A stretch of 64,000 nucleotides of DNA from positions 578,172 through 642,171 of the forward strand of contig OY970358.1 in the NCBI GenBank assembly GCA_963718575.1, given 5' to 3'. The notes under the pieces are model-generated. The model was given only the letters and a program-made list of their open reading frames with translations, was not told the origin of the DNA and made no database searches. A program made the position numbers and the translations under genes. This document shows, one piece after another, positions 1 to 64,000 of this stretch; positions within the stretch are counted from its first letter, which is position 1; every line of letters begins with the position of its first letter. This stretch comes from an uncultured bacterium. GTDB lineage: Bacteria > Patescibacteriota > Minisyncoccia > UBA6257 > 2-01-FULL-56-20.

Positions 1-610
1 CCGCTTGCGTCTCAAAGCGATCCGTCGCAAATCCTTCGAGGGCTGTTCTCACATTAGTCGCCTCCGGCTCGTATGGCGTAAGAAGTTTCCCATGGGTCGC
101 TGTTTTGGGCTGACGATAGCCAGGGGGCGGGCAAAATGGCCAATAACCCGCCTCAAGGCGAGCTTTTTGCTTTTGAATCACCTGACGGCGGTTCTGCTTC
201 CGTTCAAGCTCGCCCTGTGCGGCTAAAACGGTTTCGATAAACTCACCCTCCTCGGATTCGTCGAATTTGTAATTAAGACATTCCACCTTAACGCCTCTCG
301 CCTTGAATTCGCGGCGGAGTTTCAAATGAAAAACGGTATCGCGGGCAAATCGCTTGAGGTCATCGAAAACGACGACGTAATTATCCCGATGCGGATGCTT
401 ATCGAGATAGGCGAGTAGGTCTCCCATTGCCGGACGCTCCATGAAATCTCCCGCACCCGTAAAGCTGTCCCTAAACACCCGCTCAACCTTATATTGTTTT
501 TGTCCGCAATAAAGACGACAACGTTGCTCTTGGCTGTCGAGGCCGTGGCCCTCGTTCTTTTGTCGTTCAGATGAGACGCGGCAGTAAATTATGGCGTTGA
601 GTTCGCTCAT
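1..610 (-). CDS. Large serine recombinase, N-terminal part. The gene continues beyond the window start.
   Basis: Minus-strand translation from the ATG at 608-610 reads MSELNAIIYCRVSSERQ...VVVFDDLKRFARD...GYWPFCPPPGY. This matches the resolvase catalytic domain plus the recombinase domain. The ORF track missed it because it runs off the window edge. Confidence 0.8.
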   Translation of the reverse strand, partial: MSELNAIIYCRVSSERQKNEGHGLDSQEQRCRLYCGQKQYKVERVFRDSFTGAGDFMERPAMGDLLAYLDKHPHRDNYVVVFDDLKRFARDTVFHLKLRREFKARGVKVECLNYKFDESEEGEFIETVLAAQGELERKQNRRQVIQKQKARLEAGYWPFCPPPGYRQPKTATHGKLLTPYEPEATNVRTALEGFATDRFETQA

Positions 611-759
611 GCTTTTTTATTTTTTTTCTGGCGACGGGCCTTAATAGCGTTTTGAGACCACTCCTTCATTTTCCCGCTTTCCTGGCGAGCCTTCACGGAC
701 GCAACTCCTCCGCGCCGCCCCATTTCCCTCATAACCTTACTGATCGTCTTTTTGTCCAT
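607..759 (-). CDS. Small basic protein of 50 aa, translationally coupled to the serine recombinase through an ATGA overlap. Possible accessory or directionality factor.
   Basis: Read directly from the sequence: MDKKTISKVMREMGRRGGVASVKARQESGKMKEWSQNAIKARRQKKNKKA. Its stop overlaps the recombinase start. Confidence 0.3.
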   Translation of the reverse strand: MDKKTISKVMREMGRRGGVASVKARQESGKMKEWSQNAIKARRQKKNKKA

Positions 760-1307
760 ATCTTTATTCTAACCGCTTAGTTATCTTATAGCAAATGGCC
801 TATTTCGGCATGCTATCGAAGTAGCGATTGAGGATTCTTTCGAGGATGGGATCAAGTGTATCGCGTAACTCAAGAAGCTCTTGATCGGAGAGTTCGTTTT
901 CACTGTCTATTTTTCTTAATTGTTCAAGAGATAACACAAAAGGCCGCCCTTTGGCGGGTGGAGATAATAAAAATGACCTTTATTCCACTCGCTGAGGACG
1001 GCCCAATGCCTTTCAGCTAATAAAAACTAGCTATTGAATTAATTTAATTTTACGCTTTTCGCGGCGGTTGTCAACTAAGCCGATTAGAGGTATCTTGATG
1101 ATAACAACTGAATATAAGTCGCCTAAACCTTTGAGCAATCAAGGCATGGCGCAAAACTCCCTTCGCAGATACCAAACTCCACGTTCGGCTATTCTGCGAA
1201 GGGTCATATCTCGAAAGGGATATGGGCATCGCAAGATGCCAGCCAGCGTGGAGTTTTGTGCTAAATAGGCCGATCCACGCTCCAGTAAAAATAAAATAAT
1301 TTTCAAA

Positions 1308-1841
1308 ATGAACTTAACATCAATCTTAACTTTACTTCAACTGGTACTCGCTCTGTTGAGCAATCCTACGACAGCGAATAATCCTCAAATACAGACATTA
1401 GCGCAGTCTGCAGTTTCAGACGCAGCGCAAGCGATTGCGCAACAACAGACACCGACTCAGGTTTCAAATTCAGCGACGGCGGTGGCAACGACCACATCAA
1501 GCCCCACCTCAACACCGACAGTTTATAACCCACAAGTTCCGATAGGCAACCATGAAATTGTTGGGGCCACATCCACGCCAATCACAGCTCCATATCTTAC
1601 CTATGGCGGATTGGATTATGCCGACACGACATCGGACATGACGATTATAAATGAACTGAATCAAGATAACATAATTTGCGTGATGCATTATCAGACAAGC
1701 AACGGACAGCTAGAACAAAACACGGTGGTTACCAATTATTACGGAGTAAATGGCTTGGAGCCGAACGGACAGCTGGAAGATTGTTTGCAACAAGAGGATG
1801 AGCTACAGGGCGAGTTGATCCCGTTTGTAAATAATCTATAA
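1308..1841 (+). CDS. Secreted hypothetical protein with an N-terminal signal peptide.
   Basis: ORF track. Hydrophobic N-terminus followed by a Thr/Ser/Gln-rich low-complexity region. Confidence 0.45.
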   Translation: MNLTSILTLLQLVLALLSNPTTANNPQIQTLAQSAVSDAAQAIAQQQTPTQVSNSATAVATTTSSPTSTPTVYNPQVPIGNHEIVGATSTPITAPYLTYGGLDYADTTSDMTIINELNQDNIICVMHYQTSNGQLEQNTVVTNYYGVNGLEPNGQLEDCLQQEDELQGELIPFVNNL

Positions 1842-1842
1842 A

Positions 1843-2684
1843 ATGCATAGCCTTGAAAACAAAGAAATTCCGAGCGAGATTAGGGGTTGGAACTGGGGCG
1901 CATTTTTCCTGTCTTGGATTTGGGGTCTCGGCAACAATACCTATATCGCCCTCCTAGCGTTAATACCAATCGTCAATCTCGTTTTTATTTTTATCCTTGG
2001 AGCGAAGGGCAACGAGTGGGCATGGAAAAATAAAAACTGGAAAAGTGTCGAGGATTTTAAGGACGCTCAGCGCAAATGGCGCAACGCTGGATGGATTGTG
2101 TGGGGAATATCCATCTTGATTGTTCTGGCTGTAATAATCGGCGCGGCTTCTGAACGGCCCAGAATAATTCTCCGGCGGCATATCAGCCACCGCAGCAGAC
2201 AACTCAATCCGTGCCGCAAGCACCACAAACAGAAACTCCGCAACAGTTCTTTGGGGGTACATCAAATCAACCACAATCTTCGCAAGGTGCGTCAAACGAG
2301 GGTGCAACGCTCCAACAATCATCAGAAGACGGTCCTACCGCCCCGCCTTGGCCAACATCATACAACGCAACGATCGTGGAATCATATTCTTCGGGTGTCT
2401 ATAACGCCAATTACTACGTTACGTTTGATAATAAAACTTACGTTGCAAATTCTACCCAATACGTTCTTGCTGGCTTTGAAAAATATCCAATCAGCGATAT
2501 TCATCCATGGGGAGAGGTGTATATGTCGTTTTCTTGTGCGGATCAATATGAAGCAAACTACGCAGTAACCGATGCTTCTTCCGTCTATCCCTACAATACT
2601 CCGTGGATGCAAGGCGGTATCAATGGTATCGACTTATCGAATAATGAGCCAAACGAAGTTTCCTTTACTTGTGTTCAAAATTGA
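1843..2684 (+). pseudogene. Membrane-anchored secreted protein split by an apparent single-nucleotide frameshift near 2150-2155.
   Basis: The frame of ORF 1843 has a membrane N-terminus (GWNWGAFFLSWIWG...ILIVLAVIIGAAS), then degenerates into Arg/His-rich nonsense. The frame of ORF 2211 opens at 2154 as a Q/P/T-rich linker (TAQNNSPAAYQPPQQTTQSVPQAPQ...) followed by a globular C-terminal domain. Confidence 0.4.
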
Positions 2685-2921
2685 TCCGTTTCCGATAGGG
2701 ATTAAAGTCGGCTCCATTTAATTTCTCTGATTGTGTAGATATGGCCCAACTCTGGTTTGTCTCCGCGTTTGATTGAAAATTGAGACTGAAATTTTTGTCC
2801 CGATAGGTTTTCGTATTCAAAAATCGCGGTCACTTCTTGCCCATAATTTATATTATTAAAAACAATCGTTGGAGCTATCGCACTATTTCCAGATTGAATC
2901 GGATTAACTGGGCCGGAAAAA

Positions 2922-3140
2922 TTAAAGAAGTTCTGTTATTTGCGATGGACAATGACCACTTTTCTCCGTAATGTTTCTGGCGGTTGTTGTTCCAATATTG
3001 CGTAATGCGAAGTATGGATAGGAAGAAACCAATGTTAAGCGTGGTTCTTGTCCTGTCCTAAAGGCTCTTACGGCATAAGTGGCCGCAATCGCAGAGGCGC
3101 ACAATGCTAAAACACCAACGATTAGATTTGCAATGTTCAT
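2922..3140 (-). CDS. Small membrane or secreted protein.
   Basis: ORF track. Hydrophobic N-terminus. ATGA overlap with the upstream ORF 3137-3370. Confidence 0.3.
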   Translation of the reverse strand: MNIANLIVGVLALCASAIAATYAVRAFRTGQEPRLTLVSSYPYFALRNIGTTTARNITEKSGHCPSQITELL

Positions 3141-3370
3141 GAGTTAAGATTATTTCCATCCCGCAGGGCGATTTCTTCGGGCGATCCATACTCGACAATG
3201 TTAATGGTGTATGGCTCGGTCGCTTCAATAACTTTGCGCTTGTCGGCAAAATAGCCTGCCCTATCGAGAATATCTTTTGAGGCGGCAAGTTGGACGTATT
3301 CATTCTCCGCTTCCTGCGAGAGCTGAAATATCTTTGTTATGGCAGGAGCTGCGTATTGATCTGTAAACAA
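3137..3370 (-). CDS. Hypothetical protein.
   Basis: ORF track. Forms an overlapping pair with 2922-3140. Confidence 0.3.
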   Translation of the reverse strand: MFTDQYAAPAITKIFQLSQEAENEYVQLAASKDILDRAGYFADKRKVIEATEPYTINIVEYGSPEEIALRDGNNLNS

Positions 3371-3974
3371 GTCCGTACATACTCCCGAATGTTAGGTTTT
3401 GTGAGGTTCTCACTTCCTATTGCCCTAGCCGTAGCCCTATTTTCGGGGCTTGTAAGCCCTCATAGCGGCTTCCGTGGCGTTTCCCGTCTCAAGATACTCC
3501 TGCGCAAATTTCTCTTGTTTTAGGGTTAATTCTTCCCTCATTTGCCCTCATTTTACCATCTTTCTACGATGTAAGAAAAGTCGGTCTTAGCGATGTTAGA
3601 AAACTCCATTTTTTGCCGCTTTATTATTAGATAGTTTTTTTGAAGATATGGAGATTGGCCACACTTTTTTCAAGTGGCTAGCCACTTGCCGCCCCGAAGC
3701 CGAAGAAAAAAGCTAAATCACGAAGATGGTTTTTTCCGTTTTAAGATATATATTAACCTCTTAAGGCGAGAACGCCATTTACCATTGGGGTAAAAGTGAT
3801 ATTTTTTATTACTGTGTAGTTCGTAGATATAGAACTTATAAACATCTTCTGGGGCTGGCTGCGGTGTAAAAGTAAACTCTAATCCCCAATCAGTTGACAG
3901 AAGAATTGCATATTGATTATTAGGTTTTTCAACTTCATTTCCCTTTCCCCAAAAATCTCTATAGCCATATCGAG

Positions 3975-4000
3975 GGGATTTATATACAACGTTACCCTAA
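3975..4000. repeat. Left terminal inverted repeat, 26 bp.
   Basis: Exact reverse complement of 6897-6922. Confidence 0.85.
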
Positions 4001-4494
4001 CTTAAAAGTCCGTTATTAACGATTTTTTGGAACTCGCTCATATTGTACACGCCGATAAGAGCGCGTTCGGGATTGGCTTGGTCTTTGAGCCATTTCATCG
4101 CGGCAGGTTTGTAGCCGCCTCCGTCTAGTAAGATGATTGTCGGTACGCCGATTTTCATAATGTTAAAAAGCGTAAAGGGATATTTTTCGTCCACGCTTCC
4201 GGCACTCTGTTGCCACTTGCACTCAATAATAAGCCCATCGGGAAACTTCTCTTTGTTAAGGATGAGAAAATCGCACTTGCGCTGGGTTTCGTAGATGCTC
4301 GTACCACACGGCACTTGGGTAGCAAATTGCTTTCCACCTACCGCTTTTCTATTGGCGAACACTTGTTCTTTATGATCCCAAAACCTCTCATATCCCTCGC
4401 GCTTCAATATGTCTTCAATAAAACCCTCAAGGCGATTGCCTGTGTGATTTGCGCGTCCGCCGCCGTTAGGAGTAGTTTCGGATAATAAGCTCAT
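3997..4494 (-). CDS. Putative type II restriction endonuclease, a small PD-(D/E)xK nuclease, probably partner of the Dam-type methyltransferase.
   Basis: The start (MSLLSETTPNGGG) overlaps the methyltransferase stop by about 29 nt. The motif CDFLILN...IIECKWQ fits a D...ExK nuclease core. Confidence 0.45.
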   Translation of the reverse strand: MSLLSETTPNGGGRANHTGNRLEGFIEDILKREGYERFWDHKEQVFANRKAVGGKQFATQVPCGTSIYETQRKCDFLILNKEKFPDGLIIECKWQQSAGSVDEKYPFTLFNIMKIGVPTIILLDGGGYKPAAMKWLKDQANPERALIGVYNMSEFQKIVNNGLLS

Positions 4495-5347
4495 TTTCCT
4501 TGCCCCGTTGGTTCGCTTTGCATGACACCATGCGCGAAGCCGATACCTTTTCAATAGTATAGCCCTTGTAGAGCTTCCGCACAAAGGGGGTGTCGGAATT
4601 GGATAGCATGAACTTCGCGCCTTTGTCGTCTATGCGCTTGGCGAACGCCGCAAGCGCAATATGCTCCGCATCCCCGAAACCGCCGCCGGAATAGCCGCTA
4701 TAGGTTTCATGGTATGGCGGATCGAGATAAAAGAAGTCGCCCACGCGCGGCTTCAATTGGTCAAAGTTTTGTTGCACGATGTCCTTACCCTCTAAGAGCT
4801 TCGCGCACGCCCATAGGTTCGGCTCGTCCACGATAAGGGGGTTTTTGTAGTCGCCCATCGGCACATTGAAAAAGCCGCTCTTATTCACGCGATACAAGCC
4901 GTTATAGCAGGTCTTATTGAGATAGATGAAAAGCGCGGCAATAAGTACGGGGTCTTTTTCCTTGAACAGTAAAAGGCGAGCTTTCGCGTAGAACTTTGCA
5001 TCATGCTTTTTCTCCATGATTTTGAGCTGTGCAATAACCCTATCAACGTGATCACGCACCGATTGGAACGTAACGATAAGATGAAAGTTGATGTCGGATA
5101 GGAACGCCTTTTGCGGTTGCACCGCGAAGAACAACGCACCGCCGCCTAAAAATGGCTCATAGTATCGCCCGTACTCTTTTGGCATACGCTCCAACAGATC
5201 GGGGAGTATTGAACGCTTGCCACCCACCCATTTGAGAAATGGACGCGCCGCCGTTTTGGTTTCCGGCTTTTGCTCATTCGCTATGCTGGTAAGGACTTCA
5301 TCGAACGCTCCAACTAACGGCTTGTGCATTTTTGGTTCTCGGCTCAT
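4466..5347 (-). CDS. Dam-family N6-adenine DNA methyltransferase (alpha group).
   Basis: FLKWVGGKRSILPDLL and EPFLGGGALFF (motif I, FxGxG) and YLDPPY (motif IV, DPPY) read directly from the ORF. Confidence 0.85.
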   Translation of the reverse strand: MSREPKMHKPLVGAFDEVLTSIANEQKPETKTAARPFLKWVGGKRSILPDLLERMPKEYGRYYEPFLGGGALFFAVQPQKAFLSDINFHLIVTFQSVRDHVDRVIAQLKIMEKKHDAKFYAKARLLLFKEKDPVLIAALFIYLNKTCYNGLYRVNKSGFFNVPMGDYKNPLIVDEPNLWACAKLLEGKDIVQQNFDQLKPRVGDFFYLDPPYHETYSGYSGGGFGDAEHIALAAFAKRIDDKGAKFMLSNSDTPFVRKLYKGYTIEKVSASRMVSCKANQRGKENELIIRNYS

Positions 5348-6261
5348 TTGGTTAGTGCTTTATATTTGAGTGTATCATTCTGGCTCACGTTCCGCACGAC
5401 CTCTGCGAACGTGTTGCTCAATTCGCCCGTCCGCACGTTAAAGCGGTAGGTAAACTCATCAACGTATCGCTGTAGGTGCTTCCGGCTCATGTGATGATAC
5501 GTTCCGATATAGCCCCGCTTGAAGATAGCCCAAAAGCTCTCGATGCCGTTTGAGTGGATGTTGCCCTTGCGGACGTACTGCCCGCGCTCATGCCGCACTA
5601 CCTCGTGCTTGAACAGTTTGCCGATGCTCTTGTACGAGCCGAAGTTATCCGTGTAGAGGTTTGAGCCGATTTTCATGTTCTCGATGATGTGCTGTTCTAT
5701 CGTCCGCATCTTGGTATCGCTCAACACTTCCGCTTTAAGCGTGCCGCCGCGCTCCAACATTCCGAACACTGGGGCTTTCGTAGCGATGCTACGTCCTTGC
5801 GTGTGTGCCGTCCTCTTGTTCGCGTGTTTGTTTTTTTCCTTGCCGCCCACATACGTTTCATCCATCTCGATAGTGCCGAACAACTGCCCCTTATTCTGTA
5901 TCATCGCCTTGCGGATGCGATGATCCATGAACCACGCCGTCTTTTGCGTTACGCCTACCTGCGCCGCAAGGGAGATGGACGAGATGCCCTTTTTCGCGGT
6001 GGTCAAAAGGTAGATAGCGACAAACCACTTTTGCATCGGCACTTTGCTCTCGCCGAATATGGTCTTGGTCTTTATCGTGAAGTCCTTTTTGCACTTCGCG
6101 CAACGATACCGCTTGCCATCGGCGAAATGGTTGATTTTGTTGAAGCCACAATGCGGGCAATACTCGCCATCCTTGAAGCGGATTTGCTCGAAGTATTTGA
6201 TGCACGTCTGCTCGTCCTTGAAGTAGGACACGAACTCTAAGAGGGTTTTGAAGTTTGTCAT
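5344..6261 (-). CDS. IS1595-family transposase (ISXO2-like DDE).
   Basis: N-terminal zinc ribbon (CPHCG...CAKCKK) followed by a DDE domain. Likely start is MTNFKTLL at 6261 with a promoter immediately upstream. The stop overlaps the methyltransferase start (ATGA). Confidence 0.8.
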   Translation of the reverse strand: MTNFKTLLEFVSYFKDEQTCIKYFEQIRFKDGEYCPHCGFNKINHFADGKRYRCAKCKKDFTIKTKTIFGESKVPMQKWFVAIYLLTTAKKGISSISLAAQVGVTQKTAWFMDHRIRKAMIQNKGQLFGTIEMDETYVGGKEKNKHANKRTAHTQGRSIATKAPVFGMLERGGTLKAEVLSDTKMRTIEQHIIENMKIGSNLYTDNFGSYKSIGKLFKHEVVRHERGQYVRKGNIHSNGIESFWAIFKRGYIGTYHHMSRKHLQRYVDEFTYRFNVRTGELSNTFAEVVRNVSQNDTLKYKALTK

Positions 6262-6267
6262 ACCTCC

Positions 6268-6296
6268 AGTGTATAGGATCAGAATAGGGTTGTCAA
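6268..6296 (-). promoter_or_regulatory. Sigma70-like promoter TTGACA-17-TACACT, 6 nt upstream of the transposase ATG. Suggests a leaderless transcript.
   Basis: Reverse complement of 6291-6296 is TTGACA. Reverse complement of 6268-6273 is TACACT. Confidence 0.4.
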
Positions 6297-6392
6297 GTCC
6301 GAATTGGGGATAACTAAATGGGGACATAATAGGGCTATTTTTTCCAATCTTGAACTATTGATCGATTTTGATATGTAGTATAATGTAAGCAC

Positions 6393-6614
6393 ATGGCATT
6401 AAGTTCCGAAGACAAAATCATCAAAGAGGGAGAAACTGAAAAGCAGGGATTTTCGGTTACTTTTACGAACGGCACACTTGCACAGCTTGAAGAATTGAAA
6501 GAGTTTTTTAAGAAAGCCGATAAGCTCGATGTAATAAAGTTAGCCATCTCGATTTTGCAAAATGCGAAGGAAGCGCAAGAGAAAAAACCTGCGCCGACAA
6601 CGCCGCCAAAATGA
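6393..6614 (+). CDS. Small hypothetical protein inside the element, divergent from the transposase.
   Basis: ORF track. A TATAAT-like hexamer lies at about 6378-6383. Confidence 0.35.
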   Translation: MALSSEDKIIKEGETEKQGFSVTFTNGTLAQLEELKEFFKKADKLDVIKLAISILQNAKEAQEKKPAPTTPPK

Positions 6615-6615
6615 T

Positions 6616-6900
6616 ATGGCAGATCATCTCGAACATGAACAGCTTGGAGATAGAATATCGGGTAGTTTGTCCGATGATGTCTTTGAGGGCTTACAGCATG
6701 AAAAGAGCCGACTACACATCACAAAAATCGTAGAGGAATATACTAAGCACGAGGATTTTATAGAGAGAGTGAGAAAATACGCTGGACAAGAAATGGACTC
6801 GCGCCTTTTTATAAGTTCAAAGTTTTGGCTAACAACGATATTAGCCGCCTTGGTTTCAGGATTGATCGGCGGTTGGCTCGTTCACATTTTCGGACATTAG
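6616..6900 (+). CDS. Hypothetical protein with a C-terminal transmembrane helix. Its stop codon lies inside IR-R.
   Basis: In-frame ATG (MADHLEHEQ) 2 nt after the stop of the previous ORF. The listed ORF start at 6562 is an upstream over-extension. Confidence 0.35.
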   Translation: MADHLEHEQLGDRISGSLSDDVFEGLQHEKSRLHITKIVEEYTKHEDFIERVRKYAGQEMDSRLFISSKFWLTTILAALVSGLIGGWLVHIFGH

Positions 6901-6922
6901 GGTAACGTTGTATATAAATCCC
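6897..6922. repeat. Right terminal inverted repeat, 26 bp.
   Basis: Exact reverse complement of 3975-4000. Confidence 0.85.
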
Positions 6923-7477
6923 TTAAAAAATACAGATCTTCGAGCGATTAATGATGCGGAGCTTATTGAAGATGGGGCGAAAAATGTAAATCAAGAAATA
7001 ACTGAGCAGCCTCGATTAGAGGTTACGGGCCGTCAAATTCAAGAAGCCGAGTGGCTGAAAGAGTTGTATAAAAAAGTGCAACAATCTTTGCCAATTGGTA
7101 CTCAATTTAGAATCATTGGTGATTATGTCGGCGGTACATCCACTACGGACGCATCAGTATCCCGTACGGGTAAAACTGTTACAAGGGAGTATGATAATTT
7201 CCAACCCAGCGGAGATTGGAAATCGGGCATTATCGAAGAATCGCCAAATAAAGACTTAAAATTTTATGTACGTGTCGATGGTCTGCCTGATGGTCATAAT
7301 CAATACGAAATTAAAAACGTAACGCCAACCTTAGATGGAAAAGTAATGATGATATCGGGCAGGGCCACTCCCCAAACCCTTGGCCTCGCGCGCAGAACTT
7401 TCGTTACAAACATATCTTCCAAAGATAAGAATGAGATTGTGCCCAATGAAGAGCTTGCTCCCTATTACTTGAAGTGA
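6908..7477 (+). CDS. Hypothetical protein.
   Basis: ORF track. Confidence 0.4.
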   Translation: MYINPLKNTDLRAINDAELIEDGAKNVNQEITEQPRLEVTGRQIQEAEWLKELYKKVQQSLPIGTQFRIIGDYVGGTSTTDASVSRTGKTVTREYDNFQPSGDWKSGIIEESPNKDLKFYVRVDGLPDGHNQYEIKNVTPTLDGKVMMISGRATPQTLGLARRTFVTNISSKDKNEIVPNEELAPYYLK

Positions 7478-7672
7478 TTAGAATCTCGTTCGTCGGATTG
7501 ACTTAAACCAAATCTGACCCCGTTCATCCGTTATCAGGACATTGCCACCATTAGTTTGAGCTGAATATATTATAATTCGTTTATAAAAGTTTGCCACCTG
7601 TCCGGTTCGTCTCCACAAATCATTGACTAATAGTATTTATTATGTTATCCTAATCGACGGAGGATTTTGACA

Positions 7673-8683
7673 ATGCAGGTAGGAATTGAAAGCGATCCAG
7701 TTTTTCCTCTTACGTATGCTCTGCAAGTTGTCGAGCATGCTAGGCGGCAACGTCGGCGGCATCGTAACCCATCGTTGTCTTTCTTTGGAGAACGGAATCC
7801 CCGGAAGGCACTCTCGCTGGCTCTCAAGGTCATCGAGAAGCCGGAAGGGATCATTCGCGACAGGCTTTTGGGGTTGCGGGAGTACATGCCCGGCCAGACC
7901 GACATCGTCTACTCATTCGGCAAGTATCTCGCCGATCACATGAACCCGAATATCGTTCCCCAGGGCTTTGTTCTTGGAGCGCATCTGGCGCTCTATGACA
8001 TCGAGCAGGGGGTCGACAGTCGGAGTAACAAGAAGATCGGTGGGTCGCTGGCAGGTCAACAGCCAATGATCTATCGGATTCTCGAGATGGAGATTCCGCT
8101 CATCGCCCGAGCCATCTTCCCGCACGATTTTGCGGGCAAGGTGGATCGGATCACTGAAATGGTCAATGATCACGTCAACGCGAAGGTCAAGGCTGCAAAA
8201 GCTGCAGCGCCACCCGCAGTTTTGCCCAATAATCCACTCAAGGTTTACGCGGCCGCACGACGGATTGCAGACATCGCAATCGAAGTCTGGGGTGAAGAGG
8301 ATGCGTTTCTGATTGATCAACGGAAGGAGCGCGTGAACCCCTTCTATAACCAAACCACCGGCGGCCTCTTCATTGAGCAGTACTACGGCAAGCCCGGCAG
8401 CATCTGGACTCCATGGGGCAAGTGGAGTTGCTGGGGAAGCGGTTCCGGCTTCGACGAACTCATGAAAAAGTTCCTGGATCGCATCGGCAAGGTGGAGATG
8501 GCTGTCCCTGTGCGCACTACTGAAATGGGAGTTTTCGGCCCAGTTTATGCTGTACTCGAAGTTGATGGCGTTGCTCTTCCCAAGGCAGAGAATCGCGAAA
8601 GTCTTTCGTACATCGAGTACGAGGAGGCCAATCGGCTTTGGGCGGAGGTTGGCGTCGCTTATCAGTCACAATTAGTATCGTAG
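7673..8683 (+). CDS. Hypothetical protein encoded in a markedly GC-rich segment relative to its flanks.
   Basis: ORF track. GGAGG about 9 nt upstream of the ATG at 7673. Compositional contrast with the AT-rich neighbourhood. Confidence 0.5.
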   Translation: MQVGIESDPVFPLTYALQVVEHARRQRRRHRNPSLSFFGERNPRKALSLALKVIEKPEGIIRDRLLGLREYMPGQTDIVYSFGKYLADHMNPNIVPQGFVLGAHLALYDIEQGVDSRSNKKIGGSLAGQQPMIYRILEMEIPLIARAIFPHDFAGKVDRITEMVNDHVNAKVKAAKAAAPPAVLPNNPLKVYAAARRIADIAIEVWGEEDAFLIDQRKERVNPFYNQTTGGLFIEQYYGKPGSIWTPWGKWSCWGSGSGFDELMKKFLDRIGKVEMAVPVRTTEMGVFGPVYAVLEVDGVALPKAENRESLSYIEYEEANRLWAEVGVAYQSQLVS

Positions 8684-8709
8684 TTTGATCGGCTCCGGCC
8701 GATCATCAA

Positions 8710-8748
8710 CGGCGAGGCGCTTCACAGCCCTCGCCGTTTTCTTTTCCT
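8710..8748 (+). terminator. Rho-independent terminator.
   Basis: Stem CGGCGAGG / CCTCGCCG followed by TTTTCTTTTCC. A second palindrome GATCGGC-TCCG-GCCGATC lies just upstream. Confidence 0.6.
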
Positions 8749-8959
8749 GATTCAATTCCCAATATGTGTAGTAGCAGGTTTGTATCTTTAGGATTTTTGA
8801 GCCATTTGGCGCTCTTCTAGGCGCTCGCCCCACTCCAAAATGAACGATTCCAAGGCCGTTCCAATTATTTTCAACCATGTCCACAGGGTCTTATATAAAC
8901 ACAGTATTTTGTGAAACCTTCTTTTTCACCAGGAGGACTTTTTAATAACGAACGACGCA

Positions 8960-9895
8960 TTAAAAAGACTTCATGCTGTACTCGATCTGGCCGAGCGTCT
9001 GTGCTGTTTGCCAATTATTAAAATCATCCCGCCAATAATATGTGTTGCCTTTGGCGTCCGTGAAGGGGGCAACGAGATCGTATCCGGCGATTGGAGGATT
9101 GTAGGTACCGCTCTCGGAGTATTCGCCCGTGCCATGAAAATCGGTCTCTCCAAGCGTGTCGCTCGCATTAAAATGGGCGGTGGCTACTCCGATAGCGCCC
9201 GCTTCCTCTGCAGATGGATATGATTGATTGATGAATAACGTTACTGATCCTCCGTTCGTGCCCAATCCTTTGAACGTTATACTTTCCGAGCTTGCATTCG
9301 ACGAACTCTGAATGGACAGAGAAAAAGTAAAAGGATAGGTAACACTGAATCTATAGCTTTGATTAGTATATGTTTGCATCGGCGTCGCGACTGGATATGT
9401 TACGCTTGGCCCGGCAGGGGCGTTTTCTTCGTTCTGAAGATGCTCAAGGTATTGCGGGCTGACCTGCCAAGAGAGTGGAATTATTGGCAATGCCAAACAT
9501 CCGGCATTGCCCGGATTTCGATCGTAAATACACGCTCCGGGCGGAATGAGCCATACCGCCAAAAGAAATGGAAAGATTATATTTACGACTCCAAGGCATA
9601 GTGGAAATATATAAGGCGCTTTCGATGCCCCAAGTGGTTTTATGGTCGAGAGCGCCTTTATGGCAAAAACGATTGCAATAATACCGAGCGGTATGGCTAT
9701 AAGAAAAGAAAATACCGGAGCTCCGAGTTCGAATACCGCCGCAAATCCCAACGCACCGAAACCGCCAGTGCCCGTGATCAAAACAGAGAAAAAGAGCCAG
9801 GCGATAATAAAAAGCCCTGGGGCGATGAGGCCGAAAACGAGCGAAATTATGCCGAACGTCCGTGCTTTGGATAAGGCGACGTCCATATAGTCCAA
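8960..9895 (-). CDS. Multi-pass membrane protein with a large C-terminal extracytoplasmic domain.
   Basis: ORF track. Several hydrophobic segments followed by a Ser/Thr/Gly-rich domain. Confidence 0.45.
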   Translation of the reverse strand: MDYMDVALSKARTFGIISLVFGLIAPGLFIIAWLFFSVLITGTGGFGALGFAAVFELGAPVFSFLIAIPLGIIAIVFAIKALSTIKPLGASKAPYIFPLCLGVVNIIFPFLLAVWLIPPGACIYDRNPGNAGCLALPIIPLSWQVSPQYLEHLQNEENAPAGPSVTYPVATPMQTYTNQSYRFSVTYPFTFSLSIQSSSNASSESITFKGLGTNGGSVTLFINQSYPSAEEAGAIGVATAHFNASDTLGETDFHGTGEYSESGTYNPPIAGYDLVAPFTDAKGNTYYWRDDFNNWQTAQTLGQIEYSMKSF

Positions 9896-9961
9896 TTATA
9901 TCATAATAATATGATATAATTCTTAAAAGGTCCGGCATCCAACTAATCTCGTTATAAAAAT

Positions 9962-10120
9962 ATGGTAAGAGGAAACTTTATCGGCGCGGCGATCGTTGCG
10001 ATCATCTATACGGTCTATATCTTAGTGAAGCCGTTGGAAAGTCGCACACACGAGGCGATAGTCTTGGTGGTGCTTAATGCATTGACCATCGTGTTGTTGA
10101 GCTTTGCGTTCAAACAGTAA
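9962..10120 (+). CDS. Small membrane protein of 52 aa.
   Basis: Read directly: MVRGNFIGAAIVAIIYTVYILVKPLESRTHEAIVLVVLNALTIVLLSFAFKQ. Below the ORF-track length cutoff. Confidence 0.3.
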   Translation: MVRGNFIGAAIVAIIYTVYILVKPLESRTHEAIVLVVLNALTIVLLSFAFKQ

Positions 10121-10201
10121 AGGAGTTGTAATTTTCACTTGGGGAGGCTACTATCTTTTTAGATATTTCGGTCAGTATTTCAAAACGAAAGGGGAGCGAG
10201 C

Positions 10202-10681
10202 ATGGTATTGATGGACGGATTGCAGGAACCGGTGAACATCACTACGATCGACGACGCAACAAAAGAAGCGGTGAGCACCTTGATTGCGCAAGGATATCCC
10301 GGCGCCGAGCGATATGTCGAGAGACGTTTCTACTCTCGTTCATTCAGGAGGGGTGGCCGCCCGGTCTTTTTCCTGGGGCGAAGCCAGGAGGGGAAGGTGG
10401 CAGCCATCGGATGCATGGAGATCTATGAGCACAATAATGTCTCGACCGCCTTCATCCGTGAAGTGGTGGTTGACGGAGCGATCCGCACCGCCGAGATGGA
10501 GCGTTCCATCTTTAACCGTCTCGTTTCATGGGCAGCTTTTCTATTCCGGGTCGATGTCATCAAGGTGGATGATCGGGCGTGCCTTGTTTCGAAAGAAGTT
10601 TTTTTACAGGCGATGTTCCATCACTATGAGGGCTCTCATCTCTGGCGGCGTTCGAACCTGCCGAGCGGGGACCATCAGTAG
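10202..10681 (+). CDS. Hypothetical protein, possibly acyltransferase-like.
   Basis: ORF track. No clear motif. Confidence 0.3.
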   Translation: MVLMDGLQEPVNITTIDDATKEAVSTLIAQGYPGAERYVERRFYSRSFRRGGRPVFFLGRSQEGKVAAIGCMEIYEHNNVSTAFIREVVVDGAIRTAEMERSIFNRLVSWAAFLFRVDVIKVDDRACLVSKEVFLQAMFHHYEGSHLWRRSNLPSGDHQ

Positions 10682-10771
10682 TTGGGCGTCTGCGTGTGCG
10701 TCATTGAATCGCCGAGGTAATTTCTCGGCGATTTTTATCATGCCATTCTTTAAAAGTGGTACTATTATTTA

Positions 10772-11476
10772 ATGAAAACAGTGTTGATTACCGGCATCGG
10801 CAGGGGAATCGGAAAAAGCCTTGCGGAGAAATTTTTGCGTGAAGGATATGCGGTGATTGGCACGACGTTCACGAGCGCGCCGGCCGTCGGCATAAGCGCC
10901 TCGACCGCGGACGCGAGCGATGCCGCCGCGCCGAATCTCGCGGTCTATTCACTGGATCTATCCTCCGATGAAAGTATCGCGCAATGCGCCGCCGCAATTG
11001 CGGCTGCAGGCAAAAAAATAGATATTCACATCAATAACGCGGGCGCGTTGGTGGACGAGAATGAAACGAGCGTCGTCATCGAAACGTTGCGCAAGACGCT
11101 TCAAATAAATTTAGTTGGCACGATCGACTTCACCGAGCGGATGCTGTCACTGGTAAATGCCGGCGGGCATATCGTAAATATTTCATCGTCCGCGGCGTCG
11201 CTCGCCGAAGTGGAATACGAAAGCCATGAGCCGGGCCATTATCCGAGCTACAAGATCTCCAAGACCGCGCTCAATATGTATACGCGGACGCTCGCGATGC
11301 GGCTCAAGGGGAATATCACCGTGTCGTCGGTACATCCCGGGTGGACGAAGACGGATATGGGTGGCGCCAAAGCTGACTTCACGCCGGATGAAGCGGCGGC
11401 GCACATCTTCGACCTCGCGGTATCTACGCCGGAGACCGGGCAGTTCTGGTTCAACGGAAAGAAAATCCCCTGGTAG
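10772..11476 (+). CDS. Short-chain dehydrogenase/reductase (SDR) family oxidoreductase.
   Basis: TGIGRGIGK (TGxxxGxG), NNAG and YxxxK (YKISK) motifs. Confidence 0.8.
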   Translation: MKTVLITGIGRGIGKSLAEKFLREGYAVIGTTFTSAPAVGISASTADASDAAAPNLAVYSLDLSSDESIAQCAAAIAAAGKKIDIHINNAGALVDENETSVVIETLRKTLQINLVGTIDFTERMLSLVNAGGHIVNISSSAASLAEVEYESHEPGHYPSYKISKTALNMYTRTLAMRLKGNITVSSVHPGWTKTDMGGAKADFTPDEAAAHIFDLAVSTPETGQFWFNGKKIPW

Positions 11477-11496
11477 GTTAATCGAATATAAAAACG

Positions 11497-11527
11497 GACC
11501 AGAGAGCGGAATGCTCTCTGGTCCGGG
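11497..11527. terminator. 12-bp stem hairpin between convergent genes.
   Basis: GGACCAGAGAGC ggaat GCTCTCTGGTCC. T-tract on the minus strand. Confidence 0.45.
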
Positions 11528-11549
11528 ATAGCGGGCGTATGTGTTGTTA

Positions 11550-11885
11550 TTAGTTAACCCATGCTGGTTGGCATGAGACCAGCGCTTTTACACCCTCCTC
11601 TTCTGCAGCTTTGAGCGCCTTTTCGAGATAGTCTTGAACGGCACCCGGAGGACGGACGGGTTCCCCGGATCTTGGATCGGTAAGCTCGCTTAACTCTTTC
11701 AATGCGTCAATCCCTGATTTCTTTGCGACGCCAATTGCAGCCATAAACAGGTTGTGCCACCTGAGTCTTGCTTTGGCGCTTTCGGCGGAGTTCTCCGGCG
11801 CGCGGTTGTATTCCCGGCGCGCCTGGATCAATTCATCAGGGGTTATTTCCAGAGATGAGTGGGCGATCACTCGCTGAATCGACAT
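11550..11885 (-). CDS. Hypothetical protein.
   Basis: ORF track. Confidence 0.35.
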   Translation of the reverse strand: MSIQRVIAHSSLEITPDELIQARREYNRAPENSAESAKARLRWHNLFMAAIGVAKKSGIDALKELSELTDPRSGEPVRPPGAVQDYLEKALKAAEEEGVKALVSCQPAWVN

Positions 11886-11965
11886 TCCTCTTACGCTCCT
11901 TATATTTCAATTTACTACTGCAACCACAAGAGATAACTATATTGCCTTCGCTACGGCTCGTCAAC

Positions 11966-13243
11966 CTATAGCGTCACAAACATTGCGATCGCCGCGGCGG
12001 CCATCAACGCGAATGTTGCCCAGACGAAAACGTTCGAAAGCCAGCCGCTCTTGTACTCGCCCATGATCTTTTTGTTGGCGGCCATGCGGGCGATGATGAA
12101 GATGAGCGGCACGGCCGCGACGCCGTTGAAGACCGCGGTGAAGACGAGTGCCTTGATCGGATTGATGCCGATAAAGTTGATCATCAATCCGACGATCGTT
12201 GCGATCGTGATGATGCCGTAAAATCCGTGCGCACGTTTTAACTTTAAGTTAAGGCCTTCGCGCCAGTTGAGCGTTTCGGTGAGTGCGTATGAAGCGCTCG
12301 CGGAAAGCACGGGCACGGCGAGCAGGCCAAGCCCGATGATGCCAATCGCAAAGAGCCACTTGGCGACGAGGCCTGCGTCGGGGAAGCTGTGCACGAGCGG
12401 TTCGAGCGCGCGCGCCGCGTCCGCGGCGGTGCCGATGTTCGTGACGCCGTGCGTGTTCAATACGGTCGCCGCGACCACGATGATGCACCATGTCGCGACT
12501 TCCGACGACAGCATGCCAAGGAAATTGTCCCAGCGCAGGCGTCGCATAAACGATCTCGTCGGTTTTGCCGCGCCGTCCTTTATCAAGCGTTGTTCTTTTT
12601 CTTCCTCGACCTCTTCCGAGGCTTCCCAGAAAAACATATAGGGCGAGATCGTGGTGCCGAGTACGCCCGTGATAATAAAGAGGAATGCGAACGAGAACTC
12701 GATGTGCGGCAGGAACGTCGCGCGCAGGATCGTCATCCATGGCTCGCTGATCAAGAACACTGTGAGCGGATATGAGATGAGCACGAGCGCGAGCCACTTC
12801 AAGATCTTTGCATAATTTTTATATGAGACGAAAACTTCGAGCAATAAGATGACCGCGGTGAAGAAGAGCGTGAGCAGGGTGAAGTTGATCGGGATGATGA
12901 GCTGGGCCGCCGCGCCCATCGCGCCAAGATCCGCACCGATGTTGATCGTATTGGCGATAAGGATGAGTGCGAGCAGTCCGTATAAGATTTTACGGTCGTA
13001 ATTCTCTTTGACGACTGCCGCAATGCCTTTGCCCGTCACCGCGCCGATACGCGCGCAAGCTTCCTGGATTGCCACCATAAAAGGGAGCAGGAAGAGCGCC
13101 GTCCACAACTGGCCGTAGCCGAACTGTGCGCCGGTTTGGCTGTATGTGGCAATGCCCGACGGATCGTCATCCGCCGCGCCGGTGATCAGCCCGGGTCCCA
13201 CGAGCTTGAGCAGCTTCTTCGTCTTTCGACCGAATTTTGCCAT
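11966..13243 (-). CDS. mntH: NRAMP-family divalent metal (Mn2+/Fe2+) transporter.
   Basis: GPGLITGAADDDPSGIATYSQTGAQFGY signature. About 11 transmembrane segments. Confidence 0.85.
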   Translation of the reverse strand: MAKFGRKTKKLLKLVGPGLITGAADDDPSGIATYSQTGAQFGYGQLWTALFLLPFMVAIQEACARIGAVTGKGIAAVVKENYDRKILYGLLALILIANTINIGADLGAMGAAAQLIIPINFTLLTLFFTAVILLLEVFVSYKNYAKILKWLALVLISYPLTVFLISEPWMTILRATFLPHIEFSFAFLFIITGVLGTTISPYMFFWEASEEVEEEKEQRLIKDGAAKPTRSFMRRLRWDNFLGMLSSEVATWCIIVVAATVLNTHGVTNIGTAADAARALEPLVHSFPDAGLVAKWLFAIGIIGLGLLAVPVLSASASYALTETLNWREGLNLKLKRAHGFYGIITIATIVGLMINFIGINPIKALVFTAVFNGVAAVPLIFIIARMAANKKIMGEYKSGWLSNVFVWATFALMAAAAIAMFVTL

Positions 13244-13271
13244 AGATTCATCTTAGACGAATTGCCGAAAT

Positions 13272-13303
13272 AAAAAAGGACCGCCACGAAGGAGGTCCTT
13301 TTG
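13272..13303 (-). terminator. Rho-independent terminator.
   Basis: GGACC...GGTCC stem with a minus-strand T-tract, downstream of 13336-13638. Confidence 0.45.
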
Positions 13304-13335
13304 AAGTAATCAATAGCGGCTGTTTCGCCGCCCGG

Positions 13336-13638
13336 TCATTCGAGCAGGGGCCTGTGAAGCATGGCTCTCACGACGACGATTCCCAGCAAAGCGACCATGA
13401 TCGTCGCTGTCACTATCGAGATGAGTATCTCTTTTTGATAGCCCCAATTTGGGAAATTGTTGTGATAGACGACGAGGCACGCCAGGAGCGTTATAAGCCA
13501 CCCGACGACAAGAAGCAACCTGTACGCGAATAAGCGACCAAAGAGCTCTTTCACCGCGTTTCCCTCCCGGAGAGGATAATAACCTATAAATATCGCCTTT
13601 TCAAATCCTCTTTTCGCGGCTTTTGTGCCACTTGACAA
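13336..13638 (-). CDS. Small membrane protein.
   Basis: ORF track. Two hydrophobic helices. Confidence 0.35.
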   Translation of the reverse strand: MSSGTKAAKRGFEKAIFIGYYPLREGNAVKELFGRLFAYRLLLVVGWLITLLACLVVYHNNFPNWGYQKEILISIVTATIMVALLGIVVVRAMLHRPLLE

Positions 13639-13716
13639 ATTTTAAGAAGTGGAGTATTATTATCAGGCAATAAAGAAACGTCGTCGAACTTCTAGAAAAG
13701 CAAAAATACTAATTAC

Positions 13717-13917
13717 ATGATGCAAGGAACTATCAAGACCCTTACGGACCGTGGATTCGGTTTTATCGCGCGCGATGGCGAAGCGAAAGACCTTTTCTTC
13801 CACTCCAAGGAGTTGAATGGTGTCGCATTTGATGATCTTAAGGTTGGCGATGTCGTCACTTTCGAGGTTATCGAAGGCGAAAAGGGCCCGGCCGCGACGA
13901 ACGTCAGCCGCGTCTAG
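13717..13917 (+). CDS. cspA: Cold-shock protein (CspA family).
   Basis: GTIKTLTDRGFGFI...DLFFH: the RNP motifs of the cold-shock domain. Confidence 0.85.
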   Translation: MMQGTIKTLTDRGFGFIARDGEAKDLFFHSKELNGVAFDDLKVGDVVTFEVIEGEKGPAATNVSRV

Positions 13918-13934
13918 TCTCACCAAAACAAAAA

Positions 13935-13965
13935 CCGCCGCTTCACCGCGGCGGTTTTTGTTTTG
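13935..13965. terminator. Bidirectional rho-independent terminator.
   Basis: CCGCCGC ttcacc GCGGCGG flanked by an A-tract and a T-tract, between convergent genes. Confidence 0.65.
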
Positions 13966-14029
13966 CCCTGGCGCCGTGCGGCGCGATAAAGAAATCGCCC
14001 CGGCCGAAGTGCGGCAGGGGCGATGGGTT

Positions 14030-14485
14030 TCAGAACATCGATAGGTTTGAGTGCGCGGGATGGAAATCTTCCAGGACGTTCATTTTGAGCGGACCGGCGC
14101 AGGCATTGAATGTTATTGCAAAGCTCAACGCCTGCACGCGGTGTTCGGTTCCGGCGGGGACGTCGAACGCGGTCCATCTTTTATGCCAGATGAACGCGTA
14201 TTTTTTGACGACTCGGCGTATTTCGAGCATTCCATTGCCTACCGCCCAAAGAATATAGGTCTTTTCGTCGACATTGTGGTCATGAGCCTTGCTCATTGCG
14301 CCTTTCAGCCAAAAGAACAGGCTGTATTCCCGTTTCCTCCGCCAGAGGAGGATTTTGAGATACCCTTTTCCAAAGATTAATTTCACGCGAACCTCCTTCC
14401 ATGAGGGGATATCTTGCTCCCACCACCATAAATCTGCGCCGCATAAAATGCAACCAGCGTGATACAATAGATTTATGCCAACCAT
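14030..14485 (-). CDS. Cupin-domain protein.
   Basis: HDHNVDEKTYILWAVGNG and VPAGTEHRVQA fit the two cupin motifs. Start assigned to MVGINLL to avoid overlap with the divergent gene. Confidence 0.45.
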   Translation of the reverse strand: MVGINLLYHAGCILCGADLWWWEQDIPSWKEVRVKLIFGKGYLKILLWRRKREYSLFFWLKGAMSKAHDHNVDEKTYILWAVGNGMLEIRRVVKKYAFIWHKRWTAFDVPAGTEHRVQALSFAITFNACAGPLKMNVLEDFHPAHSNLSMF

Positions 14486-15497
14486 GCGTCCCGGATCGCA
14501 ATTTTTCATCGGCGTGCTCATTCTGACGGCGCTGCTTGTAGCGCTCATTTTTCTGCCCGAGCTGAATGTGATCGTGCTCGGCGTCAGCCTCGGCGTACTC
14601 TTTCAGCCGTGGTACGGCACGCTTCGGAAATGGTTCGGCGGGAAGGACGGCCTGGCGGCGGCGCTGATCGTTCTCGTTGCCATCGCGCTCATCCTTATCC
14701 CGCTCGCGTTCTTCGGCTTTCAGATATTTCTGGAGGCGCAGGGATTGTACGGCTACCTTGCATCCGGCAGCGGCATTCCGCTCATCAATTGGTTCCACGC
14801 GGAGCTCTTGCGATTCCTCCCGTCGCTCAATATCAACGTTGGTCTCTATCTCCAGCAGATATTGGGCATCGTGATCAGCAACCTCGGCCCGATATTTTCC
14901 GGCGTGCTCGGCATCTTTGCGACATTCTTTCTCTCGTTCTTCGCGCTCTATTATTTCCTAAAGGACGGCCCCGCGCTTGCCGCGGCAGCCAAGCGATGGA
15001 GCCCGTTGCCGGAAAAGCATACGACGGAGATATTTGAAAAACTCCATTCGATGGCGAGCTCCGTCATCCGCGGGTCGCTTCTTGTGTCGGTGCTCTACGG
15101 CATCCTCGTCGGGATAGGATTTTTTATCTTCGGATTGCCGAGCGCGATACTCTGGGGCGCGGTGACGGTGGTCGCGGCGTTCATCCCGGTGTTCGGCGTT
15201 TTCCTCATCGTGGTGCCGGGGATCGTTTCGCTCGCGATCGGCGGCCACGCGCTTGCGGCGATCGGCCTTGCCGCGTGGACTATTGTGTTCGCCGCGTTCG
15301 TGGAAAATATGCTGCGCCCGTGGCTCCTCGGCCACAAGGCAAAGATCCATCCGATGCTGATGCTCTTTGCCGTGCTTGGCGGATTATCATTCTTCGGTCC
15401 GATCGGGATTTTGCTCGGGCCGCTTGCGCTCAGCTTATTGCTTACCCTGCTTGCGATCTATCCCTTGTTCGCCTTGGAAAGCTTGAACAGAAAGTGA
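14475..15497 (+). CDS. AI-2E family transporter (PerM / YdiK / TqsA-like).
   Basis: Eight-helix topology and overall similarity to UPF0118. TACAAT lies 6 nt upstream of the ATG, so the transcript may be leaderless. Confidence 0.65.
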   Translation: MPTMRPGSQFFIGVLILTALLVALIFLPELNVIVLGVSLGVLFQPWYGTLRKWFGGKDGLAAALIVLVAIALILIPLAFFGFQIFLEAQGLYGYLASGSGIPLINWFHAELLRFLPSLNINVGLYLQQILGIVISNLGPIFSGVLGIFATFFLSFFALYYFLKDGPALAAAAKRWSPLPEKHTTEIFEKLHSMASSVIRGSLLVSVLYGILVGIGFFIFGLPSAILWGAVTVVAAFIPVFGVFLIVVPGIVSLAIGGHALAAIGLAAWTIVFAAFVENMLRPWLLGHKAKIHPMLMLFAVLGGLSFFGPIGILLGPLALSLLLTLLAIYPLFALESLNRK

Positions 15498-15976
15498 GAG
15501 AGGATTCCTGCAACAAGCAGGATGAGGATGATGATGTCGGGGTTCGAAACGAAGGCCGACAAGCCGAGTACGGTGCCCCAAAGGAAAAGGAGCCATATGA
15601 AGTTGCCCGCAAGTGTCAATAAAAATGTCATATTGAACGGCAGGCCGATCCATGCGCCAATGAACGCGTTTATATATGGGAAGTCGATGATGCCGAGCAG
15701 GGCGAGCGATAGTTTTTCACCGTGCGTCCCGAGCGTGCGTTTGCCTTTGTTGATATATTTTTCCACCCAGTGGAAGAAGCGCGTATCGTCGAATTTTTCC
15801 TTCGTGAACTTTCCGAGCATATAGCCGACGTACATGTCGAGCGACGTCGTGCAGATCCAGATCAGGTTGATCGCCCAGATCGGGAAATTATTTTGCAGCG
15901 CGATCACGAAGACGATCGCGCTCGAGGCGAACTCCTGGGGGATCAACACACCGGCGACGAGCAGCCACATGGACAT
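15458..15976 (-). CDS. DedA / VTT-family membrane protein.
   Basis: LGIIDFPYINAFIGAWIGLPF... pattern. Start assigned at MSMWLL. The upstream portion of the ORF-track ORF is the antisense of the neighbouring gene. Confidence 0.45.
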   Translation of the reverse strand: MSMWLLVAGVLIPQEFASSAIVFVIALQNNFPIWAINLIWICTTSLDMYVGYMLGKFTKEKFDDTRFFHWVEKYINKGKRTLGTHGEKLSLALLGIIDFPYINAFIGAWIGLPFNMTFLLTLAGNFIWLLFLWGTVLGLSAFVSNPDIIILILLVAGILSHFLFKLSKANKG

Positions 15977-16042
15977 GCCCTTATTGTAACAATGTTTTTG
16001 CCGTTTTGGCGCGCGCCGCGCGCGGTGTATAATGATGTCCAT

Positions 16043-16777
16043 ATGGCAAAGTTCAAGAACACCGCAGACTCGGCGCCGGGCATCCAGCCGGGCGAGACGA
16101 TCGAGGTGAAGGGCGTGACGTATATGCGGTATCCGATCAAAGTGCCGCGGCTGATCGCGTTCGGCGAGGGCCTGCCGGAGGCGGTAAATGAATTTGTAAA
16201 GCCGCATTATAAAGAGGGGGATTGGGTGGCGGTTTCGGAGAAGATCGTGTCGATCTCGCAGAATTTGGTGCGACATATCTCGACGGTAAAGGTGGGGCGG
16301 CTTGCGCAGTTCATCACGCTCGGCGTCAAGAAGCACAAGAATATGACCGCGTGGTCGCGGCCGGAAAAGATGCAGGTGGCGATCGAGATCGTGGGCGCGC
16401 CGCGGATGATCCTCGCCGCGGGTGTCGGTGCCGTCGGCAAATTGATCGGCAAGCGCGGCTGGTTCTGGATCGTCGCCGGGCACCGCGTGTCGGAGATCGA
16501 CGGCTTCATCCCGGAGGATATGTATCCGTACACCGAGTGGGGCGTCTTGCCGCCGCCGGATCCGCAGGGTGATTGCGACCGCGTCGAGCGCGAGACGGGG
16601 ATCCCGACGGTGACCGCCGACGCGAACTACATCGACGTGCAGGTGCTTGGCGTGAGCGCCGGCGTGGGACTCGATAAAAAAACCGTGCGTGAGATCCTGC
16701 TCGACAATCCGCTGGGGCAGGGGAATAAGATGACACCGTTCGTGATCGTGCGCCGTGTTGGCGCGCCGGCGGCTTAA
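16043..16777 (+). CDS. CofE-like (F420-0:gamma-glutamyl ligase family) protein.
   Basis: KEGDWVAVSEKIVSISQNLVRHI resembles the CofE core. TATAAT lies 9 nt upstream of the ATG. Confidence 0.4.
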   Translation: MAKFKNTADSAPGIQPGETIEVKGVTYMRYPIKVPRLIAFGEGLPEAVNEFVKPHYKEGDWVAVSEKIVSISQNLVRHISTVKVGRLAQFITLGVKKHKNMTAWSRPEKMQVAIEIVGAPRMILAAGVGAVGKLIGKRGWFWIVAGHRVSEIDGFIPEDMYPYTEWGVLPPPDPQGDCDRVERETGIPTVTADANYIDVQVLGVSAGVGLDKKTVREILLDNPLGQGNKMTPFVIVRRVGAPAA

Positions 16778-16802
16778 TCAATATTTAATATTTACAAAAA
16801 CG

Positions 16803-17606
16803 ATGAGCTTTCGAAGCACGATAAAAAAGCATGTCGCACTGCCATGGCCGTTGCTCTATATATATCGCAAGGTTTATTACGCGCGAAAGGATATTCCCGC
16901 CGCGCTTGGATTTGTTTTTCATGGCACGAAGTCGCCGACGACGTTCGGTGAGCGCCTCGCGCTCGTCGGAAAATTTTATAAGATCTCATACTATGTTGAT
17001 TGTCCGCACACCGAGCATGAGATGATCGTTATCACGCGGCAGATCTTGAATTTAGGCGCGGCCGACGGTGCCCCGAGCGCGGTGCCGGGCGTGATCGTCG
17101 AGGCCGGCTCATTCCACGGCGGGAGCACGGCAAAATTTTCACTCGTCGCAAGGTTGTGCGATCGGCAATTCCACGTGTTCGATTCGTTTGCCGGCATGCC
17201 GGAGAATGCCGAGGAACACGGCAAGAGCATCTACGGCCGCGAGCACCATTTCCCGAAAGGCAGCCATGCTGTGCCGTTTGAGGAGGTGAAAGGCAATGTC
17301 GCGCGCTACGGCGATGCATCGCGCGTGCACTATCACAAAGGATTTTTCAGCGACACCATGCCCGATTTCCACGAGCCGGTTGCCGCCGCGTGCGTGAACG
17401 TCGACCTCGTGCAATCCACGCGCGACTGCTATCACAATCTTTATCCATTGCTCTCGCCGGGCGGCATCATCATCTCGCAGGATGCGCATTTTCCGTGGAT
17501 CATTGACCTATTTGAAAGCGACGCGTTTTGGGAAAAAGAGCTTGGTATAAAAAAACCCGCGATGCCGGGGCTTGGCGTGTTGAAATTTGTGACGGTGAGG
17601 AAATAA
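16803..17606 (+). CDS. Class I SAM-dependent O-methyltransferase, TylF/MycF-like.
   Basis: VEAGSFHGGST...FDSFAG motif region. Start assigned to MSFRST. Confidence 0.5.
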   Translation: MSFRSTIKKHVALPWPLLYIYRKVYYARKDIPAALGFVFHGTKSPTTFGERLALVGKFYKISYYVDCPHTEHEMIVITRQILNLGAADGAPSAVPGVIVEAGSFHGGSTAKFSLVARLCDRQFHVFDSFAGMPENAEEHGKSIYGREHHFPKGSHAVPFEEVKGNVARYGDASRVHYHKGFFSDTMPDFHEPVAAACVNVDLVQSTRDCYHNLYPLLSPGGIIISQDAHFPWIIDLFESDAFWEKELGIKKPAMPGLGVLKFVTVRK

Positions 17607-17608
17607 GA

Positions 17609-17636
17609 AAAATCCCGCCAGAACGGGATTTTTCTT
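17609..17636 (+). terminator. Rho-independent terminator.
   Basis: ATCCCG ccagaa CGGGAT followed by TTTTC. Confidence 0.5.
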
Positions 17637-17707
17637 GACACACATAGCCCTTTGGTGAATAGTATGGGAAGCACGGAATCATTTCCGATACAACAGGAGA
17701 GATCATC

Positions 17708-18730
17708 ATGACCAAGGCAGAAGTGCGACAAATGACTAATAGAAAGCGTGCGCTCCTTAAACGCATGCAAACCCGGTATGCCCCAATCAGAAGAATGAGG
17801 ATACCGTCATGGGTCGCCTCAGCTCCCTGGTTCAAGGAATCCGGGCTTATAAAGATCCTTGAGGTGTATGCATTACTTGCATTCATGTTTGAGGGTTTTA
17901 GCGGAAAGATTGCTGCTGCTTTCAAAATTCTTTTGGAAGAGGAAGCGGCAGGACATCTTGCTAGCAAGCCAATTGTTGTGGCGGCAACTTCGGGTAATTT
18001 CGGTTTTGCGATGGCGATGCTTCTTGTTTCTCTTCGGAAAGTTTTTGATGTCGGCGGTTTTATCGCCGTCGTCGAATCGACTACTTCCCCTGGAAAACTT
18101 GCACATCTTCGCCGTTCCGGAGCGCTCGTTGTGATTGCTGATGGAATGACTGCAATTCAACGCGCCGATCAGTTTAAAAGCAGGGTCGGATACCTCGTTA
18201 TCAACCAGTACACGCACATGGGTAATGTGCGTGGTCAGGAATGGGCTGCCAACAAGATCTATCGCTTTTTCAAAGACAGACTTTCTGTTTTTGTGGCGGC
18301 GGTAGGTTCGACTGCTTCGATCGTTGGCGCAAAGCTGTATCTCGAAAAACTGATCCCCGGGATCAAGTTCGTCGGGGTTGGCTCTAGCTCCAAAAAGGAT
18401 AAGGTTCCTGGCAGTCGCCCCGAAGAAGATCTTGGCGTCACCGGGTTTGGCTACGAAGAAGCACTTGCTTACTACAAACTCGTGACGAGCGTTTCCAAAA
18501 AAGAAGCGTTCGAGGCGAGCCAAGAGTTGATTAGCAATGGCATCTCTGCGGGTCCGACATCGGGCCTCACGATTGCCGGCTTCTTCAAATTGTTAGAACA
18601 GGAATACCGGGCCGGTCGTCTTAACGCCATGAAGAACAAGTATGGCAAGATCGTTGTTTGCTGTCTTTTTATGGACATGTTCCTTCCTTATGTAGAAGAA
18701 TATGACGCGGTTCTGGGAGTCGCCTCATAG
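17708..18730 (+). CDS. PLP-dependent enzyme of the cysteine synthase / Trp-synthase-beta fold (fold type II).
   Basis: ATSGNFGFA (SGN[TF]G), QY..N and AVGSTASIVG (G-rich loop). Candidate PLP lysine in FSGKIAA. Confidence 0.5.
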   Translation: MTKAEVRQMTNRKRALLKRMQTRYAPIRRMRIPSWVASAPWFKESGLIKILEVYALLAFMFEGFSGKIAAAFKILLEEEAAGHLASKPIVVAATSGNFGFAMAMLLVSLRKVFDVGGFIAVVESTTSPGKLAHLRRSGALVVIADGMTAIQRADQFKSRVGYLVINQYTHMGNVRGQEWAANKIYRFFKDRLSVFVAAVGSTASIVGAKLYLEKLIPGIKFVGVGSSSKKDKVPGSRPEEDLGVTGFGYEEALAYYKLVTSVSKKEAFEASQELISNGISAGPTSGLTIAGFFKLLEQEYRAGRLNAMKNKYGKIVVCCLFMDMFLPYVEEYDAVLGVAS

Positions 18731-18853
18731 GTTTCTTCTCATATGTTTACTAAGCCGGCTGCGCACAACCATGCGCCGCCGGCTTTTCTTTTATATATCA
18801 AAGCCATCCTCTCGGTTAGCTTTTCTATTGAAAACAGGTAAAATATATAGACT

Positions 18854-19591
18854 ATGAAAAATGACACTGTGGCGGGCAAGAATGCCGGGCAGGCAAACAA
18901 GGCAACGATCTGGTTCATTGTCGGGCTTATCGTGCTTGTCACGGCGGGCGTGATCGTCGCGGGCGCATACTCGAGCGGTACGGCGGCGAACAACGCGAGC
19001 AGTACGTTCGTTTCAACGGCCGCTCCGGCGCTCACATCTGCGGATTGGAGCGAAGGCAATCCGAACGCGAAGGTGACGCTTATTGAATACGGCGACTTCG
19101 AGTGTCCGGCATGCGGAGAATATTTCCCGGTCATGCAGCAGTTGCTGCAGAACTACAGCAGCACGGTGCTGTTCGTATTCCGCAATTTCCCGCTCACCAC
19201 CATCCATCCGTTTGCAGAGATCAGCGCACAGGCGGCGGAGGCGGCCGGGCTTGAGGGCGGCGCGTCGAAGTACTGGGCGATGCACGACCTTCTTTATATA
19301 AACCAGAACAATTGGTCCACGAACAGCGCGCTCACTCCGGCGCAGGTCGTCTCTCAATATTTTGACGGATACGCGCAATCGATCGGCCTCAATGTGAGCA
19401 CGTTCAATAACGATATCAACGCAACATCGGTATCGCAAAAGATCCAAAATGATATTACCGGCGGTACCGCCGCGCAGATCGGCCACACGCCGACGTTCTT
19501 CTTGAACCTGCAGCAGATCCCGAACCCCACCGGACTTTCGAATTTTGAAAATACGTTGAACGCCGCAATCGCGTCGTCAACGGCGCAGTAA
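18854..19591 (+). CDS. DsbA-family thiol:disulfide oxidoreductase. Membrane anchored.
   Basis: FECPACGEY CxxC motif in a thioredoxin-fold context. N-terminal transmembrane helix. Confidence 0.75.
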   Translation: MKNDTVAGKNAGQANKATIWFIVGLIVLVTAGVIVAGAYSSGTAANNASSTFVSTAAPALTSADWSEGNPNAKVTLIEYGDFECPACGEYFPVMQQLLQNYSSTVLFVFRNFPLTTIHPFAEISAQAAEAAGLEGGASKYWAMHDLLYINQNNWSTNSALTPAQVVSQYFDGYAQSIGLNVSTFNNDINATSVSQKIQNDITGGTAAQIGHTPTFFLNLQQIPNPTGLSNFENTLNAAIASSTAQ

Positions 19592-19595
19592 TAGA

Positions 19596-19624
19596 AAAGC
19601 CCCGCGATCGTGCGGGGCTTTTAG
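19596..19624 (+). terminator. Rho-independent terminator.
   Basis: AGCCCCGC gatcgt GCGGGGCT followed by TTTT. Confidence 0.5.
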
Positions 19625-19644
19625 TGTGTGGGTGATGCGGTTGG

Positions 19645-19962
19645 TCAATCGCCCGGTACGGATTGTAACGGAGGGGTCTCCGCGCCGCCCTTTTTATTTT
19701 TAAGGATTCTGATGGAGCGGCATGCCGGAGAGGTACATTCCTGCACCGTGGCGAGGGTGTCTCGATGACAACATGGACAGGTGGTTAAGATGGTGTGAGC
19801 GATCAGAAGGTCGAGCTTGGTCAGAAGGTTTCTCAAACGGCGGATAACTCCGACCATCAATCCGATAACCATTAATACCAATACAAACATGACGGCATGG
19901 TATTGCGGGAAATACCAAAGCCATCCGTCAGATTTCAGATTCACGAGATGTAGGAAGTTCAT
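19645..19962 (-). CDS. Small membrane protein with a CPCCH motif.
   Basis: Strong Shine-Dalgarno sequence AAAGGAGG 5 nt upstream of the ATG. Hydrophobic core. Confidence 0.4.
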   Translation of the reverse strand: MNFLHLVNLKSDGWLWYFPQYHAVMFVLVLMVIGLMVGVIRRLRNLLTKLDLLIAHTILTTCPCCHRDTLATVQECTSPACRSIRILKNKKGGAETPPLQSVPGD

Positions 19963-20021
19963 GGAGCCTCCTTTAAATACCGCTTGTATTCTAAGCCTGC
20001 GATGGATTTTGTCAATCAGTG

Positions 20022-20474
20022 TTACCCCTCTCCGCCGCGAATTTCGCGTTGGTGCGTCCGTTTCTTGATCGCCTCGCGCTTGTCGGATTTCTTGCGGGTG
20101 CGGCCGAGGCCGAGCTCAAGTTTTATCAAGCCATGTTTGAGGTATGCGCGGAGCGGAATAACATGGAGCGATTTATCAATGAGCGCGCCCTGCAATTCTT
20201 TAATTTCATCTTTTGATAATAAGAGCCGGCGCACACGATCCTCTTCATAATCGGCGGGCGTGTTGCCCGCCTGGTATGCCGGGATGTGCGAGTTGACGAG
20301 CCACGCCTCGCCGCCGCGAATGAGCACGTGTGCGCCGGCAATCTGAAGCCGGCCGCCCTTCGCGCTTTTCACTTCATAGCCTTTAAACTCGATCCCCGCC
20401 TCGTATTTTTGCGAGATCTCGTAGTCAAAGCCCGCCCGGCGATTTTCCGCTATCGTGTCCGCTCGTTTATCCAT
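20022..20474 (-). CDS. smpB: SsrA-binding protein SmpB.
   Basis: IAENRRAGFDYEI...GIEFKGYEVKS...HIPAY...RRLLL is the canonical SmpB pattern. Confidence 0.85.
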   Translation of the reverse strand: MDKRADTIAENRRAGFDYEISQKYEAGIEFKGYEVKSAKGGRLQIAGAHVLIRGGEAWLVNSHIPAYQAGNTPADYEEDRVRRLLLSKDEIKELQGALIDKSLHVIPLRAYLKHGLIKLELGLGRTRKKSDKREAIKKRTHQREIRGGEG

Positions 20475-20573
20475 GGATTCATTCTACCTTAGTTGTGTTA
20501 AAAAATGATCAAAGAAATGGGCCCCGGCGAAATCGCGCGGGGCCCTGCGTCAGCTGTGGTACTATATGTAAAA

Positions 20574-20712
20574 GAGCAATGGGGGCGCAGTGGGGCTCGA
20601 CGGTGGCCAGGACTCCCTTCCAAGAGTCGGGCTCTTGAGACCCGCCGCCGGCATAGTTGCAACGCGCAGGGGCGGAGCGCGGTTCAGTGCCGGTTGCGCC
20701 CCACTGCTTGTC
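20574..20712 (+). ncRNA. Candidate structured RNA or cis-regulatory leader, unassigned family.
   Basis: The 5' end GGGGGCGCAGUGGGGCUCGACGG resembles the 5' end of tmRNA and tRNA-like domains. A 10-bp perfect long-range helix forms between 20580-20589 and 20698-20707. An alternative 8-bp pairing uses 20574-20582 and 20695-20702. Internal hairpins GACUC...GAGUC and GGGCUC-UU-GAG(A)CCC are present. Confidence 0.3.
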
Positions 20713-20744
20713 TGTAGGATGACACGTATGTATCTATTCTGTCA

Positions 20745-22454
20745 ATGAGTACCGAAATCATTCAAATTTTAAAGAGCATCTTCGGCCCAGACGCGCCGAT
20801 CGGGGTTTCGGTGCCTGACGCGGAACTTTTCGGCCACTATTCGACCAACTTCGCGATGCGCGAGGCAAAAGCCAAGGGCGTACCGCCTCTCGACCTCGCC
20901 AAGGAATACGCCGCGAAGATTGCCGCCGCGGCGCCCGGAGGATTCTTCTATAAAGTGGAAGCAGCCGCGCCGGGCTTCATCAATTTTTGGCTGAGCGATA
21001 AAACATTGCAAGGCGAATTCGCCGCGATCGCAGGAGATAAGAACTACGGCGAGAGCGCCGTTGGAAAAAGGAAGTTGGTGATCGTGGAATATTCATCGCC
21101 AGGCATCGCGAAGCCGCTGCACCTCGGGCACATGCGCACGACGATCATCGGCGCGGCGCTCGCGAACATCCTTGAGCTCTCCGGCTATCGCGTGGTGCGA
21201 TGGAACTATGTCGGCGACTGGGGCACTCAGCTTGGCAAGCTCATCGCCGCATATAAACTATGGGGAGAGAAAGAAAGCGTGGAAAATGATCCGATCGAAG
21301 AACTACAAAAGCTGTATGTTCGATTTAACGCGGAAATGAAATCCGATCCCGCACTTGAAAAGCGTGGTCAGGAAGAATTCAAAAAATTAGAAGATGGCGA
21401 TCGCGATAATCGAAAATTATGGGAGTGGTTCAAAAAAGAGTCATTGAAGGAGTTTAAGAGAATATATCGAACGCTCGATGTCGGGTTTGACGTATGGATC
21501 GGCGAGGCGTTTTTCGAGCGCGAGAGTGCGGATACCGTGCAAGAGCTATTGGATAAAAAGATCGCTGAGCACAGCGAGGGAGCGGTAGTGGTCAAACTTG
21601 AGGCATTTGAGCTACCACCGGCGATGGTGCAGAAGTCCGACGGCGCGAGTCTGTATCTTACGCGCGATATTGCAAACCTTCGCTATCGGATTAAGAAATA
21701 TAAGCCGGCAAAGATACTCTATGTAGTGGGCAACGAGCAGGCGCTTGCGTTCGAACAGCTTTTTGCGGTCGCGCAGCTGCTCGGATGGCACAGCGCTGAG
21801 TTGAAGCATGTAAAGTACGGGTTGGTGTTGGGCGAGAGCGGTAAGAAGCTTTCCACGCGCGAGGGCACGGCTCAGCTGTTGCAGGGCGCTATCGATGAGG
21901 CCGTGGTCAAGGCGCGCGAGGCGATCGAGGCGCGGAGCCCCGACTTTTCGCCAAAAGAAAAGACCGAGATCGCCTTTGCGGTCGCGCTCGGCGCGCTCAA
22001 GTATAACGACCTTAAGGAAAATCGCACGACGGACATCGTTTTCAATTGGGAAAAGATGCTCGATTTTTCCGGCGACAGCGGGCCATATTTGCAATACACC
22101 TATGCGCGATTGAAAAGCATTTTGCGCAAGGCCGGAGTCAGGGAATCAACGCTCCGGCCGGATGCGATCGATGTATCATTGCTCGTGCACACAAGTGAAC
22201 TCGCGCTCATGCGGAAACTTTTCGAGTTTCCCGATGTCGTCGTACGCGCGGGTGAGCTGTACTCCACGAGCACGCTCGCCGTCTATCTCTATAAGCTCGC
22301 CGTCGCCGCGAACAAGTTCTACGAGACGACGCCGATCTTGAAAGGCGAGGATGATGCCAGGCGCCGCGCGCGCCTCTTGCTTGTTGCGACCACCGCGCGC
22401 GTCTTGCAGAAAGGATTGGAACTCCTTGGGATCAAAACGCTTGAAAAAATATAA
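20745..22454 (+). CDS. argS: Arginyl-tRNA synthetase.
   Basis: Class I HIGH-type motif (PLHLGH) and overall ArgRS domain order. Confidence 0.9.
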   Translation: MSTEIIQILKSIFGPDAPIGVSVPDAELFGHYSTNFAMREAKAKGVPPLDLAKEYAAKIAAAAPGGFFYKVEAAAPGFINFWLSDKTLQGEFAAIAGDKNYGESAVGKRKLVIVEYSSPGIAKPLHLGHMRTTIIGAALANILELSGYRVVRWNYVGDWGTQLGKLIAAYKLWGEKESVENDPIEELQKLYVRFNAEMKSDPALEKRGQEEFKKLEDGDRDNRKLWEWFKKESLKEFKRIYRTLDVGFDVWIGEAFFERESADTVQELLDKKIAEHSEGAVVVKLEAFELPPAMVQKSDGASLYLTRDIANLRYRIKKYKPAKILYVVGNEQALAFEQLFAVAQLLGWHSAELKHVKYGLVLGESGKKLSTREGTAQLLQGAIDEAVVKAREAIEARSPDFSPKEKTEIAFAVALGALKYNDLKENRTTDIVFNWEKMLDFSGDSGPYLQYTYARLKSILRKAGVRESTLRPDAIDVSLLVHTSELALMRKLFEFPDVVVRAGELYSTSTLAVYLYKLAVAANKFYETTPILKGEDDARRRARLLLVATTARVLQKGLELLGIKTLEKI

Positions 22455-22912
22455 AAAATTTTATAGAATTGCCTCGGTTCGGGAAATTTTCCAATGGAGG
22501 GGCAGATGAGGGATATCGGAAGGAAGTTGTTTGATGATGACTACGGACAGTGGAGGATAATGTTTCATTCCAGTAGAGCATACCGGAGCGGCGACGCATA
22601 TGTCATCAATGGATTTCGCTTTCCAGAGACGCTAGTGGCGAAGCAAGCACGGTAGCGGGGTTTGTCTTGAAGGAGGGATATTGTATCTTTCCTGACTCAA
22701 CATTCGATTCAGAGGGGGTGGAGTGCCTGATAATAAAGTCCCGCCGTCCCGATGGACCACCTATAGTGGAATTTCTTGTTCCTCTCCATTTAGTTCGGGA
22801 CATCGGCCTCAACCTTAAAGTCTCTCTATCGCGATAACAACAATATTCCCGTGGCGCGCTATGCCTGCGGGAATTTCTTTATAAATCATCGAAAACCTGC
22901 TATTTTAAGGTA

Positions 22913-25900
22913 ATGACTAAGAAATCTTCGCGGACGCCGCATTTTCTTGAGGGCGAGATAAAGCTTCCAGAGATGGAAGAAAAAGTGCTGGCGTTTTGGG
23001 ACGAGCATAATATTTTTGAGAAAAGTTTAGAACAGACCGCCGACGGCGCGCCGTTCACTTTTTACGACGGGCCGCCGTTCGCGACGGGACTTCCCCACTA
23101 CGGGCATATTTTGGCGTCCACGATAAAAGATGTCGTGCCGCGCTATCAGACGATGAACGGCCGCTTCGTGCGCCGCCGGTGGGGATGGGATTGCCACGGG
23201 CTTCCGATCGAAGAGCTCGTCGAGCGTGAACTCGGCATCTCCGGCAAAAAGCAGATCGAAGCGGTCGGCATCAAAAAATTCAATGAGACATGCCGGAGCT
23301 TTGTATTGAAATATGCCGCCGAATGGCGGCAAACGGTCCGCCGCATCGCGCGCTGGGTGGACTTCGATGATTCGTATAAGACGATGGATACCGATTTCAT
23401 GGAATCCGTATGGTGGGGATTCAAACAGACGTACGACAAGGGCTTGATCTATGAGGGCCGCAAGGTGTTACTCTATTGTCCGCGCTGCGAGACGCCGCTC
23501 TCGAACTTCGAGGTCGCGATGGATAACAGCTATAAGGATGTCACGGAGGAGTCGGCATATGTGAAATTTCACTTGAAAGCCGGTCAAAAATTCGGAAACT
23601 ATACGGCTAAGGATTCTGTTTACCTTGTGGCGTGGACGACGACTCCATGGACATTACCGGGAAATGTCGCACTTGCGGTAGGGAAAAATATTTTATATAC
23701 CGCACTCCGCATAAAAGACGTGCAGAAACTTTATATTGTTGCAAGTGAACTTGTTCAAAAAGTTTTTAAAGATCAAGAGATTGAAATTGTTCATGGAGAG
23801 ATAAAAGGAAAGGATCTGATTGGCCTCGAATACGAGCCGCTCTTTACTATTCCTATACTGCAATCCGAAAAATCTTATCAGGTCTATGCTGGAGATTTTG
23901 TAAATACTGATGACGGCACGGGCATCGTACATATCGCACCGGTGCACGGCGAGGACGATTATACATTAGGCGTAGCAAACGGCTTGCCGATCGTGCCGCT
24001 GCTCGACGAGCGTGGAATCTTCACTGATAAGGTGCCGGAGTTTTTACGCGGACAATACTTTAAGAAAGCGGATAGGCTGGTGATCGAGGATTTAGAGAAG
24101 CGGGAACTGCTTTTCAAAAAAGAAACCATCACGCATTCCTATCCGCACTGCTGGCGATGCGGCACGATGCTCTATTACAACGCGCTCCCGGCGTGGTTTG
24201 TGAACATTCAAAAGATAAAGCCGGGGCTGCTCGCATCGAACGAGGCCGAGATCAGCTGGTTTCCGGAGCACCTTAAGCACGGCCGCTATCAAAAGAGCGT
24301 GGAGGCCGCGCCCGACTGGAACATCTCGCGCAATCGGTACTGGGGCAATCCGGTGCCGGTATGGAAATGCGGCGATTGTGGACATGTCGAAGCGGTGGGG
24401 AGTATGGACGAGCTTTCAAAGAAGGCGGGCGGTTCGAAGAATAGCTATTGGGTAATGCGGCACGGCGAGGCGGAGAGCAATATGTTCGACATCCTCGACT
24501 CCGGCCAGAGAAAATATCTTCATCTCACGCCGCGTGGCAAGGAGCAGGTGCTGACTTCGATAGAGAAGTTCAAAAAAGAGCTGGCGCATGAGGGCAAGAA
24601 GATCGATGTCGTCATCGCGTCCGACATCACGCGCACGCAGGATACGGAACATATCGTGGCAAAGGTGCTGACGGGAGAAAAGGAGATCGCGCACGAAGGA
24701 TTGGAAGAGATCCATCTTGGGCCGACGCTCACCGGCTATCGCGATGAAAAATATGCACAGATGTTTCCCAGCTACGAGGCGCGTTTTGAGAAACAGCCGG
24801 AGGGAGGGGAGACGTTACGTGATCTCCGCGCTCGCGTGTGGAAATTTTTGAAAGAGTGCGAAGAGATCTACGCGGGAAAGAATATCCTGCTCGTGACGCA
24901 CGAATATCCTGCGTGGATGCTTTTCCAAACTGCGGAAGCGTGGAGTGAGAAGCGTGCGATCGAAGAAAAGAAAAAGCGTGATGGTGATTTTATTAGCTTC
25001 GCCGAGATTCGAAAATTGGATGTGAAAGTGGTGCCCCGCGACGACACGGGCGAGGCGGATCTCCATCGGCCTTACATCGACGACATCACATTCCCGTGCG
25101 AAAAGTGCGGCGGTGTGATGACGCGCACGCACGGAGATCTTCGATTCATGGATCGAAGCAGGCTCAATGCCGTTTGCGGAGTACCACTATCCATTCGAGA
25201 ACAAGGAAGAATTCAAAAAACATTTCCCTGCGCAGTTCGTGTCAGAATACGTCCCGCAGACGCGCGCGTGGTTCTATCTTTCGCACGTCGTGTCGTATAT
25301 TTTGTTCGGCCATGCGCCGTTCGAAAATGTGGTGACGACGGGAAATGTGCTTGGGGATGATGGTTTTAAGATGAGCAAGTCGAAGAAAAATTTCCCCGAT
25401 CCCCAATTGGTGATCGATAAGTTCGGCGCTGATAGCCTACGTTTTTATCTCATGGGTTCTGTTGCAATGCAGGCAGATGATCTGACTTTTTCCGAGAAGA
25501 GCGTCGAGAGCGTGTATCGCAAAGTGGGGATGTTGCTTACGAACGTCTATAAATATTTCGCCACGTATCGCGGGGAGGTGGCGGGAGAAATTTCCGGCGG
25601 TGGTGAAGCGACCAACGCCGCCGCAGACGACAATATTCTCGACCAGTGGATCACCGCGCGGACTGAAGAGCTGGCGGATATCGTGACGCGCTCGCTCGAC
25701 ACGTACGACACCGTCCGCGCCACGCGCGCGGTCCAGGAATACGTGGACGACCTCTCCACGTGGTATCTGCGCCGCTCGCGCAAGCGTAAGGATGCGGGGT
25801 TTTTCAGGACGATGCAGGCGTCGCTTTTGACGACGAGCCGGGTGCTTGCGCCGTTCATGCCATTTCTCGCGGAAGCGCTCCATGCGGAGCTTGCCGCGCA

Positions 25901-26477
25901 CGATGCGCCGGCGTCGGTGCATTTGGAAAAATGGCCGGAGATAGCGTTCACGTTGCCGGAAAAAGAGCGAGCGGAGCTGATGGACAGCATGACGGAGATC
26001 CGTCGTCTTGCGAGCCTCGGACTTTCTGCCCGTGCGGAGGCAAAGATCAAGGTGCGTCAGCCGCTCGCAACGATGACCGTGCGCGGCGCGGAAGCGACGA
26101 TCCGCGACGAGCGCCTCCTCGCCATATTGAAGAACGAAGTGAATGTGAAAGAGATCGTGTTCGCGCCGGAGCTTGCGAACGAGGTCGAGCTCGACACGGT
26201 CATCACGCCCGCGCTCCGCGAAGAAGGATTGGTCCGCGAAGTGGCCCGCATGTTCCAGGAGCTTCGTCAGAAGGCCGGGCTCGAACCGAAGGATAGGATT
26301 GTTGCGATGATGGAGCTACCAGAAAAGACGATGCAAGTGATCGACAGGAATGAATCTTCATTTTTAAAAGACATCGGTGCGACCGTGGTGGAATTCGGAC
26401 ACTCCGATAAATTCATTGCAGAAGAGATAGCCAAGCTCGAAGGGGAGGATGTATGGGTGGCGGTGCGGAAGGGGTAG
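22913..26477 (+). CDS. ileS: Isoleucyl-tRNA synthetase. It carries an inserted histidine-phosphatase domain and an apparent single-nt frameshift at about 25128-25140.
   Basis: HYGH (HIGH), the CP1 editing region, WKCGDCGH and then DLHRPYIDDITFPCEKCGG. After the frame change the ORF continues as EIFDSW.., MPFAEYHYPFEN and KMSKS (FKMSKSKKNF). Listed as two ORFs, 22913-25360 and 25167-26477. Confidence 0.85.
24437..25050 (+). other. Histidine phosphatase (PGAM-like) domain inserted within IleRS.
   Basis: YWVMRHGEAESN (RHGE), LTPRGKEQ, IDVVIASDITRTQDTEHIV, QPEGGETLRDLRARVWKFL and ILLVTHEYP match the branch-1 histidine phosphatase motif order. Confidence 0.6.
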
Positions 26478-26484
26478 CGCACTA

Positions 26485-26775
26485 TCAGATGGAACCTTTT
26501 GTTCGAAAGCCTAAATGTTTTTCCAGCCGCGTAATGCGCCAGTCAAAGCGGTCAAGGACCTTGTGTATGCCGCGCATTTCTTCCTGTAATCCCTCTACGC
26601 TTTTTTGGATTTCTTGTACTGTCGTCTCCAGGCGATTCAGTCTTTGAGTAATGCCATCGAATTTCTTATCCATGCCATCGAGCCTTTTATCGACAGCATC
26701 GAATTTTTTATCGACAGCGATGGAGAAATCGTTGATCGTTACAAGGATATCCTTGAGCGTTATTTTCTTTTTCAT
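26485..26775 (-). CDS. Small coiled-coil protein with internal tandem repeats (DKKFDAVDKRLDGMDKKFDGI).
   Basis: ORF track. The nucleotide sequence shows repeats of about 30 bp. Confidence 0.4.
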   Translation of the reverse strand: MKKKITLKDILVTINDFSIAVDKKFDAVDKRLDGMDKKFDGITQRLNRLETTVQEIQKSVEGLQEEMRGIHKVLDRFDWRITRLEKHLGFRTKGSI

Positions 26776-26851
26776 ACACCCAATTGTAATGGGCGCAAAA
26801 AATATTGCAAAAACTTTTTAATAAAAATTTAATAACTCGCGAACGAGCGGG

Positions 26852-27832
26852 TTAGTAGCCCACCTTCTTCTTAACCTCCGCCATCTTCTTTGTGGCGACC
26901 GCACCCGCTTTCTTTGATCCCGTTGCTAAAATCTTCCTTATCGCGGCTGGCTTTGCGAGCAGCTTTGCTTTCGCGGCGCGGAACTTGGCAAAGTGTGCGG
27001 AAATAAGTTCGGCGAGTGCACCTTTCAAATCGGAATATTGCCTACCTTCAAACTCGATCGCGACCGCGTGCGGATCTTTGTCCGTGAACGCGCCGTAGAT
27101 CTCGAGTAAATTTGAAAGCCCCGGCTTGCCCTTCGGATCGTATAAAATTGCGCCATCGGAATCGGTCACCGCGCGCGCGAGTTTTTTGCGAATATCCTCC
27201 GGCGAGTCGTCTATAAAAAGGCAGCTATCCGGATCGGACTTGGACATCTTCTTGTGCGGATCTTTGAGAGACATCACGCGTGGCGTCTGGGTGAGCAATC
27301 CCTTTGGTTCCACAAACGTTTCGCCGAACCGTGCGTTGAACCGTCGCGCGACGGTGCGTGCGAGTTCGAGGTGCTGGAGCTGATCCTCGCCCACGGGGAT
27401 GAATTTTGCGTTATACAAAACGATGTCCGCCGCCATGAGTACAGGGTAGGTAAAAAGCCCGGCGTTCACGTTTGCCGCCTGCCGCGCCGCCTTGTCCTTG
27501 TATTGCGTCATACGCTCCAGCTCGCCCATCGGCGTCACGGTGTTAAGCACCCACGCGAGCTCGCTGTGCGCCGAGATCTGCGATTGCTGATAGATGACGG
27601 ATTTTTTCGGATCAAGTCCGGCGGCCAGATAGTCAGCGGCAAGGTTTAAAATATTCGCCGCGAGCGTCTTCGGCTCCGGGCCTTCCGTGAGCGCGTGCAG
27701 ATCGGCCAAAAAAAAGTAGCATTGATATTTGCCGGAGTTCTGGAGTTCCACAAAGTTTTTGAGCGCGCCAAGATAATTGCCAATATGGAGCCGCCCGGTG
27801 GGCTGCATCCCGGAGACGAGGATGGGTTTCAT
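26852..27832 (-). CDS. trpS: Tryptophanyl-tRNA synthetase.
   Basis: HIGN (HIGH) and KMSKS motifs in a TrpRS-length protein. Confidence 0.9.
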   Translation of the reverse strand: MKPILVSGMQPTGRLHIGNYLGALKNFVELQNSGKYQCYFFLADLHALTEGPEPKTLAANILNLAADYLAAGLDPKKSVIYQQSQISAHSELAWVLNTVTPMGELERMTQYKDKAARQAANVNAGLFTYPVLMAADIVLYNAKFIPVGEDQLQHLELARTVARRFNARFGETFVEPKGLLTQTPRVMSLKDPHKKMSKSDPDSCLFIDDSPEDIRKKLARAVTDSDGAILYDPKGKPGLSNLLEIYGAFTDKDPHAVAIEFEGRQYSDLKGALAELISAHFAKFRAAKAKLLAKPAAIRKILATGSKKAGAVATKKMAEVKKKVGY

Positions 27833-27876
27833 ATAGTGATTATATCACGGGTGATGTTTTCTGTTATGATTGAATT

Positions 27877-28524
27877 ATGCAGACAAATAAGACGGTCTAT
27901 TTTGTTCGTCATGGCGAAAGCGCCGATAATGCCGCGCCGGTATTTCAATCCCCGGATTCGCCATTAACTCAAAAAGGACGGATGCAGGCGGAAAAGATCG
28001 CTACCCGCGCGAAACATCTTTCTTTTGATGCGTTCATCACGAGTCCCTTTCGGAGGGCGGAAGAGACAGCGGAGATTATTTCAAAAGCCACTGAGAAAAC
28101 GCCGGAGCGATCAGCGCTTTTTGTCGAGCGAACAAAGCCGACGAGCGTGAACGGCAAACTTCATACCGATGAAGAGGCGAGCGAGGTGTGGCGAGAGTGG
28201 AATGAAAGTTTATACACACCGGGTATGCGAGTCGAAGATGGGGAGAACTTTGACGACATCATTACACGCGCCGATAACGCGCTTGCTTTTCTTAACGTGC
28301 GTCCCGAAAAATCCATCCTCGTTGTGACGCATGGATATTTTCTTCGAACGATCATCACCCGCGTCTTGATGCAGGAGCTGCTTTCCGCCGAAGCATTCAA
28401 AAAATTTCAGCGCATGGCATCTATGGAAAATACCGGACTAAGTGCTCTCCGTTACGAAGGAAACACACCGGAAGAAATGAGATGGCGTCTTTGGATCTAT
28501 AATGACCATTCACATTTAGGATAA
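27877..28524 (+). CDS. Histidine phosphatase family protein (PGAM-like), free-standing.
   Basis: VYFVRHGESADN (RHGE) and ILVVTHGYFLR. Confidence 0.7.
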   Translation: MQTNKTVYFVRHGESADNAAPVFQSPDSPLTQKGRMQAEKIATRAKHLSFDAFITSPFRRAEETAEIISKATEKTPERSALFVERTKPTSVNGKLHTDEEASEVWREWNESLYTPGMRVEDGENFDDIITRADNALAFLNVRPEKSILVVTHGYFLRTIITRVLMQELLSAEAFKKFQRMASMENTGLSALRYEGNTPEEMRWRLWIYNDHSHLG

Positions 28525-28527
28525 TTA

Positions 28528-29283
28528 ATGTTCACTGACGAAATAAAATTACGCTGGGCGGCGCTTTTAACGAATCCTGATTGGTATCTTGCGATTCTTC
28601 CAGAGTTGGAAGAGTTGCGCAAACAATGGGGTGGAAAGAGTGATGCGGAGCAGGAGCCGCTAAAGATTAAACTCTATGATTTCTTCGCCGAGCATCTTGT
28701 GGCCGGTGATATTGCGCTCGATAACAATCCTGCTAATGCGGACGCGGAGCGCAAGCCCATCGACACTATTATTATCCATCACACAAGCAATCCGCCCGGC
28801 ATGACGAAAGAGTTGCTTTCCGGGATGGAGCTCATTCGCCTTTATGCGCCCGAGTTCGCCGCGCCCAAATATGAGGCTGATAAAAAGATGAAGGGGCGAC
28901 CTATCTGCTCGGGCCATTTTCGCGATGGTCACCAAGTTTTTTGGCCGTATCACTGGTTTGTGCGGCGCGATGGCACCGCCGAGCGTTTATTAAATGATGA
29001 TGAAATTGGTTGGCAAGCTGGAGATTGGGATATCAATTGCCGGAGCGTTGCCATTTGCTTTGATGGCGATTTTGAAAATAGCCGTCCGTCCGATATTGAG
29101 CTTTCCGCGGCGGCAAGTATCATCAAAGATCATTATCCGCAGGTTGCGCGCGAATGCATCTTTGGCCATCGCGAGATTAATTTAAAGACGACCTGTCCGT
29201 CGAATCTATTTCTCTCTGATTCGCCGCGTCGCGGTTGGAAGGACGATTTACTGGAACTTTTATTTCGTAGTAATCCCGCTTAA
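28528..29283 (+). CDS. N-acetylmuramoyl-L-alanine amidase (Amidase_2 / PGRP fold).
   Basis: IIIHHTS, WPYHWFV, NCRSVAICFDGDF and FGHREI..TCPS match the zinc-ligand pattern of AmpD/PGRP amidases. Confidence 0.55.
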   Translation: MFTDEIKLRWAALLTNPDWYLAILPELEELRKQWGGKSDAEQEPLKIKLYDFFAEHLVAGDIALDNNPANADAERKPIDTIIIHHTSNPPGMTKELLSGMELIRLYAPEFAAPKYEADKKMKGRPICSGHFRDGHQVFWPYHWFVRRDGTAERLLNDDEIGWQAGDWDINCRSVAICFDGDFENSRPSDIELSAAASIIKDHYPQVARECIFGHREINLKTTCPSNLFLSDSPRRGWKDDLLELLFRSNPA

Positions 29284-29345
29284 GTTTGATTTTTAGCGTT
29301 GTAATAAGGTATTATCCCTCAAGAACCATTAAGGAGAAACCACAC

Positions 29346-29948
29346 ATGACTGTCATTCTCTCAAGCAGAAACCCAACAAAGATTCACCAGATCAGACAGC
29401 TTTTTGAAGGTTCGCCCATCAATATTCTCGGCATGGACGATGCGGGAATTGAAGGTGAGGCTATTGAGGATGGGGAAACACTCCGGGAGAACGCTCTCAA
29501 AAAGGCGCAGTTTGCAAAAGGGTATGTTGCGAATGCCTGGACAATGGCCGATGACACTGGGATCTTTATCGCGGCGTTGGATGGCAGGCCGGGAGTGCGA
29601 TCCGGCAGATGGGCTGGAGAGAGTGCGACTACTGAGGAAGGAATGCAATTTGCTCTTGCAAAAATGAAGGGGATATCAGATCGATCAGCGACATTCAGAA
29701 CGGTGGTGACCCTTATCTCTCCGGATGGGGAGGAATACTTTTTTACCGGCGAGGTTCAGGGAATACTTATCGATATCCCTCGAGTGCCTCCTCAACCCAA
29801 GATGCCCTATAGCCCATTATTCATCCCCCATGGCGAAGAGAAAACGTGGGCGGAAATGTCCACCGAATACGAGAACAATATCTCTCATCGCGGAAAGGCA
29901 TTTCGGCAAGCTCGCGTCTTTCTTGAGGACTTACTCGAGAAAAAATAG
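29346..29948 (+). CDS. rdgB: Non-canonical purine NTP pyrophosphatase (RdgB / Ham1 / ITPase).
   Basis: SRNPTKIHQ, MADDTGIFI, GRPGVRSGRWAG, FRTVVTLISP and ISHRGKA motifs. Shine-Dalgarno sequence AAGGAG upstream. Confidence 0.8.
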   Translation: MTVILSSRNPTKIHQIRQLFEGSPINILGMDDAGIEGEAIEDGETLRENALKKAQFAKGYVANAWTMADDTGIFIAALDGRPGVRSGRWAGESATTEEGMQFALAKMKGISDRSATFRTVVTLISPDGEEYFFTGEVQGILIDIPRVPPQPKMPYSPLFIPHGEEKTWAEMSTEYENNISHRGKAFRQARVFLEDLLEKK

Positions 29949-29997
29949 CCCAAGAAGGAATTAGTTTTAAAAGCGCGGAAAAAATCCGCGCTTTTTC

Positions 29998-31675
29998 TTA
30001 TATCTCAATCACCACCGGCAAAATCATCGGCCGGCGCTTCGTCTTCGCGTACAGATATTGCCCGATTTGATCGCGTAAGAGCGTTTTCACGTAATCCGGC
30101 TCCACTTCCTTGAAGTTGGGGATGCGGGTCATGAGGCCGCGGATGCGCTTGCGGATCTCGTCCAGGATCTCCTGGTTGTCTTTCAGATAGATGAACCCGC
30201 GCGAGATGATGTCGGGATTCTTGAGCAGGCGGCCCTTGTCGCGATCAACAGTGAGGATAATGACGAGCATGCCTTCCGCGGCGAGTGCGCGGCGATCGCG
30301 GAGCACGACCTCTTCGACGTCGCCGACGCCGAGGCCGTCTACCATCACGTAGTATGCCGGCACTTCTTCTTTGGTGACCTTGAATGTGTCCTTTGTGAGC
30401 TCAGCCACTTGGCCGTTGTCCATGAGGCGCACGTTGTCTTTCAATACACCCGCATCGCGTCGCGGTCATGCCGTTCGCGGCGCGCATGAAGTAGTAGCCG
30501 TGCACCGGCATGAGGAACTTCGGCTTGAGGAGTTTGATGACGAGCCCGATGTCGCCCTTCGGCGCGTGGCCGGAGGAGTGGATGTCGACGAGCGCGGAGT
30601 GGAAGACGATCGCGCCCTGGCGCGCCAAGTTATCTTTGACGGTCTGCACGCTGCGCTCGTTGCCCGGAATGACGGACGATGAAAGCACGAACGTGTCGCC
30701 GGCTTTGATCTTGATGTAGCGATGTTCGCCGTTGATGATCTTCATGAGGCCGGCGTTCGATTCACCCTGTGCGCCGGTCGTGAGGATCAACACTTTGTCA
30801 TCTTTGTACTTGCTGATCTCCTCCACGGAGATGAGCGTGCCTTCCTTTGCTTTTACAAAGCCGAGGTTCTGCGCGATCTGGATGTTCGTCTTCATCGAGT
30901 AGCCGTTCAGCGCGACCTTACGGCCGATCTTCTCGGCGATCTTGATGATCTCCGCGATGCGCGTGATGAGCGACGAGAACGTCGCGACGACGATGCGACC
31001 TTCCGCGAGCTTGAAGATTTCTTCCAAATTTCGCTCGACGGTCTTTTCGGAAACCGAGTGCCCCGGCTTTTCCGCGTTCGTGCTGTCTACCATGAAGGTG
31101 TGCACGCCCATCTTGCCGAGCTTCTCGAATTCTTCGATGCCGTGCACGTTGCCCTCGTCATCATAGTCCAGGCGGAAGTCCGCAAAGTGGACGATGTTGC
31201 CGATCGGAGTCTTGAGCATCACGCCGGTCGTTTCCGGGATCGTGTGCGGCACGCCGAAGAAGTATGCGTTGATGTTATTGGAGAGCTTCATCTCGTCGCC
31301 GTCCTTGATGATCTGGATGTTCATCTTTGGCGCGTTCGGAAAATCATCCGCACGCTTTTCGATGATCGCTTTCGTGATGCCCGTTGCGTAGATCGGCGGG
31401 TTGCCGAGCCGGGCGAGCACGTGCGGCAATGCGCCGATGTGATCGTAGTGGCCGTGCGTCAGAATGATCGCGGCGATGTTCTGTTTTTTCTTTTCGAGAT
31501 AATCAACGTTCGGGATGATGTAATCAATGCCCGGCGTTTCGTCTTCCGGGAATTGGAGTCCCATGTCGATGATGACGATCTCGTTCTTGTATTCGATGAA
31601 CGAGCAGTTGCGGCCGACCTCTTCCAGGCCGCCGAGCGGCACAAGGCGCACCGCATTCGGATTCGGATTTTTCAT
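29998..31675 (-). CDS. rnj: Ribonuclease J (metallo-beta-lactamase / beta-CASP), with an apparent 1-nt frameshift near 30455-30470.
   Basis: MKNPNPNAVRLVPLGGLEEVG...THGHYDHIGALP (HxHxDH)...beta-CASP. The downstream ORF continues as DNVRLMDNGQVAELTKD...VDGLGVGDV, which is the RNase J C-terminal region. Confidence 0.8.
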
Positions 31676-31689
31676 TCGGATCGCGCGCC

Positions 31690-32036
31690 ACCTGCGGCTT
31701 GGGACCCATCTTTGAATTCTGCGGATGCGTGCCGGGTTTCGGCGCGCCCGGGCCGTGTTTGAATTCGCGGCGCGCTTCGCGCTCTTCGCGCGTGCCGCCT
31801 CCTGTACCACTACCACCGCCGTGCTGAGGGCGCTGTTGGGGACGTGCCATTGGCCGCACGGGGGATTGCCCCGGGCGCGGCGAAGGACGGCCGCCTGGGC
31901 GCTGTGTCGGTCGCGCAACCGGCGCGCCGACGGGCGTTGCCGTCATCGGCGCTCTTGGCCGGATCTCCGGCGGTTTTATACGCGGACGCTCTTTTTCTGC
32001 GGGGGCTGCGTTGTTATTTTCGTTTTTCTTAATCAT
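31690..32036 (-). CDS. Pro/Arg/Gly-rich low-complexity ORF upstream of and overlapping the rnj start in another frame. Possibly a frameshifted N-terminal extension, possibly spurious.
   Basis: ORF 31524-32036 reads MIKKNENNNAAPAEKERPRIKPPEIRPRAP... in a GC-rich stretch. Confidence 0.2.
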
Positions 32037-32069
32037 TGTTATGTTACTGCGTAAACTTTTATTTTACTG

Positions 32070-32480
32070 TTATTTAATTTCTGCTTTTTTGACTTCTGCT
32101 TTGATTTTTTCTGCTATCGCCGCGAGCTCCTCTGCGGGCATCGACGTCGCTCTCGTCGAGTCCAGATCGTGCGGCTTATTGATCGGCACAAGATGCACAT
32201 GTCCATGGGGCACCCCGAATCCTTCGACCACCATGCCTACGCGCACCGAGCCCATCGCTTTTTGCAGCGGCGTCGACAACGCCTTTGCAAGGTTGAAAAT
32301 TTCTTCATAAAGACCGTCCGGCATATCAAAAATATTCTCGATATGTTCTTTGGGAATTATTAGCATGTGTCCGGGATTGACGGGCCGCATATCTAAAAAG
32401 GCCATGAAGCGATCATTTTCCCACACAAGATACGAAGGGATTTCCTTCGTAACGATCTTACAAAAAATGCACTCTGCCAT
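32070..32480 (-). CDS. HIT-family (histidine triad) hydrolase.
   Basis: MAECIFCKIV...PGHMLIIPKEH...HGHVHLVP (HxHxHxx). The ORF-track N-terminus overlaps a tRNA, so the start was moved to the internal Met. Confidence 0.75.
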   Translation of the reverse strand: MAECIFCKIVTKEIPSYLVWENDRFMAFLDMRPVNPGHMLIIPKEHIENIFDMPDGLYEEIFNLAKALSTPLQKAMGSVRVGMVVEGFGVPHGHVHLVPINKPHDLDSTRATSMPAEELAAIAEKIKAEVKKAEIK

Positions 32481-32546
32481 AAATAAAATGTTTGTCGCGG
32501 TGGTTCGATGATTGCCCTGCTGATATATATAACGCGTAATGTATTG

Positions 32547-32630
32547 TGCTGGAGAGGGGAGTCGAACCCCTATGATCTTGCGATCGCTGGCACCTGAAGC
32601 CAGTGCGTCTGCCAATTCCGCCACCCCAGC
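32547..32630 (-). tRNA. tRNA-Leu (anticodon CAG) with a long variable arm.
   Basis: Minus-strand sequence GCTGGGGTGGCGGAATTGGCAGACGCACTGGCTTCAGGTGCCAGC...AGGGGTTCGACTCCCCTCTCCAGCA. Acceptor, anticodon and T arms fold correctly. CCA is not encoded. Confidence 0.8.
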
Positions 32631-33117
32631 ACTTCTTAAAGGAGGGTCATCTTAGTGATTAAAGCATATCATGGGAGAATCGCAAAAGTCAACCGTCCGC
32701 ACGGGTCTGGCATTGTATGGCTTTTGGAAACGACGCTCCTGGCTCATAAAGATACTGCTCGCTCATAACGAATATCTGCCGCCCTGGTCGAAGACTCCCG
32801 GGCACCCGGCAGATATTCTATTCGCTCGCGCATCTTTTATTCGCCATACGCCATTGTTTCCAAAAGCCATACAATGCCAGACCCGTGCGGACGCCATGGC
32901 TTAGAGAGGTTTTCCTGATGATAAAAGTATTAATCAAAAAATCTTTAAGCGCCTATTTCTTTGAAAGAAAATCCGTGATCAGCTTGCGTGCCGGAGGGTT
33001 GAATCCACTGTATTGTCCCTCGGTTAAATATTCACGCTTTGAAATCCATCGCCTTTCTCGTTAAGTTTTTCTTGTAGCATGCTAAAGGTGTAAATTTCGA
33101 TTTCGAAATATCCAATC

Positions 33118-34791
33118 CTACTTCAGCACCCGCGCCGTGTTCAAGTACCAGCTCTCTATCTCCCGGAACCGGTCCGAAGGATCGGTCAGGAGATTGGTCG
33201 TGATGCCCTGCGTGCTGTTGTTTGTGACGTACACGTAATCGGGCGAGTAGAGGAAGATGGCGGGATAGTTCGCCACGATGTCCGCCTGGGCGTTCGCAAG
33301 CTCCTGCGCGGTGGAACTGCCGACCGGCGTTTGCCGCGCGCGTTCGATGAGCGAATCCACCTTGGGATTGTTGTAGAGCGAGAGGTTGAGTCCGGGCGCG
33401 AAGTCCTGCGATGAATCCCAGAACGAGTAGAGGTCCGAGCTCGGACCGAGCACGTTGCCGAAGAGCAGCGACTCGTAATTGCGCGCCGGGATCAGGTTGT
33501 TCACGATGTCGTTCGAGGAATCGGGGATCACATTGACCTGGACGCCGATGGCTTGCCACGCCGTCTGGAGATAGCTCGCGGTGTTCGCCAGAAAATCGAT
33601 CTGCGGCACGGTGAGGTTTACGATGAGCGGGATCGAGACGCCGCCGATCGTTTTTGATCGGAAGGTGCTCGAGCCGGTGATCGTCCAGCCGGCGTTCTCG
33701 AGCAGGGTTTCCGCAAATGCCGTGGACGATGCCGCGCTCGGCGTACTGCTATTCAGCGTGGTCGCGACGGCGCTGTTATAGTACTGCGCGTTTTGCGGGA
33801 TCGGGCCGTACTCCGGCGTGCCATTGTCGCCGAGCGCGGCATTGACCAATGCATTGCGATCTACCGCGACAGAGAGCGCTTCGCGCACCGCGGGATCCTG
33901 CAGGCCGAGGTTCACGCTCTGGTTAAAGAACACCGCATAGTATGCGGACGTTGGCCACGCGTACATGCCGTCAGGCCGCGTTATCTCGGCAATATCTGCC
34001 GGGGTCACATTTCCGAATCCGTCGATCGTCCCGTTATTGAAGCTTTGCACGAGCGCGTTCTCGTCACTGAAGAAATCAAAATTGAAATTTTGGATAAGCG
34101 GATGCGCCTCGATCGTCCCGTTCCACGCCGTCAGCTGGTAAGAAGAAATGAACCCGTTGGTGTTCTTATCGTAGGACGCAAACTGATAGGGACCCGAGCC
34201 GACCGGCTTAAGATTGTAATCTGACAGGTGCCAGTTTCCCGGCGGCGTGTCGGCAAAAAGATGTTTCGGTAAAATATATAAATTATTGAGCGTATCGCCG
34301 AAGAACGCGTATGGCGTCGCAAGCGTGAATTGCACCTCAAGCTCGCTCACGCGGCTGACCGTCACTCCTTGCCAGCTTTGAAAGAGCGGGGAATTCGCAT
34401 CGGGGTTTTGGATGGACTGCACGGTGAAGACCACGTCATCGCTCGTAAGCTGCTGGCCGTCCTGCCAGGTGAGGCCTTGTTTCAAGCGTACGTCCCATGT
34501 CTTCAAGTCCGCGCTTGGCGTGATACTGTCCGAAATGTCCGGCAGATTGCTGTAGACCATCTTTACAAGGTCGAGATCGGTCTGCGACGACGCAATGACG
34601 GGGTTGATGTATTCCGGCTGGCCGAGCATGCCCTCGGTATATTCGCCGCCGGCGGCGGGCACCGCCTTCGTCGTCTGCGCGATCACGATTCCCGCAACGA
34701 CCGCAAAGCTCACGACCGCTCCGGCAATTGCCAGAACGAACGTCATGCGTTCTTTTTTAGTGAGCGCCGCAAAGATCTTCTTGAACCACAT
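33118..34791 (-). CDS. ABC transporter substrate-binding protein, family 5 (oligopeptide/dipeptide type), membrane anchored.
   Basis: Size and motif order consistent with SBP_bac_5. N-terminal transmembrane anchor. Confidence 0.65.
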   Translation of the reverse strand: MWFKKIFAALTKKERMTFVLAIAGAVVSFAVVAGIVIAQTTKAVPAAGGEYTEGMLGQPEYINPVIASSQTDLDLVKMVYSNLPDISDSITPSADLKTWDVRLKQGLTWQDGQQLTSDDVVFTVQSIQNPDANSPLFQSWQGVTVSRVSELEVQFTLATPYAFFGDTLNNLYILPKHLFADTPPGNWHLSDYNLKPVGSGPYQFASYDKNTNGFISSYQLTAWNGTIEAHPLIQNFNFDFFSDENALVQSFNNGTIDGFGNVTPADIAEITRPDGMYAWPTSAYYAVFFNQSVNLGLQDPAVREALSVAVDRNALVNAALGDNGTPEYGPIPQNAQYYNSAVATTLNSSTPSAASSTAFAETLLENAGWTITGSSTFRSKTIGGVSIPLIVNLTVPQIDFLANTASYLQTAWQAIGVQVNVIPDSSNDIVNNLIPARNYESLLFGNVLGPSSDLYSFWDSSQDFAPGLNLSLYNNPKVDSLIERARQTPVGSSTAQELANAQADIVANYPAIFLYSPDYVYVTNNSTQGITTNLLTDPSDRFREIESWYLNTARVLK

Positions 34792-34800
34792 GTAAAAAAT

Positions 34801-35022
34801 TTAGTGCGTCTGGAGGAACAACTGGTATATCGCAAGCGCTACGAATGCCACCGAAAGGACGATCGTGGAGTAGAAGACCAGCTTCTCCATGCCGCGCCGC
34901 GCCTGGTAGTAGCCTTCGCCGCTGCCGCCCAAAAGGCCGGACATGCCGGAAGACCGCTCCTGCAAAAGGATGAGCGTGATGATAACGATGGAGAGGATGA
35001 TCTGGATGATGGCGATGGTCAT
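34801..35022 (-). CDS. secG: Preprotein translocase subunit SecG.
   Basis: LILLQERSSGMSGLLGGSG pattern between two transmembrane helices. 73 aa. Confidence 0.7.
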   Translation of the reverse strand: MTIAIIQIILSIVIITLILLQERSSGMSGLLGGSGEGYYQARRGMEKLVFYSTIVLSVAFVALAIYQLFLQTH

Positions 35023-35038
35023 GATCTTAAGGGGTTAA

Positions 35039-35407
35039 TTATAGTGCGAGGTGAATGATGAAATTTATAACACTGATGATGATGGTCGCGAAGAAGAGGG
35101 CGGGAATGCTCTGTATCATAATACTTCCGTGAAGGAAGTCAATGTTGTCGGCGACGATCGGGAGTAAGTAGAGGATGATCGCGTTCACTACGATGATGCC
35201 GAGTCCGAGCGTCAGGATGATGACCGGGCCGAGCACGAGCGTGAGAAGCGGCTTTAGGAAGAAGTTCAATACCGCGAGTACGAGCGCGATGAGCACGAGC
35301 GTGATCCAGTTGCCGCCCAATACGAAGCCGGGTACCCAAAGATAGGCCGCCCACAAGGCGAGTGCGTTGCCGCCCACTACTATTACGAGCCGCGCGAACC
35401 AGTGCAT
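35039..35407 (-). CDS. Phage-holin-family-4-like membrane protein (DUF360).
   Basis: Four transmembrane segments with LALWAAYLWVPGFVLGGNWITLVL...NFFLKPLL, resembling PF04020. Confidence 0.45.
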   Translation of the reverse strand: MHWFARLVIVVGGNALALWAAYLWVPGFVLGGNWITLVLIALVLAVLNFFLKPLLTLVLGPVIILTLGLGIIVVNAIILYLLPIVADNIDFLHGSIMIQSIPALFFATIIISVINFIIHLAL

Positions 35408-35450
35408 TGTTCTATTATAACACCATCGCACAATTTGTTATCATAAAGAC

Positions 35451-35762
35451 ATGAAAGATCCCTTCGCCCGGATAATAAGCTGGATGGCCTTTTTGGTGCC
35501 CATGGCCTGCATCATCCTTTTCTTCGCGCTATTCAATGAGTTCTATATCTATTCCATAGTTATCAGCGCCATCGTCGTTGTTATGGGGAGCTTCGGCATC
35601 AATAAAATAAGTCCCAAAGATTTCAAGGGTGAGAAAGTCGATGCTAAAAATAAAGAGATGTTTTTCAATAGGCTGCTGATCAGCGGCGGAGTGACCTTTG
35701 GCGTCTTCGGACTTTGCTCCTACTTTGCCTTTTTTATCATCAAGATCATCGTCTCTCGCTGA
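35451..35762 (+). CDS. Small membrane protein.
   Basis: ORF track. Confidence 0.35.
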   Translation: MKDPFARIISWMAFLVPMACIILFFALFNEFYIYSIVISAIVVVMGSFGINKISPKDFKGEKVDAKNKEMFFNRLLISGGVTFGVFGLCSYFAFFIIKIIVSR

Positions 35763-35813
35763 CCTCGAAACTTGCTGGAATTTTGCCCAAAACTTTGTTA
35801 AAATAAGCCGTAT

Positions 35814-36389
35814 ATGGTTATCAATTACTTCGGCAATGGCTGTTTTCGGTTGCAAAGCGGGGATACCTCCGTGCTTGTGAATCCCGAGAATAACAGGCTT
35901 AAAGCGGATGTCACGTTAAAGACGCTTACGGCGACGGAGGTGGATGTTTCTGCCGAGGCGCCGGACGAGGTCGTGATCTCGTTTCCGGGTGAGTATGAAG
36001 AAAAAGAGGTCGAGATCATCGGCTTCCCGGTGCCGGAAGAATCCACGGATAAGTTTTTGAAGACGACGTACGCTGTCACGTGGGAGGGAATGAAGTTCGT
36101 GTTCCTTGGCCATCTTTCAAAGCCGATAGACGCGACGTTGATGGAAGCGTTCTCCGAGCCCGACGTGCTGATCCTGCCGGCGGGCGGCGGACATTTCCTC
36201 GAGCCGGAAGTTGCGGCGAAGATCGCAAAACAGCTCGAGGCGCGGATCGTGATCCCGAGCTTTTATAAGGATGCGGCGGAATTTTTGAAGGCGTTCGGCA
36301 AGAAAGCGGAAGAAATGGATAAGTTCGTCTTTAAGCAAAAGGACATTGTTGCCGACAAGGGTCGCGTGCTCATTCTTAAAGCAAGCTGA
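35814..36389 (+). CDS. Metal-dependent hydrolase of the beta-lactamase-fold superfamily (UPF0173-like).
   Basis: Overall pattern VINYFGNGCFRL...VLVNP...LILPAGGG. Confidence 0.45.
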   Translation: MVINYFGNGCFRLQSGDTSVLVNPENNRLKADVTLKTLTATEVDVSAEAPDEVVISFPGEYEEKEVEIIGFPVPEESTDKFLKTTYAVTWEGMKFVFLGHLSKPIDATLMEAFSEPDVLILPAGGGHFLEPEVAAKIAKQLEARIVIPSFYKDAAEFLKAFGKKAEEMDKFVFKQKDIVADKGRVLILKAS

Positions 36390-36682
36390 TGCTCGAAGAA
36401 CTGCAATCGCTCAGCGAAGCGAAAAAGAAACAAGTCATCATCATTGCCACTATCATCATTATGATCATCGTCATCGGAGCGTGGGCGGCATACTTTAATA
36501 GTGTGATCCAGGGAACCGCAGAGCAGGTGGCGGATCAAGCGAGTTCTACGACGCAGGCCGCCGCGCCGTCTGTAGCCGCGGCCCCGACACCCGCCCCCGC
36601 ACAGGCAAGCGGGCCGAGTCTGTGGCAAAATATAGAGAACTTCTTTAAGGGGTCGTCGAACTATACTATTCAACCGCAATAA
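36389..36682 (+). CDS. Small membrane-anchored protein with a low-complexity Ala/Pro tail.
   Basis: ORF track. Confidence 0.3.
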   Translation: MLEELQSLSEAKKKQVIIIATIIIMIIVIGAWAAYFNSVIQGTAEQVADQASSTTQAAAPSVAAAPTPAPAQASGPSLWQNIENFFKGSSNYTIQPQ

Positions 36683-36688
36683 AATATT

Positions 36689-39127
36689 ATGCCAGACATG
36701 GAACCGCAGGAAATAACCAAAGAGCTCGGCGATTCGTACCTTAGCTACGCGATGTCGGTCATCGTCGCGCGCGCACTGCCCGACGTCCGCGACGGCATGA
36801 AGCCGGTGCATCGCCGCATCCTTTGGGATATGTGGGACAGCGGCATCATCTCGAGCGCAAAGACGAGGAAATCAGCGAACGTTGTCGGTCAGGTGCTGGC
36901 GCGCTATCACCCGCACGGCGATAGTTCCGTTTATGATGCGATGGTCCGCATGGCGCAGGATTTTTCGTTACGATACCCGCTCATCCATGGGCAAGGAAAC
37001 TTCGGTTCTGTCGATGGAGATTCGGCGGCTGCTTATCGTTATACCGAAGCGAAGCTTTCAAAGATCGCCGGTGAGCTGCTCGTGGATATCGAGAAGGAAA
37101 CCGTGGATTGGATCCCTAACTACGACGGCACGCGCAACGAGCCGACGGTGCTTCCGGCAAAATTACCAAACCTTCTTTTAAATGGCGTCGCTGGCATCGC
37201 CGTTGGTATGGCAACGAGCATCCCGCCTCACAATTTAAATGAAATTTGCGATGCCATTTTGTATTTGGCCGATAACGGCGATACGACAAGTGAGGACCTT
37301 CTGGATTTTGTAAAAGGCCCGGATTTTCCGACCGGCGGCATTATCTATGATGTGAAGGCGATAAAGGAAGCATACGTTTCCGGGCGGGGCGCGGTCATGA
37401 CGCGCGCGAAGGCGGAAATCGTGGAGAAGAAGAACAGCCGCCAGTTCGATATCGTCGTCACGGAGATCCCGTATCAGGTCAATAAATCCGAACTTATAAA
37501 AAATATCGCCGAGCTTGCGCAGGATAAAAAGATCGAGGGCATCCGCGACTTGCGCGACGAGTCCGACCGTGAAGGCATGCGCATCGTGATCGAGCTCAAG
37601 AACGATGTTGCGCCGCAGAAAGTTCTGAACTGGCTCTTTAAGCACACCGAGCTCGAGAAGAACTTCAACTTCAACATGATCGCGCTCGTGAATGGCATCG
37701 AGCCGCGCCTGCTCAACCTCAAGGACATTCTTGCCGAGTACATCGAACACCGAAAGGTGATCGTCGCTCGCCGCACGAAGTTTGATCTTCGCAAAGCGGA
37801 GGAGCGCGCGCATATTCTGGAAGGTCTTATGATCGCGCTCGACGCGATCGACCGTGTGATCGCAACGATCAGGAAGTCCGAAGACAAAGAAGTTGCGCAT
37901 GCGAACCTTATGAAAGGATTTAAATTGAGCGCGCTTCAGGCGACGGCGATTTTGGAAATGCGTTTGCAAACGCTCGCCGCACTTGAGCGGATCAAGATCG
38001 AGTCCGAGCTCAAAGAGAAGCATGATTTGATAAAAGAGCTCATGGCGATATTGAAGAGCCCGGCGCGCATTTTAAAGATCATCAAAGACGAAGTAACCGA
38101 GCTGAAGGAAAAGTATGGCGACGAGCGACGCACGAAAGTGGTATCGCGCGCGGTGGAGTCGGTGAGCGACGAGGACCTGATCCCGGAGGAAGAGGCGATT
38201 GTCACGGTCTCCGGCGGCGGATATATCAAGCGCCTGCCGCCGAGCACGTTCAAAGTGCAACGGCGCGGCGGAAAAGGTTTGATCGGTTCCGAGGTTGCGG
38301 ACGAAGATTTCCTTTCGCATTTCTTCAGCGCAAACACGCACGACAACGTTTTGTTCTTTACCGATCGCGGCCGCGTGTTTCAGACGAAGGTCTACGAGAT
38401 CCCGCAGGCGACGCGAACTTCCAAAGGCAAAGCGATTCAAAACTTCCTCGAGCTTCCCGCCGACGAGAACGTGAGTGCAATCGTCAACTATTCGGCGAAA
38501 GGCGCGAAAGCAGAGGGAAAGACCGGCAGAAAATATCTGATGATGGTCACAAAGCAGGGCCTCATCAAAAAAACGCCGCTCGAAGATTTTGAAAATATTC
38601 GCCGTACCGGCATCATCGCTGTTTCGCTCAAGAAAGGTGATTCCCTCAAGTGGGCAAAGCTCACGACCGGCGCGGAGCAGGTGGTGCTCGCCACGCGGCA
38701 GGGTCAGTCGATCCGTTTTGACGAGAAGCAGGTGCGCCCGATGGGCCGCACTGCCGCAGGCGTCCGCGCGATCAAACTGAAGAAACAGAACGACGAGGTT
38801 GCCGGCTTTGATATAATAAGAGGAGACGACGCGATGCTGCTCGTGGTGATGGAACACGGCTTTGCGAAGCAGACGCAGCTCAAGGAATACAAAGTGCAAA
38901 GCCGCGGCGGATCGGGGATCAAGACGGCCGAGGTGACGCCGAAGACCGGCGCGGTCGTGTCCGCGCATGTGGTCACGGAAGAGAAGGAGATCTTCGCGCT
39001 TTCCGCAAAAGGACAGATGATCCGCACGGAGATTTCCACGGTGCGCACCACCGGCCGCTCGGCGCAAGGCGTGCACATCATGAATCTCAAGCCCGGTGAT
39101 CGCGTAGCGGGAACGGTGGTCATATGA
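36689..39127 (+). CDS. gyrA: DNA gyrase subunit A.
   Basis: [34 protein letters not shown] and the GyrA box QRRGGKG in the C-terminal domain. Confidence 0.9.
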
Positions 39128-39188
39128 CAAACACCTAATCCCTCCGCAATCATGTATAAGAATAAATGCTCGCGGAGGGATTAGGTGT
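39128..39188. repeat. Perfect 20-bp inverted repeat (large hairpin) immediately after gyrA.
   Basis: caaacacctaatccctccgc ...21 nt... gcggagggattaggtgtttg. Confidence 0.7.
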
Positions 39189-39209
39189 TTGTTGCTCGAG
39201 AGTAAAAAA

Positions 39210-40544
39210 ATGCCAAAGAACTTTACGCAAAAACAAATAATAATCATCGGAGGCACCGCTCTCGTGATTATCATCGCTGCGGTTCTCTTTTTGTTGAACA
39301 TTCGCTCGACGCCCGCGTCAGAGCAGACGATCAAAGTCACCATCTGGGGAACGGACAGCCAGCAGGCGTTCGATGACATGATCGGCGCGTACACCGGACC
39401 CGGTTCCGGCACGCAATCAGAGATCAAGTATACGCAGATCGATCCGGCGCAATATCAGAGCAAGCTCCTCGCGGCGCTCGCCGCCGGCACGGGGCCCGAC
39501 ATGTTCGAGATCCCGAACCGCGACCTGCCCCAGCTTGAAAGCGTCGCCGCGCCGCTCCCGGCATCGCTCTCGACGACGTTCAGCCAGGTGACGTTGCAAA
39601 ACGATTTCCCGGACGTTGTCTCACGGGATTTTGTCTCCGGCGGGAATATTTATGCACTTCCGATCTCGATCGACACGCTCGCGATGATCTACAACAAGGA
39701 TCTGTTCAACACCGCCGGCATCGCGACGGTGCCCACAACATGGGAGGAGCTCCAGACGGACTTGCCGAAGCTGCGCGTGGAGAATGCGCAGGGCCAGATC
39801 ACGCAGGCGGCGCTCGCGATGGGTGGTTCCGAAAAGAGCATTGCCGATGCGCCCGATATTATTTTTCTTTTGATGATGCAGAACGGCGCGCAGATGAATT
39901 CCACGGACGGATCGTCGGTGACGTTTGCGACGGGCGGCGGCAATAATGGAACCGGTGGTGGCTCAAGCGACGCCGGCCTCAACGCTTTCAATTATTATCT
40001 GCAGTTCGCGAATGCCGCGGACCCGAACTACACGTGGAGCGACGACATGGGCGATTCGCTCGCGAGCTTCGAGCAGGGAAAGACCGCGGTCATCTTCGAT
40101 TACTCTTCCGCGCTCCCCGCCATCACCGCTGCGGCACCGTTCCTGAACTACGGCGTCGCCGCGATGCCCCAGCCCGCAAACGCGACGGTGGCGGTGAACT
40201 ACGCAAAGTACAACGGTCTTGCGGTCTCGCGCGCCAGCACGCAGATCGCCGGCGCGTGGAACTTCATCATCAATTTGACGACGTCTGCCGCGGATGAGAA
40301 CATATACACGAAGGACACGGGCGCGCCAGGCGCATTGCGGGCGGTGATCGCGGCGGATGAGGCCGATCCCGCGCTTGCGGTCTTCGCCGCGCAGGAGCTC
40401 ACCGCGCAGTCGTGGCACGAGTCGAATAGCGAGACCATCGATTCGATCATGAACACCGCGATAGAGAACGTCCTGAACGGCGCATCCGATTCAACCACCG
40501 CCCTCACCCAGGCGCAGAGCGCGATGAACGCGATAGGGAATTGA
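39210..40544 (+). CDS. ABC transporter substrate-binding protein, family 1 (sugar type), membrane anchored.
   Basis: N-terminal transmembrane anchor, size and overall SBP_bac_1-like pattern. Confidence 0.45.
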   Translation: MPKNFTQKQIIIIGGTALVIIIAAVLFLLNIRSTPASEQTIKVTIWGTDSQQAFDDMIGAYTGPGSGTQSEIKYTQIDPAQYQSKLLAALAAGTGPDMFEIPNRDLPQLESVAAPLPASLSTTFSQVTLQNDFPDVVSRDFVSGGNIYALPISIDTLAMIYNKDLFNTAGIATVPTTWEELQTDLPKLRVENAQGQITQAALAMGGSEKSIADAPDIIFLLMMQNGAQMNSTDGSSVTFATGGGNNGTGGGSSDAGLNAFNYYLQFANAADPNYTWSDDMGDSLASFEQGKTAVIFDYSSALPAITAAAPFLNYGVAAMPQPANATVAVNYAKYNGLAVSRASTQIAGAWNFIINLTTSAADENIYTKDTGAPGALRAVIAADEADPALAVFAAQELTAQSWHESNSETIDSIMNTAIENVLNGASDSTTALTQAQSAMNAIGN

Positions 40545-40569
40545 GGCAGCCGCATACCCACCACAATTC

Positions 40570-41100
40570 ATGAATATAAAAAAAACTGCCGCGAAGCTAC
40601 TGCTGATTCTCCTTATTGGATCTTCTGCGGCGTTGCCGATGGTTTCGTTCGCCGCTCAGAATCAAAGCGGCGGGGCTGTTTCATATTCCGCCCCCTCGCT
40701 TTGGCCCACCGGATTCTGGGGGCCGATAGTATGGTGCACGGGGGACTATCTTTCGGGTACGGGCAATAATCAGATAAACGGTCCCGGCGGCCAGCCGCCC
40801 GCGTGCAGCAATCTCTGTGACCTTGTCGGTACGTTCATCAATATTATTTATCTCGCGATGTCGATCGCAATTTTCATCATTGCGCCGATATCGGTTGCTG
40901 TGGGCGGAATCATGATCATGTTCTCCGGCGCAAACCCCGGGTTGCTCGAGCAGGGAAAGAAAGTCTTGACCGGCGCCGTCATCGGACTTGCGATCGTCCT
41001 GTGCTCGTACCTCATCGTGAACACCGTTTTGTGGGCATTCAATATCACCGCAATCGGAGGATTCAATGGCAACGCGTCCGCCTGTTCGATATCATCATGA
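40570..41100 (+). CDS. TrbC/VirB2-like pilin-topology protein, paralog 1.
   Basis: Signal peptide, then helix FINIIYLAMSIAIFIIAPISVAVGGIMIMF, loop SGANPGLLEQGKK, then helix VIGLAIVLCSYLIVN. Confidence 0.4.
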   Translation: MNIKKTAAKLLLILLIGSSAALPMVSFAAQNQSGGAVSYSAPSLWPTGFWGPIVWCTGDYLSGTGNNQINGPGGQPPACSNLCDLVGTFINIIYLAMSIAIFIIAPISVAVGGIMIMFSGANPGLLEQGKKVLTGAVIGLAIVLCSYLIVNTVLWAFNITAIGGFNGNASACSISS

Positions 41101-41981
41101 GATCTTTATTTAAAAGGAATAAAAACATATTTCTTTTCGTTCTTTCCTTAGCGCTTATTGTTTTTGCTTTACCCCTCGTACTTCCGGCACTATTTTCTCC
41201 TTCCTCCGCATCCGCGCAGACGCAGATTACGATTGCGACGAGCGTCCCCGGTACCTATGGTGCCGCCGCATCGGGGGGTGCGCCCGGAGCATTTGTCGCT
41301 GACTTCTATTGGTTCGCGTTGATCATCGGCGGGGTGATCGCGTTCGGAGTGGTCGTCTACGGCGGAATAAAATACATGACCTCTGCCGGAAATCCTTCCG
41401 GGCAAAGTGATGCAAAAGAATGGATCGAGGCGGCGATTTTGGGAATACTGTTACTTGCGGGCGTTTACTTTATATTGAGCGTCATCAATCCCCAGCTGCT
41501 CAACCTCAACCTGCCGGGACTTACGGCGGTGAATATTTCGAGCATCCCCGTGCCGGGAAATCCCGGTGGTGGTGGCAATAGCCCGACCACTCCGCCAACG
41601 GGTTGCGCGGGTGGAACATGCGTCACGCTTCCGAATTGCACGCAAACAAAAGCGACCACGGGTGCGGGAGCAATCAATTGCGGTGGCACGCCCGCCATCG
41701 CCGCAGTGTTGAATTGCGTCAACCAGGCTGACCCTAATTACACCGTGTCTGAAGGATATCCGCCGGCGGTGGATCATTCCGATCCTGGCCATAACACCGG
41801 ATGTGCGATCGATGTGCATGTAAGCAGTTGCGCCGCTGGCGCGGCATTCATGAGTGCCGCCCAGAGCTGTGGCGCCTCGAAAGTATTAAATGAGTATTCA
41901 AATTGCGGAGGAAATATTTATTCCCATACGACTGGCGGCAATATTCATATCGATGCCCCGAAAGGCCAAGGAGGCTGCTGA
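41097..41981 (+). CDS. Pilin-topology protein (paralog 2) fused to a C-terminal M15/LAS-type zinc peptidase domain.
   Basis: Signal peptide, helix, loop MTSAGNPSGQSDAKEW, helix. A Gly/Pro linker follows. The C-terminal region contains HNTGCAID (H-x6-D) and a later His. ATGA overlap with the previous gene. Confidence 0.4.
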   Translation: MRSLFKRNKNIFLFVLSLALIVFALPLVLPALFSPSSASAQTQITIATSVPGTYGAAASGGAPGAFVADFYWFALIIGGVIAFGVVVYGGIKYMTSAGNPSGQSDAKEWIEAAILGILLLAGVYFILSVINPQLLNLNLPGLTAVNISSIPVPGNPGGGGNSPTTPPTGCAGGTCVTLPNCTQTKATTGAGAINCGGTPAIAAVLNCVNQADPNYTVSEGYPPAVDHSDPGHNTGCAIDVHVSSCAAGAAFMSAAQSCGASKVLNEYSNCGGNIYSHTTGGNIHIDAPKGQGGC

Positions 41982-41990
41982 TATAACCCC

Positions 41991-42512
41991 ATGAAAAAAA
42001 TTTTTATCATCTCTCTGCTCCTCTTTGTTGCCATTCTTGTGGGTATGATTTGCTTCTCTCGGATAAAAATATCTTCGGCTCAGACGGCAACGATAAGTAA
42101 CCCCGTACTTCCCGCAACTTCCATTCCTGATTATTTGGCCAACGCATCTGTAGTTTTTGGTAGTAATCCGACAGGGGCGACGCTCCAAATCGGCACTACA
42201 CAGGGGACGGTGACCATGAATAATTTTTATATCCCCGATCCCGCCGTGGATACGTCGCAATATATCGTCATAAAGTACACCCAAAATTATCTCTTCGATT
42301 ACGATCCGACCGACAGCAGTTTCTGGATCGGCGTGAGTGGGATTCCGTTCAGCGCCTGGCAAAGCACCGCCGAACAGGATTTTTTGACGACACTGGGGAT
42401 AAGCCAAGGAGACGCATGTAAATTGGACGTTGTGGAGGGCGTCATCTACGACCCGCAAAATCCCGACGACGGCCTGTCCTTCCCATTGAGTTTTTGTGAT
42501 ACGACGCAATAA
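41991..42512 (+). CDS. Secreted or membrane-anchored hypothetical protein inside the pilin-like array.
   Basis: ORF track. N-terminal hydrophobic helix. Confidence 0.4.
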   Translation: MKKIFIISLLLFVAILVGMICFSRIKISSAQTATISNPVLPATSIPDYLANASVVFGSNPTGATLQIGTTQGTVTMNNFYIPDPAVDTSQYIVIKYTQNYLFDYDPTDSSFWIGVSGIPFSAWQSTAEQDFLTTLGISQGDACKLDVVEGVIYDPQNPDDGLSFPLSFCDTTQ

Positions 42513-42539
42513 GCGTCCGGATTTGGTATAATGAATTCC

Positions 42540-42899
42540 ATGATCAAGACGGTGAGAAAAAATGGGGTGATAGGAGGAACTGCCTTATACTCATTGTTCA
42601 TTTCCGGGATTGCTCATGCGCAATCCCAGTCCATCACGCTTACTGACCCGCTTGGGGGAAATGAGACGTTTTTGAGCGTAGCAACCGCCGTGGGGGGGTT
42701 CATTTTTTGGGACATTGCCATGCCATTTTCAATTATTATGGTGCTCGTCGGTGCGTTTCAATTGATGACATCAGCTGGCGAGCCGGAAAAGGTTTCTCAA
42801 GGCAGGAAGACGATCATGTATGCAGCGATCGGATTTGCCATTGCGCTCATTGCCGGCGGTATTACCAATATCATTAAAAGCTTCATCGGCGTCTCGTAA
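42540..42899 (+). CDS. TrbC/VirB2-like pilin-topology protein, paralog 3.
   Basis: Signal peptide (...GIAHA), helix, loop LMTSAGEPEKVSQGRKT, helix IMYAAIGFAIALIAGG. Extended -10 TGgTATAAT lies 7 nt upstream of the ATG. Confidence 0.45.
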   Translation: MIKTVRKNGVIGGTALYSLFISGIAHAQSQSITLTDPLGGNETFLSVATAVGGFIFWDIAMPFSIIMVLVGAFQLMTSAGEPEKVSQGRKTIMYAAIGFAIALIAGGITNIIKSFIGVS

Positions 42900-42973
42900 T
42901 TGGCTTTTAAATGAAAATATGGGATACTAAGCATAATAAATGGTCGAAATAAAACGTTAAATTTCCATTTGTC

Positions 42974-43387
42974 ATGAAGAAAATGAAAATGTGGCTGACG
43001 GAGCATCCTCTTTCAAAGATATTAGGGGCGCTTTCCCTGAATCTTCTGTTTGTTCGGTTTGCCAACGCGCAAACGTTGCCGCCACCGCCGTCTCCTGTTC
43101 AGAACAGTACGGGGCTCATGAACGTTCTTTGTTCTTTCATCGCCTATTTCTTCTGGATAGTGATTATCATCTCGGTCATTTTTGTCCTTTATGCAGCGTT
43201 TTCCTATGTGACTGCAGGTGATGATACAGAAAAGACTACAAAAGCTCGCAAGACGCTCACCTATGCGGCTATTGGCATTGCGGTGGCACTCCTTGCCACT
43301 ACATTTCCGACGATCGTTGGAAGTATCTTCCCGAATGCGACACTATCACTGAGCCCTGGCCAAGTCTGCACCGTCTTCGGCGGCTAA
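42974..43387 (+). CDS. TrbC/VirB2-like pilin-topology protein, paralog 4.
   Basis: Signal peptide, helix FIAYFFWIVIIISVIFVLYAAF, loop TAGDDTEKTTKARKT, helix LTYAAIGIAVALLA. Confidence 0.45.
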   Translation: MKKMKMWLTEHPLSKILGALSLNLLFVRFANAQTLPPPPSPVQNSTGLMNVLCSFIAYFFWIVIIISVIFVLYAAFSYVTAGDDTEKTTKARKTLTYAAIGIAVALLATTFPTIVGSIFPNATLSLSPGQVCTVFGG

Positions 43388-43469
43388 GGTTGTCACGATG
43401 GGGCGGGTGTGATATCTTAAAACAGTACCTTAGAAAGGTCGAATACCTCTATAAAATCCATTTAACGTC

Positions 43470-43862
43470 ATGAAAAAAGTAATCAATTTTGCAAAGGAAT
43501 TCAGCCCGTCGATCATCGCGTTGGTCATCCCCGCGATGGCATTCGCGCAGAACCTTCCTCAGCCGGTTCCGCCGTCTGGAGTGAATGTCCCTCAGGGGAA
43601 CATCACAAGCCTGCAGTCGGTGCTTCAGCTCCTCTGCACGGTCTTCGCATGGGCATTCTATTTCCTCATTGTGATCGCCGTCATCTTCGTCATTGTCGCG
43701 GCCTTCCGCTACCTCACTGCAGCCGGTGAGCCGGAGAAGGTGAAGGAAGCGGGAAACACGTTGCTCTATGCCGCGGTCGCGATCGGCGTCGCATTGTTGG
43801 CTCGTGCCGTCCCGCTCGTCATCGGAAGCTTCCTCGGCGCAAGCGGAGTGAGTTCGTGTTAG
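43470..43862 (+). CDS. TrbC/VirB2-like pilin-topology protein, paralog 5.
   Basis: Signal peptide, helix, loop LTAAGEPEKVKEAGNT, helix LLYAAVAIGVALLA. Confidence 0.45.
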   Translation: MKKVINFAKEFSPSIIALVIPAMAFAQNLPQPVPPSGVNVPQGNITSLQSVLQLLCTVFAWAFYFLIVIAVIFVIVAAFRYLTAAGEPEKVKEAGNTLLYAAVAIGVALLARAVPLVIGSFLGASGVSSC

Positions 43863-43886
43863 TGGAAAGTTAAACAGAAATATGCA

Positions 43887-43920
43887 AAAGGCCCCCGACA
43901 AGGGGTCTTTTGTTTTTTGC
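43887..43920 (+). terminator. Rho-independent terminator ending the pilin-like array.
   Basis: GGCCCCC gacaa GGGGTC followed by TTTTGTTTTTTG. Confidence 0.6.
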
Positions 43921-44005
43921 GCAGCAAGAAACTTTATCGAGAATTTTAAAAGATAAAAAAATCCCCCAGAGCCGAAGCTGCCGGGGGATAATGTACTACA
44001 AGGTG

Positions 44006-45130
44006 CTAGTTGATGTCGACCGGAATGTTTTGGAAGGAATACGCATGTGAGCGGGCATCCTCTCCTATCACATTGAGAGTGAAGGCAAGTTTCGTAGCTC
44101 CGGAGGTCCTACGAAATCTGAAAACAAAACCATTCTTGCTTCCGGGGATGAGCTTCCGGGCATTCCCTCCCCTCAGAAATTGGATCGATCCGTTGGAATC
44201 CCAGACATTAAATCCAACGCCGCGGTCATCTACGCCGGCACTGTCGCCAATGTAGACCAATGGGTTTTCCGACCCATCTTTGTTATTTTGGATGTATCCT
44301 TCGCAGTCAATCTCGTCTGATGCGATATACTTCGCAGCATACATCCGAATACGAAACGTTCCTTCATCGCCGGACATCGGCATGATTTCAATCCGTGGCG
44401 AGAGAGCCAGAAGATGCTTTTCCTGGGGGTCCGTTGTCGGTCGTGCCGTAGCCAGTGGTTGTTCGGTGTGCAGCGGATTACCTGTGTATGCAGGGCGAGC
44501 CGCGGAAGGTTTTCCTTGAAACGCCTTATCGGTTTGGTTCCCGTTGGATTGTGCAAATACATTCTTGAGGTGAAGATTTTTTCTCCCTCCCAAGCAACAT
44601 ATCAGCATAATTACACAGCCCAGTGCAACGAGCGCTCGAACGGTTTTTTTACTGGTTTCAACGAAGCAGAAAATTGCTGCGACGATGGGAACAAGCAGAA
44701 AAGCAAGGCGGCGATCGTTTGCGACTGGCACCAGGCTAAGAATAATGCCCGCGACCAGTTCGAGACCAAGGATGAATCGGATGATATTCGTTGCCCTCCG
44801 AGCCTCGGCGACGAATTTTCCAAGAAGTCGATTACTCTTTGAAAACGCTACTTCTCCGACCAGGACTGAAAGTGGGCCGAGGCCGGTGATAAGCCAGAGG
44901 AAGATAAGAAGGGGAACAATGGTTGCGATGGGTACCGCGTATTGCGCAAATTTGTACCCTGGCATTGCAGCGAGCAGTAAGACGAATGGCCATATGAAGG
45001 CCAGCCTTGCCGCAGTTCTGAGGCGTCGCATGACGATCCGAATTGCTCGGATGGTCTGACCGCCGACCACTCTGATGAGTTCGGCGGCAAGCTCGCCCAT
45101 ATCATTGAACATTCCGAACAACTCGTTCAT
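44006..45130 (-). CDS. Multi-pass membrane protein with a C-terminal soluble domain. Hypothetical.
   Basis: ORF track. Five or six hydrophobic segments. A minus-strand terminator (ATCCCCC...GGGGGAT plus T-tract) lies downstream at about 43958-43995. Confidence 0.45.
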   Translation of the reverse strand: MNELFGMFNDMGELAAELIRVVGGQTIRAIRIVMRRLRTAARLAFIWPFVLLLAAMPGYKFAQYAVPIATIVPLLIFLWLITGLGPLSVLVGEVAFSKSNRLLGKFVAEARRATNIIRFILGLELVAGIILSLVPVANDRRLAFLLVPIVAAIFCFVETSKKTVRALVALGCVIMLICCLGGRKNLHLKNVFAQSNGNQTDKAFQGKPSAARPAYTGNPLHTEQPLATARPTTDPQEKHLLALSPRIEIMPMSGDEGTFRIRMYAAKYIASDEIDCEGYIQNNKDGSENPLVYIGDSAGVDDRGVGFNVWDSNGSIQFLRGGNARKLIPGSKNGFVFRFRRTSGATKLAFTLNVIGEDARSHAYSFQNIPVDIN

Positions 45131-45735
45131 GAGATCCTCCTAAGTGCGTCGGTAAGACTGCGGATGGATGGGCGAACCATGCCTGCTGCAGTGTTGATGT
45201 TTATAGCAACTCTTTTGAGAGAAGCTTCAACGGTTTCGCGTATCGCGCGGAGGTCATCGTCAATGATGTTTTCTCCTGCTCTCATCCGTTCGGCGATCTT
45301 GATCACATATTGCATCGCGTTATCGTGCCGCAGGATACCCATTGTGGCGATGAATTCCTCGTACGTTGGGAGACTTCCAAGTCCTCGAAGTACTGTTGTT
45401 CTTGGACCTTGTTGGAGTTGGTTGAGGAGATTTACGATGTCCCCCTCGGTGATGATCCCAGTGGCCGTCTCGCATTCTGCGCGAATAAGCCATTGACGGA
45501 TGTTCTCCGCCGCCGCGCTATCTTTCGCGTCCGCAGAGAGTCGCATAGCCATAAGATCGCGCATGAGCGCCGGCCGTCCGGTGTCGCTGACGAGGTCTTT
45601 TGCCTTTTTTACCACTGCGGTCTGGACGTGATTCCTCAGCGCCTCGATGAGTGAGTTGAAACCTACGGTTCCAGCAACACCAGCGAGCGCGCTGAAAATC
45701 ACTTCCCACATCGTTTTTTCCTTCTCATCGGCCAT
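45127..45735 (-). CDS. Hypothetical soluble protein, co-operonic with 44006-45130 through an ATGA overlap.
   Basis: ORF track. Confidence 0.45.
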   Translation of the reverse strand: MADEKEKTMWEVIFSALAGVAGTVGFNSLIEALRNHVQTAVVKKAKDLVSDTGRPALMRDLMAMRLSADAKDSAAAENIRQWLIRAECETATGIITEGDIVNLLNQLQQGPRTTVLRGLGSLPTYEEFIATMGILRHDNAMQYVIKIAERMRAGENIIDDDLRAIRETVEASLKRVAININTAAGMVRPSIRSLTDALRRIS

Positions 45736-45887
45736 GGCGGCCTCCTTTTCTGGTGATCTGGATCTGTTTTTTTTGTTAAATTGTTGCGCTTGCTACTAGG
45801 AATATTCTAGCATTATATTATATATTTGTCAAATAACATAAAAGCCCAGTTTTATGGGCTTTTATGGCACGCGCCTACTTAATACTT

Positions 45888-46190
45888 TTATATCCCCCTC
45901 TTTATCCTCTCCAATTCTGCCTGTTTTTCACCCTCTTTTTTAAAGGTTGACATAGTGTGGGCGGTTTTCAACCCCTCGTTCTTCAACGCGGCAATTAGCG
46001 CAGAGCCATCGGCCTGCTTGGTAATAGCTTCTTCCACAAAAGCAGCGATAATCGCATTTTTACTCTCCTCGGGAAATTCCTTAAGGTGTTCAAGCAGAAA
46101 CTTGCGCGCCTTTTCTTCGTCGCCCTTGTCGATAATGGCGAAAAACTGATCTATGAGGTGTGCCGGTATTGTATTGTCCATAACTATCAA
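45888..46190 (-). CDS. Hypothetical protein.
   Basis: ORF track. Overlaps the stop of the upstream ORF by 4 nt. Confidence 0.4.
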   Translation of the reverse strand: MIVMDNTIPAHLIDQFFAIIDKGDEEKARKFLLEHLKEFPEESKNAIIAAFVEEAITKQADGSALIAALKNEGLKTAHTMSTFKKEGEKQAELERIKRGI

Positions 46191-47260
46191 CTCTTCATAA
46201 TTTGCTCAATCTTTGAAGAAAAAAGAGAAGCGAGGATGGATGCCCAAAACCCCTTCTTGCCTTTCAGTTTATCCTGTGTGTACGCTTTAGAAAATCCGTG
46301 CAGGGCCTCATCGTCGTTCATCTCTTGGTGGCCCCTCCGATATACATCGAATGCGCTATTTAATTCCTCCTTGCTGGCTTTTGTTTGTAGTATTGAATTT
46401 CGTACCTCTTTCATTTCTGCAAAGGACATATTTGGCTCCGATTTCTCGGGGCTATCCTTCTTAAGATCTGCGACTAAGGATTCTTTAATTAAAGGATTCT
46501 CCATCATGGTAAGTTGAAGGAGTGAGCCGACGTCTTTCATATCGGCCTCATAACGCTCCCAATATTCTTCAATATCTCGCGCATTATCAAGAGATTGTTG
46601 ATGGACTTCATTCTCTTGCTTCTTTCTGCGCGTGGCTATTTTTTGCCAAAGACTATATTGGCTGCGGGCTAGCTTGACGATCTTCTCCGGATCGCCGGTT
46701 TGTAATAATTCGAGGTATTCACCCTCCGCAATGCCGTTTTCCTTACACCATTTTTTTATATCCTCATCTTCTTCGTCCAGCTTTTTCTTGCTCTCTGCCA
46801 TTTGCTGGAGGGCATCTTCAAGATCAATGAACCGCTGGCGCTCGGTTATGGCCGCGCGCGGAAGGTGTTTGGAGAGCGCGGCTTTGATCCCGTCACGACC
46901 GACCATCCCGGCAATCGTTTGCAGTTCCGGCGATGATGCTACGAGTTTTGTGAGGGTATTCGCATCGAGAGATTCTGTGATTGATTTAGATCGGTCGAGG
47001 ATTTCAAGAAACCCCTTCCTTTTCTCTTCAAGTGCTGCAAAATCGTTGCTATCGACCTCAAGCCTGGGTCCGGCGAGTTTGCTCCCAAGATCTTTTACTC
47101 CCTCTGTCTCGAGATATTCTCCAAAAAGATCCTGCTGTTCCTTGTTTGCAAGGATTTCCTTTAGGGTCGGCCCTTCAATCTCTTTTTTGGATTCATCTTT
47201 TTCCCCAAAATTCTCACGCCGATCTTTCTGGTGTTGTGCGTACTTTTCCGTAATGGACAT
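46187..47260 (-). CDS. Acidic, Lys/Glu-rich hypothetical protein.
   Basis: ORF track. Confidence 0.45.
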   Translation of the reverse strand: MSITEKYAQHQKDRRENFGEKDESKKEIEGPTLKEILANKEQQDLFGEYLETEGVKDLGSKLAGPRLEVDSNDFAALEEKRKGFLEILDRSKSITESLDANTLTKLVASSPELQTIAGMVGRDGIKAALSKHLPRAAITERQRFIDLEDALQQMAESKKKLDEEDEDIKKWCKENGIAEGEYLELLQTGDPEKIVKLARSQYSLWQKIATRRKKQENEVHQQSLDNARDIEEYWERYEADMKDVGSLLQLTMMENPLIKESLVADLKKDSPEKSEPNMSFAEMKEVRNSILQTKASKEELNSAFDVYRRGHQEMNDDEALHGFSKAYTQDKLKGKKGFWASILASLFSSKIEQIMKS

Positions 47261-47337
47261 TACGATTAATATATAGATATATTCCGCTTTTGTCCAATTT
47301 CTCCAAAAGGTATTATGATGGAGGGGTTATAGTTAGC

Positions 47338-47418
47338 GCCCAGGTGGTGAAATGGCATACACGTCAGCTTTAGGAGCTGATGCCGAAAGGCGTGGAGGTT
47401 CAAGTCCTCTCCTGGGCA
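47338..47418 (+). tRNA. tRNA-Leu (anticodon TAG) with a long variable arm.
   Basis: GCCCAGG...TCAGC TTTAGGA GCTGA...TGCCGAAAGGCGT...GGAGGTTCAAGTCCTCT CCTGGGC A. Confidence 0.75.
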
Positions 47419-47438
47419 CACTTTACAACGATATTTCT

Positions 47439-47702
47439 ATGGGTTATAATATTGCTAGTGATGTTGGGAGATACATCTCAACACTTACAGAAGGGAAGTG
47501 TGATATGGGTTTAGATGTGAACAGTAAACAAGTACCGGTAGTAACCGTGAACTTCCCGCCTATGCCAATTTTTTCGGACTTTAAACAAATTGGACCTGAC
47601 GGAGAGCCTTTGATATTACTTCAGAACATCAATTACTCTAAGGCGCTTGAGGCGTGGAAGGAGGCTTGCGCAACAATGTCGCGGGCTATCAATCTTAAGT
47701 AA
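47439..47702 (+). CDS. Small hypothetical protein downstream of tRNA-Leu.
   Basis: The ORF-track ORF 47352-47702 overlaps the tRNA. The internal Met at 47439 was taken as the start. Confidence 0.25.
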   Translation: MGYNIASDVGRYISTLTEGKCDMGLDVNSKQVPVVTVNFPPMPIFSDFKQIGPDGEPLILLQNINYSKALEAWKEACATMSRAINLK

Positions 47703-47732
47703 TGAGGGAGTTAGGTCTCTCGGCGTTACAGT

Positions 47733-47772
47733 AAAAAGCCGACCACCGCAAGCGCGTGGTCGGTTCTTTTTT
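47733..47772. terminator. Bidirectional rho-independent terminator.
   Basis: CCGACCAC cgcaagcgc GTGGTCGG flanked by an A-tract and a T-tract. Confidence 0.6.
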
Positions 47773-47786
47773 ATGTGACTAGAAAA

Positions 47787-48710
47787 CTATCCCTCCTCTT
47801 TCCTCCTCGCTCCATGGAATGCCTTGTGCACATCCCGCAACTGATTGTTGGTGAGGTGCGTGTAGACTTGCGTCGTTGAGATATTCGCATGGCCGAGGAG
47901 CTCCTGCACGGAGCGGATATCTGCGCCGTTTACGAGGAGATCGGTAGCGAAGCTATGGCGCAGAAGATGCGCGTGGATGTGATTGGGAATGCCGGCTTGC
48001 GTGGCGCGCGCGGCGACGAGGCGCTGGACGGCGCGTGGGGTGATGGGGCCGATCACTTTGCCCACGCGATCGAGGCTGACGAATAACTTCTCTTCCGCGT
48101 CGCCGCGTCGCGCCATGTAAGCTTTGACCGCATCGCGCGCGGAGTCGGAGATGAACACGACGCGCAGCTTATCTCCCTTGCCGCGCACAGAGAGCTCGCC
48201 GCGTTTGAGATCGATGCCGCGCGGGAGCGCGCAAAGCTCGGCCAATCGCAGTCCGGTGGAGAAGAACATCTCTAAAATGGCTTTGTCGCGCAGATCGCGG
48301 AGCGAGTCGCCCTTCGGCGCGGCGAGCAGGCGCTCGAGGTCGCCGTACTCGAGCGTATCGATCTGCCGCCCCGGCACTTTGGGCAGCTCAATCTTGTCCG
48401 CCGATAAAGTTTTAATATCCCGCTTCGCCATATATTTCAAAAAGTTGCGCAGGGCGATCGCGTAATATCCCTGCGTCACGCGCTTCATGTCGCGCCGCGC
48501 GAGCGCCACGCGAAACTCGCGCACCACATCATCCGTGATCTCGGCAGGGGAGGAGATCTTTGCAAACTTCAAAAATTCCAAGATATAATGTTTATAGTTC
48601 TCGCTCGTCCGCGGTGACCGGTTTTTTTCGATCTCGAGGTAATTCAAATAATCCTGGAGCAAGCGTTCGATTTCGGTGCGCGGTTTTTCTTTTTTTGTTT
48701 CTGCCATCAT
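47787..48710 (-). CDS. Tyrosine recombinase of the XerC/XerD family.
   Basis: C-terminal HLLRHSFATDLLVNGADIRSVQELLGHANISTTQVYTH (R..HxxR..Y) plus an N-terminal core-binding domain. Confidence 0.8.
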   Translation of the reverse strand: MMAETKKEKPRTEIERLLQDYLNYLEIEKNRSPRTSENYKHYILEFLKFAKISSPAEITDDVVREFRVALARRDMKRVTQGYYAIALRNFLKYMAKRDIKTLSADKIELPKVPGRQIDTLEYGDLERLLAAPKGDSLRDLRDKAILEMFFSTGLRLAELCALPRGIDLKRGELSVRGKGDKLRVVFISDSARDAVKAYMARRGDAEEKLFVSLDRVGKVIGPITPRAVQRLVAARATQAGIPNHIHAHLLRHSFATDLLVNGADIRSVQELLGHANISTTQVYTHLTNNQLRDVHKAFHGARRKEEG

Positions 48711-48751
48711 TTCATTATACGCTTATGTGTCGCAAAACGCGGATATTGACA

Positions 48752-48780
48752 AGATTAGTAATTATATAGTATAATATTTG
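48752..48780 (+). promoter_or_regulatory. Sigma70-like promoter TTGACA-18-TATAAT.
   Basis: ttgacaagattagtaattatatagtataat, upstream of the small-ORF pair. Confidence 0.4.
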
Positions 48781-48804
48781 ACAGAACAATGATGGAGGTT
48801 CGCC

Positions 48805-48993
48805 GTGAACGGATCATTGAAATCTATCGTCAGCAGTGGTTTGTACTGGGTTGAAGGTGCTTGCGATGTCGTCAGCCTCGGAGTTGAAATAACATTCCGC
48901 GAGCTGGGATTTTTCACCAAGGCCATCAAGGATGGTTTTTCCCCCGCAAGGATGCCATTGACAGTGCGGGGAGGCATAGGACAAACTAAGTAA
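48805..48993 (+). CDS. Small protein of 62 aa.
   Basis: ORF track. Shine-Dalgarno-like GGAGG upstream of the GTG start. Confidence 0.3.
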   Translation: MNGSLKSIVSSGLYWVEGACDVVSLGVEITFRELGFFTKAIKDGFSPARMPLTVRGGIGQTK

Positions 48994-49014
48994 GGAGCAT
49001 TTGGAGGTCTACGC

Positions 49015-49134
49015 ATGAAGAAGGTATTGCAATCGGTCGGCAGATGGACCTTGGTTTCCATCTGCGCCATCGGATCTTTTTTTGAAGCAGGTTTCGTCAC
49101 CGGACGTAACCTGGTTGGCTTGCGCGATGAGTAA
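49015..49134 (+). CDS. Small hydrophobic peptide of 39 aa (MKKVLQSVGRWTLVSICAIGSFFEAGFVTGRNLVGLRDE).
   Basis: Read directly. GGAGG 7 nt upstream. Below the ORF-track cutoff. Confidence 0.25.
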   Translation: MKKVLQSVGRWTLVSICAIGSFFEAGFVTGRNLVGLRDE

Positions 49135-49156
49135 CGGGCATTCGCCCCCACAGCAA

Positions 49157-49188
49157 CCGTCACCCCTCATAAAGGGTGACGGTTTTTT
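49157..49188 (+). terminator. Rho-independent terminator.
   Basis: CCGTCACCC ctcataaa GGGTGACGG followed by TTTTTTC. Confidence 0.6.
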
Positions 49189-49231
49189 CATCCCTTGCTA
49201 AATATTAAATATTGATGTATCATAACCAATA

Positions 49232-49498
49232 ATGCTTACTAAACGAGTGAAGTCCCGCATCGTCGGGGAAAATAAGAAACACGACAAAGACACCGGCTCT
49301 GCCCAGGTGCAGATTGCGATGACCTCCCGCCAGATCGACGAATTGGCCGCGCACCTCAAGAAGAACCCGAAGGACAATCATTCCCGCCGCGGTCTTTTGA
49401 AGATGGTCTCCAAGCGCAGGAAACTCCTTGCGTACATGAAGAAGAACGAGCCTTCTCTGTACGAAAAACTGATCAAGAAGCTCGATCTTAAAAAATAA
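49232..49498 (+). CDS. rpsO: 30S ribosomal protein S15.
   Basis: GSAQVQIAMTSRQIDELAAHLKKNPKDNHSRRGLLKMVSKRRKLLAY. Confidence 0.9.
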   Translation: MLTKRVKSRIVGENKKHDKDTGSAQVQIAMTSRQIDELAAHLKKNPKDNHSRRGLLKMVSKRRKLLAYMKKNEPSLYEKLIKKLDLKK

Positions 49499-50175
49499 TG
49501 AAGCCAGGAACAAACTATTCCAACCAGCGGGTTGGGATTTTTGTTGATGTGTCGAATCTGTACCACTCAGCAAAAAATCTTTATCAGGGGCGCGTGAACT
49601 ACGCGGAGCTCATCAAGCATCTCGTGGGCGGGCGTCAGCTCATCCGCGCGATGGCGTACGTGGTGCGCAGTGAGGGCGTGGAGCCGCAGCAGCCGCGCGG
49701 ACATCAGCGCATGGCGGAGGCGGATCAGGCGGCGGCGGTATCGCTCGCGCCGGGATCGCCGACGTTGAACGGCGGAGAGAATGGCAATGGGGGTGCATCT
49801 TCCGAATCCAGCTTCTTTGAAGCGCTTGAAAAGGCGGGGCTTGAACTGCGCATGAAAGATCTGCAGATCTACGCCGGCGGTATGAAGAAGGGCGATTGGG
49901 ATGTCGGCCTCACGGTGGATGTGATTCGCATGATGCCATTTTTGGACGTTATTATTTTGGTGACAGGCGATGGCGATTACATCCCGTTGATCAATTATGT
50001 AAAATGGGGTGGCGGGCGAGTGGTCGAGGTCGCCGCGTTCAGACGGAGCGCATCAACAAAGATAGTGGAAGCCGCGGACGAGTTCGTGAATATCGAGACC
50101 GTCCCGCGCGCGATCATGAAGCCGAGCTTCGTGCGTGGCAGGGGGAAGCGGCCGCCGCAGTCGGACAATCATTAA
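49498..50175 (+). CDS. NYN-domain (LabA-like / DUF88) protein with an internal low-complexity insert.
   Basis: IFVDVSNLYHSAK...MAYV...VDVIILVTGDGDYIPL pattern. Confidence 0.5.
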   Translation: MKPGTNYSNQRVGIFVDVSNLYHSAKNLYQGRVNYAELIKHLVGGRQLIRAMAYVVRSEGVEPQQPRGHQRMAEADQAAAVSLAPGSPTLNGGENGNGGASSESSFFEALEKAGLELRMKDLQIYAGGMKKGDWDVGLTVDVIRMMPFLDVIILVTGDGDYIPLINYVKWGGGRVVEVAAFRRSASTKIVEAADEFVNIETVPRAIMKPSFVRGRGKRPPQSDNH

Positions 50176-50317
50176 AAATAATTAACTAACCGAAGCGCGA
50201 TAAAGGGGATATCATTCCGAGCTTTGCGAGAGATCCGGCGAATGCCATGGGCCGCGCGATCTTTCCTAAAGCTCAGGATGATAGAACTCTCCGGGTTCGC
50301 GGTTCTATCAAAATAAT

Positions 50318-52459
50318 ATGTTACAAAAAAAGCAGTTTTCGGTTGAGGTCGCAGGGAAGACGTTGACGATCGAGGTGTCGGCGCTCGCCGAGCAGGCGAA
50401 TGCGGCGGTGATCGCAAAGTACGGCGAGACCGTCGTGCTCGCGACCGCGGTGATGGCGCGCAAGGACAGCGACATTGATTACTTGCCGCTCAAGGTGGAT
50501 TATGAAGAGAAGTTCTATGCCGCAGGGAAGATTTTAGGCTCGCGTTACGTGCGCCGCGAAGGCCGTTCGTCCGAAGAGGCGATCTTGGCTGGCCGCTTGG
50601 TGGACCGCACCATCCGCCCGCTCTTCAACGACAAGATGCGCCGCGAGATCCAGGTGGTCGTCACCGTGTTGCAGATCGACGAGCAGAACGATCCGGAATT
50701 CGTCGGATTGCTCGGCGTTTCGACCGCGTTGCTCATTTCCGACATCCCGTGGAACGGGCCCGTCGCCGGCGTGCGCGTTGCGCAAAAGACGGACGACAAG
50801 CAGTTCGTCGTGAACCCCGACAACAGTGCCATCATCGAGCCGAACCTTCCGATCTTCGACGCGTTCGTTTCCGGCTCCAAGGATCGCATCAATATGATCG
50901 AACTTGGCGGATTGGACGCGCAGGAGAAGGATGTCGTCGCGGGATTCAAGCTGGCACAGACCGAGATCAATAAACTGATCGCGTTCCAGGAACAGATCCG
51001 GAAAGAGATCGGCAAGCCCAAGGCAGTCGTTGCGCTCGCGGAGCCCGATGCGGAGATCCAGGCGGAAGTCCGCGCGTTCCTGGCGGACAAGCTTGAGGCG
51101 GCGATCTACAAGCCGACGAAGGTGGAGCACACGACCGCGGTCGGCGCGCTGCATCATGAATTGAACTTGCACATCAAGGAAAAATTCGGCGCTACGAAGG
51201 AGAAGATCAACTGGAAAGCGGTGGAATTTTTCTACGATGAAATGGTGAACGACCTCGTCCATAAGAATATTTTGGAAAAAGATCAGCGCCCGGATGGACG
51301 CAGACTCGATGAGGTTCGCGCGCTCGACGCCGAAGTGGGACTCTTCTCGCGCACGCACGGTTCGGCGCTTTTCGTTCGCGGGAACACGCAGGCGCTCGCA
51401 ATCACGACGCTCGCGGCGCCCGGGGCCGAGCAGATGATCGAGACGATGGAGACCACCGGCAAACGCCGTTTCATGTTGCACTACAACTTCCCGCCGTTCT
51501 CGGTCGGTGAGGTCGGCTCGTTCCGCGGCCCCGGGCGCCGCGAGATCGGCCACGGCAACCTCGCGCGCAAATCGCTCGAGCGTTTGATCCCGAGCAAAGA
51601 AGAGTTCCCGTACACGATCCGCGTCGTTTCGGAGATCATGTCTTCGAACGGCTCGTCGTCGCAGGCGACGGTCTGCGCGGCGGCGCTCTCGATGATGGAC
51701 GCCGGCGTGCCGCTCAAGAAGCCGGCCGCGGGCATCGCGATGGGACTCATGATGGCGTTCAACGCGGACGGCACTGCCGACGTGAACAACTACAAAATTT
51801 TGACCGACATCCAGGGACCGGAAGATCACCATGGCGACATGGACTTTAAGGTTGCGGGAACGAACGACGGCGTGACTGGCGTGCAGATGGACGTTAAAGT
51901 GGACGGACTCACGATTGAACTCTTGGAGAAAGCATTCGCGCAGGCACGCGAAGCACGCTTGCACATCTTGAAGACGATCGTCGCGACGCTCCCCGCCGCT
52001 CGCACGGCGATCTCGCAGTTCGTGCCGAAGATCCGTCAGTTCAAGATCGACCCGGCGAAGATCGGCACGGTCATTGGCCCTGGCGGTAAGATGATCAATG
52101 GCCTCATTGCAAAATACGAATTGGCGGGCATCGACATCGAAGAGGATGGCGGCGTGTATGTCTCGGGCGTTGACCTCGCAAAAGTGGAGGCCGCTGTTGC
52201 AGAGATCATGGGTATGACGAAGGAATGGAAAGTGGGCGAGATCGTAGAAGGCCCGATCGTCAAGATCCTCGAGTTCGGCGCGATCGTCGACCTCGGCGGC
52301 GGTGCCGACGGCATGATCCACGTCTCCGAGCTCAAGCAGGGATTCGTGAAGCAGGTGGAAGATGTTGTCCATCTCGGCGACCACGTCCGCGCAAAGATTA
52401 TTAAAGCGGAGAACGGCAAGATCGGCTTGTCACTGAAGCAGATGGAAGGCGTGAAGTAA
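50318..52459 (+). CDS. pnp: Polynucleotide phosphorylase.
   Basis: Two RNase PH domains, a KH domain (GKMINGLIA) and an S1 domain (GEIVEGPIVKILEFGAIVDL). Confidence 0.9.
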   Translation: MLQKKQFSVEVAGKTLTIEVSALAEQANAAVIAKYGETVVLATAVMARKDSDIDYLPLKVDYEEKFYAAGKILGSRYVRREGRSSEEAILAGRLVDRTIRPLFNDKMRREIQVVVTVLQIDEQNDPEFVGLLGVSTALLISDIPWNGPVAGVRVAQKTDDKQFVVNPDNSAIIEPNLPIFDAFVSGSKDRINMIELGGLDAQEKDVVAGFKLAQTEINKLIAFQEQIRKEIGKPKAVVALAEPDAEIQAEVRAFLADKLEAAIYKPTKVEHTTAVGALHHELNLHIKEKFGATKEKINWKAVEFFYDEMVNDLVHKNILEKDQRPDGRRLDEVRALDAEVGLFSRTHGSALFVRGNTQALAITTLAAPGAEQMIETMETTGKRRFMLHYNFPPFSVGEVGSFRGPGRREIGHGNLARKSLERLIPSKEEFPYTIRVVSEIMSSNGSSSQATVCAAALSMMDAGVPLKKPAAGIAMGLMMAFNADGTADVNNYKILTDIQGPEDHHGDMDFKVAGTNDGVTGVQMDVKVDGLTIELLEKAFAQAREARLHILKTIVATLPAARTAISQFVPKIRQFKIDPAKIGTVIGPGGKMINGLIAKYELAGIDIEEDGGVYVSGVDLAKVEAAVAEIMGMTKEWKVGEIVEGPIVKILEFGAIVDLGGGADGMIHVSELKQGFVKQVEDVVHLGDHVRAKIIKAENGKIGLSLKQMEGVK

Positions 52460-52463
52460 TAAA

Positions 52464-52552
52464 AGCGCCCATCGCCGCCGAGCGTTTGAGTGTTCCTCGC
52501 GGGACTTCCGTTGATCACCTACGCAGTAACGAAACAGCGATGGGCGCTTTTA
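52464..52552 (+). terminator. Long-range 15-bp perfect stem enclosing a 63-nt loop region, followed by TTATTTG. Terminator or small structured RNA after pnp.
   Basis: AAAAGCGCCCATCGC ... GCGATGGGCGCTTTT. Confidence 0.4.
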
Positions 52553-52595
52553 TTTGTGCGTCATATAAGATTTTTGTGCTAAAATAAGAGGAATA

Positions 52596-53015
52596 ATGGA
52601 CAGCTTTATTGATAAAACCGTGGTGAACACTCCGCCGCCTCCGCCGTTGGAGATAAAAATCCGTACGATGCGGTCGGATATTGACTCAATGATGAAGAGC
52701 GGGGGAGGCGCGCCGGTGTTTCAGGACGTCGCCGTTTCCGGACTTTCCATGGAAAAGGAATATATCCCCGCTCCTTTTACGACGTCGCCGATGCCATCTA
52801 CGGCTTCGACGCCCACCGAGCAAGCTCCCGTGACAACGCCTCAGATCCAAATAGAAGAACAAAGATTTCCCGCCGCGACCACCCCTGAGCCCGCGCCCCA
52901 GCCGGTTGTTGGAGAGGAGGCGGGGAGCGACCTTGTTCCGAAAATATTTGTGGGAATTGTTGCCCTGGTTGCGATCGGAGTCGTGGGTTATTTCGCGTAT
53001 ACCATATTTAAATAA
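52596..53015 (+). CDS. Pro/Thr-rich protein with a C-terminal transmembrane anchor.
   Basis: ORF track. Confidence 0.4.
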   Translation: MDSFIDKTVVNTPPPPPLEIKIRTMRSDIDSMMKSGGGAPVFQDVAVSGLSMEKEYIPAPFTTSPMPSTASTPTEQAPVTTPQIQIEEQRFPAATTPEPAPQPVVGEEAGSDLVPKIFVGIVALVAIGVVGYFAYTIFK

Positions 53016-53336
53016 ACCAGCATGTAATATAAAAAGTGGGGCCGAATGCTTTGTGCACAACAGCCCCACTGTGACTCCCATATCAATCCACCCGATAGAT
53101 TCTTCCTCTTACCCTCTTTTTCCATCGACAGCCAGAGGTGGCAGGTAGGATCTTTCATCCGAAAGACAAGGAAGATCTGGGTCTTGCTGCCACTCCCAAA
53201 CCAGTCTTTTCCAAAGACCAACTCCTCTCTTTCGCTCGAAGAAAAACCAATCCGAGATGATCGCGCCAACCCTTCCCAGGAAAGCAGCGACTATTGCGGG
53301 GATATAGTTAATTACTTCGCCTATTGGGCCTTCTTT

Positions 53337-54428
53337 TTATTCCTTCTCTTCTGCCTCCGGTTTTTCCGCTATGCCGTCGCCGTTCTTATACGCCTCCGCG
53401 GTCTTCTTTTTTATCTCTTCAAAAAGTTTTTTGTCTTCCTTCAGTTTTGTTTTTGAATTCTCGAATCCGACGCCCAGCCGTTCGCCGTTGTAGCTAAAGC
53501 TCGCCCCGGATTTTTTGACCACGCCGTGATTGACCGCCGCGTTCAGCACGTCGCCCGTGTAGGAGATCCCTTCGCCGAACAAGATATCGAATTCCGCTGA
53601 CTTGAACGGCGGAGCGACTTTGTTCTTTGCCACCTTGGCCTTCACGCGATTGCCGACGACCACTTCTCCTTTCTTTACCTGCGCGATGCGGCGGATGTCG
53701 ATGCGCACCGATGCGGCGAAGGGGAGCGCGCGGCCGCCCGGCGTCGTTTCCGGATTCCCGAACATAATGCCGATCTTCATACGGAGCTGGTTGATGAAGA
53801 TGATGAGCGTTCCGCTATTTGCGGCGATCGCAGTGAGCTTGCGCAATGCCTGACCCATCATCCGCGCCTGGCGGCCGACGTGCTGTTCGCCCATCTCGCC
53901 TTCGAGCTCCGCGCGCGGCGTGAGCGCCGCGACGGAATCGACGACGACGACGGAGATGATCCCCGATCGCACGATGCTTTCCAAGATGTTCAATGCCTCC
54001 TCGCCGCTGTCCGGCTGTGAGATGAGCAGTTCGTTCACGTTCACGCCAAGTTTTGCGGCGTATTCAGGATCCATCGCATGCTCTGCGTCGATGAACGCCG
54101 CTTTGCCGCCCTGCTTCTGCGCCTGGGCCACGACGTTCAGCGCGAGCGTGGTCTTGCCGCTCGATTCAGGACCGAAAATTTCCGTGATGCGTCCGCGCGG
54201 CAAGCCGCCGACGCCGAGCGCGAGGTCGAGAGAGAACGATCCGGTCGGCACGACTGACACGCTTACATGGGTCATATCGCCCATCTTCATGATCGCGCCT
54301 TCGCCGAACTTATCCTGGAGCGATGAGAGAAGCTCGTCCACCTCTTTATTGCTCGCGTGCTTTTCCGTCACCGGCGGTTTCTGTTCTGCTTTGCCCTGCC
54401 CCTTTTTAGATGTTTTCATATGCCTCAT
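53337..54428 (-). CDS. recA: Recombinase A.
   Basis: GPESSGKTT (Walker A) and overall RecA pattern. Confidence 0.9.
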
Positions 54429-54484
54429 TATATCAGAGCCACCATTAAATATATATTAACTTTGGGTTAAAAATAGCTTAAATC

Positions 54485-55231
54485 CTAAAGAGCCGGCGTT
54501 CCAGTGGTGGCTGCGCCTGCCGGGGTGGTGTCGGAAGCGGCTCCCGTGGTGGAACTTGCTGTCGAGCTTGGCGTCGTGCCGCCGGGCGGCTGATAGAATA
54601 TCTGTTCCGTGACGGTTGTCACCCCGCCGAGGAACTTCTTTGCCGAGATCTCGAACGGGTTTGGGCCGGTGCCGAGGAGTACGCCTTTCTGCCATGAGCC
54701 GTCGGCGGCGATGATGATTTGCTCGGTCTCGCCGTTCGCGCCTACGAGATAGAGCGAATCCGCGCCGCTCACCGTGCCGGACAATGTGACCGTGCTCGAC
54801 GTCGTCACGTATGGATTTGCGTCGGGGAATTGCACGACGAGCGTCGGATGGCCGAATATGCGCGGTGCCTGGAAGGCGAGATAGATGAGCACGAGAATTC
54901 CCGCACCGATCGCCCAAAGATATTTCGGCGGCGATTGTTTGATGAACCGGTTCCGCGGAAGCGTATCGAGCTCGCCGGAATTTTTAATCACTCCTTGTTT
55001 TTTTAATATCGTCCACCACTCTTCACCGTCGAATTCGAGGATCGTTCCAAGATGGATCATGTAGCCGTGGAAGTACGGCGCCGACGGCATGCTGTCGTAA
55101 TCGCCACGAAGCAGTGATTCGATGTGTGCCGGTGCGATACCCGTCATCTCGGCGATCTTCTTAAGGGAGAGGCCCTTTTCCTTCATCTTTTCCGCAAAAA
55201 ACTGTTCAAAGGGGATCTCGTTGGGATTCAT
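54485..55231 (-). CDS. RodZ-like protein: HTH (XRE) domain, then a transmembrane segment, then a Thr/Ser/Gly-rich extracytoplasmic domain.
   Basis: N-terminal LSLKKIAEMTGIAPAHIESLLRGDYD, followed by a single transmembrane helix. Confidence 0.4.
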   Translation of the reverse strand: MNPNEIPFEQFFAEKMKEKGLSLKKIAEMTGIAPAHIESLLRGDYDSMPSAPYFHGYMIHLGTILEFDGEEWWTILKKQGVIKNSGELDTLPRNRFIKQSPPKYLWAIGAGILVLIYLAFQAPRIFGHPTLVVQFPDANPYVTTSSTVTLSGTVSGADSLYLVGANGETEQIIIAADGSWQKGVLLGTGPNPFEISAKKFLGGVTTVTEQIFYQPPGGTTPSSTASSTTGAASDTTPAGAATTGTPAL

Positions 55232-55277
55232 ATATCCTGATGATAAGGCGCAATAAGAAAATAGTCCATTTCTAAGC

Positions 55278-55406
55278 CTGCCTTACATGAGGGCACGTTC
55301 CTTTTGAAAGGACGGCGTTCCGGTCTGCTGACCGGCCGCCTTGGCTCTCAGCGCCTTCGCGCTTCCGAGACACCTTTCAAAAGGAACGTGCCCTCATGCA
55401 AGGCAG
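55278..55406. repeat. Large imperfect palindrome. The 34-bp arms differ by one mismatch and flank a 61-nt spacer that contains its own palindrome, CCGGTC-TGCT-GACCGG.
   Basis: The arm ctgccttacatgagggcacgttccttttgaaagg at 55278-55311 pairs with cctttcaaaaggaacgtgccctcatgcaaggcag at 55373-55406. Confidence 0.75.
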
Positions 55407-55443
55407 AATAGCGCAAGAACTATTTTCTTATTACTTAAGTGAT

Positions 55444-55521
55444 TAAAAAAACACAAAAGACCTATTGCTAGGTCTTTTGTGTTTGATCCAACACAGCGCT
55501 GGAACCCGGCTTACCATCCGT
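55444..55521 (-). ncRNA. Candidate small RNA of about 75 nt, bounded by a promoter and an intrinsic terminator.
   Basis: On the minus strand, a TTGACG-16-TATATT promoter is followed by CGGAUGGUAAGCCGGGUUCCAGCGCUG...(stem ACACAAAAGACCU / AGGUCUUUUGUGU)UUUUUUU. Confidence 0.3.
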
Positions 55522-55527
55522 GATTTC

Positions 55528-55555
55528 AATATAGCAGGAATAAAATAATCGTCAA
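55528..55555 (-). promoter_or_regulatory. Sigma70-like promoter TTGACG-16-TATATT on the minus strand.
   Basis: Reverse complement of 55550-55555 is TTGACG. Reverse complement of 55528-55533 is TATATT. Confidence 0.4.
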
Positions 55556-55751
55556 ATATCTTTTAATAAAAATTTAATATTTCTTTAGGGCGGTGGAAGT
55601 GAGGGGTGTCGAGCCCCTTGGATCTGGATGGTAAGCCGGGTCCAGCAACCGTGCCACCCCCACCACGGAGCGAGATTAGCATATAGTGCATTAAATTTAG
55701 GTAAAGTTTTTGTGGGTAATATGGAACGATAAATGATGTTCGAATAAAGTT

Positions 55752-55785
55752 ATAAAAAACTGGGGCCACTAATATAAGTAGCCCC
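55752..55785 (-). terminator. Rho-independent terminator on the minus strand.
   Basis: CTGGGGC...GCCCCAG with a T-tract on the minus strand, downstream of 55789-56055. Confidence 0.5.
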
Positions 55786-55788
55786 AGG

Positions 55789-56055
55789 TTATGCCGCAAG
55801 CGGAAGTTCGTAGGGAATTTCTGCCTCTACTTCCGAGTCGATGTCGTTCCACCGTTCATCCTCGGGATCGTCCAAGTCAAGACAATAAGGGAAATGTTCC
55901 TTACGGACATGAAGCTTCCCGTTGCCGAGCGCGATGACCAATCCCTCATACTCATCGCCTGGGTCGATAGATTTCTGACAAATCTCGCAATGGTGTTGCT
56001 CTCGAGCGCAAGCGGTATAGGTTCTAAGTAAGCGATAGGCTCTTTTCTCTCGCAC
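55789..56055 (-). CDS. Small Cys/His-containing hypothetical protein.
   Basis: ORF track. HHCEICQ...FPYC. Confidence 0.35.
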   Translation of the reverse strand: MREKRAYRLLRTYTACAREQHHCEICQKSIDPGDEYEGLVIALGNGKLHVRKEHFPYCLDLDDPEDERWNDIDSEVEAEIPYELPLAA

Positions 56056-56110
56056 AGCACATCCTCCTTCCTATTGAAATTGTAAACAAACCAACCCCTA
56101 ATATCAATCG

Positions 56111-58381
56111 TTACGCCAATCTCTGATCGATCTTCTCCATATTCACATCGCGGGGTTTTGCGCCGTCGCCGGGGCCGATGAGGTCGGCGGCTTCCATGAG
56201 GTCGAGGAGGCGCGCGGCGCGGGCGTAGCCGACTTTGAGGCGGCGCTGGAGCAATGATGCGGACGCTTTCTTTGCTTCGGCAACGACGGCGACCGCTTCG
56301 TCGAACATATCATCCTCGCTTTCTTCATCGCTCTCGCCGCTCGCGTTGATGAAGTGATCGAAGCCGACGGGCATGATCGGCCCGGCCTTATCGATATTTT
56401 CCTCGCCATCGCTCTCCGACGGTTCGGGCGCTTCCACTTTGTTATTCTCTTTTATAAATTCAACAACGCTCTTAAGTTCATCTTCTGTGATATACGAACC
56501 TTGAATACGCTTCGGCTTGGAAAGTTCTGCGGAGAGGAAGAGCAGGTCGCCGTGGCCGAGCAATTTTTCCGCGCCGGCGCCGTCGAGGATTGTGCGCGAG
56601 TCGATCTGCGATGCCACCTGGAGCGCGACGCGCGCGGGGATGTTCGCTTTGATGAGGCCGGTGATCACTTCAACCGACGGGCGCTGAGTGGCGAGGAGTA
56701 AGTGGATGCCGGTCGCGCGCGCCATTTGCGCCAGGCGTACGATTGCGCCTTCCACTTCGCGGCCGAACGAGCTCATCAGATCCGCCATTTCATCGATGCC
56801 GATAAGGATGAAGGGGAGTTGGTCTTCGGCTTTTGCTTTCGCGTTATAGCTTTTTACGTCGCGGCTCCCGGCATGTTGCAAGATCTCATAACGCCGATCC
56901 ATTTCCTGGATGGCCCACTTCAAAACGCCGAGAGCCTTTTTATTCTCCGTGATGACCGGGGTGATCAAGTGGGGGATGCCGTCGTACATCGAAAGCTCCA
57001 CGCGCTTCGGGTCGATGAGTACAAGGCGGAGCGTTGCCGGAGAATTTTTATAAAGGAGCGATGTGATGAGTGAGTGCACCAGAATGGATTTTCCGGAACC
57101 GGTGGCGCCGGCGATCAGGATGTGCGGCATCTTCTCGATGTTCGCAAAAATCGGTTCGCCGGAAACGTCGCGGCCGAGCACGAAACCGAGCGGGCCGGAC
57201 TGCATGAACTCCGGATAGTTCATCAACGAGCCGAGGCGCACGAGCGCGGCGGTCTTGTTCGGCACCTCAATGCCGACGAGCGACTTGCCCGGGATCGGCG
57301 CCTCGATGCGGATCGGATGCGCCGCGAGCGAGAGCGCAAGGTCCTGGCTGAGCGCGGTGATGCGCGAGAGCTTTACGCCCTCCGCCGGCTTTAGTGTGTA
57401 GCGCGTGACCGCAGGGCCGACATTGATCTCTCCCATCTCGACCGGGATGCCAAAACTGTCGAGCGTGCGCTTGATGATGTTTGCGTGCGCGAGAAGGTCG
57501 CCGGTGGTCGGCTTACTCATGTCGGAGTTTAAAAGCGAAAGCGGTGGCGGGACGTAGTTCGTGAATACCGGTGCCTTCGCCGGTTTTTTTGCCGCTTTGC
57601 CGAGTTCTTCGCCATTTTTTGCGTGGACGACGGCCAGGTCTTCCTGCGCGCCGGACCTTCCCTCCTTCGCACCGGCATCGTTCTTTGAATCCTTTTTCTT
57701 TCCCGCCTTCTCGATTGCGGCCACTTCTTCATCTGCGCCGGTGACGAGGAGCGGGATATCTTCCTCGTCTTCCGTGCCATCTTCGTCATTCCACGGCCAG
57801 TTCACTTTGATCGGCACGTTCGCCGTCACAAGTACGGAGATGATAAGGATAAAGATGTCGATCGTCGTTGCGGCGATGACGCCGAACGGGCTTCGCAATG
57901 ATCCGAATACGATGCCGAGCCAGCCGCCGTGGCCGGGAGAGAGAAGTTCTATCAGGCCGAGCACGGAAAGGATAAGCAGCGTCGAGCCGATGAGCGTCGT
58001 GGCGAGGATGCGCTTTTGGCGGGAGAGCAGAAATACCGCCGCAGCGAAGAGCAGGGTGGCGGGCAGGATCAGGTAACCCCAGCCAAGGAGTGCGTTGAGT
58101 CCACTATATATAGCGGCGCCCGCCGGCCCGGCGATCGAAAACCATGCAAGCACAAGCACTGCGGCGACGCAGATAAAGCTGACCGCCCAGATACTGTTTC
58201 TTGTTTCCGCGTGGAGGTGCGGTTCGCGCGGCGCCGACTTCCGGGAATTTGCGTTCGCGGCCACGCGTTCGCCGCCGATGCCATTGCCGGAATTCGACCC
58301 GCCGTTCTTTCCTTTGTTCGCCCTCTTCTTTTTCTTCGCCATTACGTGATTTATTTTAACACCAGTTCGCGATTTCTGCAT
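56111..58381 (-). CDS. ftsK: DNA translocase FtsK/SpoIIIE.
   Basis: N-terminal transmembrane domain, GATGSGKS (Walker A) and a C-terminal gamma (winged-helix) domain. Confidence 0.9.
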   Translation of the reverse strand: MQKSRTGVKINHVMAKKKKRANKGKNGGSNSGNGIGGERVAANANSRKSAPREPHLHAETRNSIWAVSFICVAAVLVLAWFSIAGPAGAAIYSGLNALLGWGYLILPATLLFAAAVFLLSRQKRILATTLIGSTLLILSVLGLIELLSPGHGGWLGIVFGSLRSPFGVIAATTIDIFILIISVLVTANVPIKVNWPWNDEDGTEDEEDIPLLVTGADEEVAAIEKAGKKKDSKNDAGAKEGRSGAQEDLAVVHAKNGEELGKAAKKPAKAPVFTNYVPPPLSLLNSDMSKPTTGDLLAHANIIKRTLDSFGIPVEMGEINVGPAVTRYTLKPAEGVKLSRITALSQDLALSLAAHPIRIEAPIPGKSLVGIEVPNKTAALVRLGSLMNYPEFMQSGPLGFVLGRDVSGEPIFANIEKMPHILIAGATGSGKSILVHSLITSLLYKNSPATLRLVLIDPKRVELSMYDGIPHLITPVITENKKALGVLKWAIQEMDRRYEILQHAGSRDVKSYNAKAKAEDQLPFILIGIDEMADLMSSFGREVEGAIVRLAQMARATGIHLLLATQRPSVEVITGLIKANIPARVALQVASQIDSRTILDGAGAEKLLGHGDLLFLSAELSKPKRIQGSYITEDELKSVVEFIKENNKVEAPEPSESDGEENIDKAGPIMPVGFDHFINASGESDEESEDDMFDEAVAVVAEAKKASASLLQRRLKVGYARAARLLDLMEAADLIGPGDGAKPRDVNMEKIDQRLA

Positions 58382-58398
58382 TTGTTACAATTGAGGAT

Positions 58399-59187
58399 AT
58401 GCCGACACTCTCCCAAAAGGAACTCATCGTCTTCGATCTCGATGGTACGCTCACGCCCAGCAAGTCGCCGCTTGAACCCGCCATGTCCCGGGCGCTTACC
58501 GCACTCCTCGCCCAAAAAAAAGTTGCCGTGATCGGCGGGGGAAGCTATGAGCAGTTCACGAATCAGTTCATCAGGCGGCTTCATTGCCCGCCGGCGTTGT
58601 TAAAAAGTCTCTTTATCTTCCCCACCACTTCAATGGCATTCTATCGGTATCATGGCGGATGGAAGAAAGTGTATCGAAAAGTATTAAAAGAGAGCGAAAA
58701 AAAGAAGATCCTTCGCGCGTTCGACGAGGTGTACGATATGGTTGGCTATGTCCCGCCAAAAAAAATTTGGGGAGAAGTGATTGAAGATCGTGATACACAA
58801 ATGTCTTTTTCGCCGCTAGGACAAAAGATCGTCGATGAGCTCGGTTCAAAAAAAGGTATCGCTCTCAAAGAGCAATGGAGAAAAGAGAACAATCCTCTTC
58901 GTTTAAAGATAGTGAAGTTGTTGGGGAAGAAATTAAAAGGATTCGAGGTTCGCGCCGGAGGTATTACGACCATCGACATCACACGCAAAGGCATCGACAA
59001 GGCCTACGGCGTCCGGCAGATAGAAAAAGTATTAAAAATTCCCATAAAGAACATGGTGTTCATCGGCGATGCGCTCTATCCGGGCGGGAATGACGCGGCG
59101 GCAAAGAAAACGGGGGTGCAAACGATCGCGACGAGTGGGCCGAAAGAAACGATCACAATTATTAAAAAAATATTAAAAACGCGCTAA
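58399..59187 (+). CDS. HAD-superfamily hydrolase, subfamily IIB. Possibly eukaryotic-type phosphomannomutase-like.
   Basis: FDLDGTLT (motif I), VAVIGGGSYEQF and GDALYPGGND (motif IV). Confidence 0.5.
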   Translation: MPTLSQKELIVFDLDGTLTPSKSPLEPAMSRALTALLAQKKVAVIGGGSYEQFTNQFIRRLHCPPALLKSLFIFPTTSMAFYRYHGGWKKVYRKVLKESEKKKILRAFDEVYDMVGYVPPKKIWGEVIEDRDTQMSFSPLGQKIVDELGSKKGIALKEQWRKENNPLRLKIVKLLGKKLKGFEVRAGGITTIDITRKGIDKAYGVRQIEKVLKIPIKNMVFIGDALYPGGNDAAAKKTGVQTIATSGPKETITIIKKILKTR

Positions 59188-59226
59188 ACGTTGACGCGAA
59201 GGCGTCAAAAGCGTATATTCTGGGTA

Positions 59227-59706
59227 ATGCCAGATACGTTCATCAGCTCCCTCGGAATGAAGCTCACGGTGCCGGAAGTGGTGGCCGAGATCATCGCGTT
59301 CATGGGGACGGATCTGATGCGTAAATATAGAGTGACGATTGGCACCGATTCCCAGCTTCTCTCCAATAAAAATGCGGACTTCGTGAATGCCGTCGTCGTG
59401 CATCGTATCGGCAACGGCGGCCGCTATTTCTACCGTCGTTGGGAGCTCGGGAAGTTCCATACGCTTCGCGACAGAATGATACGAGAGGCGATGATCTCGC
59501 TTGAGGTCGCGCAAGGCGTGCTCGCGGAACTCAAAAAATTCCCGCTTCCGGAATTCGAGTTCGAGATCCACGCGGACGTCGGCATGAACGGTCCCACAAA
59601 GGCGGTAATCGCGGAGATCGTCGGCATGATCCGTGCAAACAATTTTGAAGTGAAGATCAAGCCTGATAGCTACGCGGCAACGAATGTCGCGGATCGGCAC
59701 GTATAG
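59227..59706 (+). CDS. Hypothetical protein, possibly of the DUF458 / YkuK-like RNase H-like fold.
   Basis: IGTDSQ motif region. Start assigned to MPDTF. Confidence 0.3.
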   Translation: MPDTFISSLGMKLTVPEVVAEIIAFMGTDLMRKYRVTIGTDSQLLSNKNADFVNAVVVHRIGNGGRYFYRRWELGKFHTLRDRMIREAMISLEVAQGVLAELKKFPLPEFEFEIHADVGMNGPTKAVIAEIVGMIRANNFEVKIKPDSYAATNVADRHV

Positions 59707-59721
59707 TTAGTTGTTAAAAAA

Positions 59722-60303
59722 ATGACATTAGACACCTTAGTGTTTGACATCGAAACACAAAACTTTTTTACCGACCCGGATGTGGGGTGGGATAATTATG
59801 ATGCGCTTAAAATCTCGGTCGTCGCGGTCTATTCGTATTTGGAAGATCGTTATTATTGCTACGAGGAGAACGAGATGGACAAGCTCGCGGAGCTCTTTGC
59901 CGATGCACGGCGCATCGTGGGGTTCAGTATGAATCGTTATGACATCCCCGTGCTCAATAATTATTTCCAGCGCATAAAGAATGCGCCGAAGTTGTGGGAG
60001 ATGGAGCGTGTGGATTTATTGGAAGAGATCGAGATGGCGACGGGGCAGCGCATCAGCCTCGATCGGCTTGCCGGCGCGAACCTCGGCTTGAGCAAGACGC
60101 ATCACGGTTCGGAGGCGGGCGCGCTCTACCGCGAAGGGAAAATAGAAGAGCTCAAAGAATATTGCGTGAACGATGTGAAGCTCACGAAGGAATTGTACAA
60201 TCTCTACCGCAAGCAGAATTTTTTACTGGTGCCGAGCAAAAAAACCGGCGAGACCATGAAAGTTGAGTTCGCGAACCTGGCGATCACGCCCTCATTACTA
60301 TAA
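59722..60303 (+). CDS. 3'-5' exonuclease of the DEDD (DnaQ-like) family.
   Basis: VFDIETQ (Exo I), FSMNRYDIPVL (Exo II) and YCVNDVKLTKELY (Exo III, DEDDy). Confidence 0.5.
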   Translation: MTLDTLVFDIETQNFFTDPDVGWDNYDALKISVVAVYSYLEDRYYCYEENEMDKLAELFADARRIVGFSMNRYDIPVLNNYFQRIKNAPKLWEMERVDLLEEIEMATGQRISLDRLAGANLGLSKTHHGSEAGALYREGKIEELKEYCVNDVKLTKELYNLYRKQNFLLVPSKKTGETMKVEFANLAITPSLL

Positions 60304-60312
60304 ACTTTATCT

Positions 60313-61518
60313 ATGAACCGACTTTATTTTGATAACGCCGCATCGACGGCGGTGGACCCCCGCGTGCTTCGTGCCATGAAGCCATATTTTTCGCGCGAGT
60401 ATGGGAATCCCGGCTCGCTCCATTCATTCGGCCAGAAGGCGATCGCCGCGGTGGACGCCGCGCGCGAGACGATCGGCAAGCTGATCGGTGTAAAACATTT
60501 CCGCGAGATCGTTTTTACGAGCGGCGCCACCGAAGCGAACAATCTTGCGCTCCGCGGCGCGGTGGAGTTCTATAAAGAACATCATCCGAATACCGTCCCC
60601 CCGCGTGTCATTATTTCTTCCGTCGAACACGAATCTATTTTTGAAACCGCGCGGGCGCTCGCGCGGTGTGGTGTTGAGATCATCACTCTGCCGGTCAACA
60701 AGGAAGGCGTCATTGATATCATGGCGTTGAAGAATGCCCTGAACGAACATACGGTGATCGTGTCGGTCATGCACGTGAACAACGAGACGGGAACCATCCA
60801 GCCTCTGCGCGAGATCAGGTTCATGATCGACGAGTTCCGGAAGAATTCCCCGCGCGCCGCGGGTGGTGCGTATCCGCTTTTCCATACCGATGCTGCGCAG
60901 TCGTTCCCTTATTTATATTGCGAGATCGGGACGCTCGACGTGGATATGATGACGCTCTCCGCGCACAAGATGCACGGGCCGAAAGGCGTCGGCGCGCTTT
61001 ATGTGCGATGGGACGAGAAGACGTTTCCTGAGGGCGGCGGGTATCCGCTCGCGGCGCAGGTGACCGGCGGCGGTCAGGAGTTCGACGCGCGCTCGGGTAC
61101 GGAGAACGTGCCGGGGATCGTGGGGTTCGCGCGCGCGGCGACTCTTGCCGCCGCCGAGCGCGGGAAGATCTCCGCGCGCGTCACCGCGCTCCGCGACGAA
61201 TTATGGAAACGCATTAAGACCATTGCGCCGGCAGCCGAGATCAACGGTCCGATGGGCGACGCAAAGGCCCCGCATATTTTGAACGTCTATTTCCCCGGCC
61301 ACGCAGCACAGGATTTGCTCACGCGTTTCGATCGCATGGGCCTCGCCGCGTCTTCCGGTTCCGCGTGCCGTTCGCGCGCAGTGGAATCGTCATACGTGAT
61401 CGAAGCGCTCGGATATGAAAAGGCGCGCGCCGTATCGAGCATCCGGTTCAGTCTGGGGAAAGGAACCACAAAGCGCGACATCGCCGCCGCGGCGAAGATA
61501 ATAGAGAAGGCGCTGTGA
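60313..61518 (+). CDS. Cysteine desulfurase (class V aminotransferase, NifS/IscS/SufS-like).
   Basis: FDNAAST, SAHKMHGPKGVGALYVR (PLP lysine) and the catalytic Cys region SSGSACRS. Confidence 0.8.
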   Translation: MNRLYFDNAASTAVDPRVLRAMKPYFSREYGNPGSLHSFGQKAIAAVDAARETIGKLIGVKHFREIVFTSGATEANNLALRGAVEFYKEHHPNTVPPRVIISSVEHESIFETARALARCGVEIITLPVNKEGVIDIMALKNALNEHTVIVSVMHVNNETGTIQPLREIRFMIDEFRKNSPRAAGGAYPLFHTDAAQSFPYLYCEIGTLDVDMMTLSAHKMHGPKGVGALYVRWDEKTFPEGGGYPLAAQVTGGGQEFDARSGTENVPGIVGFARAATLAAAERGKISARVTALRDELWKRIKTIAPAAEINGPMGDAKAPHILNVYFPGHAAQDLLTRFDRMGLAASSGSACRSRAVESSYVIEALGYEKARAVSSIRFSLGKGTTKRDIAAAAKIIEKAL

Positions 61519-61527
61519 TAAATAAAA

Positions 61528-61562
61528 AAATCCCTCCGGAAATGTTTTATTCCGGAGGGGTG
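61528..61562. terminator. Hairpin terminator. The T-tract is on the minus strand.
   Basis: CCCTCCGGA aatgttttat TCCGGAGGG preceded by AAAAAAA. Confidence 0.45.
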
Positions 61563-61576
61563 GAGGTAAGCGCCGC

Positions 61577-62704
61577 TTAATCGAATATTTTTTCGAGCGC
61601 TTCACGGATCGCAATTGGGTCGTGATAGATGCGTCCGTTCGCGTCGACTTTTATAGTCGATATTCGCACAAGGCGCGGATCGGTCTTTAATTCTTTTGTG
61701 GAGAGCCGAATTTTCCTTTCGAGGCGGTAGGCAAAGAGTGCGCGCTTTGGGATCGGCGCATCGTTATAGAGAATAACGTCGCAGGGTCGTCCCATTTTTA
61801 ATTCTATCTCACGAATGAAATCTTCTGCGGAATAGCCATCCGTTTCGCCGCGCTTCGTCATAATGTTAAGCACCACGATGATGCGGGCCTTTGTTTTTTG
61901 TAATGATCGCTTCATCCCTCGCGGAAGAAGAACGGGGGTGATGCTGGAGTAAAGATCGCCGGGGCAGATGATGCAGTAATCCGCGCCCACAACGGCATCG
62001 CTAGCTTGCGTTGACGCCCGTACTGCGGGCCGCAGATAGATGGACTTGATCGAATGGATATCTGCGGACCATAGTTGGTTGCTTGCAAGGTTGTCGATGT
62101 TTGTTTCTCCTGTCACGTTTCCGCCGAACTTAAGCTTTGCGCAAAGTTCGGCGCGTTCGAGCGAAATGGGGATGACGCGATGGGGATTTATCTCGCAGAT
62201 TCGATACATCAGCGCGAGCGCGTCGTCCTGCGATATTCCATCGGTCTGGCTTAGCCCGAGCAGAAGAAGGTTTTTGAGCGAGTGTCCGTGAAGGCATCCG
62301 CCCTCGAACCGGCGCATGAGCGCATCGGAAAGTTTCTTATCGGGACAGAGCGCCGCGATGCATTTTGTGAGGTCGCCGAGATATCCCAGGCATCCGTAGT
62401 CACGCATGAGAATTCCCGTCGATCCGCCCGAGTCGGTGCTCGGGCAGATCGCAGTGATGGCGATGTCGGGCAATGCTTTAAGCCCCTGAAGGAACTTGCT
62501 GATCGCGGCCTGGTGAGCCATTCGCAGAAAAAACAGAAACAGCAGTTTGTCCCGGAAGATCCGGCGATCCTTAAAACATTCTTTAAGGATGAGCGGCAAA
62601 AACTGGTCGGTATGCGGAAGGAGCTGACAAAATCGCTTCCCGCACTTGAGGCGTTCTATGCCACAAAGCGCGAGGATCCGATCATCAAAATCCACGACGG
62701 GCAT
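61577..62704 (-). CDS. YvcK/CofD-family (UPF0052, gluconeogenesis-factor-like) protein with a divergent N-terminus.
   Basis: ICPSTDSGGSTG...CPGDLYSSITPVLL...IMTKRGETDGYSA match the family. The usual N-terminal GGGTG loop is replaced by FLRMAHQAAISKFLQGLK. Confidence 0.55.
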   Translation of the reverse strand: MPVVDFDDRILALCGIERLKCGKRFCQLLPHTDQFLPLILKECFKDRRIFRDKLLFLFFLRMAHQAAISKFLQGLKALPDIAITAICPSTDSGGSTGILMRDYGCLGYLGDLTKCIAALCPDKKLSDALMRRFEGGCLHGHSLKNLLLLGLSQTDGISQDDALALMYRICEINPHRVIPISLERAELCAKLKFGGNVTGETNIDNLASNQLWSADIHSIKSIYLRPAVRASTQASDAVVGADYCIICPGDLYSSITPVLLPRGMKRSLQKTKARIIVVLNIMTKRGETDGYSAEDFIREIELKMGRPCDVILYNDAPIPKRALFAYRLERKIRLSTKELKTDPRLVRISTIKVDANGRIYHDPIAIREALEKIFD

Positions 62705-63159
62705 ACGGGAACCCGTCTTGTTCTGGAAGATGTTCTGAAAACCATGGCGGACGAAGCGGATAAAGTGTATCGCGTGTATTCCGCCGCAAACATTCGCGAG
62801 TACCTCTATTACAACTTCAGCAGTTTCTCGGAGCGGCGCATTAAAGCAAAGATCAAAGCGAGGGTCATTGCCATCGGCGCCGGCGGCGACATGCGCGGAT
62901 TGGACGAGCGCCGGTGGATCACCACCAAGCGTGGCGCGCCGGCATACATCATTATTTACGCAAAAAAGATGGCCATCATCTCTTTAAGCCAGGGAAGGCC
63001 CCACAGTGTGGTCATTGAAGACGCAGGGCTTGCCGAGACGCAAAAGCTTATTTTCGACTCGTTATGGAATAAGCTGGCAGCCGAGTGAAGCGTCGCGGGT
63101 CTTCATGAAACTTTTTTCTCAAAATCCTCGTATTAAAATACGAATATATAACACAGGGG

Positions 63160-64000
63160 GATGCATAGTAGAACTCAAAAGATCATTCTCGCCGTTTTGG
63201 GACTGATAGCGATAGTCCTGCTTGTCGGCGCTATTCGGAGCACTCCCAATGCATCCGGCGCGCAGACTTCTGCGCCGATATGGACAAATCCGTTCAGGGC
63301 ATTCTGGAATGACCTCACGCATCCGCTCGCGTCGCACAACGGAGCTGGCGGCTCGCTTGGCGCCGCCCCCGTTACCGGATCCTCATCGACCGGACCATAT
63401 CAGCCTGCCGACCAATACGAGGCTGATGTTATCGCGGCCGCGCAGAAAGCGTCGCCGGCGGTGGTCTCCGTCACCATTTCCGAGAACGTGCCGGTCGTGG
63501 AAAATTGCCCGTACGATCCGATGAGCAACCTCCCTCAGCAGTTCCAGCAATTCTTCGGCGGCGATTTTGGGTTGAGCCTTCCGACTTCCACGCCGTGCGA
63601 CACCGGCCAGACCCAACTGCAGGAAGTCGGCGGAGGCTCCGGATTCATTATTTCTTCCAACGGATTGATCTTAACGAACAAGCACGTGGTATCCGATACG
63701 AACGCACAATATTCCGTTTTGACGAACGATGGCAATACCTATACGGCGAAAGTGCTGGCACGTGATCCGGATCAGGATCTCGCGGTGTTGAAGATCGACG
63801 CGACGAATCTGCCGACAGTGTCACTTGGCGATTCCGATAGCCTTGAACTCGGTCAGACTGCGATCGCGATCGGCAACGCGCTCGGCCAGTTTTCCAACAC
63901 CGTTTCCGTCGGCGTCGTCTCTGGCCTTGGCCGCACGGTGACGGCCACTTCGCCGGACACCGGCACGGACGAGACGATCTCGGGCGTCATCCAGACCGAC
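63160..64000 (+). CDS. HtrA/DegP-like trypsin-family serine protease. Partial: it continues beyond the window end.
   Basis: N-terminal transmembrane helix, GSGFIISSNGLILTNKHVV (His region) and DLAVLKID (Asp). The ORF track missed it because no stop lies inside the window. Confidence 0.75.

Follow-up and report, generated by a model that had tools for sequence, protein, structure and literature searches.

What is the 2,948-bp segment at positions 3975-6922 of the 64-kb window, the whole stretch of DNA analyzed here, and how might a mobile unit of its kind control its own genes? The initial annotation read it as an insertion-sequence-borne restriction-modification (R-M) cassette. That reading is supported, as all of its structural claims proved correct and the comparative evidence is strong. 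Transporter insertion sequences (tIS) of the IS1595 family are a recognized class in which passenger genes that are not needed for transposition sit inside the terminal repeats, and here the repeats enclose a methylase, a nuclease, and two small ORFs within an element that is in other respects IS-like. The explanation favored, with considerable confidence, is that the segment is an IS1595 tIS with DpnII-type R-M cargo and a single-promoter operon, for which covariation suggests methylation-gated expression.

The ends of the element are sharply defined. The sequence GGGATTTATATACAACGTTACCCTAA at 3975-4000 recurs as its exact reverse complement over 26 nt at 6897-6922, and the outermost element bases are 3975 at the nuclease end and 6922 at the transposase end. 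Both repeats overlap the stop codon of a terminal gene, the nuclease TAG at 3997-3999 and the TAG of a 94-residue ORF at 6898-6900. The repeats are not a generic genomic repeat. Only two copies occur in the 64-kb window (with up to three mismatches allowed, where shuffled sequences lead one to expect 0), and the same repeats bound 37 related elements; the window holds a single copy of the element. Members of the ISNwi1 subgroup of IS1595 have ends of the form ggnnatTAT and generate an 8-bp duplication, and some carry passenger genes. The ends of the present element, GGGATTTAT, resemble this pattern, and its passenger genes and the 8-bp duplication of its lineage are also in keeping with it, but assignment to ISNwi1 is only a lead.

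Profile matches confirm the three co-oriented genes of the initial annotation, all on the minus strand. The first (5344-6261) encodes a 305-residue transposase that combines a zinc ribbon (Zn_ribbon_IS1595) with a DDE domain (DDE_Tnp_IS1595), as evidenced by matches to PF12762 (DDE_Tnp_IS1595; E = 2e-41), the zinc ribbon PF12760 (E = 6.5e-10), and NF033547 (198.8 bits, cutoff 75). No substitution occurs at C35, C38, C54, C57, D134, E241, or K248, and 35 of 36 family members retain D205. Within IS1595, the N-terminal zinc ribbon is missing only from the IS1016 group (PMC8101967). The start at 6261 is preferred because it matches that of relatives, and a 327-residue call would cross the conserved promoter. 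The second gene (4466-5347) encodes a 293-residue Dam-family (D12 class) N6-adenine DNA methyltransferase with a DPPY motif, which matches PF02086 (E = 4.5e-56) and TIGR00571 (279 bits, cutoff 114.85) and whose nearest solved structure is DpnM (2DPM; E = 5e-57).

The third gene (3997-4494) encodes a small PD-(D/E)XK nuclease of 165 residues, a putative restriction enzyme that is distantly DpnII-like (PDDEXK_11; E = 3.5e-37). Loss of catalytic residues or a lack of homologs would have weakened this assignment, and all 40 of the 40 sequences compared keep the catalytic D...ExK residues (D75, E91, and K93). A sequence search against solved structures gives no match for the nuclease, and a fold search with the modeled protein suggests that a type II restriction-enzyme fold is closest. 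Against the DpnII family profile PF04556 the nuclease scores 20.2 bits, below the cutoff of 23, over positions 141-217 of 278, and one homolog bears the NCBI name DpnII-family restriction endonuclease. Judged by such sequence comparison, the nuclease is related to the DpnII family and is not a member by Pfam's rule.

The passenger would be a DpnII-type type II R-M pair, composed of a Dam-family methylase resembling DpnM and a short nuclease of the PD-(D/E)XK type. The likeness to the DpnII system itself (DpnM and DpnII, which act at GATC) is uneven: the methylase is closest to DpnM, whereas the nuclease resembles the DpnII family weakly, has 165 residues against the 278 positions of the profile, and is not accompanied by a second methylase. 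The pair probably recognizes GATC, a specificity suggested by the similarity to DpnM, the DpnII-like traces in the nuclease, and the covariation of a promoter GATC (see below).

The overlapping stop and start codons of the initial annotation are real. The transposase and methylase genes share ATGA at 5344-5347 (4 nt), the methylase and nuclease genes share 29 nt at 4466-4494, and a separate gene call on a Logan contig from another run (L001) gives identical overlaps. Such overlaps suggest translational coupling in the order transposase, methylase, and nuclease. Comparison with a relative that is 96.7% identical (L084) gives dN/dS of 0.03-0.04 for all three genes, which points to strong purifying selection on each.

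The two divergent small ORFs that had been described are also present on the plus strand, one of 73 residues at 6393-6614 and one of 94 residues at 6616-6900 (112 residues if started at 6562), the second beginning 1 nt after the stop of the first. Neither matches an entry in Pfam, NCBIfam, PADLOC, or PHROG. The C-terminal segment of the 94-residue ORF is hydrophobic and, on visual inspection, could form a membrane helix. Each weakly resembles the ORF at the same position in one relative, L004 (E = 4e-4 for the 73-residue ORF and 0.002 for the 94-residue ORF). The 73-residue ORF is missing from the closest relatives, L088 and L084, both of which diverge at window position 6315. These ORFs are extra, variable accessory cargo outside the conserved core.

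Evidence for mobility comes from a family comparison of 37 related elements from many phyla that share the repeat consensus GGGAACTATATACAAAGTTACCCT at both ends. The expectation of 8-bp target duplications is borne out at the level of the lineage: perfect duplications, 83% A+T, flank 33 of the 37, L086 also has one, and four of the 37 lack a duplication. The order transposase, methylase, nuclease is identical in 18 of the 37, with the nuclease stop at the repeat. Mean pairwise identities of the three proteins are 66, 63, and 64% and are correlated (Spearman 0.68, 0.41, and 0.39). In L084 the core is joined to a different flank, and divergence from the window starts exactly outside the 3975-4000 repeat; in L088 the repeat lies ∼75 nt upstream of the transposase gene. 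A deeper branch of elements carrying the trio, with 44-47% transposase identity, bears related repeats. Hosts include candidate-phyla-radiation bacteria with tiny genomes, several other phyla, and phage-like contigs, and in one such contig of 43-45 kb a like element adjoins terminase genes. The window element is thus one member of a large lineage that has reached many bacterial phyla and phage-like contigs; a search with the transposase finds 7,805 homologs at E <= 1e-20. The zinc-ribbon/DDE transposase would recognize the 24-26-bp terminal repeats and insert the element into AT-rich targets with 8-bp duplications, as seen in relatives and as proposed for the window copy, and could thereby shift the R-M pair between replicons, phage-like ones included.

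The R-M pair may serve the element in two ways, by killing cells that lose it, which would stabilize the element, and by restricting incoming unmethylated DNA. It is possible, although this is put at somewhat less than an even chance, that the pair is mainly an addiction module that retains the element by post-segregational killing, with phage protection marginal or absent. The pair rides a selfish element that is also found inside a phage-like contig, and the host window does not avoid GATC (503 sites observed and 472 expected from a Markov model), a result that also speaks against the DpnII-type reading but carries little information. Experiments have demonstrated that insertion sequences and R-M systems can cooperate by way of restriction-dependent selection (PMC3031569). 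However, nothing in the present data separates addiction from defense, and the two roles are not exclusive.

The insertion site of the window copy is clean on one side only. The expected 8-bp duplication is absent in this copy, which is flanked by ATATCGAG at its left end and by TTAAAAAA at its right end. On the right, a host gene on the plus strand (6923-7477) lacks its first 12 codons. Alignments to its homologs start at their residue 13 for P0269, P0271, and P0272 and at residue 21 for P0273, and similarity to an uninterrupted relative (L089) begins exactly at 6923 in both tblastn and blastn, indicating that the right end cuts the host gene cleanly after codon 12. The empty site with a clean boundary that had been sought is therefore found for the right end, whereas the left junction is rearranged or misassembled. 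L089 came from a protein search; an exact search of JGI metagenomes with the right flank finds no empty site. A related genome (L082) also yields no empty site. Its synteny is confined to window positions 11.6-22.3 kb, apart from short matches at 9944-10121 and 7503-7616, which shows that the element lies within a variable island.

On the left, the element is preceded by a minus-strand reading frame at 3724-3974 that has no start codon, is in frame with the TAG of the repeat, and has no homolog in the searches made. It bears no relation to the upstream portion that the disrupted gene should have, and the 5′ end of that gene is nowhere in the 64-kb window. The left junction is on this account taken to be either rearranged or misjoined. 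Further left there is a terminase-small-subunit pseudogene, in a region with frameshifted phage pseudogenes. The flank at the left junction shows no similarity to the flanks in the phage contig L090, and a blastn search of 3000-8000 against a phage database returns nothing. Recoding or readthrough of the repeat TAG was considered for this frame and dropped, given the lack of homologs of the flank and the frameshifted pseudogenes nearby.

The window copy inserted at TTAAAAAA after codon 12 of the host gene, and its nuclease-side junction was later altered by adjacent deletion or recombination, or else is misassembled. That the junction 3974/3975 is purely an assembly artefact, in which two contigs were misjoined where a repeated element ends and the actual genome has a normal TTAAAAAA duplication there, appears unlikely. 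Such a misjoin would account for the missing duplication, for the absence of the 5′ end of the disrupted gene, and for the Logan contig L001, which stops exactly at 3975 as it would at a graph branch. However, a population polymorphism at the junction would break that contig likewise, the 881,652-bp source contig runs across the site, and the four relatives without a duplication indicate that real end rearrangements occur.

A very improbable alternative is that the methylase and nuclease are transposition helpers, with the nuclease cutting the second strand at the ends, like TnsA of Tn7, and the methylase marking them. The predicted PD-(D/E)XK fold is generic and places the nuclease in the TnsA superfamily, and the three genes share an operon and co-evolve. 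Against this, perfect 8-bp duplications are retained in members that have the same repeats and transposase but lack the methylase or nuclease (L007, L018, L020, and L024-L037). Relatives with other cargo (DUF5343, DUF5655, and P63C) have duplications as well, so the cargo is dispensable for transposition. Furthermore, GATC is absent from the 26-nt repeats, the nearest relative of the methylase is DpnM, itself the methylase of an R-M system, and methylase-nuclease pairs occur without a transposase (L104 and L106). The notion that the repeats are crossover sites of a Hin/Gin-type invertible switch, for which outward reading frames at both repeats might speak, can be rejected with near certainty, as an invertase gene is absent, Logan contig L001 crosses both inner repeat boundaries in a single orientation, and relatives with the same repeats show 8-bp duplications at unrelated sites.

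The proposed promoter is found at 6296-6268 on the minus strand as a sigma-70-type sequence, TTGACA, a 17-nt spacer, and TACACT. It ends 6 nt before the transposase ATG at 6261, which implies a leaderless mRNA. By number, promoter-like matches in the element region do not exceed those in shuffled sequences. Its −35 box, the 17-nt length of its spacer, and the leaderless start recur family-wide. The spacer that separates the −35 and −10 elements contains a GATC (6277-6280) that is invariant in methylase-carrying relatives, being present at this one fixed position in 24 of 24 methylase-carrying elements versus 0 of 20 methylase-free elements. One methylase-free element (L007) clusters with the R-M elements in a neighbor-joining tree without support values, and in it GATA replaces the spacer GATC. 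Two distant elements that carry the trio (L099 and L100) have a different promoter without GATC. In the neighbor-joining tree, which carries no support values, most of the grouping of R-M carriers amounts to a largely coherent clade, so the association of GATC with the methylase is partly phylogenetic and reflects few independent events. Both the conservation of the leaderless promoter and the covariation of GATC with the methylase are new here, and the covariation suggests GATC specificity and methylation-gated expression.

These observations lead to a tentative model, one thought rather less likely to be right than wrong, of a self-gated R-M transposon whose own methylase marks the invariant GATC of its sole operon promoter. 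All three genes would be read from this single conserved promoter into a leaderless mRNA. Once the methylase marks the spacer GATC, expression of the transposase and of the R-M pair would depend on methylation, as the covariation hints. On entry into an unmethylated host, or after replication, the operon would fire, permitting transposition and setting up methylation, and would quiet when the promoter site is fully methylated. The closest model for such gating is provided by the Dam-sensitive transposase promoters of IS10 and IS50. In both, a GATC in the transposase promoter lies next to the −10 element and both rely on host Dam, whereas the present element, with a GATC likewise beside the −10 element of its transposase promoter, would supply its own methylase.

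Known mobile units share parts of this organization. Characterized IS1595-family tIS include tISCpe8 of Clostridium perfringens and MTnSag1 of Streptococcus agalactiae (PMC5704250). They have in common with the window element an IS1595 DDE transposase, ∼25-bp terminal repeats, 8-bp duplications (seen for this element in its lineage), and internal passenger genes. Their cargo serves antibiotic resistance and mobilization, whereas here it is a methylase-nuclease pair that overlaps the transposase gene, with the nuclease stop in a repeat and a GATC in the promoter, and the lineage resides chiefly in uncultivated phyla and phage-like contigs. Among the transposon-like R-M units described by Furuta, Abe and Kobayashi (2010) is one from Neisseria gonorrhoeae NCCP11945, which shows an 8-bp duplication and includes a COG3677 transposase-like gene (PMC2853133). 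That unit likewise sets R-M genes and a transposase-like gene between 26-bp inverted repeats, but it is a single case of a truncated type IIG gene with an S subunit and a probably inactive transposase, whereas the present lineage has an intact type II pair and transposase, purifying selection, and dozens of independent insertions. The initial remark that such units are not commonly described holds in part: no description of this lineage was found in the literature on PDDEXK_11/PF20472 or on IS1595 with Patescibacteria and R-M, while IS1595 tIS are recognized and the gonococcal R-M unit had been reported. The lineage is new and well defined; IS1595 tIS and transposon-like R-M units were already known.

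R-M systems have long been argued to behave as selfish mobile elements, but few clear-cut examples of autonomous R-M transposons exist. The present lineage contributes many independent insertions bounded by clean duplications, transposase and R-M genes that overlap, and selection on all three. For annotation, triplets labeled IS1595 transposase, Dam methylase, and hypothetical protein are a single mobile unit. The element also offers a simple, testable case of a transposon that may regulate its transposase by means of a methylase that it encodes itself. If true, self-gating, together with phage-like carriage and a leaderless mRNA open to translation in many hosts, would explain the spread of the unit across distant phyla.

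A 26-nt sequence, GGGATTTATATACAACGTTACCCTAA, occupies 3975-4000 and has its perfect reverse complement at 6897-6922; the perfect 26-bp terminal inverted repeats reported by the initial annotation are thus matched exactly, and they are the sole two copies in the window at up to three mismatches (shuffled sequences give none). Between them lie three co-oriented minus-strand genes, each recognized by its family: an IS1595 transposase containing zinc-ribbon and DDE domains (5344-6261; PF12762, E 2e-41; NF033547, 198.8 bits, cutoff 75), a D12/Dam-family methyltransferase (4466-5347; PF02086, E 4.5e-56; TIGR00571, 279 bits), and a 165-aa PDDEXK_11 nuclease of the PD-(D/E)XK type (3997-4494; E 3.5e-37). 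Genes called separately on a Logan contig have the same coordinates, including the ATGA and 29-nt overlaps. Also as first described, TTGACA-17-TACACT, which resembles a promoter, is separated by 6 nt from the transposase ATG at 6261; the rest of the element is taken up by two small ORFs on the plus strand (6393-6614 and 6616-6900), and both terminal genes stop with a TAG inside the repeats. In its public annotation, the source contig has a 327-aa transposase (5344-6327) and a 287-aa methylase. The longer transposase start is disfavored because the conserved promoter would fall inside the coding sequence and relatives match a 305-aa protein, which supports a predicted start at 6261.

The structure is a genuine mobile element, and its lineage is large. 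Searching one genome per species with the transposase gave 80 loci, 18 of which carry the same methylase and nuclease behind it, each protein 56-82% identical to that of the window. A like inverted repeat is present in all 18, with one arm at the nuclease stop and the second ahead of the transposase, at a distance of ∼80 to 1,100 nt. When the consensus GGGAACTATATACAAAGTTACCCT is searched across all loci, 37 complete elements of 1.97-8.3 kb emerge; perfect 8-bp direct repeats, 83% A+T in composition, border 33 of them. Hosts of the scanned loci include Paceibacterota, Saccharibacteria, Moraniibacteriota, Doudnabacteria, and Desulfobaccales, as well as Gammaproteobacteria, Bdellovibrionales, Acidobacteria, Planctomycetes, Verrucomicrobia, and others. 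The smallest restriction-modification (R-M) elements, at 2.39-2.43 kb, consist of a repeat, ∼80-125 nt with the promoter, the three genes, and a repeat. The element fits the known traits of the IS1595 family, namely 8-bp duplications and an N-terminal zinc finger (PMC8101967). It likewise fits the recognized transporter-IS class, so far confined to the IS1595 and IS66 families (curators' preprint). Members lacking the R-M pair carry DUF5343, DUF5655, P63C, or unknown genes and still show duplications, so the cargo is dispensable for transposition. Two distinct family members adjoin each other in one genome, L016 (10247-10302): the first ends at 10270 and the second starts at 10279, with nothing between them but the 8-bp CTAATTTG, which doubles as the duplication of the first. 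A 2.39-kb R-M element of the family sits at 2623-5015 of L090, a 43-45-kb phage-like contig (also L091-L093), with a terminase large-subunit gene ∼1.2 kb downstream and no direct duplication; 24 contigs are on record with a nuclease protein identical to its own.

Transposase, methylase, and nuclease move and evolve together. In 19 elements with the trio, mean pairwise identities are 66, 63, and 64% for these proteins, in that order, alike and correlated. A JGI contig (L084) holds the same core at 96.7% nucleotide identity and the same nuclease-end repeat followed by a different flank, divergence from the window starting exactly past the last base of the repeat. Between these two copies dN/dS is 0.028, 0.038, and 0.034 for the three genes in that order, indicating strong purifying selection on all of them. 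In a deeper branch (L099 and L100) gene order is kept at 42-47% identity for all three proteins, and L099 has related repeats starting GGTAACTATATAC. Methylase-nuclease pairs without a transposase occur in the viral contigs L104 and L106 at 32-37% identity, which fits capture of a pre-existing R-M pair.

The passenger genes resemble an R-M pair of the DpnII type, with putative activity, specificity, and defense role. Among solved structures, the methylase is closest to DpnM, which methylates GATC in the DpnII system (2DPM, E 5e-57); Escherichia coli Dam is next (1e-30). A sequence search of the PDB found no relative of the nuclease, whose model has a mean pLDDT of 85 and which scores 20.2 bits against the DpnII profile, just under the 23-bit threshold. 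Several homologues have a precomputed DpnII match, and one is named a DpnII-family enzyme by NCBI. The catalytic residues of the nuclease, Asp75, Glu91, and Lys93, are kept in 40 of 40 sequences. GATC is not depleted within the 64-kb window; this speaks neither for nor against the putative roles.

The small ORFs are variable accessory cargo. They are absent from the closest relatives, L084 and L088 (transposase 91% identical, repeat ∼75 nt upstream of the ATG), both of which diverge from the window at 6315, and L084 has different DNA in their place. Upstream of its promoter, L084 (1-362) is unrelated to the window from 6315 outward, with no repeat within the contig; its start resembles by eye the 3' part of a tRNA gene, and ARAGORN finds no complete tRNA. 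A pair of ORFs comparable in size, order, and orientation is present in another member, L004, with weak similarity in single comparisons (E 4e-4 and 0.002), and neither window ORF matches a family in Pfam, NCBIfam, PADLOC, or PHROG. For the 73-aa ORF a candidate promoter is visible by eye at 6358-6384 (TTGATC, 15 nt, TATAAT, ATG 8 nt on), with a GATC in the -35-like hexamer at 6360-6363; because of its short spacer, the promoter scan missed it. Several R-M elements (L005, L012, L014, L015, and L017) encode, on the opposite strand between repeat and transposase, a 98-139-aa protein in which a Cys/His-rich motif, roughly C.HG..AP...H.SQAG..RHKC.VCAY..G, appears twice. It has no Pfam match and may be a zinc-binding regulator.

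The source contig (881,652 bp, encoding ArgRS, IleRS, GyrA, and an Nramp transporter) is a small bacterial chromosome, judging by its length and genes. Two ORFs that overlap in different frames (22913-25360 and 25167-26477) make up its IleRS gene (22913-26477), and a His_Phos_1 histidine-phosphatase domain (residues 513-679) separates the two parts of the catalytic domain; domain insertion, a frameshift, or gene splitting could account for this. Synteny with a related genome (L082) covers 11.6-22.3 kb; apart from short matches at 9944-10121 and 7503-7616, L082 does not match the window below ∼7500, placing the element in a variable island. To its right, homologues of the frame at 6923-7477 begin 12 residues earlier, and nucleotide similarity to the uninterrupted gene of L089 begins exactly at 6923 (TTAAGAAA... 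in L089 versus TTAAAAAA... in the window). This junction marks a clean insertion boundary following codon 12, and the octamer there is AT-rich, as is typical of the family. Neither the 12 lost codons nor the tRNA end that comes before them in L089 occurs anywhere in the window. To the left lies an unrelated startless frame and then frameshifted terminase small-subunit fragments (3137-3541, minus strand; phrog_51, E 6e-12; phrog_2538, E 2e-8), which suggests a decayed prophage or island.

The expected 8-bp target duplication, so common among relatives, is absent at the window copy (left flank ATATCGAG, right flank TTAAAAAA). One of the two simplest readings is that the nuclease end underwent recombination or an IS-mediated adjacent deletion, a change that may be polymorphic; 4 of the 37 related elements likewise lack the duplication. 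The other is an assembly misjoin at the left junction. The Logan contig comes from another run and spans 3975-8909. It matches the window without a difference over the full element, departs from it only at 8856-8879, and ends exactly at 3975, as expected of an assembly-graph branch.

The mobile R-M element reading is supported, and the finding is real. The claim that such a unit is not commonly described stands in part. The kind is already known: tISCpe8 and MTnSag1, characterized IS1595-family transporter-IS with 25-bp repeats and 8-bp duplications (PMC5704250), share the 8-bp duplications and ∼25-bp repeats of this lineage; Furuta et al. (2010) described transposon-like R-M units (PMC2853133); IS-R-M cooperation has been demonstrated experimentally (PMC3031569); and reviews name IS and transposons as R-M carriers. 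A Neisseria gonorrhoeae R-M unit has the same 26-bp repeat length and, as in the relatives here, an 8-bp duplication, but its transposase-like gene is degenerate (PMC2853133). On the other hand, the literature searched (ISfinder and REBASE lay outside it) holds no description of this lineage or of its promoter GATC link. Within this known kind, the lineage is new, widespread, and unusually clear.

Alignment of upstream regions reveals a family-wide box, (A)CTTGACAACCCT, upstream of the transposase, followed by a 17-nt spacer and, in nearly all elements, a TAnnnT hexamer. Where the transposase directly follows, its ATG is 6-8 nt past the hexamer, a spacing from which the mRNA should be leaderless; in five R-M elements the same promoter is further upstream, before an extra small gene. 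TGATC occupies the same spacer position in 24 of 24 methylase-carrying elements of the clade (18 genome loci, the window with its GATC at 6277-6280, L084, L088, L090, L095, and L097), the four preceding bases being variable, and of 20 methylase-free elements that share the -35 box none has GATC there. L007, without a methylase, has GATA at this position and clusters with R-M elements in a neighbor-joining tree without support values; L086, with a methylase remnant of 25 codons only, has no spacer GATC. The distant L099 and L100 lack the arrangement. Many methylase-free elements (L026, L027, L029, L031, L036, L044, and others) have at the GATC place a palindrome, ACCCTA, 4-8 nt, TAGGGT (also given as ACCCTA-N-TAGGGT). 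The inner end of the terminal repeat likewise reads ACCCTA, so binding of the transposase to its own promoter is conceivable. The GATC-methylase association (Fisher p ∼4e-12) is a naive count inflated by relatedness, and probably few independent events lie behind it.

The transposase promoters of IS10 and IS50 depend on host Dam. They provide a model for the promoter described here, although theirs relies on the host enzyme and here the element's own methylase is proposed. The covariation is taken to favor a GATC specificity and an operon that would be controlled by the element's own methylation. Such methylation-gated expression is the one new idea worth testing.

Follow-up and report, generated by a model that had tools for sequence, protein, structure and literature searches.

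Introduction

In tmRNA, the product of ssrA, the 7-bp acceptor stem carries the G3-U70 wobble of alanine identity and leads into a discriminator base and CCA, and the T-arm is a 5-bp stem closed by a 7-nt UUCRANY loop that lies directly 5' of the 3' strand of the acceptor. In most of the Patescibacteria that we sampled (loci L030-L066 and many metagenome loci), the gene order smpB-ssrA-infC-rpmI-rplT is conserved. To our knowledge, CPR bacteria such as the Paceibacteria are uncultured and their non-coding RNAs are almost unknown. A search of the literature for a described smpB-upstream RNA or for peculiarities of CPR tmRNAs returned nothing relevant.

Here we analyse a stretch of 64,000 nt (the window) that belongs to the Patescibacteria (CPR), in a genome of Paceibacteria/Parcubacteria type, at a locus where this otherwise widespread smpB-ssrA-infC linkage is broken. 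In the clade to which the window belongs (SmpB at least 66% identical to that of the window), ssrA is not adjacent to smpB, and infC and rplT, which follow ssrA in the outgroups, were not found in the window. The spacer between smpB and the divergent gene argS had drawn attention in an original prediction, which described a GC-rich element with mutually exclusive long-range helices and a tmRNA-like 5' motif on the argS strand, and which considered a leader of argS, a small RNA or a degenerate ssrA remnant. Our comparative analysis suggests that the region is probably an independent small non-coding RNA gene, carried by the minus (smpB) strand.

Results

A GC-rich element separates smpB from argS

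By SmpB, the nearest public relatives of the window are MAGs labelled Minisyncoccia, Paceibacterota and Parcubacteria, and contigs identical to the window were found in several soil and peat metagenomes, among them Ga0645787_3055 and Ga0439243_0002864. The features of the spacer and of its flanks are listed below, in the order of their coordinates; P1 designates the helix that would pair the two ends of the predicted RNA.

20022-20474, minus strand: smpB (Pfam match on identical public contigs)
20481-20486, minus strand: -10 hexamer of smpB, TAGAAT, 6 nt ahead of the smpB ATG
20500-20518, minus strand: T-rich tail of the predicted second terminator, AUUUCUUUGAUCAUUUUUU (read from the sequence)
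20519-20545, minus strand: predicted second terminator hairpin, GGGCCCCG-N11-CGGGGCCC, with arms at 20519-20526 and 20538-20545 (8 bp, 11-nt loop; helix search)
20557-20565, plus strand: extended -10-like motif TGGTACTAT, inside the conserved block ATATAGTACCACAGC
20566-20576, minus strand: U-tract and conserved tail GCUCUUUUAC, predicted first terminator signal; the tail recurs in relatives
20575-20596, minus strand: 3' strand(s) of P1, GCCCCACUGC (20596-20587) and its near-duplicate CCCCAUUGCU (20584-20575)
20597-20697, minus strand: GC-rich interior, folded into several predicted hairpins that differ among relatives
20698-20708, minus strand: 5' strand of P1, AGCAGUGGGGC, with the family core GCRGYGG
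About 20709-20712, minus strand: predicted transcription start
20716-20721, minus strand: weak -10 hexamer CATCCT, separated from the -35 by an 18-nt spacer (TATAAT, TATAGT or CATAAT in relatives)
20735-20740, plus strand: modest proximal -10 of argS, TATTCT (read from the sequence)
20740-20745, minus strand: -35 hexamer TTGACA of the candidate promoter, with a first base complementary to the A that opens the argS start codon (20745)
20745-22454, plus strand: argS (Pfam match on identical public contigs)

The spacer is indeed GC-richer than its flanks, as had been noted: its GC content reaches 66.3% at 20523-20712, compared to 56.1% for smpB, 54.1% for argS and 52.3% for the window. The element proper (20581-20712) has a GC content of 70.5%, which places it at the 99.4th percentile among the 132-nt windows of the whole stretch. 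The hairpin reported at about 20523-20553 was also recovered, with a small offset (computed at 20519-20545). A search for a second copy of the element, as expected of a MITE or dispersed repeat, found none in the 64-kb window.

Both smpB and argS carry -10-like hexamers located 4 to 6 nt before their ATG and neither has a Shine-Dalgarno sequence, with the same positions in relatives, which suggests that they are leaderless genes with overlapping divergent promoters. The spacing TAnAAT-6 nt-ATG at smpB (with TAGAAT or TATAAT as -10) is common to relatives with and without the element. Since a -10 hexamer just 6 nt before the ATG corresponds to the geometry of a leaderless mRNA, smpB would not need the promoter located further upstream. 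The neighbouring 105-aa gene (19645-19962, minus strand) has a strong AGGAGG site. On the other side, the gene that comes after argS (from 22913 onward in the window) is called as a 1187-aa protein on the identical public contigs L002 and L003; its product matches both tRNA-synt_1 (IleRS-type) and His_Phos_1 (histidine phosphatase) in Pfam, and may be a fusion or an insertion.

An equivalent element recurs upstream of smpB in related Paceibacteria

Loci around SmpB homologues, 160 altogether and designated by L numbers, were fetched from genome and metagenome scans. Within the clade delimited by at least 66% SmpB identity (members include OY970354.1, OY970382.1, OY970126.1 and CAWDZM010000001.1), an equivalent element recurs in the divergent argS-smpB spacer, and at least 27 distinct related Paceibacteria/Parcubacteria sequences carry one upstream of smpB. 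The family set used below consists of 27 distinct extracted elements, to which L018 and further units of L035 are additional.

The elements have a four-part layout on the smpB strand, composed of a promoter, a purine-rich strand, an interior, and a complementary strand with a T-tract or terminator. The -35 hexamer is TTGACA in most cases and shares bases with the start codon of argS, as CATTGACA, and the purine-rich strand of P1 (consensus GAGCGGUGGG) begins a few nucleotides after the promoter. The interior, about 50 to 170 nt long depending on the member, is followed by the complementary P1 strand CCCACCGCUC; next comes either a T-tract or the tail GCUCUUUUAC with a distinct hairpin terminator after it. 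In the window, the second P1 partner, CCCCAUUGCU (20584-20575), abuts the U-tract. The second terminator hairpin is kept in L007, L009, L029, L087, L092, L093 and L095; our terminator scan missed it in the window because the scan accepted loops of up to 8 nt and this hairpin has a loop of 11 nt. Weak Rfam terminator-type alignments on the minus strand span this hairpin and its T-rich tail.

Gene order and copy number vary among relatives. Complete units, each with its own promoter and terminator, occur in tandem in L011 (two) and L035 (four). In L035, a Candidatus Liptonbacteria MAG, the four promoter/clamped-RNA/terminator units (2200-2960, plus strand) fill the 800-nt argS-smpB spacer; an Rfam search of these units gave no match. 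In L105 and L107, argS lies upstream of smpB and in tandem with it, and the element is found between the two genes. Furthermore, the element is reduced to a plain 8-bp hairpin in L099 and L100, and is lost in L013, L014, L026 and L027. The TTGACA hexamer is also absent from the relatives that are devoid of the element.

A descriptor combining a promoter, a long-range GC-rich helix and a T-tract was used to scan 1.37 Mb (both strands counted), and about 22 of the roughly 36 hits fell exactly at this slot. Both the GC and the promoter constraints were needed, as a helix followed by a T-run was by itself too noisy a descriptor in AT-rich relatives. The other hits in the window are most likely due to chance. 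One of them, at 13632, corresponds to the promoter and 5' region of a gene coding for a cold-shock protein: the cold-shock-protein-like gene (MMQGTIKTLTDRGFGFI...) has the consensus promoter TTGACA-17-TATTAT in front of it and a clear terminator behind it (13632-13918, plus strand).

The terminal helix covaries and points to the smpB strand

The two competing long-range helices of the original prediction (8 and 10 bp) are both present in the sequence, together with a third register.

20582-20589 with 20695-20702: competing helix A, GGGGCGCA with TGCGCCCC, 8 bp
20587-20596 with 20698-20707: competing helix B, GCAGTGGGGC with GCCCCACTGC, 10 bp
20575-20584 with 20699-20708: third register, AGCAATGGGG with CCCCACTGCT

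Of 2000 shuffled sequences, none formed a perfect helix of 10 bp or more between its two ends, and 1.35% formed one of 8 bp or more. The folding energy of the single sequence is unremarkable (z = -0.96 for the plus strand and -1.78 for the minus strand), and the case for a real structure rests on comparative evidence.

P1 measures 8 to 17 bp in the orthologues. In L009, L011b, L017, L022 and L087, its sequence is unrelated to that of the other members, yet helices of 12 to 17 bp are formed. Covariation was tested on 20 members anchored on the core GCRGYGG. Paired cells amounted to 75.7%, compared to 65.4% in shuffles (0/500 shuffles reached this value); the P1 segments were chosen by hand around the core, which biases this test toward pairing, and its flanking pairs and register control nevertheless keep their value as evidence. 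Both sides had changed in 44 cells, against 21.9 +/- 3.9 in shuffles (0/500), and the covariation score was 0.388, against 0.214 in shuffles (0/500) and at most 0.17 in slid registers. Compensatory changes were observed in 11 of the 14 pairs of P1, the only helix covered by the test; MAFFT alignments of full elements were too poor for the structure of the interior. These results strengthen the earlier claim of an RNA-type structure, which the covariation of P1 across 20 homologous elements indicates to be real and under selection.

Conversely, the proposed switch did not hold up across the family, as a simple scan found alternative partners in just two other members, L029 and L109. The window has three registers because its C-rich 3' strand is nearly duplicated (GCCCCACUGC-GCCCCCAUUGCU), and we regard the alternative registers as a probable by-product of G/C-rich low-complexity sequence, with a possible local role.

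Several signals distinguish the two strands. A sigma-70-like promoter scoring at least 9 out of 12.5 was found just 5' of P1 on the smpB strand in 23 of the 27 members and on the other strand in none, for a background of 4.7% of random windows reaching this score. In most members, the end of the -10 sits 0 to 5 nt before the extracted element, a few nucleotides from P1. A T-tract (5 or more T among 8 nt, no further than 20 nt past P1) follows the helix in 24/27 members on the smpB strand vs 4/27 on the other. Furthermore, a strand-symmetric search for the best P1 yielded 17 G-U pairs on the smpB strand vs 6 A-C pairs, which would be G-U pairs on the other strand. Whole-structure energies and whole-duplex G-U counts did not discriminate between strands; duplex energies totalled -852 vs -839 kcal/mol and favoured one strand in 13 members and the other in 14. 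Together, promoter, T-tract and G-U bias indicate that the functional strand is the minus strand of the window, opposite to the one on which the element had been described.

The interior turns over in sequence and stays GC-rich

The GC content of the interior averages 0.63, compared to 0.53 for the locus, and exceeds that of its own locus in 27 of 27 members. In relatives whose SmpB is 80-92% identical to that of the window, the four-fold degenerate sites of smpB are 47-74% identical, and the identity between their interiors and that of the window is at the level of shuffled sequences. By this comparison, the interior is estimated to diverge at least as fast as synonymous sites.

A k-mer search for conserved motifs in the interior revealed nothing beyond what was obtained with shuffles. 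Two candidate modes of action were rejected: an accessible C-rich seed, present in 14 of the 27 members vs 15.6 +/- 2.0 in shuffles, and a CsrA/RsmA sponge, for which 72 GGA were counted vs 69.6 +/- 6.2 in dinucleotide shuffles (z = 0.4). A tblastn search of the window for a CsrA homologue was also negative. These negative results leave the element without support for any particular mechanism of action.

A candidate small RNA gene upstream of smpB

Computation revealed a family of elements, the covariation of their terminal helix, and promoter and terminator signals with a strand bias. A small RNA, one of the options of the original prediction, gains support from the element's own predicted promoter, the covarying P1 and the T-tract, and we consider that the locus is probably explained by a small RNA gene that is independent and lies on the minus strand. 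Its transcription, its ends and any function that the RNA may have are predicted from these signals.

According to this model, a sigma-70-type promoter, with a -35 hexamer TTGACA overlapping the start codon of argS, would fire and yield an RNA of about 140 nt, or of about 205 nt if it extended to the second terminator. P1 would clamp the 5' and 3' ends of the RNA around a compact, GC-rich interior. Transcription would terminate at the U-tract directly after P1, at the downstream hairpin terminator, or at both, and this termination would shield smpB's own leaderless promoter. As the promoter of the small RNA overlaps both the promoter and the start of argS, the firing of one should exclude that of the other. 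The tandem units, the persistence of the element where argS is in tandem, and the -10 that smpB has of its own all suggest that the candidate gene is independent of argS and smpB.

Selection appears to keep four features of the element: its strong transcription, the clamp of its ends, a GC-rich and stable fold, and its termination. Because no loop or seed sequence is conserved, we infer that the RNA would act by its presence or its shape and not through a conserved base-pairing seed; it could for instance be an abundant RNA that resists nucleases, binds a protein or is of the housekeeping type. Several points weigh against a small RNA gene: the -10 of the window, CATCCT, is weak, the z-scores of folding are unimpressive, whole-duplex energies do not tell the strands apart, and the extended -10 at 20557-20565 lies on the opposite strand.

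Alternative explanations

We consider it appreciably less probable that the element serves as a transcriptional insulator, the RNA itself being functionless and the strong divergent promoter either arising as a by-product of the argS promoter that it overlaps or acting as its partner. The long-range hairpin and U-tract would then stop transcription before it reaches the leaderless smpB promoter, and the interior would be a tolerated expansion of the terminator loop that need only fold compactly. Such an insulator would account for the restriction of conservation to the promoter, the clamp helix and the T-tract, and for an interior that is at shuffled identity despite four-fold sites of smpB that are 47-74% identical and that varies in length from about 50 to 170 nt. 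It would also agree with smpB being leaderless and having its own -10. The interior may be merely tolerated, judging from the plain 8-bp hairpin of L099 and L100 and from relatives such as L013, L014, L026 and L027 that manage without the element. However, an insulator would not be expected to occur as tandem complete units (four in L035, two in L011). Also against it, most members keep a near-consensus -35, although TTGACA-N17-TAnnnT occurs only three times in the 64-kb window, and every member has an interior about 10 GC points above its locus.

A functional plus strand strikes us as rather improbable. The element would then be either the 5' leader of argS, transcribed from the extended -10 TGGTACTAT (20557-20565), or part of a cis-antisense pair with the minus-strand RNA that would regulate argS. 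The motif TGGTACTAT is a perfect extended -10 on the argS strand, the block ATATAGTACCACAGC that contains TGnTAnnAT is conserved in the window's subclade, and TGnTAnnnT was read at this position in 9 of 17 long-form members, which suggests that the plus strand may also be transcribed. Moreover, argS lacks a Shine-Dalgarno sequence, its proximal -10 (TATTCT) is modest, and duplex energies are equally good on both strands. Conversely, a promoter scan found no -35 partner for TGGTACTAT, a -35/-10 promoter scoring at least 9 is present on the plus strand in no member, an A-tract precedes the helix with no T-tract after it, and the bias in G-U pairs (17 to 6) favours the minus strand. In L105 and L107, argS does not lie downstream of the element, which nevertheless keeps its place ahead of smpB. 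This gene order, and the lack of a plus-strand terminator or of a platform occluding a Shine-Dalgarno sequence after the helix, speak against the argS leader envisaged in the original prediction. No T-box or riboswitch was matched by Rfam in the 341-nt region or in 20 related loci, and the interior has no conserved sequence for binding a ligand or tRNA. The element is probably not a leader of argS, yet TGGTACTAT could drive an antisense or long-leader transcript.

More speculative, and in our opinion improbable, is the notion that the elements are a previously undescribed family of end-clamped, GC-rich RNAs tied to smpB where ssrA has left it, either under diversifying selection or acting as a new partner or regulator of SmpB and ribosome rescue, and not a generic small RNA. 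Its distribution would be that of one Paceibacteria/Liptonbacteria lineage, in which the interior diverges fast and units are amplified in tandem.

A degenerate, permuted or minimal tmRNA remnant beside smpB is very improbable. The idea was attractive since ssrA is not beside smpB in the window's clade, unlike in most Patescibacteria. The plus strand reads GGGGGCGCAGTGGGGCTCGACGG from 20581, and its beginning, GGGGGCGCAGUGGGGCUCGACGG, resembles GGGGGCGAAAGGCUUCGACGG of the tmRNA of L031; at the 3' end, GGUUCA precedes a strand that is the complement of the 5' end, after which comes AC. The tmRNA-like 5' motif therefore does exist on the plus strand, but it is absent from the orthologues and lies opposite to the strand that carries the transcription signals. 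On the argS strand, orthologous elements begin with GGCGAGCGGCGAAGUUCGGG, ACGCGCGAGGGGGCGAGG and so on, without the motif, and among them a profile of tmRNA 5' ends retrieved L087 alone, at a non-significant E of 13. The features of a tmRNA are not found either: the plus-strand helix GGGGCGCA/UGCGCCCC has G-C instead of G-U at pair 3 and is followed by ACUG, the putative T-arm has only 3 bp (CGG/CCG around the loop UUCAGUG), and the element contains no tag reading frame. An additional candidate, a tRNA-like 3' end of the form NCCA after P1, was dropped, as it was seen in only 3 to 4 members, which are related, and the short forms lack it altogether.

Searches with tmRNA models agree with these observations. 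ARAGORN with default settings reported no tmRNA in the window, and with relaxed settings gave scattered permuted pseudo-calls inside coding genes only, with nothing tRNA-like at the element. The Rfam tmRNA model had no match at the gathering score in the window nor at E values up to 10 in the 341-nt region. Profiles of 5' ends, 3' ends and full-length sequences, built with nhmmer from 66 Patescibacteria tmRNAs, did not match the element of the window; the 3'-end profile left it unmatched at E values up to 100 while detecting the true tmRNA of L027 at 1.4e-4. In L027, a member of the clade devoid of the element, Rfam identifies a canonical tmRNA (E = 1.3e-9) about 2.9 kb away from smpB, so the clade has not lost tmRNA. 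For an element that lacks G3-U, a proper T-arm, a tag frame and a match to any model, the reading as a permuted or degenerate ssrA is already close to refuted. The L027 tmRNA is located at 6280-6432 (minus strand, opposite to that of smpB), and its 3' half was found by both the profiles and Rfam. In L038 and L054, a gap of about 400 nt between smpB and infC (about 3435-3842) occupies the usual place of the tmRNA, where ARAGORN reports none; these gaps may hold divergent tmRNAs missed by the finder.

Least credible of all is a protein-coding role, either through the 70-aa ORF at 20505-20717 or through a small toxin belonging to a type I toxin-antitoxin locus: ORFs of 52-70 aa exist on both strands, and the duplication in tandem, the pairing of the ends and an antisense promoter that may be present recall such loci, but there is no Pfam match, no conserved start codon and no hydrophobic peptide, and interiors are unalignable between close relatives, with length differences that are not multiples of three, so that the 70-aa ORF, though present, looks as spurious as had been supposed.

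Other candidate structured RNAs in the window

The Rfam search suggested in the original prediction gave no match to tmRNA, SRP or RNase P in the window or the region. More broadly, cmscan of the window, of the 341-nt region (E up to 10), of 20 related loci, of L035 and of 55230-55800 identified no relevant family; 6S, SRP, RNase P and Y RNAs were without a match in the window, the 20 related loci and L035. The element matches none of the 4227 families of Rfam 15, and in the window Rfam recognizes only a LOOT RNA and two tRNAs. The LOOT RNA (RF03000) is full-length, at 1120-1240 on the plus strand (92 bits vs a gathering score of 46), upstream of an ORF at 1308-1841.

Another part of the window is a 560-nt stretch with no convincing ORF. 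It includes an inverted repeat whose arms, each about 34 nt long, surround roughly 60 nt of GC-rich sequence (55270-55410), a strong hairpin flanked by A/T runs (55449-55486), and a 16-nt repeat, GGATGGTAAGCCGGGT, present in inverted orientation about 110 nt apart (55449-55520 / 55628-55649). A degenerate tRNA-like element was observed at 55592-55664 (minus strand), with an acceptor GGGGGUG/CACUUCC that has a G-U at pair 3, a T-loop-like CUCGACA followed by ACC, a promoter-like site upstream and an A/U-rich tail downstream. ARAGORN called it only at a threshold of 80% and Rfam gave no match; in style, it resembles the smpB-upstream RNA.

Discussion

The elements described here form a well-delimited candidate family of small RNAs, with more than 27 members, promoter and terminator signals and a covarying clamp helix. 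Their pattern is unusual in that the sequence of the interior turns over while its GC-richness and the clamp are kept. The locus also calls for caution, as a tmRNA-like 5' motif beside smpB can arise by chance antisense to another RNA gene.

With the tRNA-like domain of tmRNA, the element shares the adjacency to smpB and, in this one genome and on the plus strand, a G-rich 5' end, a UCGAC motif and a 3' strand complementary to it. The candidate minus-strand RNA resembles in its architecture the 6S, 4.5S/SRP and bacterial Y RNAs, which likewise have their own promoter, a terminal-helix clamp, a GC-rich body and a U-tract end; 6S RNA in particular combines low sequence conservation with a kept architecture, as the element does. 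The element differs from these RNAs in having neither a central bubble nor the conserved loop of SRP domain IV, and in its size of about 70 to 200 nt. The head-to-tail units of L011 (two) and L035 (four) are reminiscent of the rsmX arrays and of PrrF1/2, OmrA/B and AbcR1/2. However, those families keep a seed or a protein-binding motif, whereas the element has no conserved k-mer, C-run or GGA enrichment. Finally, the element is similar to the intergenic motifs obtained from screens based on GC content and length, of the type described by the Breaker laboratory (PMC8632094), in being conspicuously GC-rich within a lower-GC genome and in having a covarying helix, and it differs from typical motifs of this kind by having almost no conserved nucleotides outside the terminal helix. 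The LOOT RNA, found in the same window, is listed beside such GC-rich intergenic structured-RNA candidates.

Follow-up and report, generated by a model that had tools for sequence, protein, structure and literature searches.

A branch-1 histidine phosphatase nested in the zinc knuckle of isoleucyl-tRNA synthetase in Patescibacteria

Introduction

Few enzymes have been catalogued as thoroughly as the aminoacyl-tRNA synthetases (aaRSs), and their known accessory domains do not include a phosphatase. The CP1 editing domain and the leucine-specific domain of LeuRS are folded insertions in loops of the Rossmann domain that leave the host fold intact; they work on aminoacyl-tRNA or aminoacyl-adenylate or serve to position the tRNA, whereas the insertion described here carries phosphatase machinery. 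The closest known phosphatases are PhoE (YhfR) of B. stearothermophilus, PspA of Hydrogenobacter and CobC, which are a broad-specificity phosphatase, a phosphoserine phosphatase and an alpha-ribazole-5'-phosphate phosphatase, respectively. On the synthetase side, the relevant systems are the type-2 (eukaryote/archaeal-like, mupirocin-resistant) isoleucyl-tRNA synthetases (IleRSs), with the structures of Priestia megaterium IleRS2 (8c8v), the yeast enzyme (8wnd and 7d5c) and Thermus thermophilus IleRS (1ile). The naming of the CP3 subdomain and the zinc motif of T. thermophilus CP3 are taken from PMC7191050. Phosphatase activity is absent from the catalogue of aaRS domain superfamilies (PMC11580382).

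Here, we report on a stretch of 64,000 nucleotides from an uncultured member of the Patescibacteria (hereafter the window; contig OY970358.1), in which the ileS gene encodes an IleRS with a nested histidine phosphatase. A reading made from the sequence only had proposed that such a domain is embedded in this enzyme and that a combination of this kind is undescribed; indeed, no description of a phosphatase nested in or partnered with IleRS was found in the literature searched.

Results

The ileS gene of the window is organized as follows.

22913..25128, + strand: ileS before a 1-nt indel (IleRS residues 1-739: editing domain, CP3 subdomain and nested phosphatase; from the ORF list)
23096-23107, + strand: HIGH motif, here HYGH (residues 62-65)
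25129..25129, + strand: additional G breaking the ileS reading frame, in all likelihood an indel from assembly or sequencing
25130..26477, + strand: ileS after the indel (residues 740-1187 and stop: second half of the Rossmann fold, anticodon-binding domain, C-terminal DUF5915)
25368-25382, + strand: KMSKS motif, past the indel (residues 819-823)

The gene is not uninterrupted in the window. ORF1 (22913-25360, + strand, 815 aa) starts as IleRS and, out of frame, terminates at 25360; the C-terminal portion resumes in the +1 frame up to position 26477. The extra G lies 75 nt downstream of the insert, where the window reads CGCAC[G]CACGG and the loci L073 and L074 both read CGCACCACGG. Once this base is removed, only two substitutions are left across the gene relative to these loci, and the resulting 1187-aa protein is identical at 1186 of its 1187 positions to P0387, which is encoded by an uninterrupted ORF of 1187 aa in two independent assemblies from the same species-level population, with DNA 99.8% identical to the window. 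Since these two assemblies lack the base, we read the break at 25129 as an assembly indel, most probably an error and not biology. The gene of RNase J in the same window is also split, near 30401-30444, which supports the presence of indel errors in the source assembly. A programmed frameshift or a pseudogene was rejected on the same grounds, together with the observation that 61 of 63 complete related ORFs are intact.

The repaired 1187-aa protein exceeds the cut-off of the IleRS equivalog TIGR00392 (825 bits versus 621), and the window IleRS matches PF00133 (E=4e-127), Anticodon_1 and DUF5915 in Pfam. With HYGH, KMSKS and the CP1 editing-domain motif WTTTPWT (residues 241-247) all kept, these matches indicate that the IleRS core is intact. 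The protein shares with type-2 enzymes the Rossmann fold with HIGH and KMSKS, the CP1 editing domain, CP2, a zinc-knuckle CP3, a helical anticodon-binding domain and the type-2 C-terminal domains, and its class I signatures, CP1 motif and C-terminal domains place it in that type. The phmmer search against type-2 IleRS structures gave E=1e-214. A Foldseek comparison of the full-length model with 8c8v, 8wnd and 1ile gave E=7e-85 and target-normalised TM-scores of 0.82-0.89, the best structural matches being the type-2 structures 8c8v and 8wnd.

The zinc knuckle of CP3 is interrupted by an additional domain, whose main features are the following.

24368..24379, + strand: C486 and C489, the first CxxC of the CP3 zinc knuckle, directly preceding the insert; no variation at C486 in alignment A1
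24431..25054, + strand: nested His_Phos_1 domain (residues 507-714 of IleRS, of which ~35 aa form a C-terminal return segment)
24458..24463, + strand: R516-H517 of the RHG motif, H517 being the predicted phospho-acceptor; both invariant (119/119)
24632..24634, + strand: R574, second phosphate-binding Arg (SDITRT motif); invariant (119/119)
24707..24709, + strand: E599, predicted general acid; Glu in 113/119 and Asp in 6/119
24899..24901, + strand: H663, second catalytic His (LLVTHEYP motif); invariant (119/119)
25097..25108, + strand: C729 and C732, the second CxxC of this zinc knuckle, directly following the insert; both invariant in alignment A1

The insert is a discrete branch-1 histidine phosphatase of ~208 aa that separates the first CxxC of the zinc knuckle from the second. 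Residues 513-679 match PF00300 (His_Phos_1) with E=5.7e-22 and 78.8 bits for a gathering score of 21.7, and the excised insert alone reaches 84.1 bits. In the alignment with yeast IleRS (8wnd), residues 16-506 of the window enzyme correspond to residues 8-493 and residues 715-1088 to residues 498-888, so that 208 residues stand in place of four. AlphaFold predicts the domain alone with a pLDDT of 93.9 and a pTM of 0.91, and models it as confidently within full-length IleRS (pLDDT 88.4, pTM 0.82). The insert has the alpha/beta fold of the branch-1 superfamily, and a profile search of the PDB with the domain retrieved PhoE (1e-29), PspA (1e-26) and CobC (3e-21). It also contains the branch-1 catalytic core (R516-H517-G518, R574, H663 and E599), and with this full set kept the phosphatase is apparently active. 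The sequence-only reading had delimited the domain at 24437-25050 (residues 509-712), which falls within the actual insert, and the histidine-phosphatase motifs that it quoted are all present. It was also right that the insert is not an intein: the Pfam scan found no Hint/intein family, residues typical of splice sites are missing at the two junctions (...KKAG/GSKN... and ...TGE/ADLH...), and the domain folds as a histidine phosphatase. A horizontally acquired island or a chimera was likewise rejected, as GC content is uniform through the insert (0.53-0.57) and the same architecture recurs in many independent assemblies.

Which branch-1 subfamily the insert belongs to was examined with curated models. 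The qualifier 'PGAM-like' given by the earlier reading holds at the level of the fold, but not beyond: the dPGM models score far under their cut-offs (NF038349, 45 bits versus 225; NF002339, 29 versus 316) or do not match the insert (TIGR01258), and the nearest enzymes are of the PhoE/PspA/CobC type. One mutase-specific substrate residue of dPGM is an Asn two residues past the second His (H-G-N motif). The window reads T-H-E-Y-P at this place, and the homologues inspected read H-E-Y, H-E-D, H-G-D and similar, never H-G-N; the second His is followed by Glu in 79 of the 119 homologues, by Gly in 25 and by Asp in nine. SixA, a minimal fold of ~155 aa without a cap, was rejected as well (TIGR00249, 24.5 bits versus 74.5). 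The insert resembles CobC, PspA and GpmB, yet from its scores it cannot be assigned to any of these equivalogs (TIGR03162, 36.9 bits versus 162.9; PspA, 28.6 versus 350; GpmB, 30.2 versus 261). Since the models of CobC, PspA, dPGM, SixA and GpmB all remain far under their cut-offs, no substrate can be transferred by homology. Finally, the protein is not an IleRS of the ileS_w_GNAT type (NF040702, 313.8 bits versus 1999), and no acetyltransferase family matches it.

A survey of related IleRSs recovered the same insertion from no fewer than 119 protein clusters and 69 GTDB species, every one of which belongs to the Patescibacteria. PF00133 and PF00300 occur together in 119 of the 120 top clusters. 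IleRS sequence is found on both sides of the insert at 69 of 72 GTDB species loci. The nested architecture is thus a lineage-wide feature, which has gone unremarked in hundreds of database sequences. In a conservation set of IleRSs that are 51-80% identical overall, R516, H517, S570, R574, E633, R641 and H663 are invariant in all 119 insert-bearing homologues, and the position of E599 is always Glu or Asp. This pattern indicates that the catalytic residues are under purifying selection. The close relative P0236 has five residues at the insert site and no phosphatase, its IleRS being otherwise normal; since this relative has lost the insert, IleRS has no strict need of it. At the P0236 locus, an Exo_endo_phos gene overlaps the ileS stop codon. 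We considered such a gene as a general stand-in where the insert is absent and rejected the idea, as the arrangement was seen at this one locus only.

Two neighbouring genes of the window bear on the relatives of the insert.

20745..22454, + strand: argS (ArgRS), conserved upstream neighbour of ileS (from the ORF list and the Pfam families of the identical L073 gene)
27877..28524, + strand: free-standing His_Phos_1 gene (PF00300, E=2e-33), a distant paralogue of the insert and not its counterpart

The second of these genes had been put forward as a free-standing paralog of the insert, and it does belong to the same Pfam family; however, it is distant (26% identical), and the true counterparts are proteins of an argS-hp-ileS operon. 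The closest relatives of the insert are free-standing proteins of ~195 aa encoded between argS and ileS in other Patescibacteria. Nine phosphatases of this operon family match the window insert with 88-118 bits, whereas only two of the nine match the 27877-28524 gene at all (51-60 bits). The domain is therefore not a recent copy of that gene. The gene of the free-standing protein P0271, for instance, has argS on one side and an ileS without the insert on the other, at distances of 3-5 nt. Another operon of this kind is locus L075 of Staskawiczbacteria. Among the 73 metagenomic loci with enough downstream sequence, ileS starts at most 300 nt away in 57 and lies within 1.2 kb in six more, and two are nested. 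The upstream neighbour is argS at 67 of 69 free-standing loci and at 58 of 72 nested loci. The nested and free-standing forms never occur together within the loci sampled. As to the type of IleRS, 34 loci have a window-like enzyme and 34 have the 'HHAWG' type. The phosphatase and IleRS hence appear to be conserved partners. This gene partner between argS and ileS, like the lineage-wide spread and the frameshift of ileS, had been overlooked by the sequence-only reading. In the window itself, neither a relic of a free-standing phosphatase gene nor a match to an Rfam family such as a T-box was found in the argS-ileS spacer (22455-22912).

The two forms differ in charge. The free-standing family is basic (median of +9.1 charges per 100 aa, pI 9.9), compared with +1.1 per 100 aa for the IleRSs and +3.1 for the ArgRSs beside it; the GC content of these loci is 35%, and ArgRS there also has a pI of 9.3. 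The nested domains are near-neutral, with a median net charge of -3 and of -5 for the window insert.

The phosphatase family occupies four distinct sites in IleRSs (that of the window and three more), with up to three copies per protein. One of them, site D, is a loop that joins the catalytic core to the anticodon-binding domain and that the model shows as disordered at residues 894-904. The protein P0372 has domains at sites C and D. Domains at different sites share 26-35% identity; intragenic duplication finds no support as the source of multi-copy IleRSs, since identity between copies of the same protein is no more than 26-33%. Besides, ArgRS-phosphatase fusions were found in independent assemblies, one of them with RecO downstream, and one TsaC/YrdC-phosphatase fusion in an unrelated genomic context. 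GNAT and IS200-like transposase domains also occur inside IleRSs of the same kind.

Discussion

The best explanation of the data as a whole, to which we would give a little less than an even chance, is that a type-2 IleRS has captured an operon phosphatase acting on a small phosphate substrate tied to adenylate chemistry. The gene encodes a functional type-2 IleRS with a complete and apparently competent phosphatase of the PhoE/PspA/CobC type in its CP3 zinc-knuckle hairpin. The domain belongs to a Patescibacteria-specific phosphatase family, the argS-hp-ileS partner having apparently been captured inside IleRS as in a 'Rosetta stone' fusion. In the reaction that we infer, H517 would attack the terminal phosphate to give a phospho-histidine intermediate, while R516, R574 and H663 would grip the phosphate and E599 would protonate the leaving group; hydrolysis of the intermediate would then release phosphate. 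The substrate would be a small phosphate-bearing molecule, not a macromolecule, linked to the conversion of ATP into AMP and PPi. This chemistry is common to the three fusion partners IleRS, ArgRS and TsaC/YrdC. The simplest candidate would be AMP or a nucleoside monophosphate like it, as AMP is the sole phosphomonoester that all three release. An alarmone or Ap4A-like substrate, as suggested by the earlier reading, finds nothing in the data that points to it, and the superfamily acts mainly on terminal phosphomonoesters. Tethering or co-translation would bring fixed stoichiometry and proximity, and the phosphatase might have some effect on aminoacylation.

Several points count against this proposal. 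There is no obvious need to tether an enzyme whose small-molecule substrate diffuses freely, and for organisms that are believed to depend on nucleotide salvage, breaking down AMP beside a synthetase would hardly be of physiological use. Strict channelling is unlikely, since the family also occupies surface loops that are remote from the active site; in the model, the distance of site D from the synthetic site argues against it. In addition, the argS-hp-ileS order could persist partly by descent, and loss of a stop codon is all that the ArgRS fusions need.

This last consideration also serves another reading, unlikely in our opinion, in which an active housekeeping phosphatase has no mechanistic link to aminoacylation: a smpB-argS-hp-ileS block would have been inherited, and the phosphatase then absorbed, in streamlined genomes, into permissive surface loops of its neighbours for co-expression alone. 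The insertion sites are indeed surface loops or hairpins (the tip of CP3, the disordered loop 894-904), the insert-less IleRS of P0236 is normal, and the presence of unrelated GNAT and IS200-like transposase domains implies that IleRS tolerates insertions. The low identity between domains at different sites further suggests that insertion events were old and few. However, an essential gene is far less likely to take up a domain in frame in its interior than to undergo end-to-end fusion, yet such capture is seen at four IleRS sites. Moreover, the association has outlasted a switch of IleRS type and also parting from ileS, an example being the ArgRS fusion that is followed by RecO, and it recurs with TsaC/YrdC in an unrelated context. 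That the whole architecture might be artefactual (chimeric assembly, pseudogene or chance similarity to the motifs) is suggested by the frameshift and by at least one other split gene in the window, but it is practically dismissed by the intact 1187-aa ORF of two independent assemblies, by its recurrence in at least 119 clusters and 69 species-level genomes, and by the Pfam match (E=6e-22), the confident structure models and the uniform GC content (0.53-0.57).

Other readings place the substrate on a macromolecule. The phosphatase could free the acceptor end of tRNA of a blocking 3'- or 2'-phosphate, left for example by nuclease or toxin damage, and make charging possible again. This is a doubtful proposal, consistent with the binding of the acceptor end by IleRS and ArgRS alike, with the scattering of insertion sites along the synthetase, with the markedly basic free-standing members and with the Exo_endo_phos gene beside the insert-less P0236, a superfamily which includes RNA 2',3'-cyclic and 3'-phosphatases such as ANGEL2. 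However, the nearest structures are capped small-molecule phosphatases, open-site protein phosphatases scoring lower; the nested domains are near-neutral, the high pI goes in part with the low GC content of the genomes, the Exo_endo_phos neighbour was seen at a single locus, and TsaC does not handle the 3' end of tRNA. We also know of no histidine phosphatase acting on RNA ends. Alternatively, a protein phosphatase working in cis or in trans could undo an inhibitory phosphorylation of the synthetase, as an antidote or a switch. HipA-family toxin kinases phosphorylate the KMSKS loop of the synthetases GltX and TrpS, CP3 is part of the KMSKS-bearing catalytic domain, and the GNAT domain of other IleRSs is a possible protein modifier. 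We consider this very improbable given that the cap subdomain, typical of small-molecule enzymes, is kept, that the insert aligns over 183 residues with PspA/PhoE but over 136-159 residues with protein phosphatases, that the sixA model stays at less than half of its cut-off, that no kinase was found in the neighbourhoods inspected, and that the phosphatase of site D is far from KMSKS. A broader formulation, unlikely but worth entertaining, would make the phosphatase a dedicated quality-control or repair module of aminoacylation, unblocking either the acceptor end of tRNA or the synthetase itself (antidote to toxin kinases or pyrophosphokinases). If so, substrate- or self-repair would be built into IleRS and supplied in trans from argS-hp-ileS in other lineages, which would define a new class of aaRS accessory function beside editing.

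Whatever its substrate, an intact phosphatase is tied to IleRS over a large part of the Patescibacteria (Candidate Phyla Radiation), bacteria with minimal genomes that are mostly uncultured. The joint pattern of nested domains, upstream genes and fusions to ArgRS and TsaC implies an unrecognised phosphate-removing step linked to tRNA charging or modification. Such proteins are currently annotated as 'class I tRNA ligase family protein', and gene callers split them where assemblies have indels, as in the window. The pairs of free-standing and nested forms provide a natural experiment.

Compared with described systems, the insert shares with PhoE, PspA and CobC the alpha/beta fold with a cap subdomain and the catalytic set (RHG, second Arg, acid Glu and second His). 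It differs from them by an identity of only ~20%, far under each curated cut-off, by its C-terminal return segment, and by its location in an enzyme or in an aaRS operon, whereas PhoE, PspA and CobC are stand-alone metabolic genes. Its best NCBIfam match, the Rv2228c-type RNase H/CobC-like acid phosphatase (NF005567; 55-59 bits, far under the cut-off of 326), similarly joins a branch-1 phosphatase to an enzyme of nucleic-acid metabolism; there the fusion to RNase H is end-to-end, whereas here the phosphatase is nested within an aaRS. In the same vein, the ileS_w_GNAT proteins are IleRSs that bear an unrelated enzyme domain, in that case a GNAT and elsewhere in the protein, and the homologue P0386 combines a GNAT with a phosphatase at the site of the window insert in one protein. 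Finally, none of the solved IleRS structures has a domain at the position of the CP3 hairpin that the phosphatase occupies in the window enzyme.

A histidine phosphatase nested in IleRS

The isoleucyl-tRNA synthetase (IleRS) gene of the window is interrupted in the listed ORF, and the features concerned are as follows.

20745-22454, plus strand: argS, the ORF upstream of the IleRS ORF
22913-25360, plus strand: IleRS ORF as listed, broken
22913-25128 joined to 25130-26477, plus strand: ileS, repaired by removal of the extra G at 25129
24431-25054, plus strand: nested phosphatase domain, IleRS residues 507-714

In the broken ORF, residues 1-739 are IleRS and the final 76 residues are out-of-frame nonsense, while the C-terminal part resumes in the +1 frame through to 26477. 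Dropping one base yields a continuous protein of 1187 aa, which scores 825 bits against the ileS equivalog TIGR00392 (cut-off 621) and in which a Pfam scan finds tRNA-synt_1, Anticodon_1 and DUF5915 together with PF00300 (His_Phos_1). The 815-aa broken product (P0170) is recorded from an 881,652-nt contig, and its 90% cluster also includes an 1187-aa IleRS (P0387) that is identical to our reconstruction at 1186 of 1187 positions and is encoded, in the same gene order, in two independent assemblies (JGI and Logan). These are 99.8% identical to the window DNA across 14.3 kb, from which their ileS differs by the extra G at 25129 (CGCAC[G]CACGG) and two substitutions. The frameshift is very probably an assembly error. 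The RNase J of the window is also split into two overlapping ORFs on the minus strand (29998-30444 and 30401-31918) and is a single 678-aa ORF in the 99.8%-identical strain, a probable second indel error. Since P0387 is intact in two assemblies, RNase J is likewise split and, in related genomes, 61 of the 63 complete ORFs show no break, ileS was treated as one intact gene.

The insertion lies in the Rossmann-fold catalytic domain, within its CP3 subdomain, which covers residues 473-534 in Candida albicans IleRS and contains a zinc motif in T. thermophilus IleRS (PMC7191050). In the alignment with yeast IleRS (8wnd), query residues 16-506 correspond to 8-493 and residues 715-1088 to 498-888, so that 208 residues stand in place of 4; a close relative without the insert, P0236, has 5 residues there. 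The segment is therefore a discrete insertion, as the sequence-only reading had proposed. It is flanked by the CxxC halves of the zinc knuckle (C486/C489 before, C729/C732 after), of which C486, C729 and C732 are invariant in the family alignment, and base composition is unchanged over it.

The insert is a complete histidine phosphatase and is probably active. PF00300 matches residues 513-679 significantly (E=5.7e-22, 78.8 bits, gathering score 21.7). Among 119 aligned insert-bearing IleRSs, 51-80% identical overall, R516, H517, S570, R574, E633, R641 and H663 are invariant, and position 599 holds Glu in 113 of them and Asp in the other 6. The catalytic core is thus complete and has been kept by strong purifying selection. 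The AlphaFold model of the whole IleRS (pLDDT 88.4, pTM 0.82; 86-97 over the insert) superposes on the type-2 IleRSs 8c8v, 8wnd and 1ile, and the IleRS core is intact. The excised domain is modelled at pLDDT 93.9 and pTM 0.91. Its predicted fold is of the capped small-molecule type, to which all its top matches belong.

Structural matches of the phosphatase domain (match score)
PspA phosphoserine phosphatase: 21.5
Glucosyl-3-phosphoglycerate phosphatase (GpgP): 20.9
PhoE: 20.8
HFP phosphatase of riboflavin biosynthesis (9mmh): 20.0
CobC: 19.5
dPGM: 19.0
PGAM5 (protein phosphatase): 15.0
SixA (protein phosphatase): 14.8
Sts-2 (protein phosphatase): 13.6

With the curated models for dPGM, CobC, PspA, GpmB and SixA, every score lies far under its cut-off, which places the domain in the superfamily and in no characterised sub-family. 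The earlier label "PGAM-like" thus holds for the histidine-phosphatase superfamily and fails for the mutase, an identity that the dPGM score rules out; as a member of this superfamily, the insert is also not an intein, as already stated from the sequence.

Distribution of the nested form

The nested phosphatase is a lineage-wide feature rather than a single oddity. PF00133 and PF00300 occur together in 119 of the best 120 clusters found with the full-length query, and every source name given belongs to the Patescibacteria (Minisyncoccia, Paceibacterota, Jorgensen-, Lipton-, Doudna- and Nomurabacteria); UniRef holds one of the entries. A search with just two narrow peptide patterns brought up 72 loci in GTDB species-representative genomes, again all Patescibacteria, with IleRS on both sides of the insert in 69. 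Searched against 1.84 billion cluster representatives, the insert gave 198 matches at E<=1e-10; among the 146 listed that the preceding searches had not already given, 96 contain IleRS, 48 are short and free-standing, one contains ArgRS and another is a fusion with TsaC.

Besides the CP3 hairpin (site A), other IleRSs carry the phosphatase elsewhere.

Site B: within the second half of the zinc knuckle
Site C: after WFESGSMPYA, before FPADFIAEG
Site D: between the catalytic core and the anticodon-binding domain

Several sites may be occupied at once: A and D in P0297, C and D in P0372, and B, C and D in P0364. P0372 (1419 aa) recurs at identical length in six assemblies, on contigs of up to 1.06 Mb. 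As copies within one IleRS are 26-33% identical pairwise, recent duplication is ruled out as their source. A further IleRS, P0386 (1066 aa, JGI), combines an IS200-like Y1 transposase domain in its editing-domain region with His_Phos_1 at site A, as in the window, and with GNAT after the WFESGSMPYA segment, which shows how many foreign domains such IleRSs accommodate.

The same phosphatase family is fused to other proteins.

L130:3381-5570: ArgRS-phosphatase fusion
L158/L159:5001-7070: ArgRS-phosphatase fusion P0363
L157:977-2140: TsaC/YrdC-phosphatase fusion P0333

In the ArgRS fusions, the C-terminal Met of ArgRS leads straight into the phosphatase; P0363 comes from two assemblies and has RecO downstream instead of ileS. 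P0333 joins a Sua5_yciO_yrdC domain to the phosphatase in one protein, and its neighbours are a P-type ATPase and a gene of no known kind, with no aaRS gene.

Free-standing relatives and ileS

The nearest free-standing relatives of the insert (about 195 aa, 35-40% identical, from other Patescibacteria) share with it a C-terminal GE(L/I)R(K/E)L segment. One of them, P0271 of a Staskawiczbacteria genome, has argS before it and an insert-less ileS after it, each 3-5 nt away, with smpB upstream; this is the gene block that the window also has. A context-blind scan of metagenome contigs for this operon family gave 80 loci, 73 of which have at least 400 nt downstream. In 57 of these 73, a same-strand ileS follows after at most 300 nt (mostly 3-40 nt), in 6 it starts 365-1200 nt downstream, in 2 the phosphatase is nested in IleRS, and in 8 ileS was not detected downstream; argS lies immediately upstream on the same strand in 67 of 69. 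The phosphatase and ileS are thus gene partners. Within the scanned loci, IleRSs behind a free-standing phosphatase lack the insert. They are of two types, window-like in 34 loci and divergent in 34, the latter mostly with HHAWG as the HIGH motif.

Conversely, no second family copy was seen within 6 kb of nested loci, and the argS-ileS spacer of the window (22455-22912, 458 nt) holds no relic of a free-standing phosphatase gene. Rfam gave no match in this spacer, whose counterpart in L073, one of the assemblies with intact ileS, has a called ORF of 53 aa; elsewhere in the window, positions 1120-1240 on the plus strand match the LOOT RNA (RF03000, Rfam; 92 bits, gathering score 46). The gene at 27877-28524, previously taken for a paralog of the same family, proved more distant: it is 26% identical to the insert and is matched by only 2 of 9 operon-family proteins tested (51-60 bits); against the insert, the operon family reaches 88-118 bits.

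In a rough neighbour-joining tree of the IleRS core, to be read as indicative only, the main nested group forms one cluster, next to which the IleRSs behind free-standing phosphatases branch. P0236, the only close relative with an insert-less IleRS, falls inside this cluster, which suggests secondary loss. At its locus, an Exo_endo_phos (PF03372) gene (L156:8931-9704) overlaps the ileS stop codon by 4 nt; none of the other loci examined has such a gene.

Proposed function

Linkage of the phosphatase is tight and recurrent with IleRS, and looser with ArgRS and TsaC. TsaC/YrdC is the threonylcarbamoyl-AMP synthase of t6A biosynthesis, and all three enzymes belong to tRNA metabolism, convert ATP into an adenylate and PPi, and release AMP at the end. 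The domain would hydrolyse a terminal phosphate via a phospho-H517 intermediate, and its substrate would be a small molecule tied to adenylate chemistry. The simplest candidate would be a nucleoside monophosphate such as AMP: AMP is accepted by PhoE, and the CobC substrate is a nucleotide-like 5'-phosphate. PPi is physiologically attractive and, to our knowledge, is not an established branch 1 substrate. Because some copies are far from the synthetic site, tethering would more likely provide fixed stoichiometry and proximity than channelling. We hold the structural and evolutionary core of this explanation with high confidence; an adenylate-linked small-molecule phosphatase as a whole is our leading but tentative proposal, at slightly under even chances, and any one specific substrate is at best a doubtful choice.

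The tight linkage might also reflect a housekeeping phosphatase unrelated to IleRS and merely co-expressed with ileS, which we consider unlikely. Somewhat less likely still is a phosphatase repairing tRNA ends. The free-standing forms are indeed very basic (+9.1 charges per 100 aa, compared with +1.1 for the neighbouring IleRS and +3.1 for ArgRS), and the single Exo_endo_phos gene coupled to an insert-less ileS would fit such a role, but the nested forms are near-neutral and the fold neighbours are small-molecule enzymes. A protein phosphatase undoing an inhibitory phosphorylation of the synthetase is improbable, and the chance of an artefact is negligible.

Full-text searches that paired IleRS, or aaRS in general, with histidine phosphatase, phosphoglycerate mutase, Patescibacteria or CPR gave no account of the architecture, a 2026 preprint on how IleRS domains evolved makes no mention of a nested phosphatase, and among the aaRS domain superfamilies catalogued by AARS Online there is no phosphatase, in agreement with the initial impression of novelty. 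The sequences are public, and their annotation goes no further than "isoleucyl-tRNA synthetase" or "class I tRNA ligase family protein".

To conclude, the nested phosphatase IleRS is real, widespread and undescribed, and the function of its additional domain is tractable by experiment. Nested domains are well known in class Ia synthetases, as exemplified by the CP1 editing domain. An IleRS with an embedded accessory domain is even curated at NCBI (NF040702), but the accessory domain there is a GNAT, whereas here it is a histidine phosphatase.
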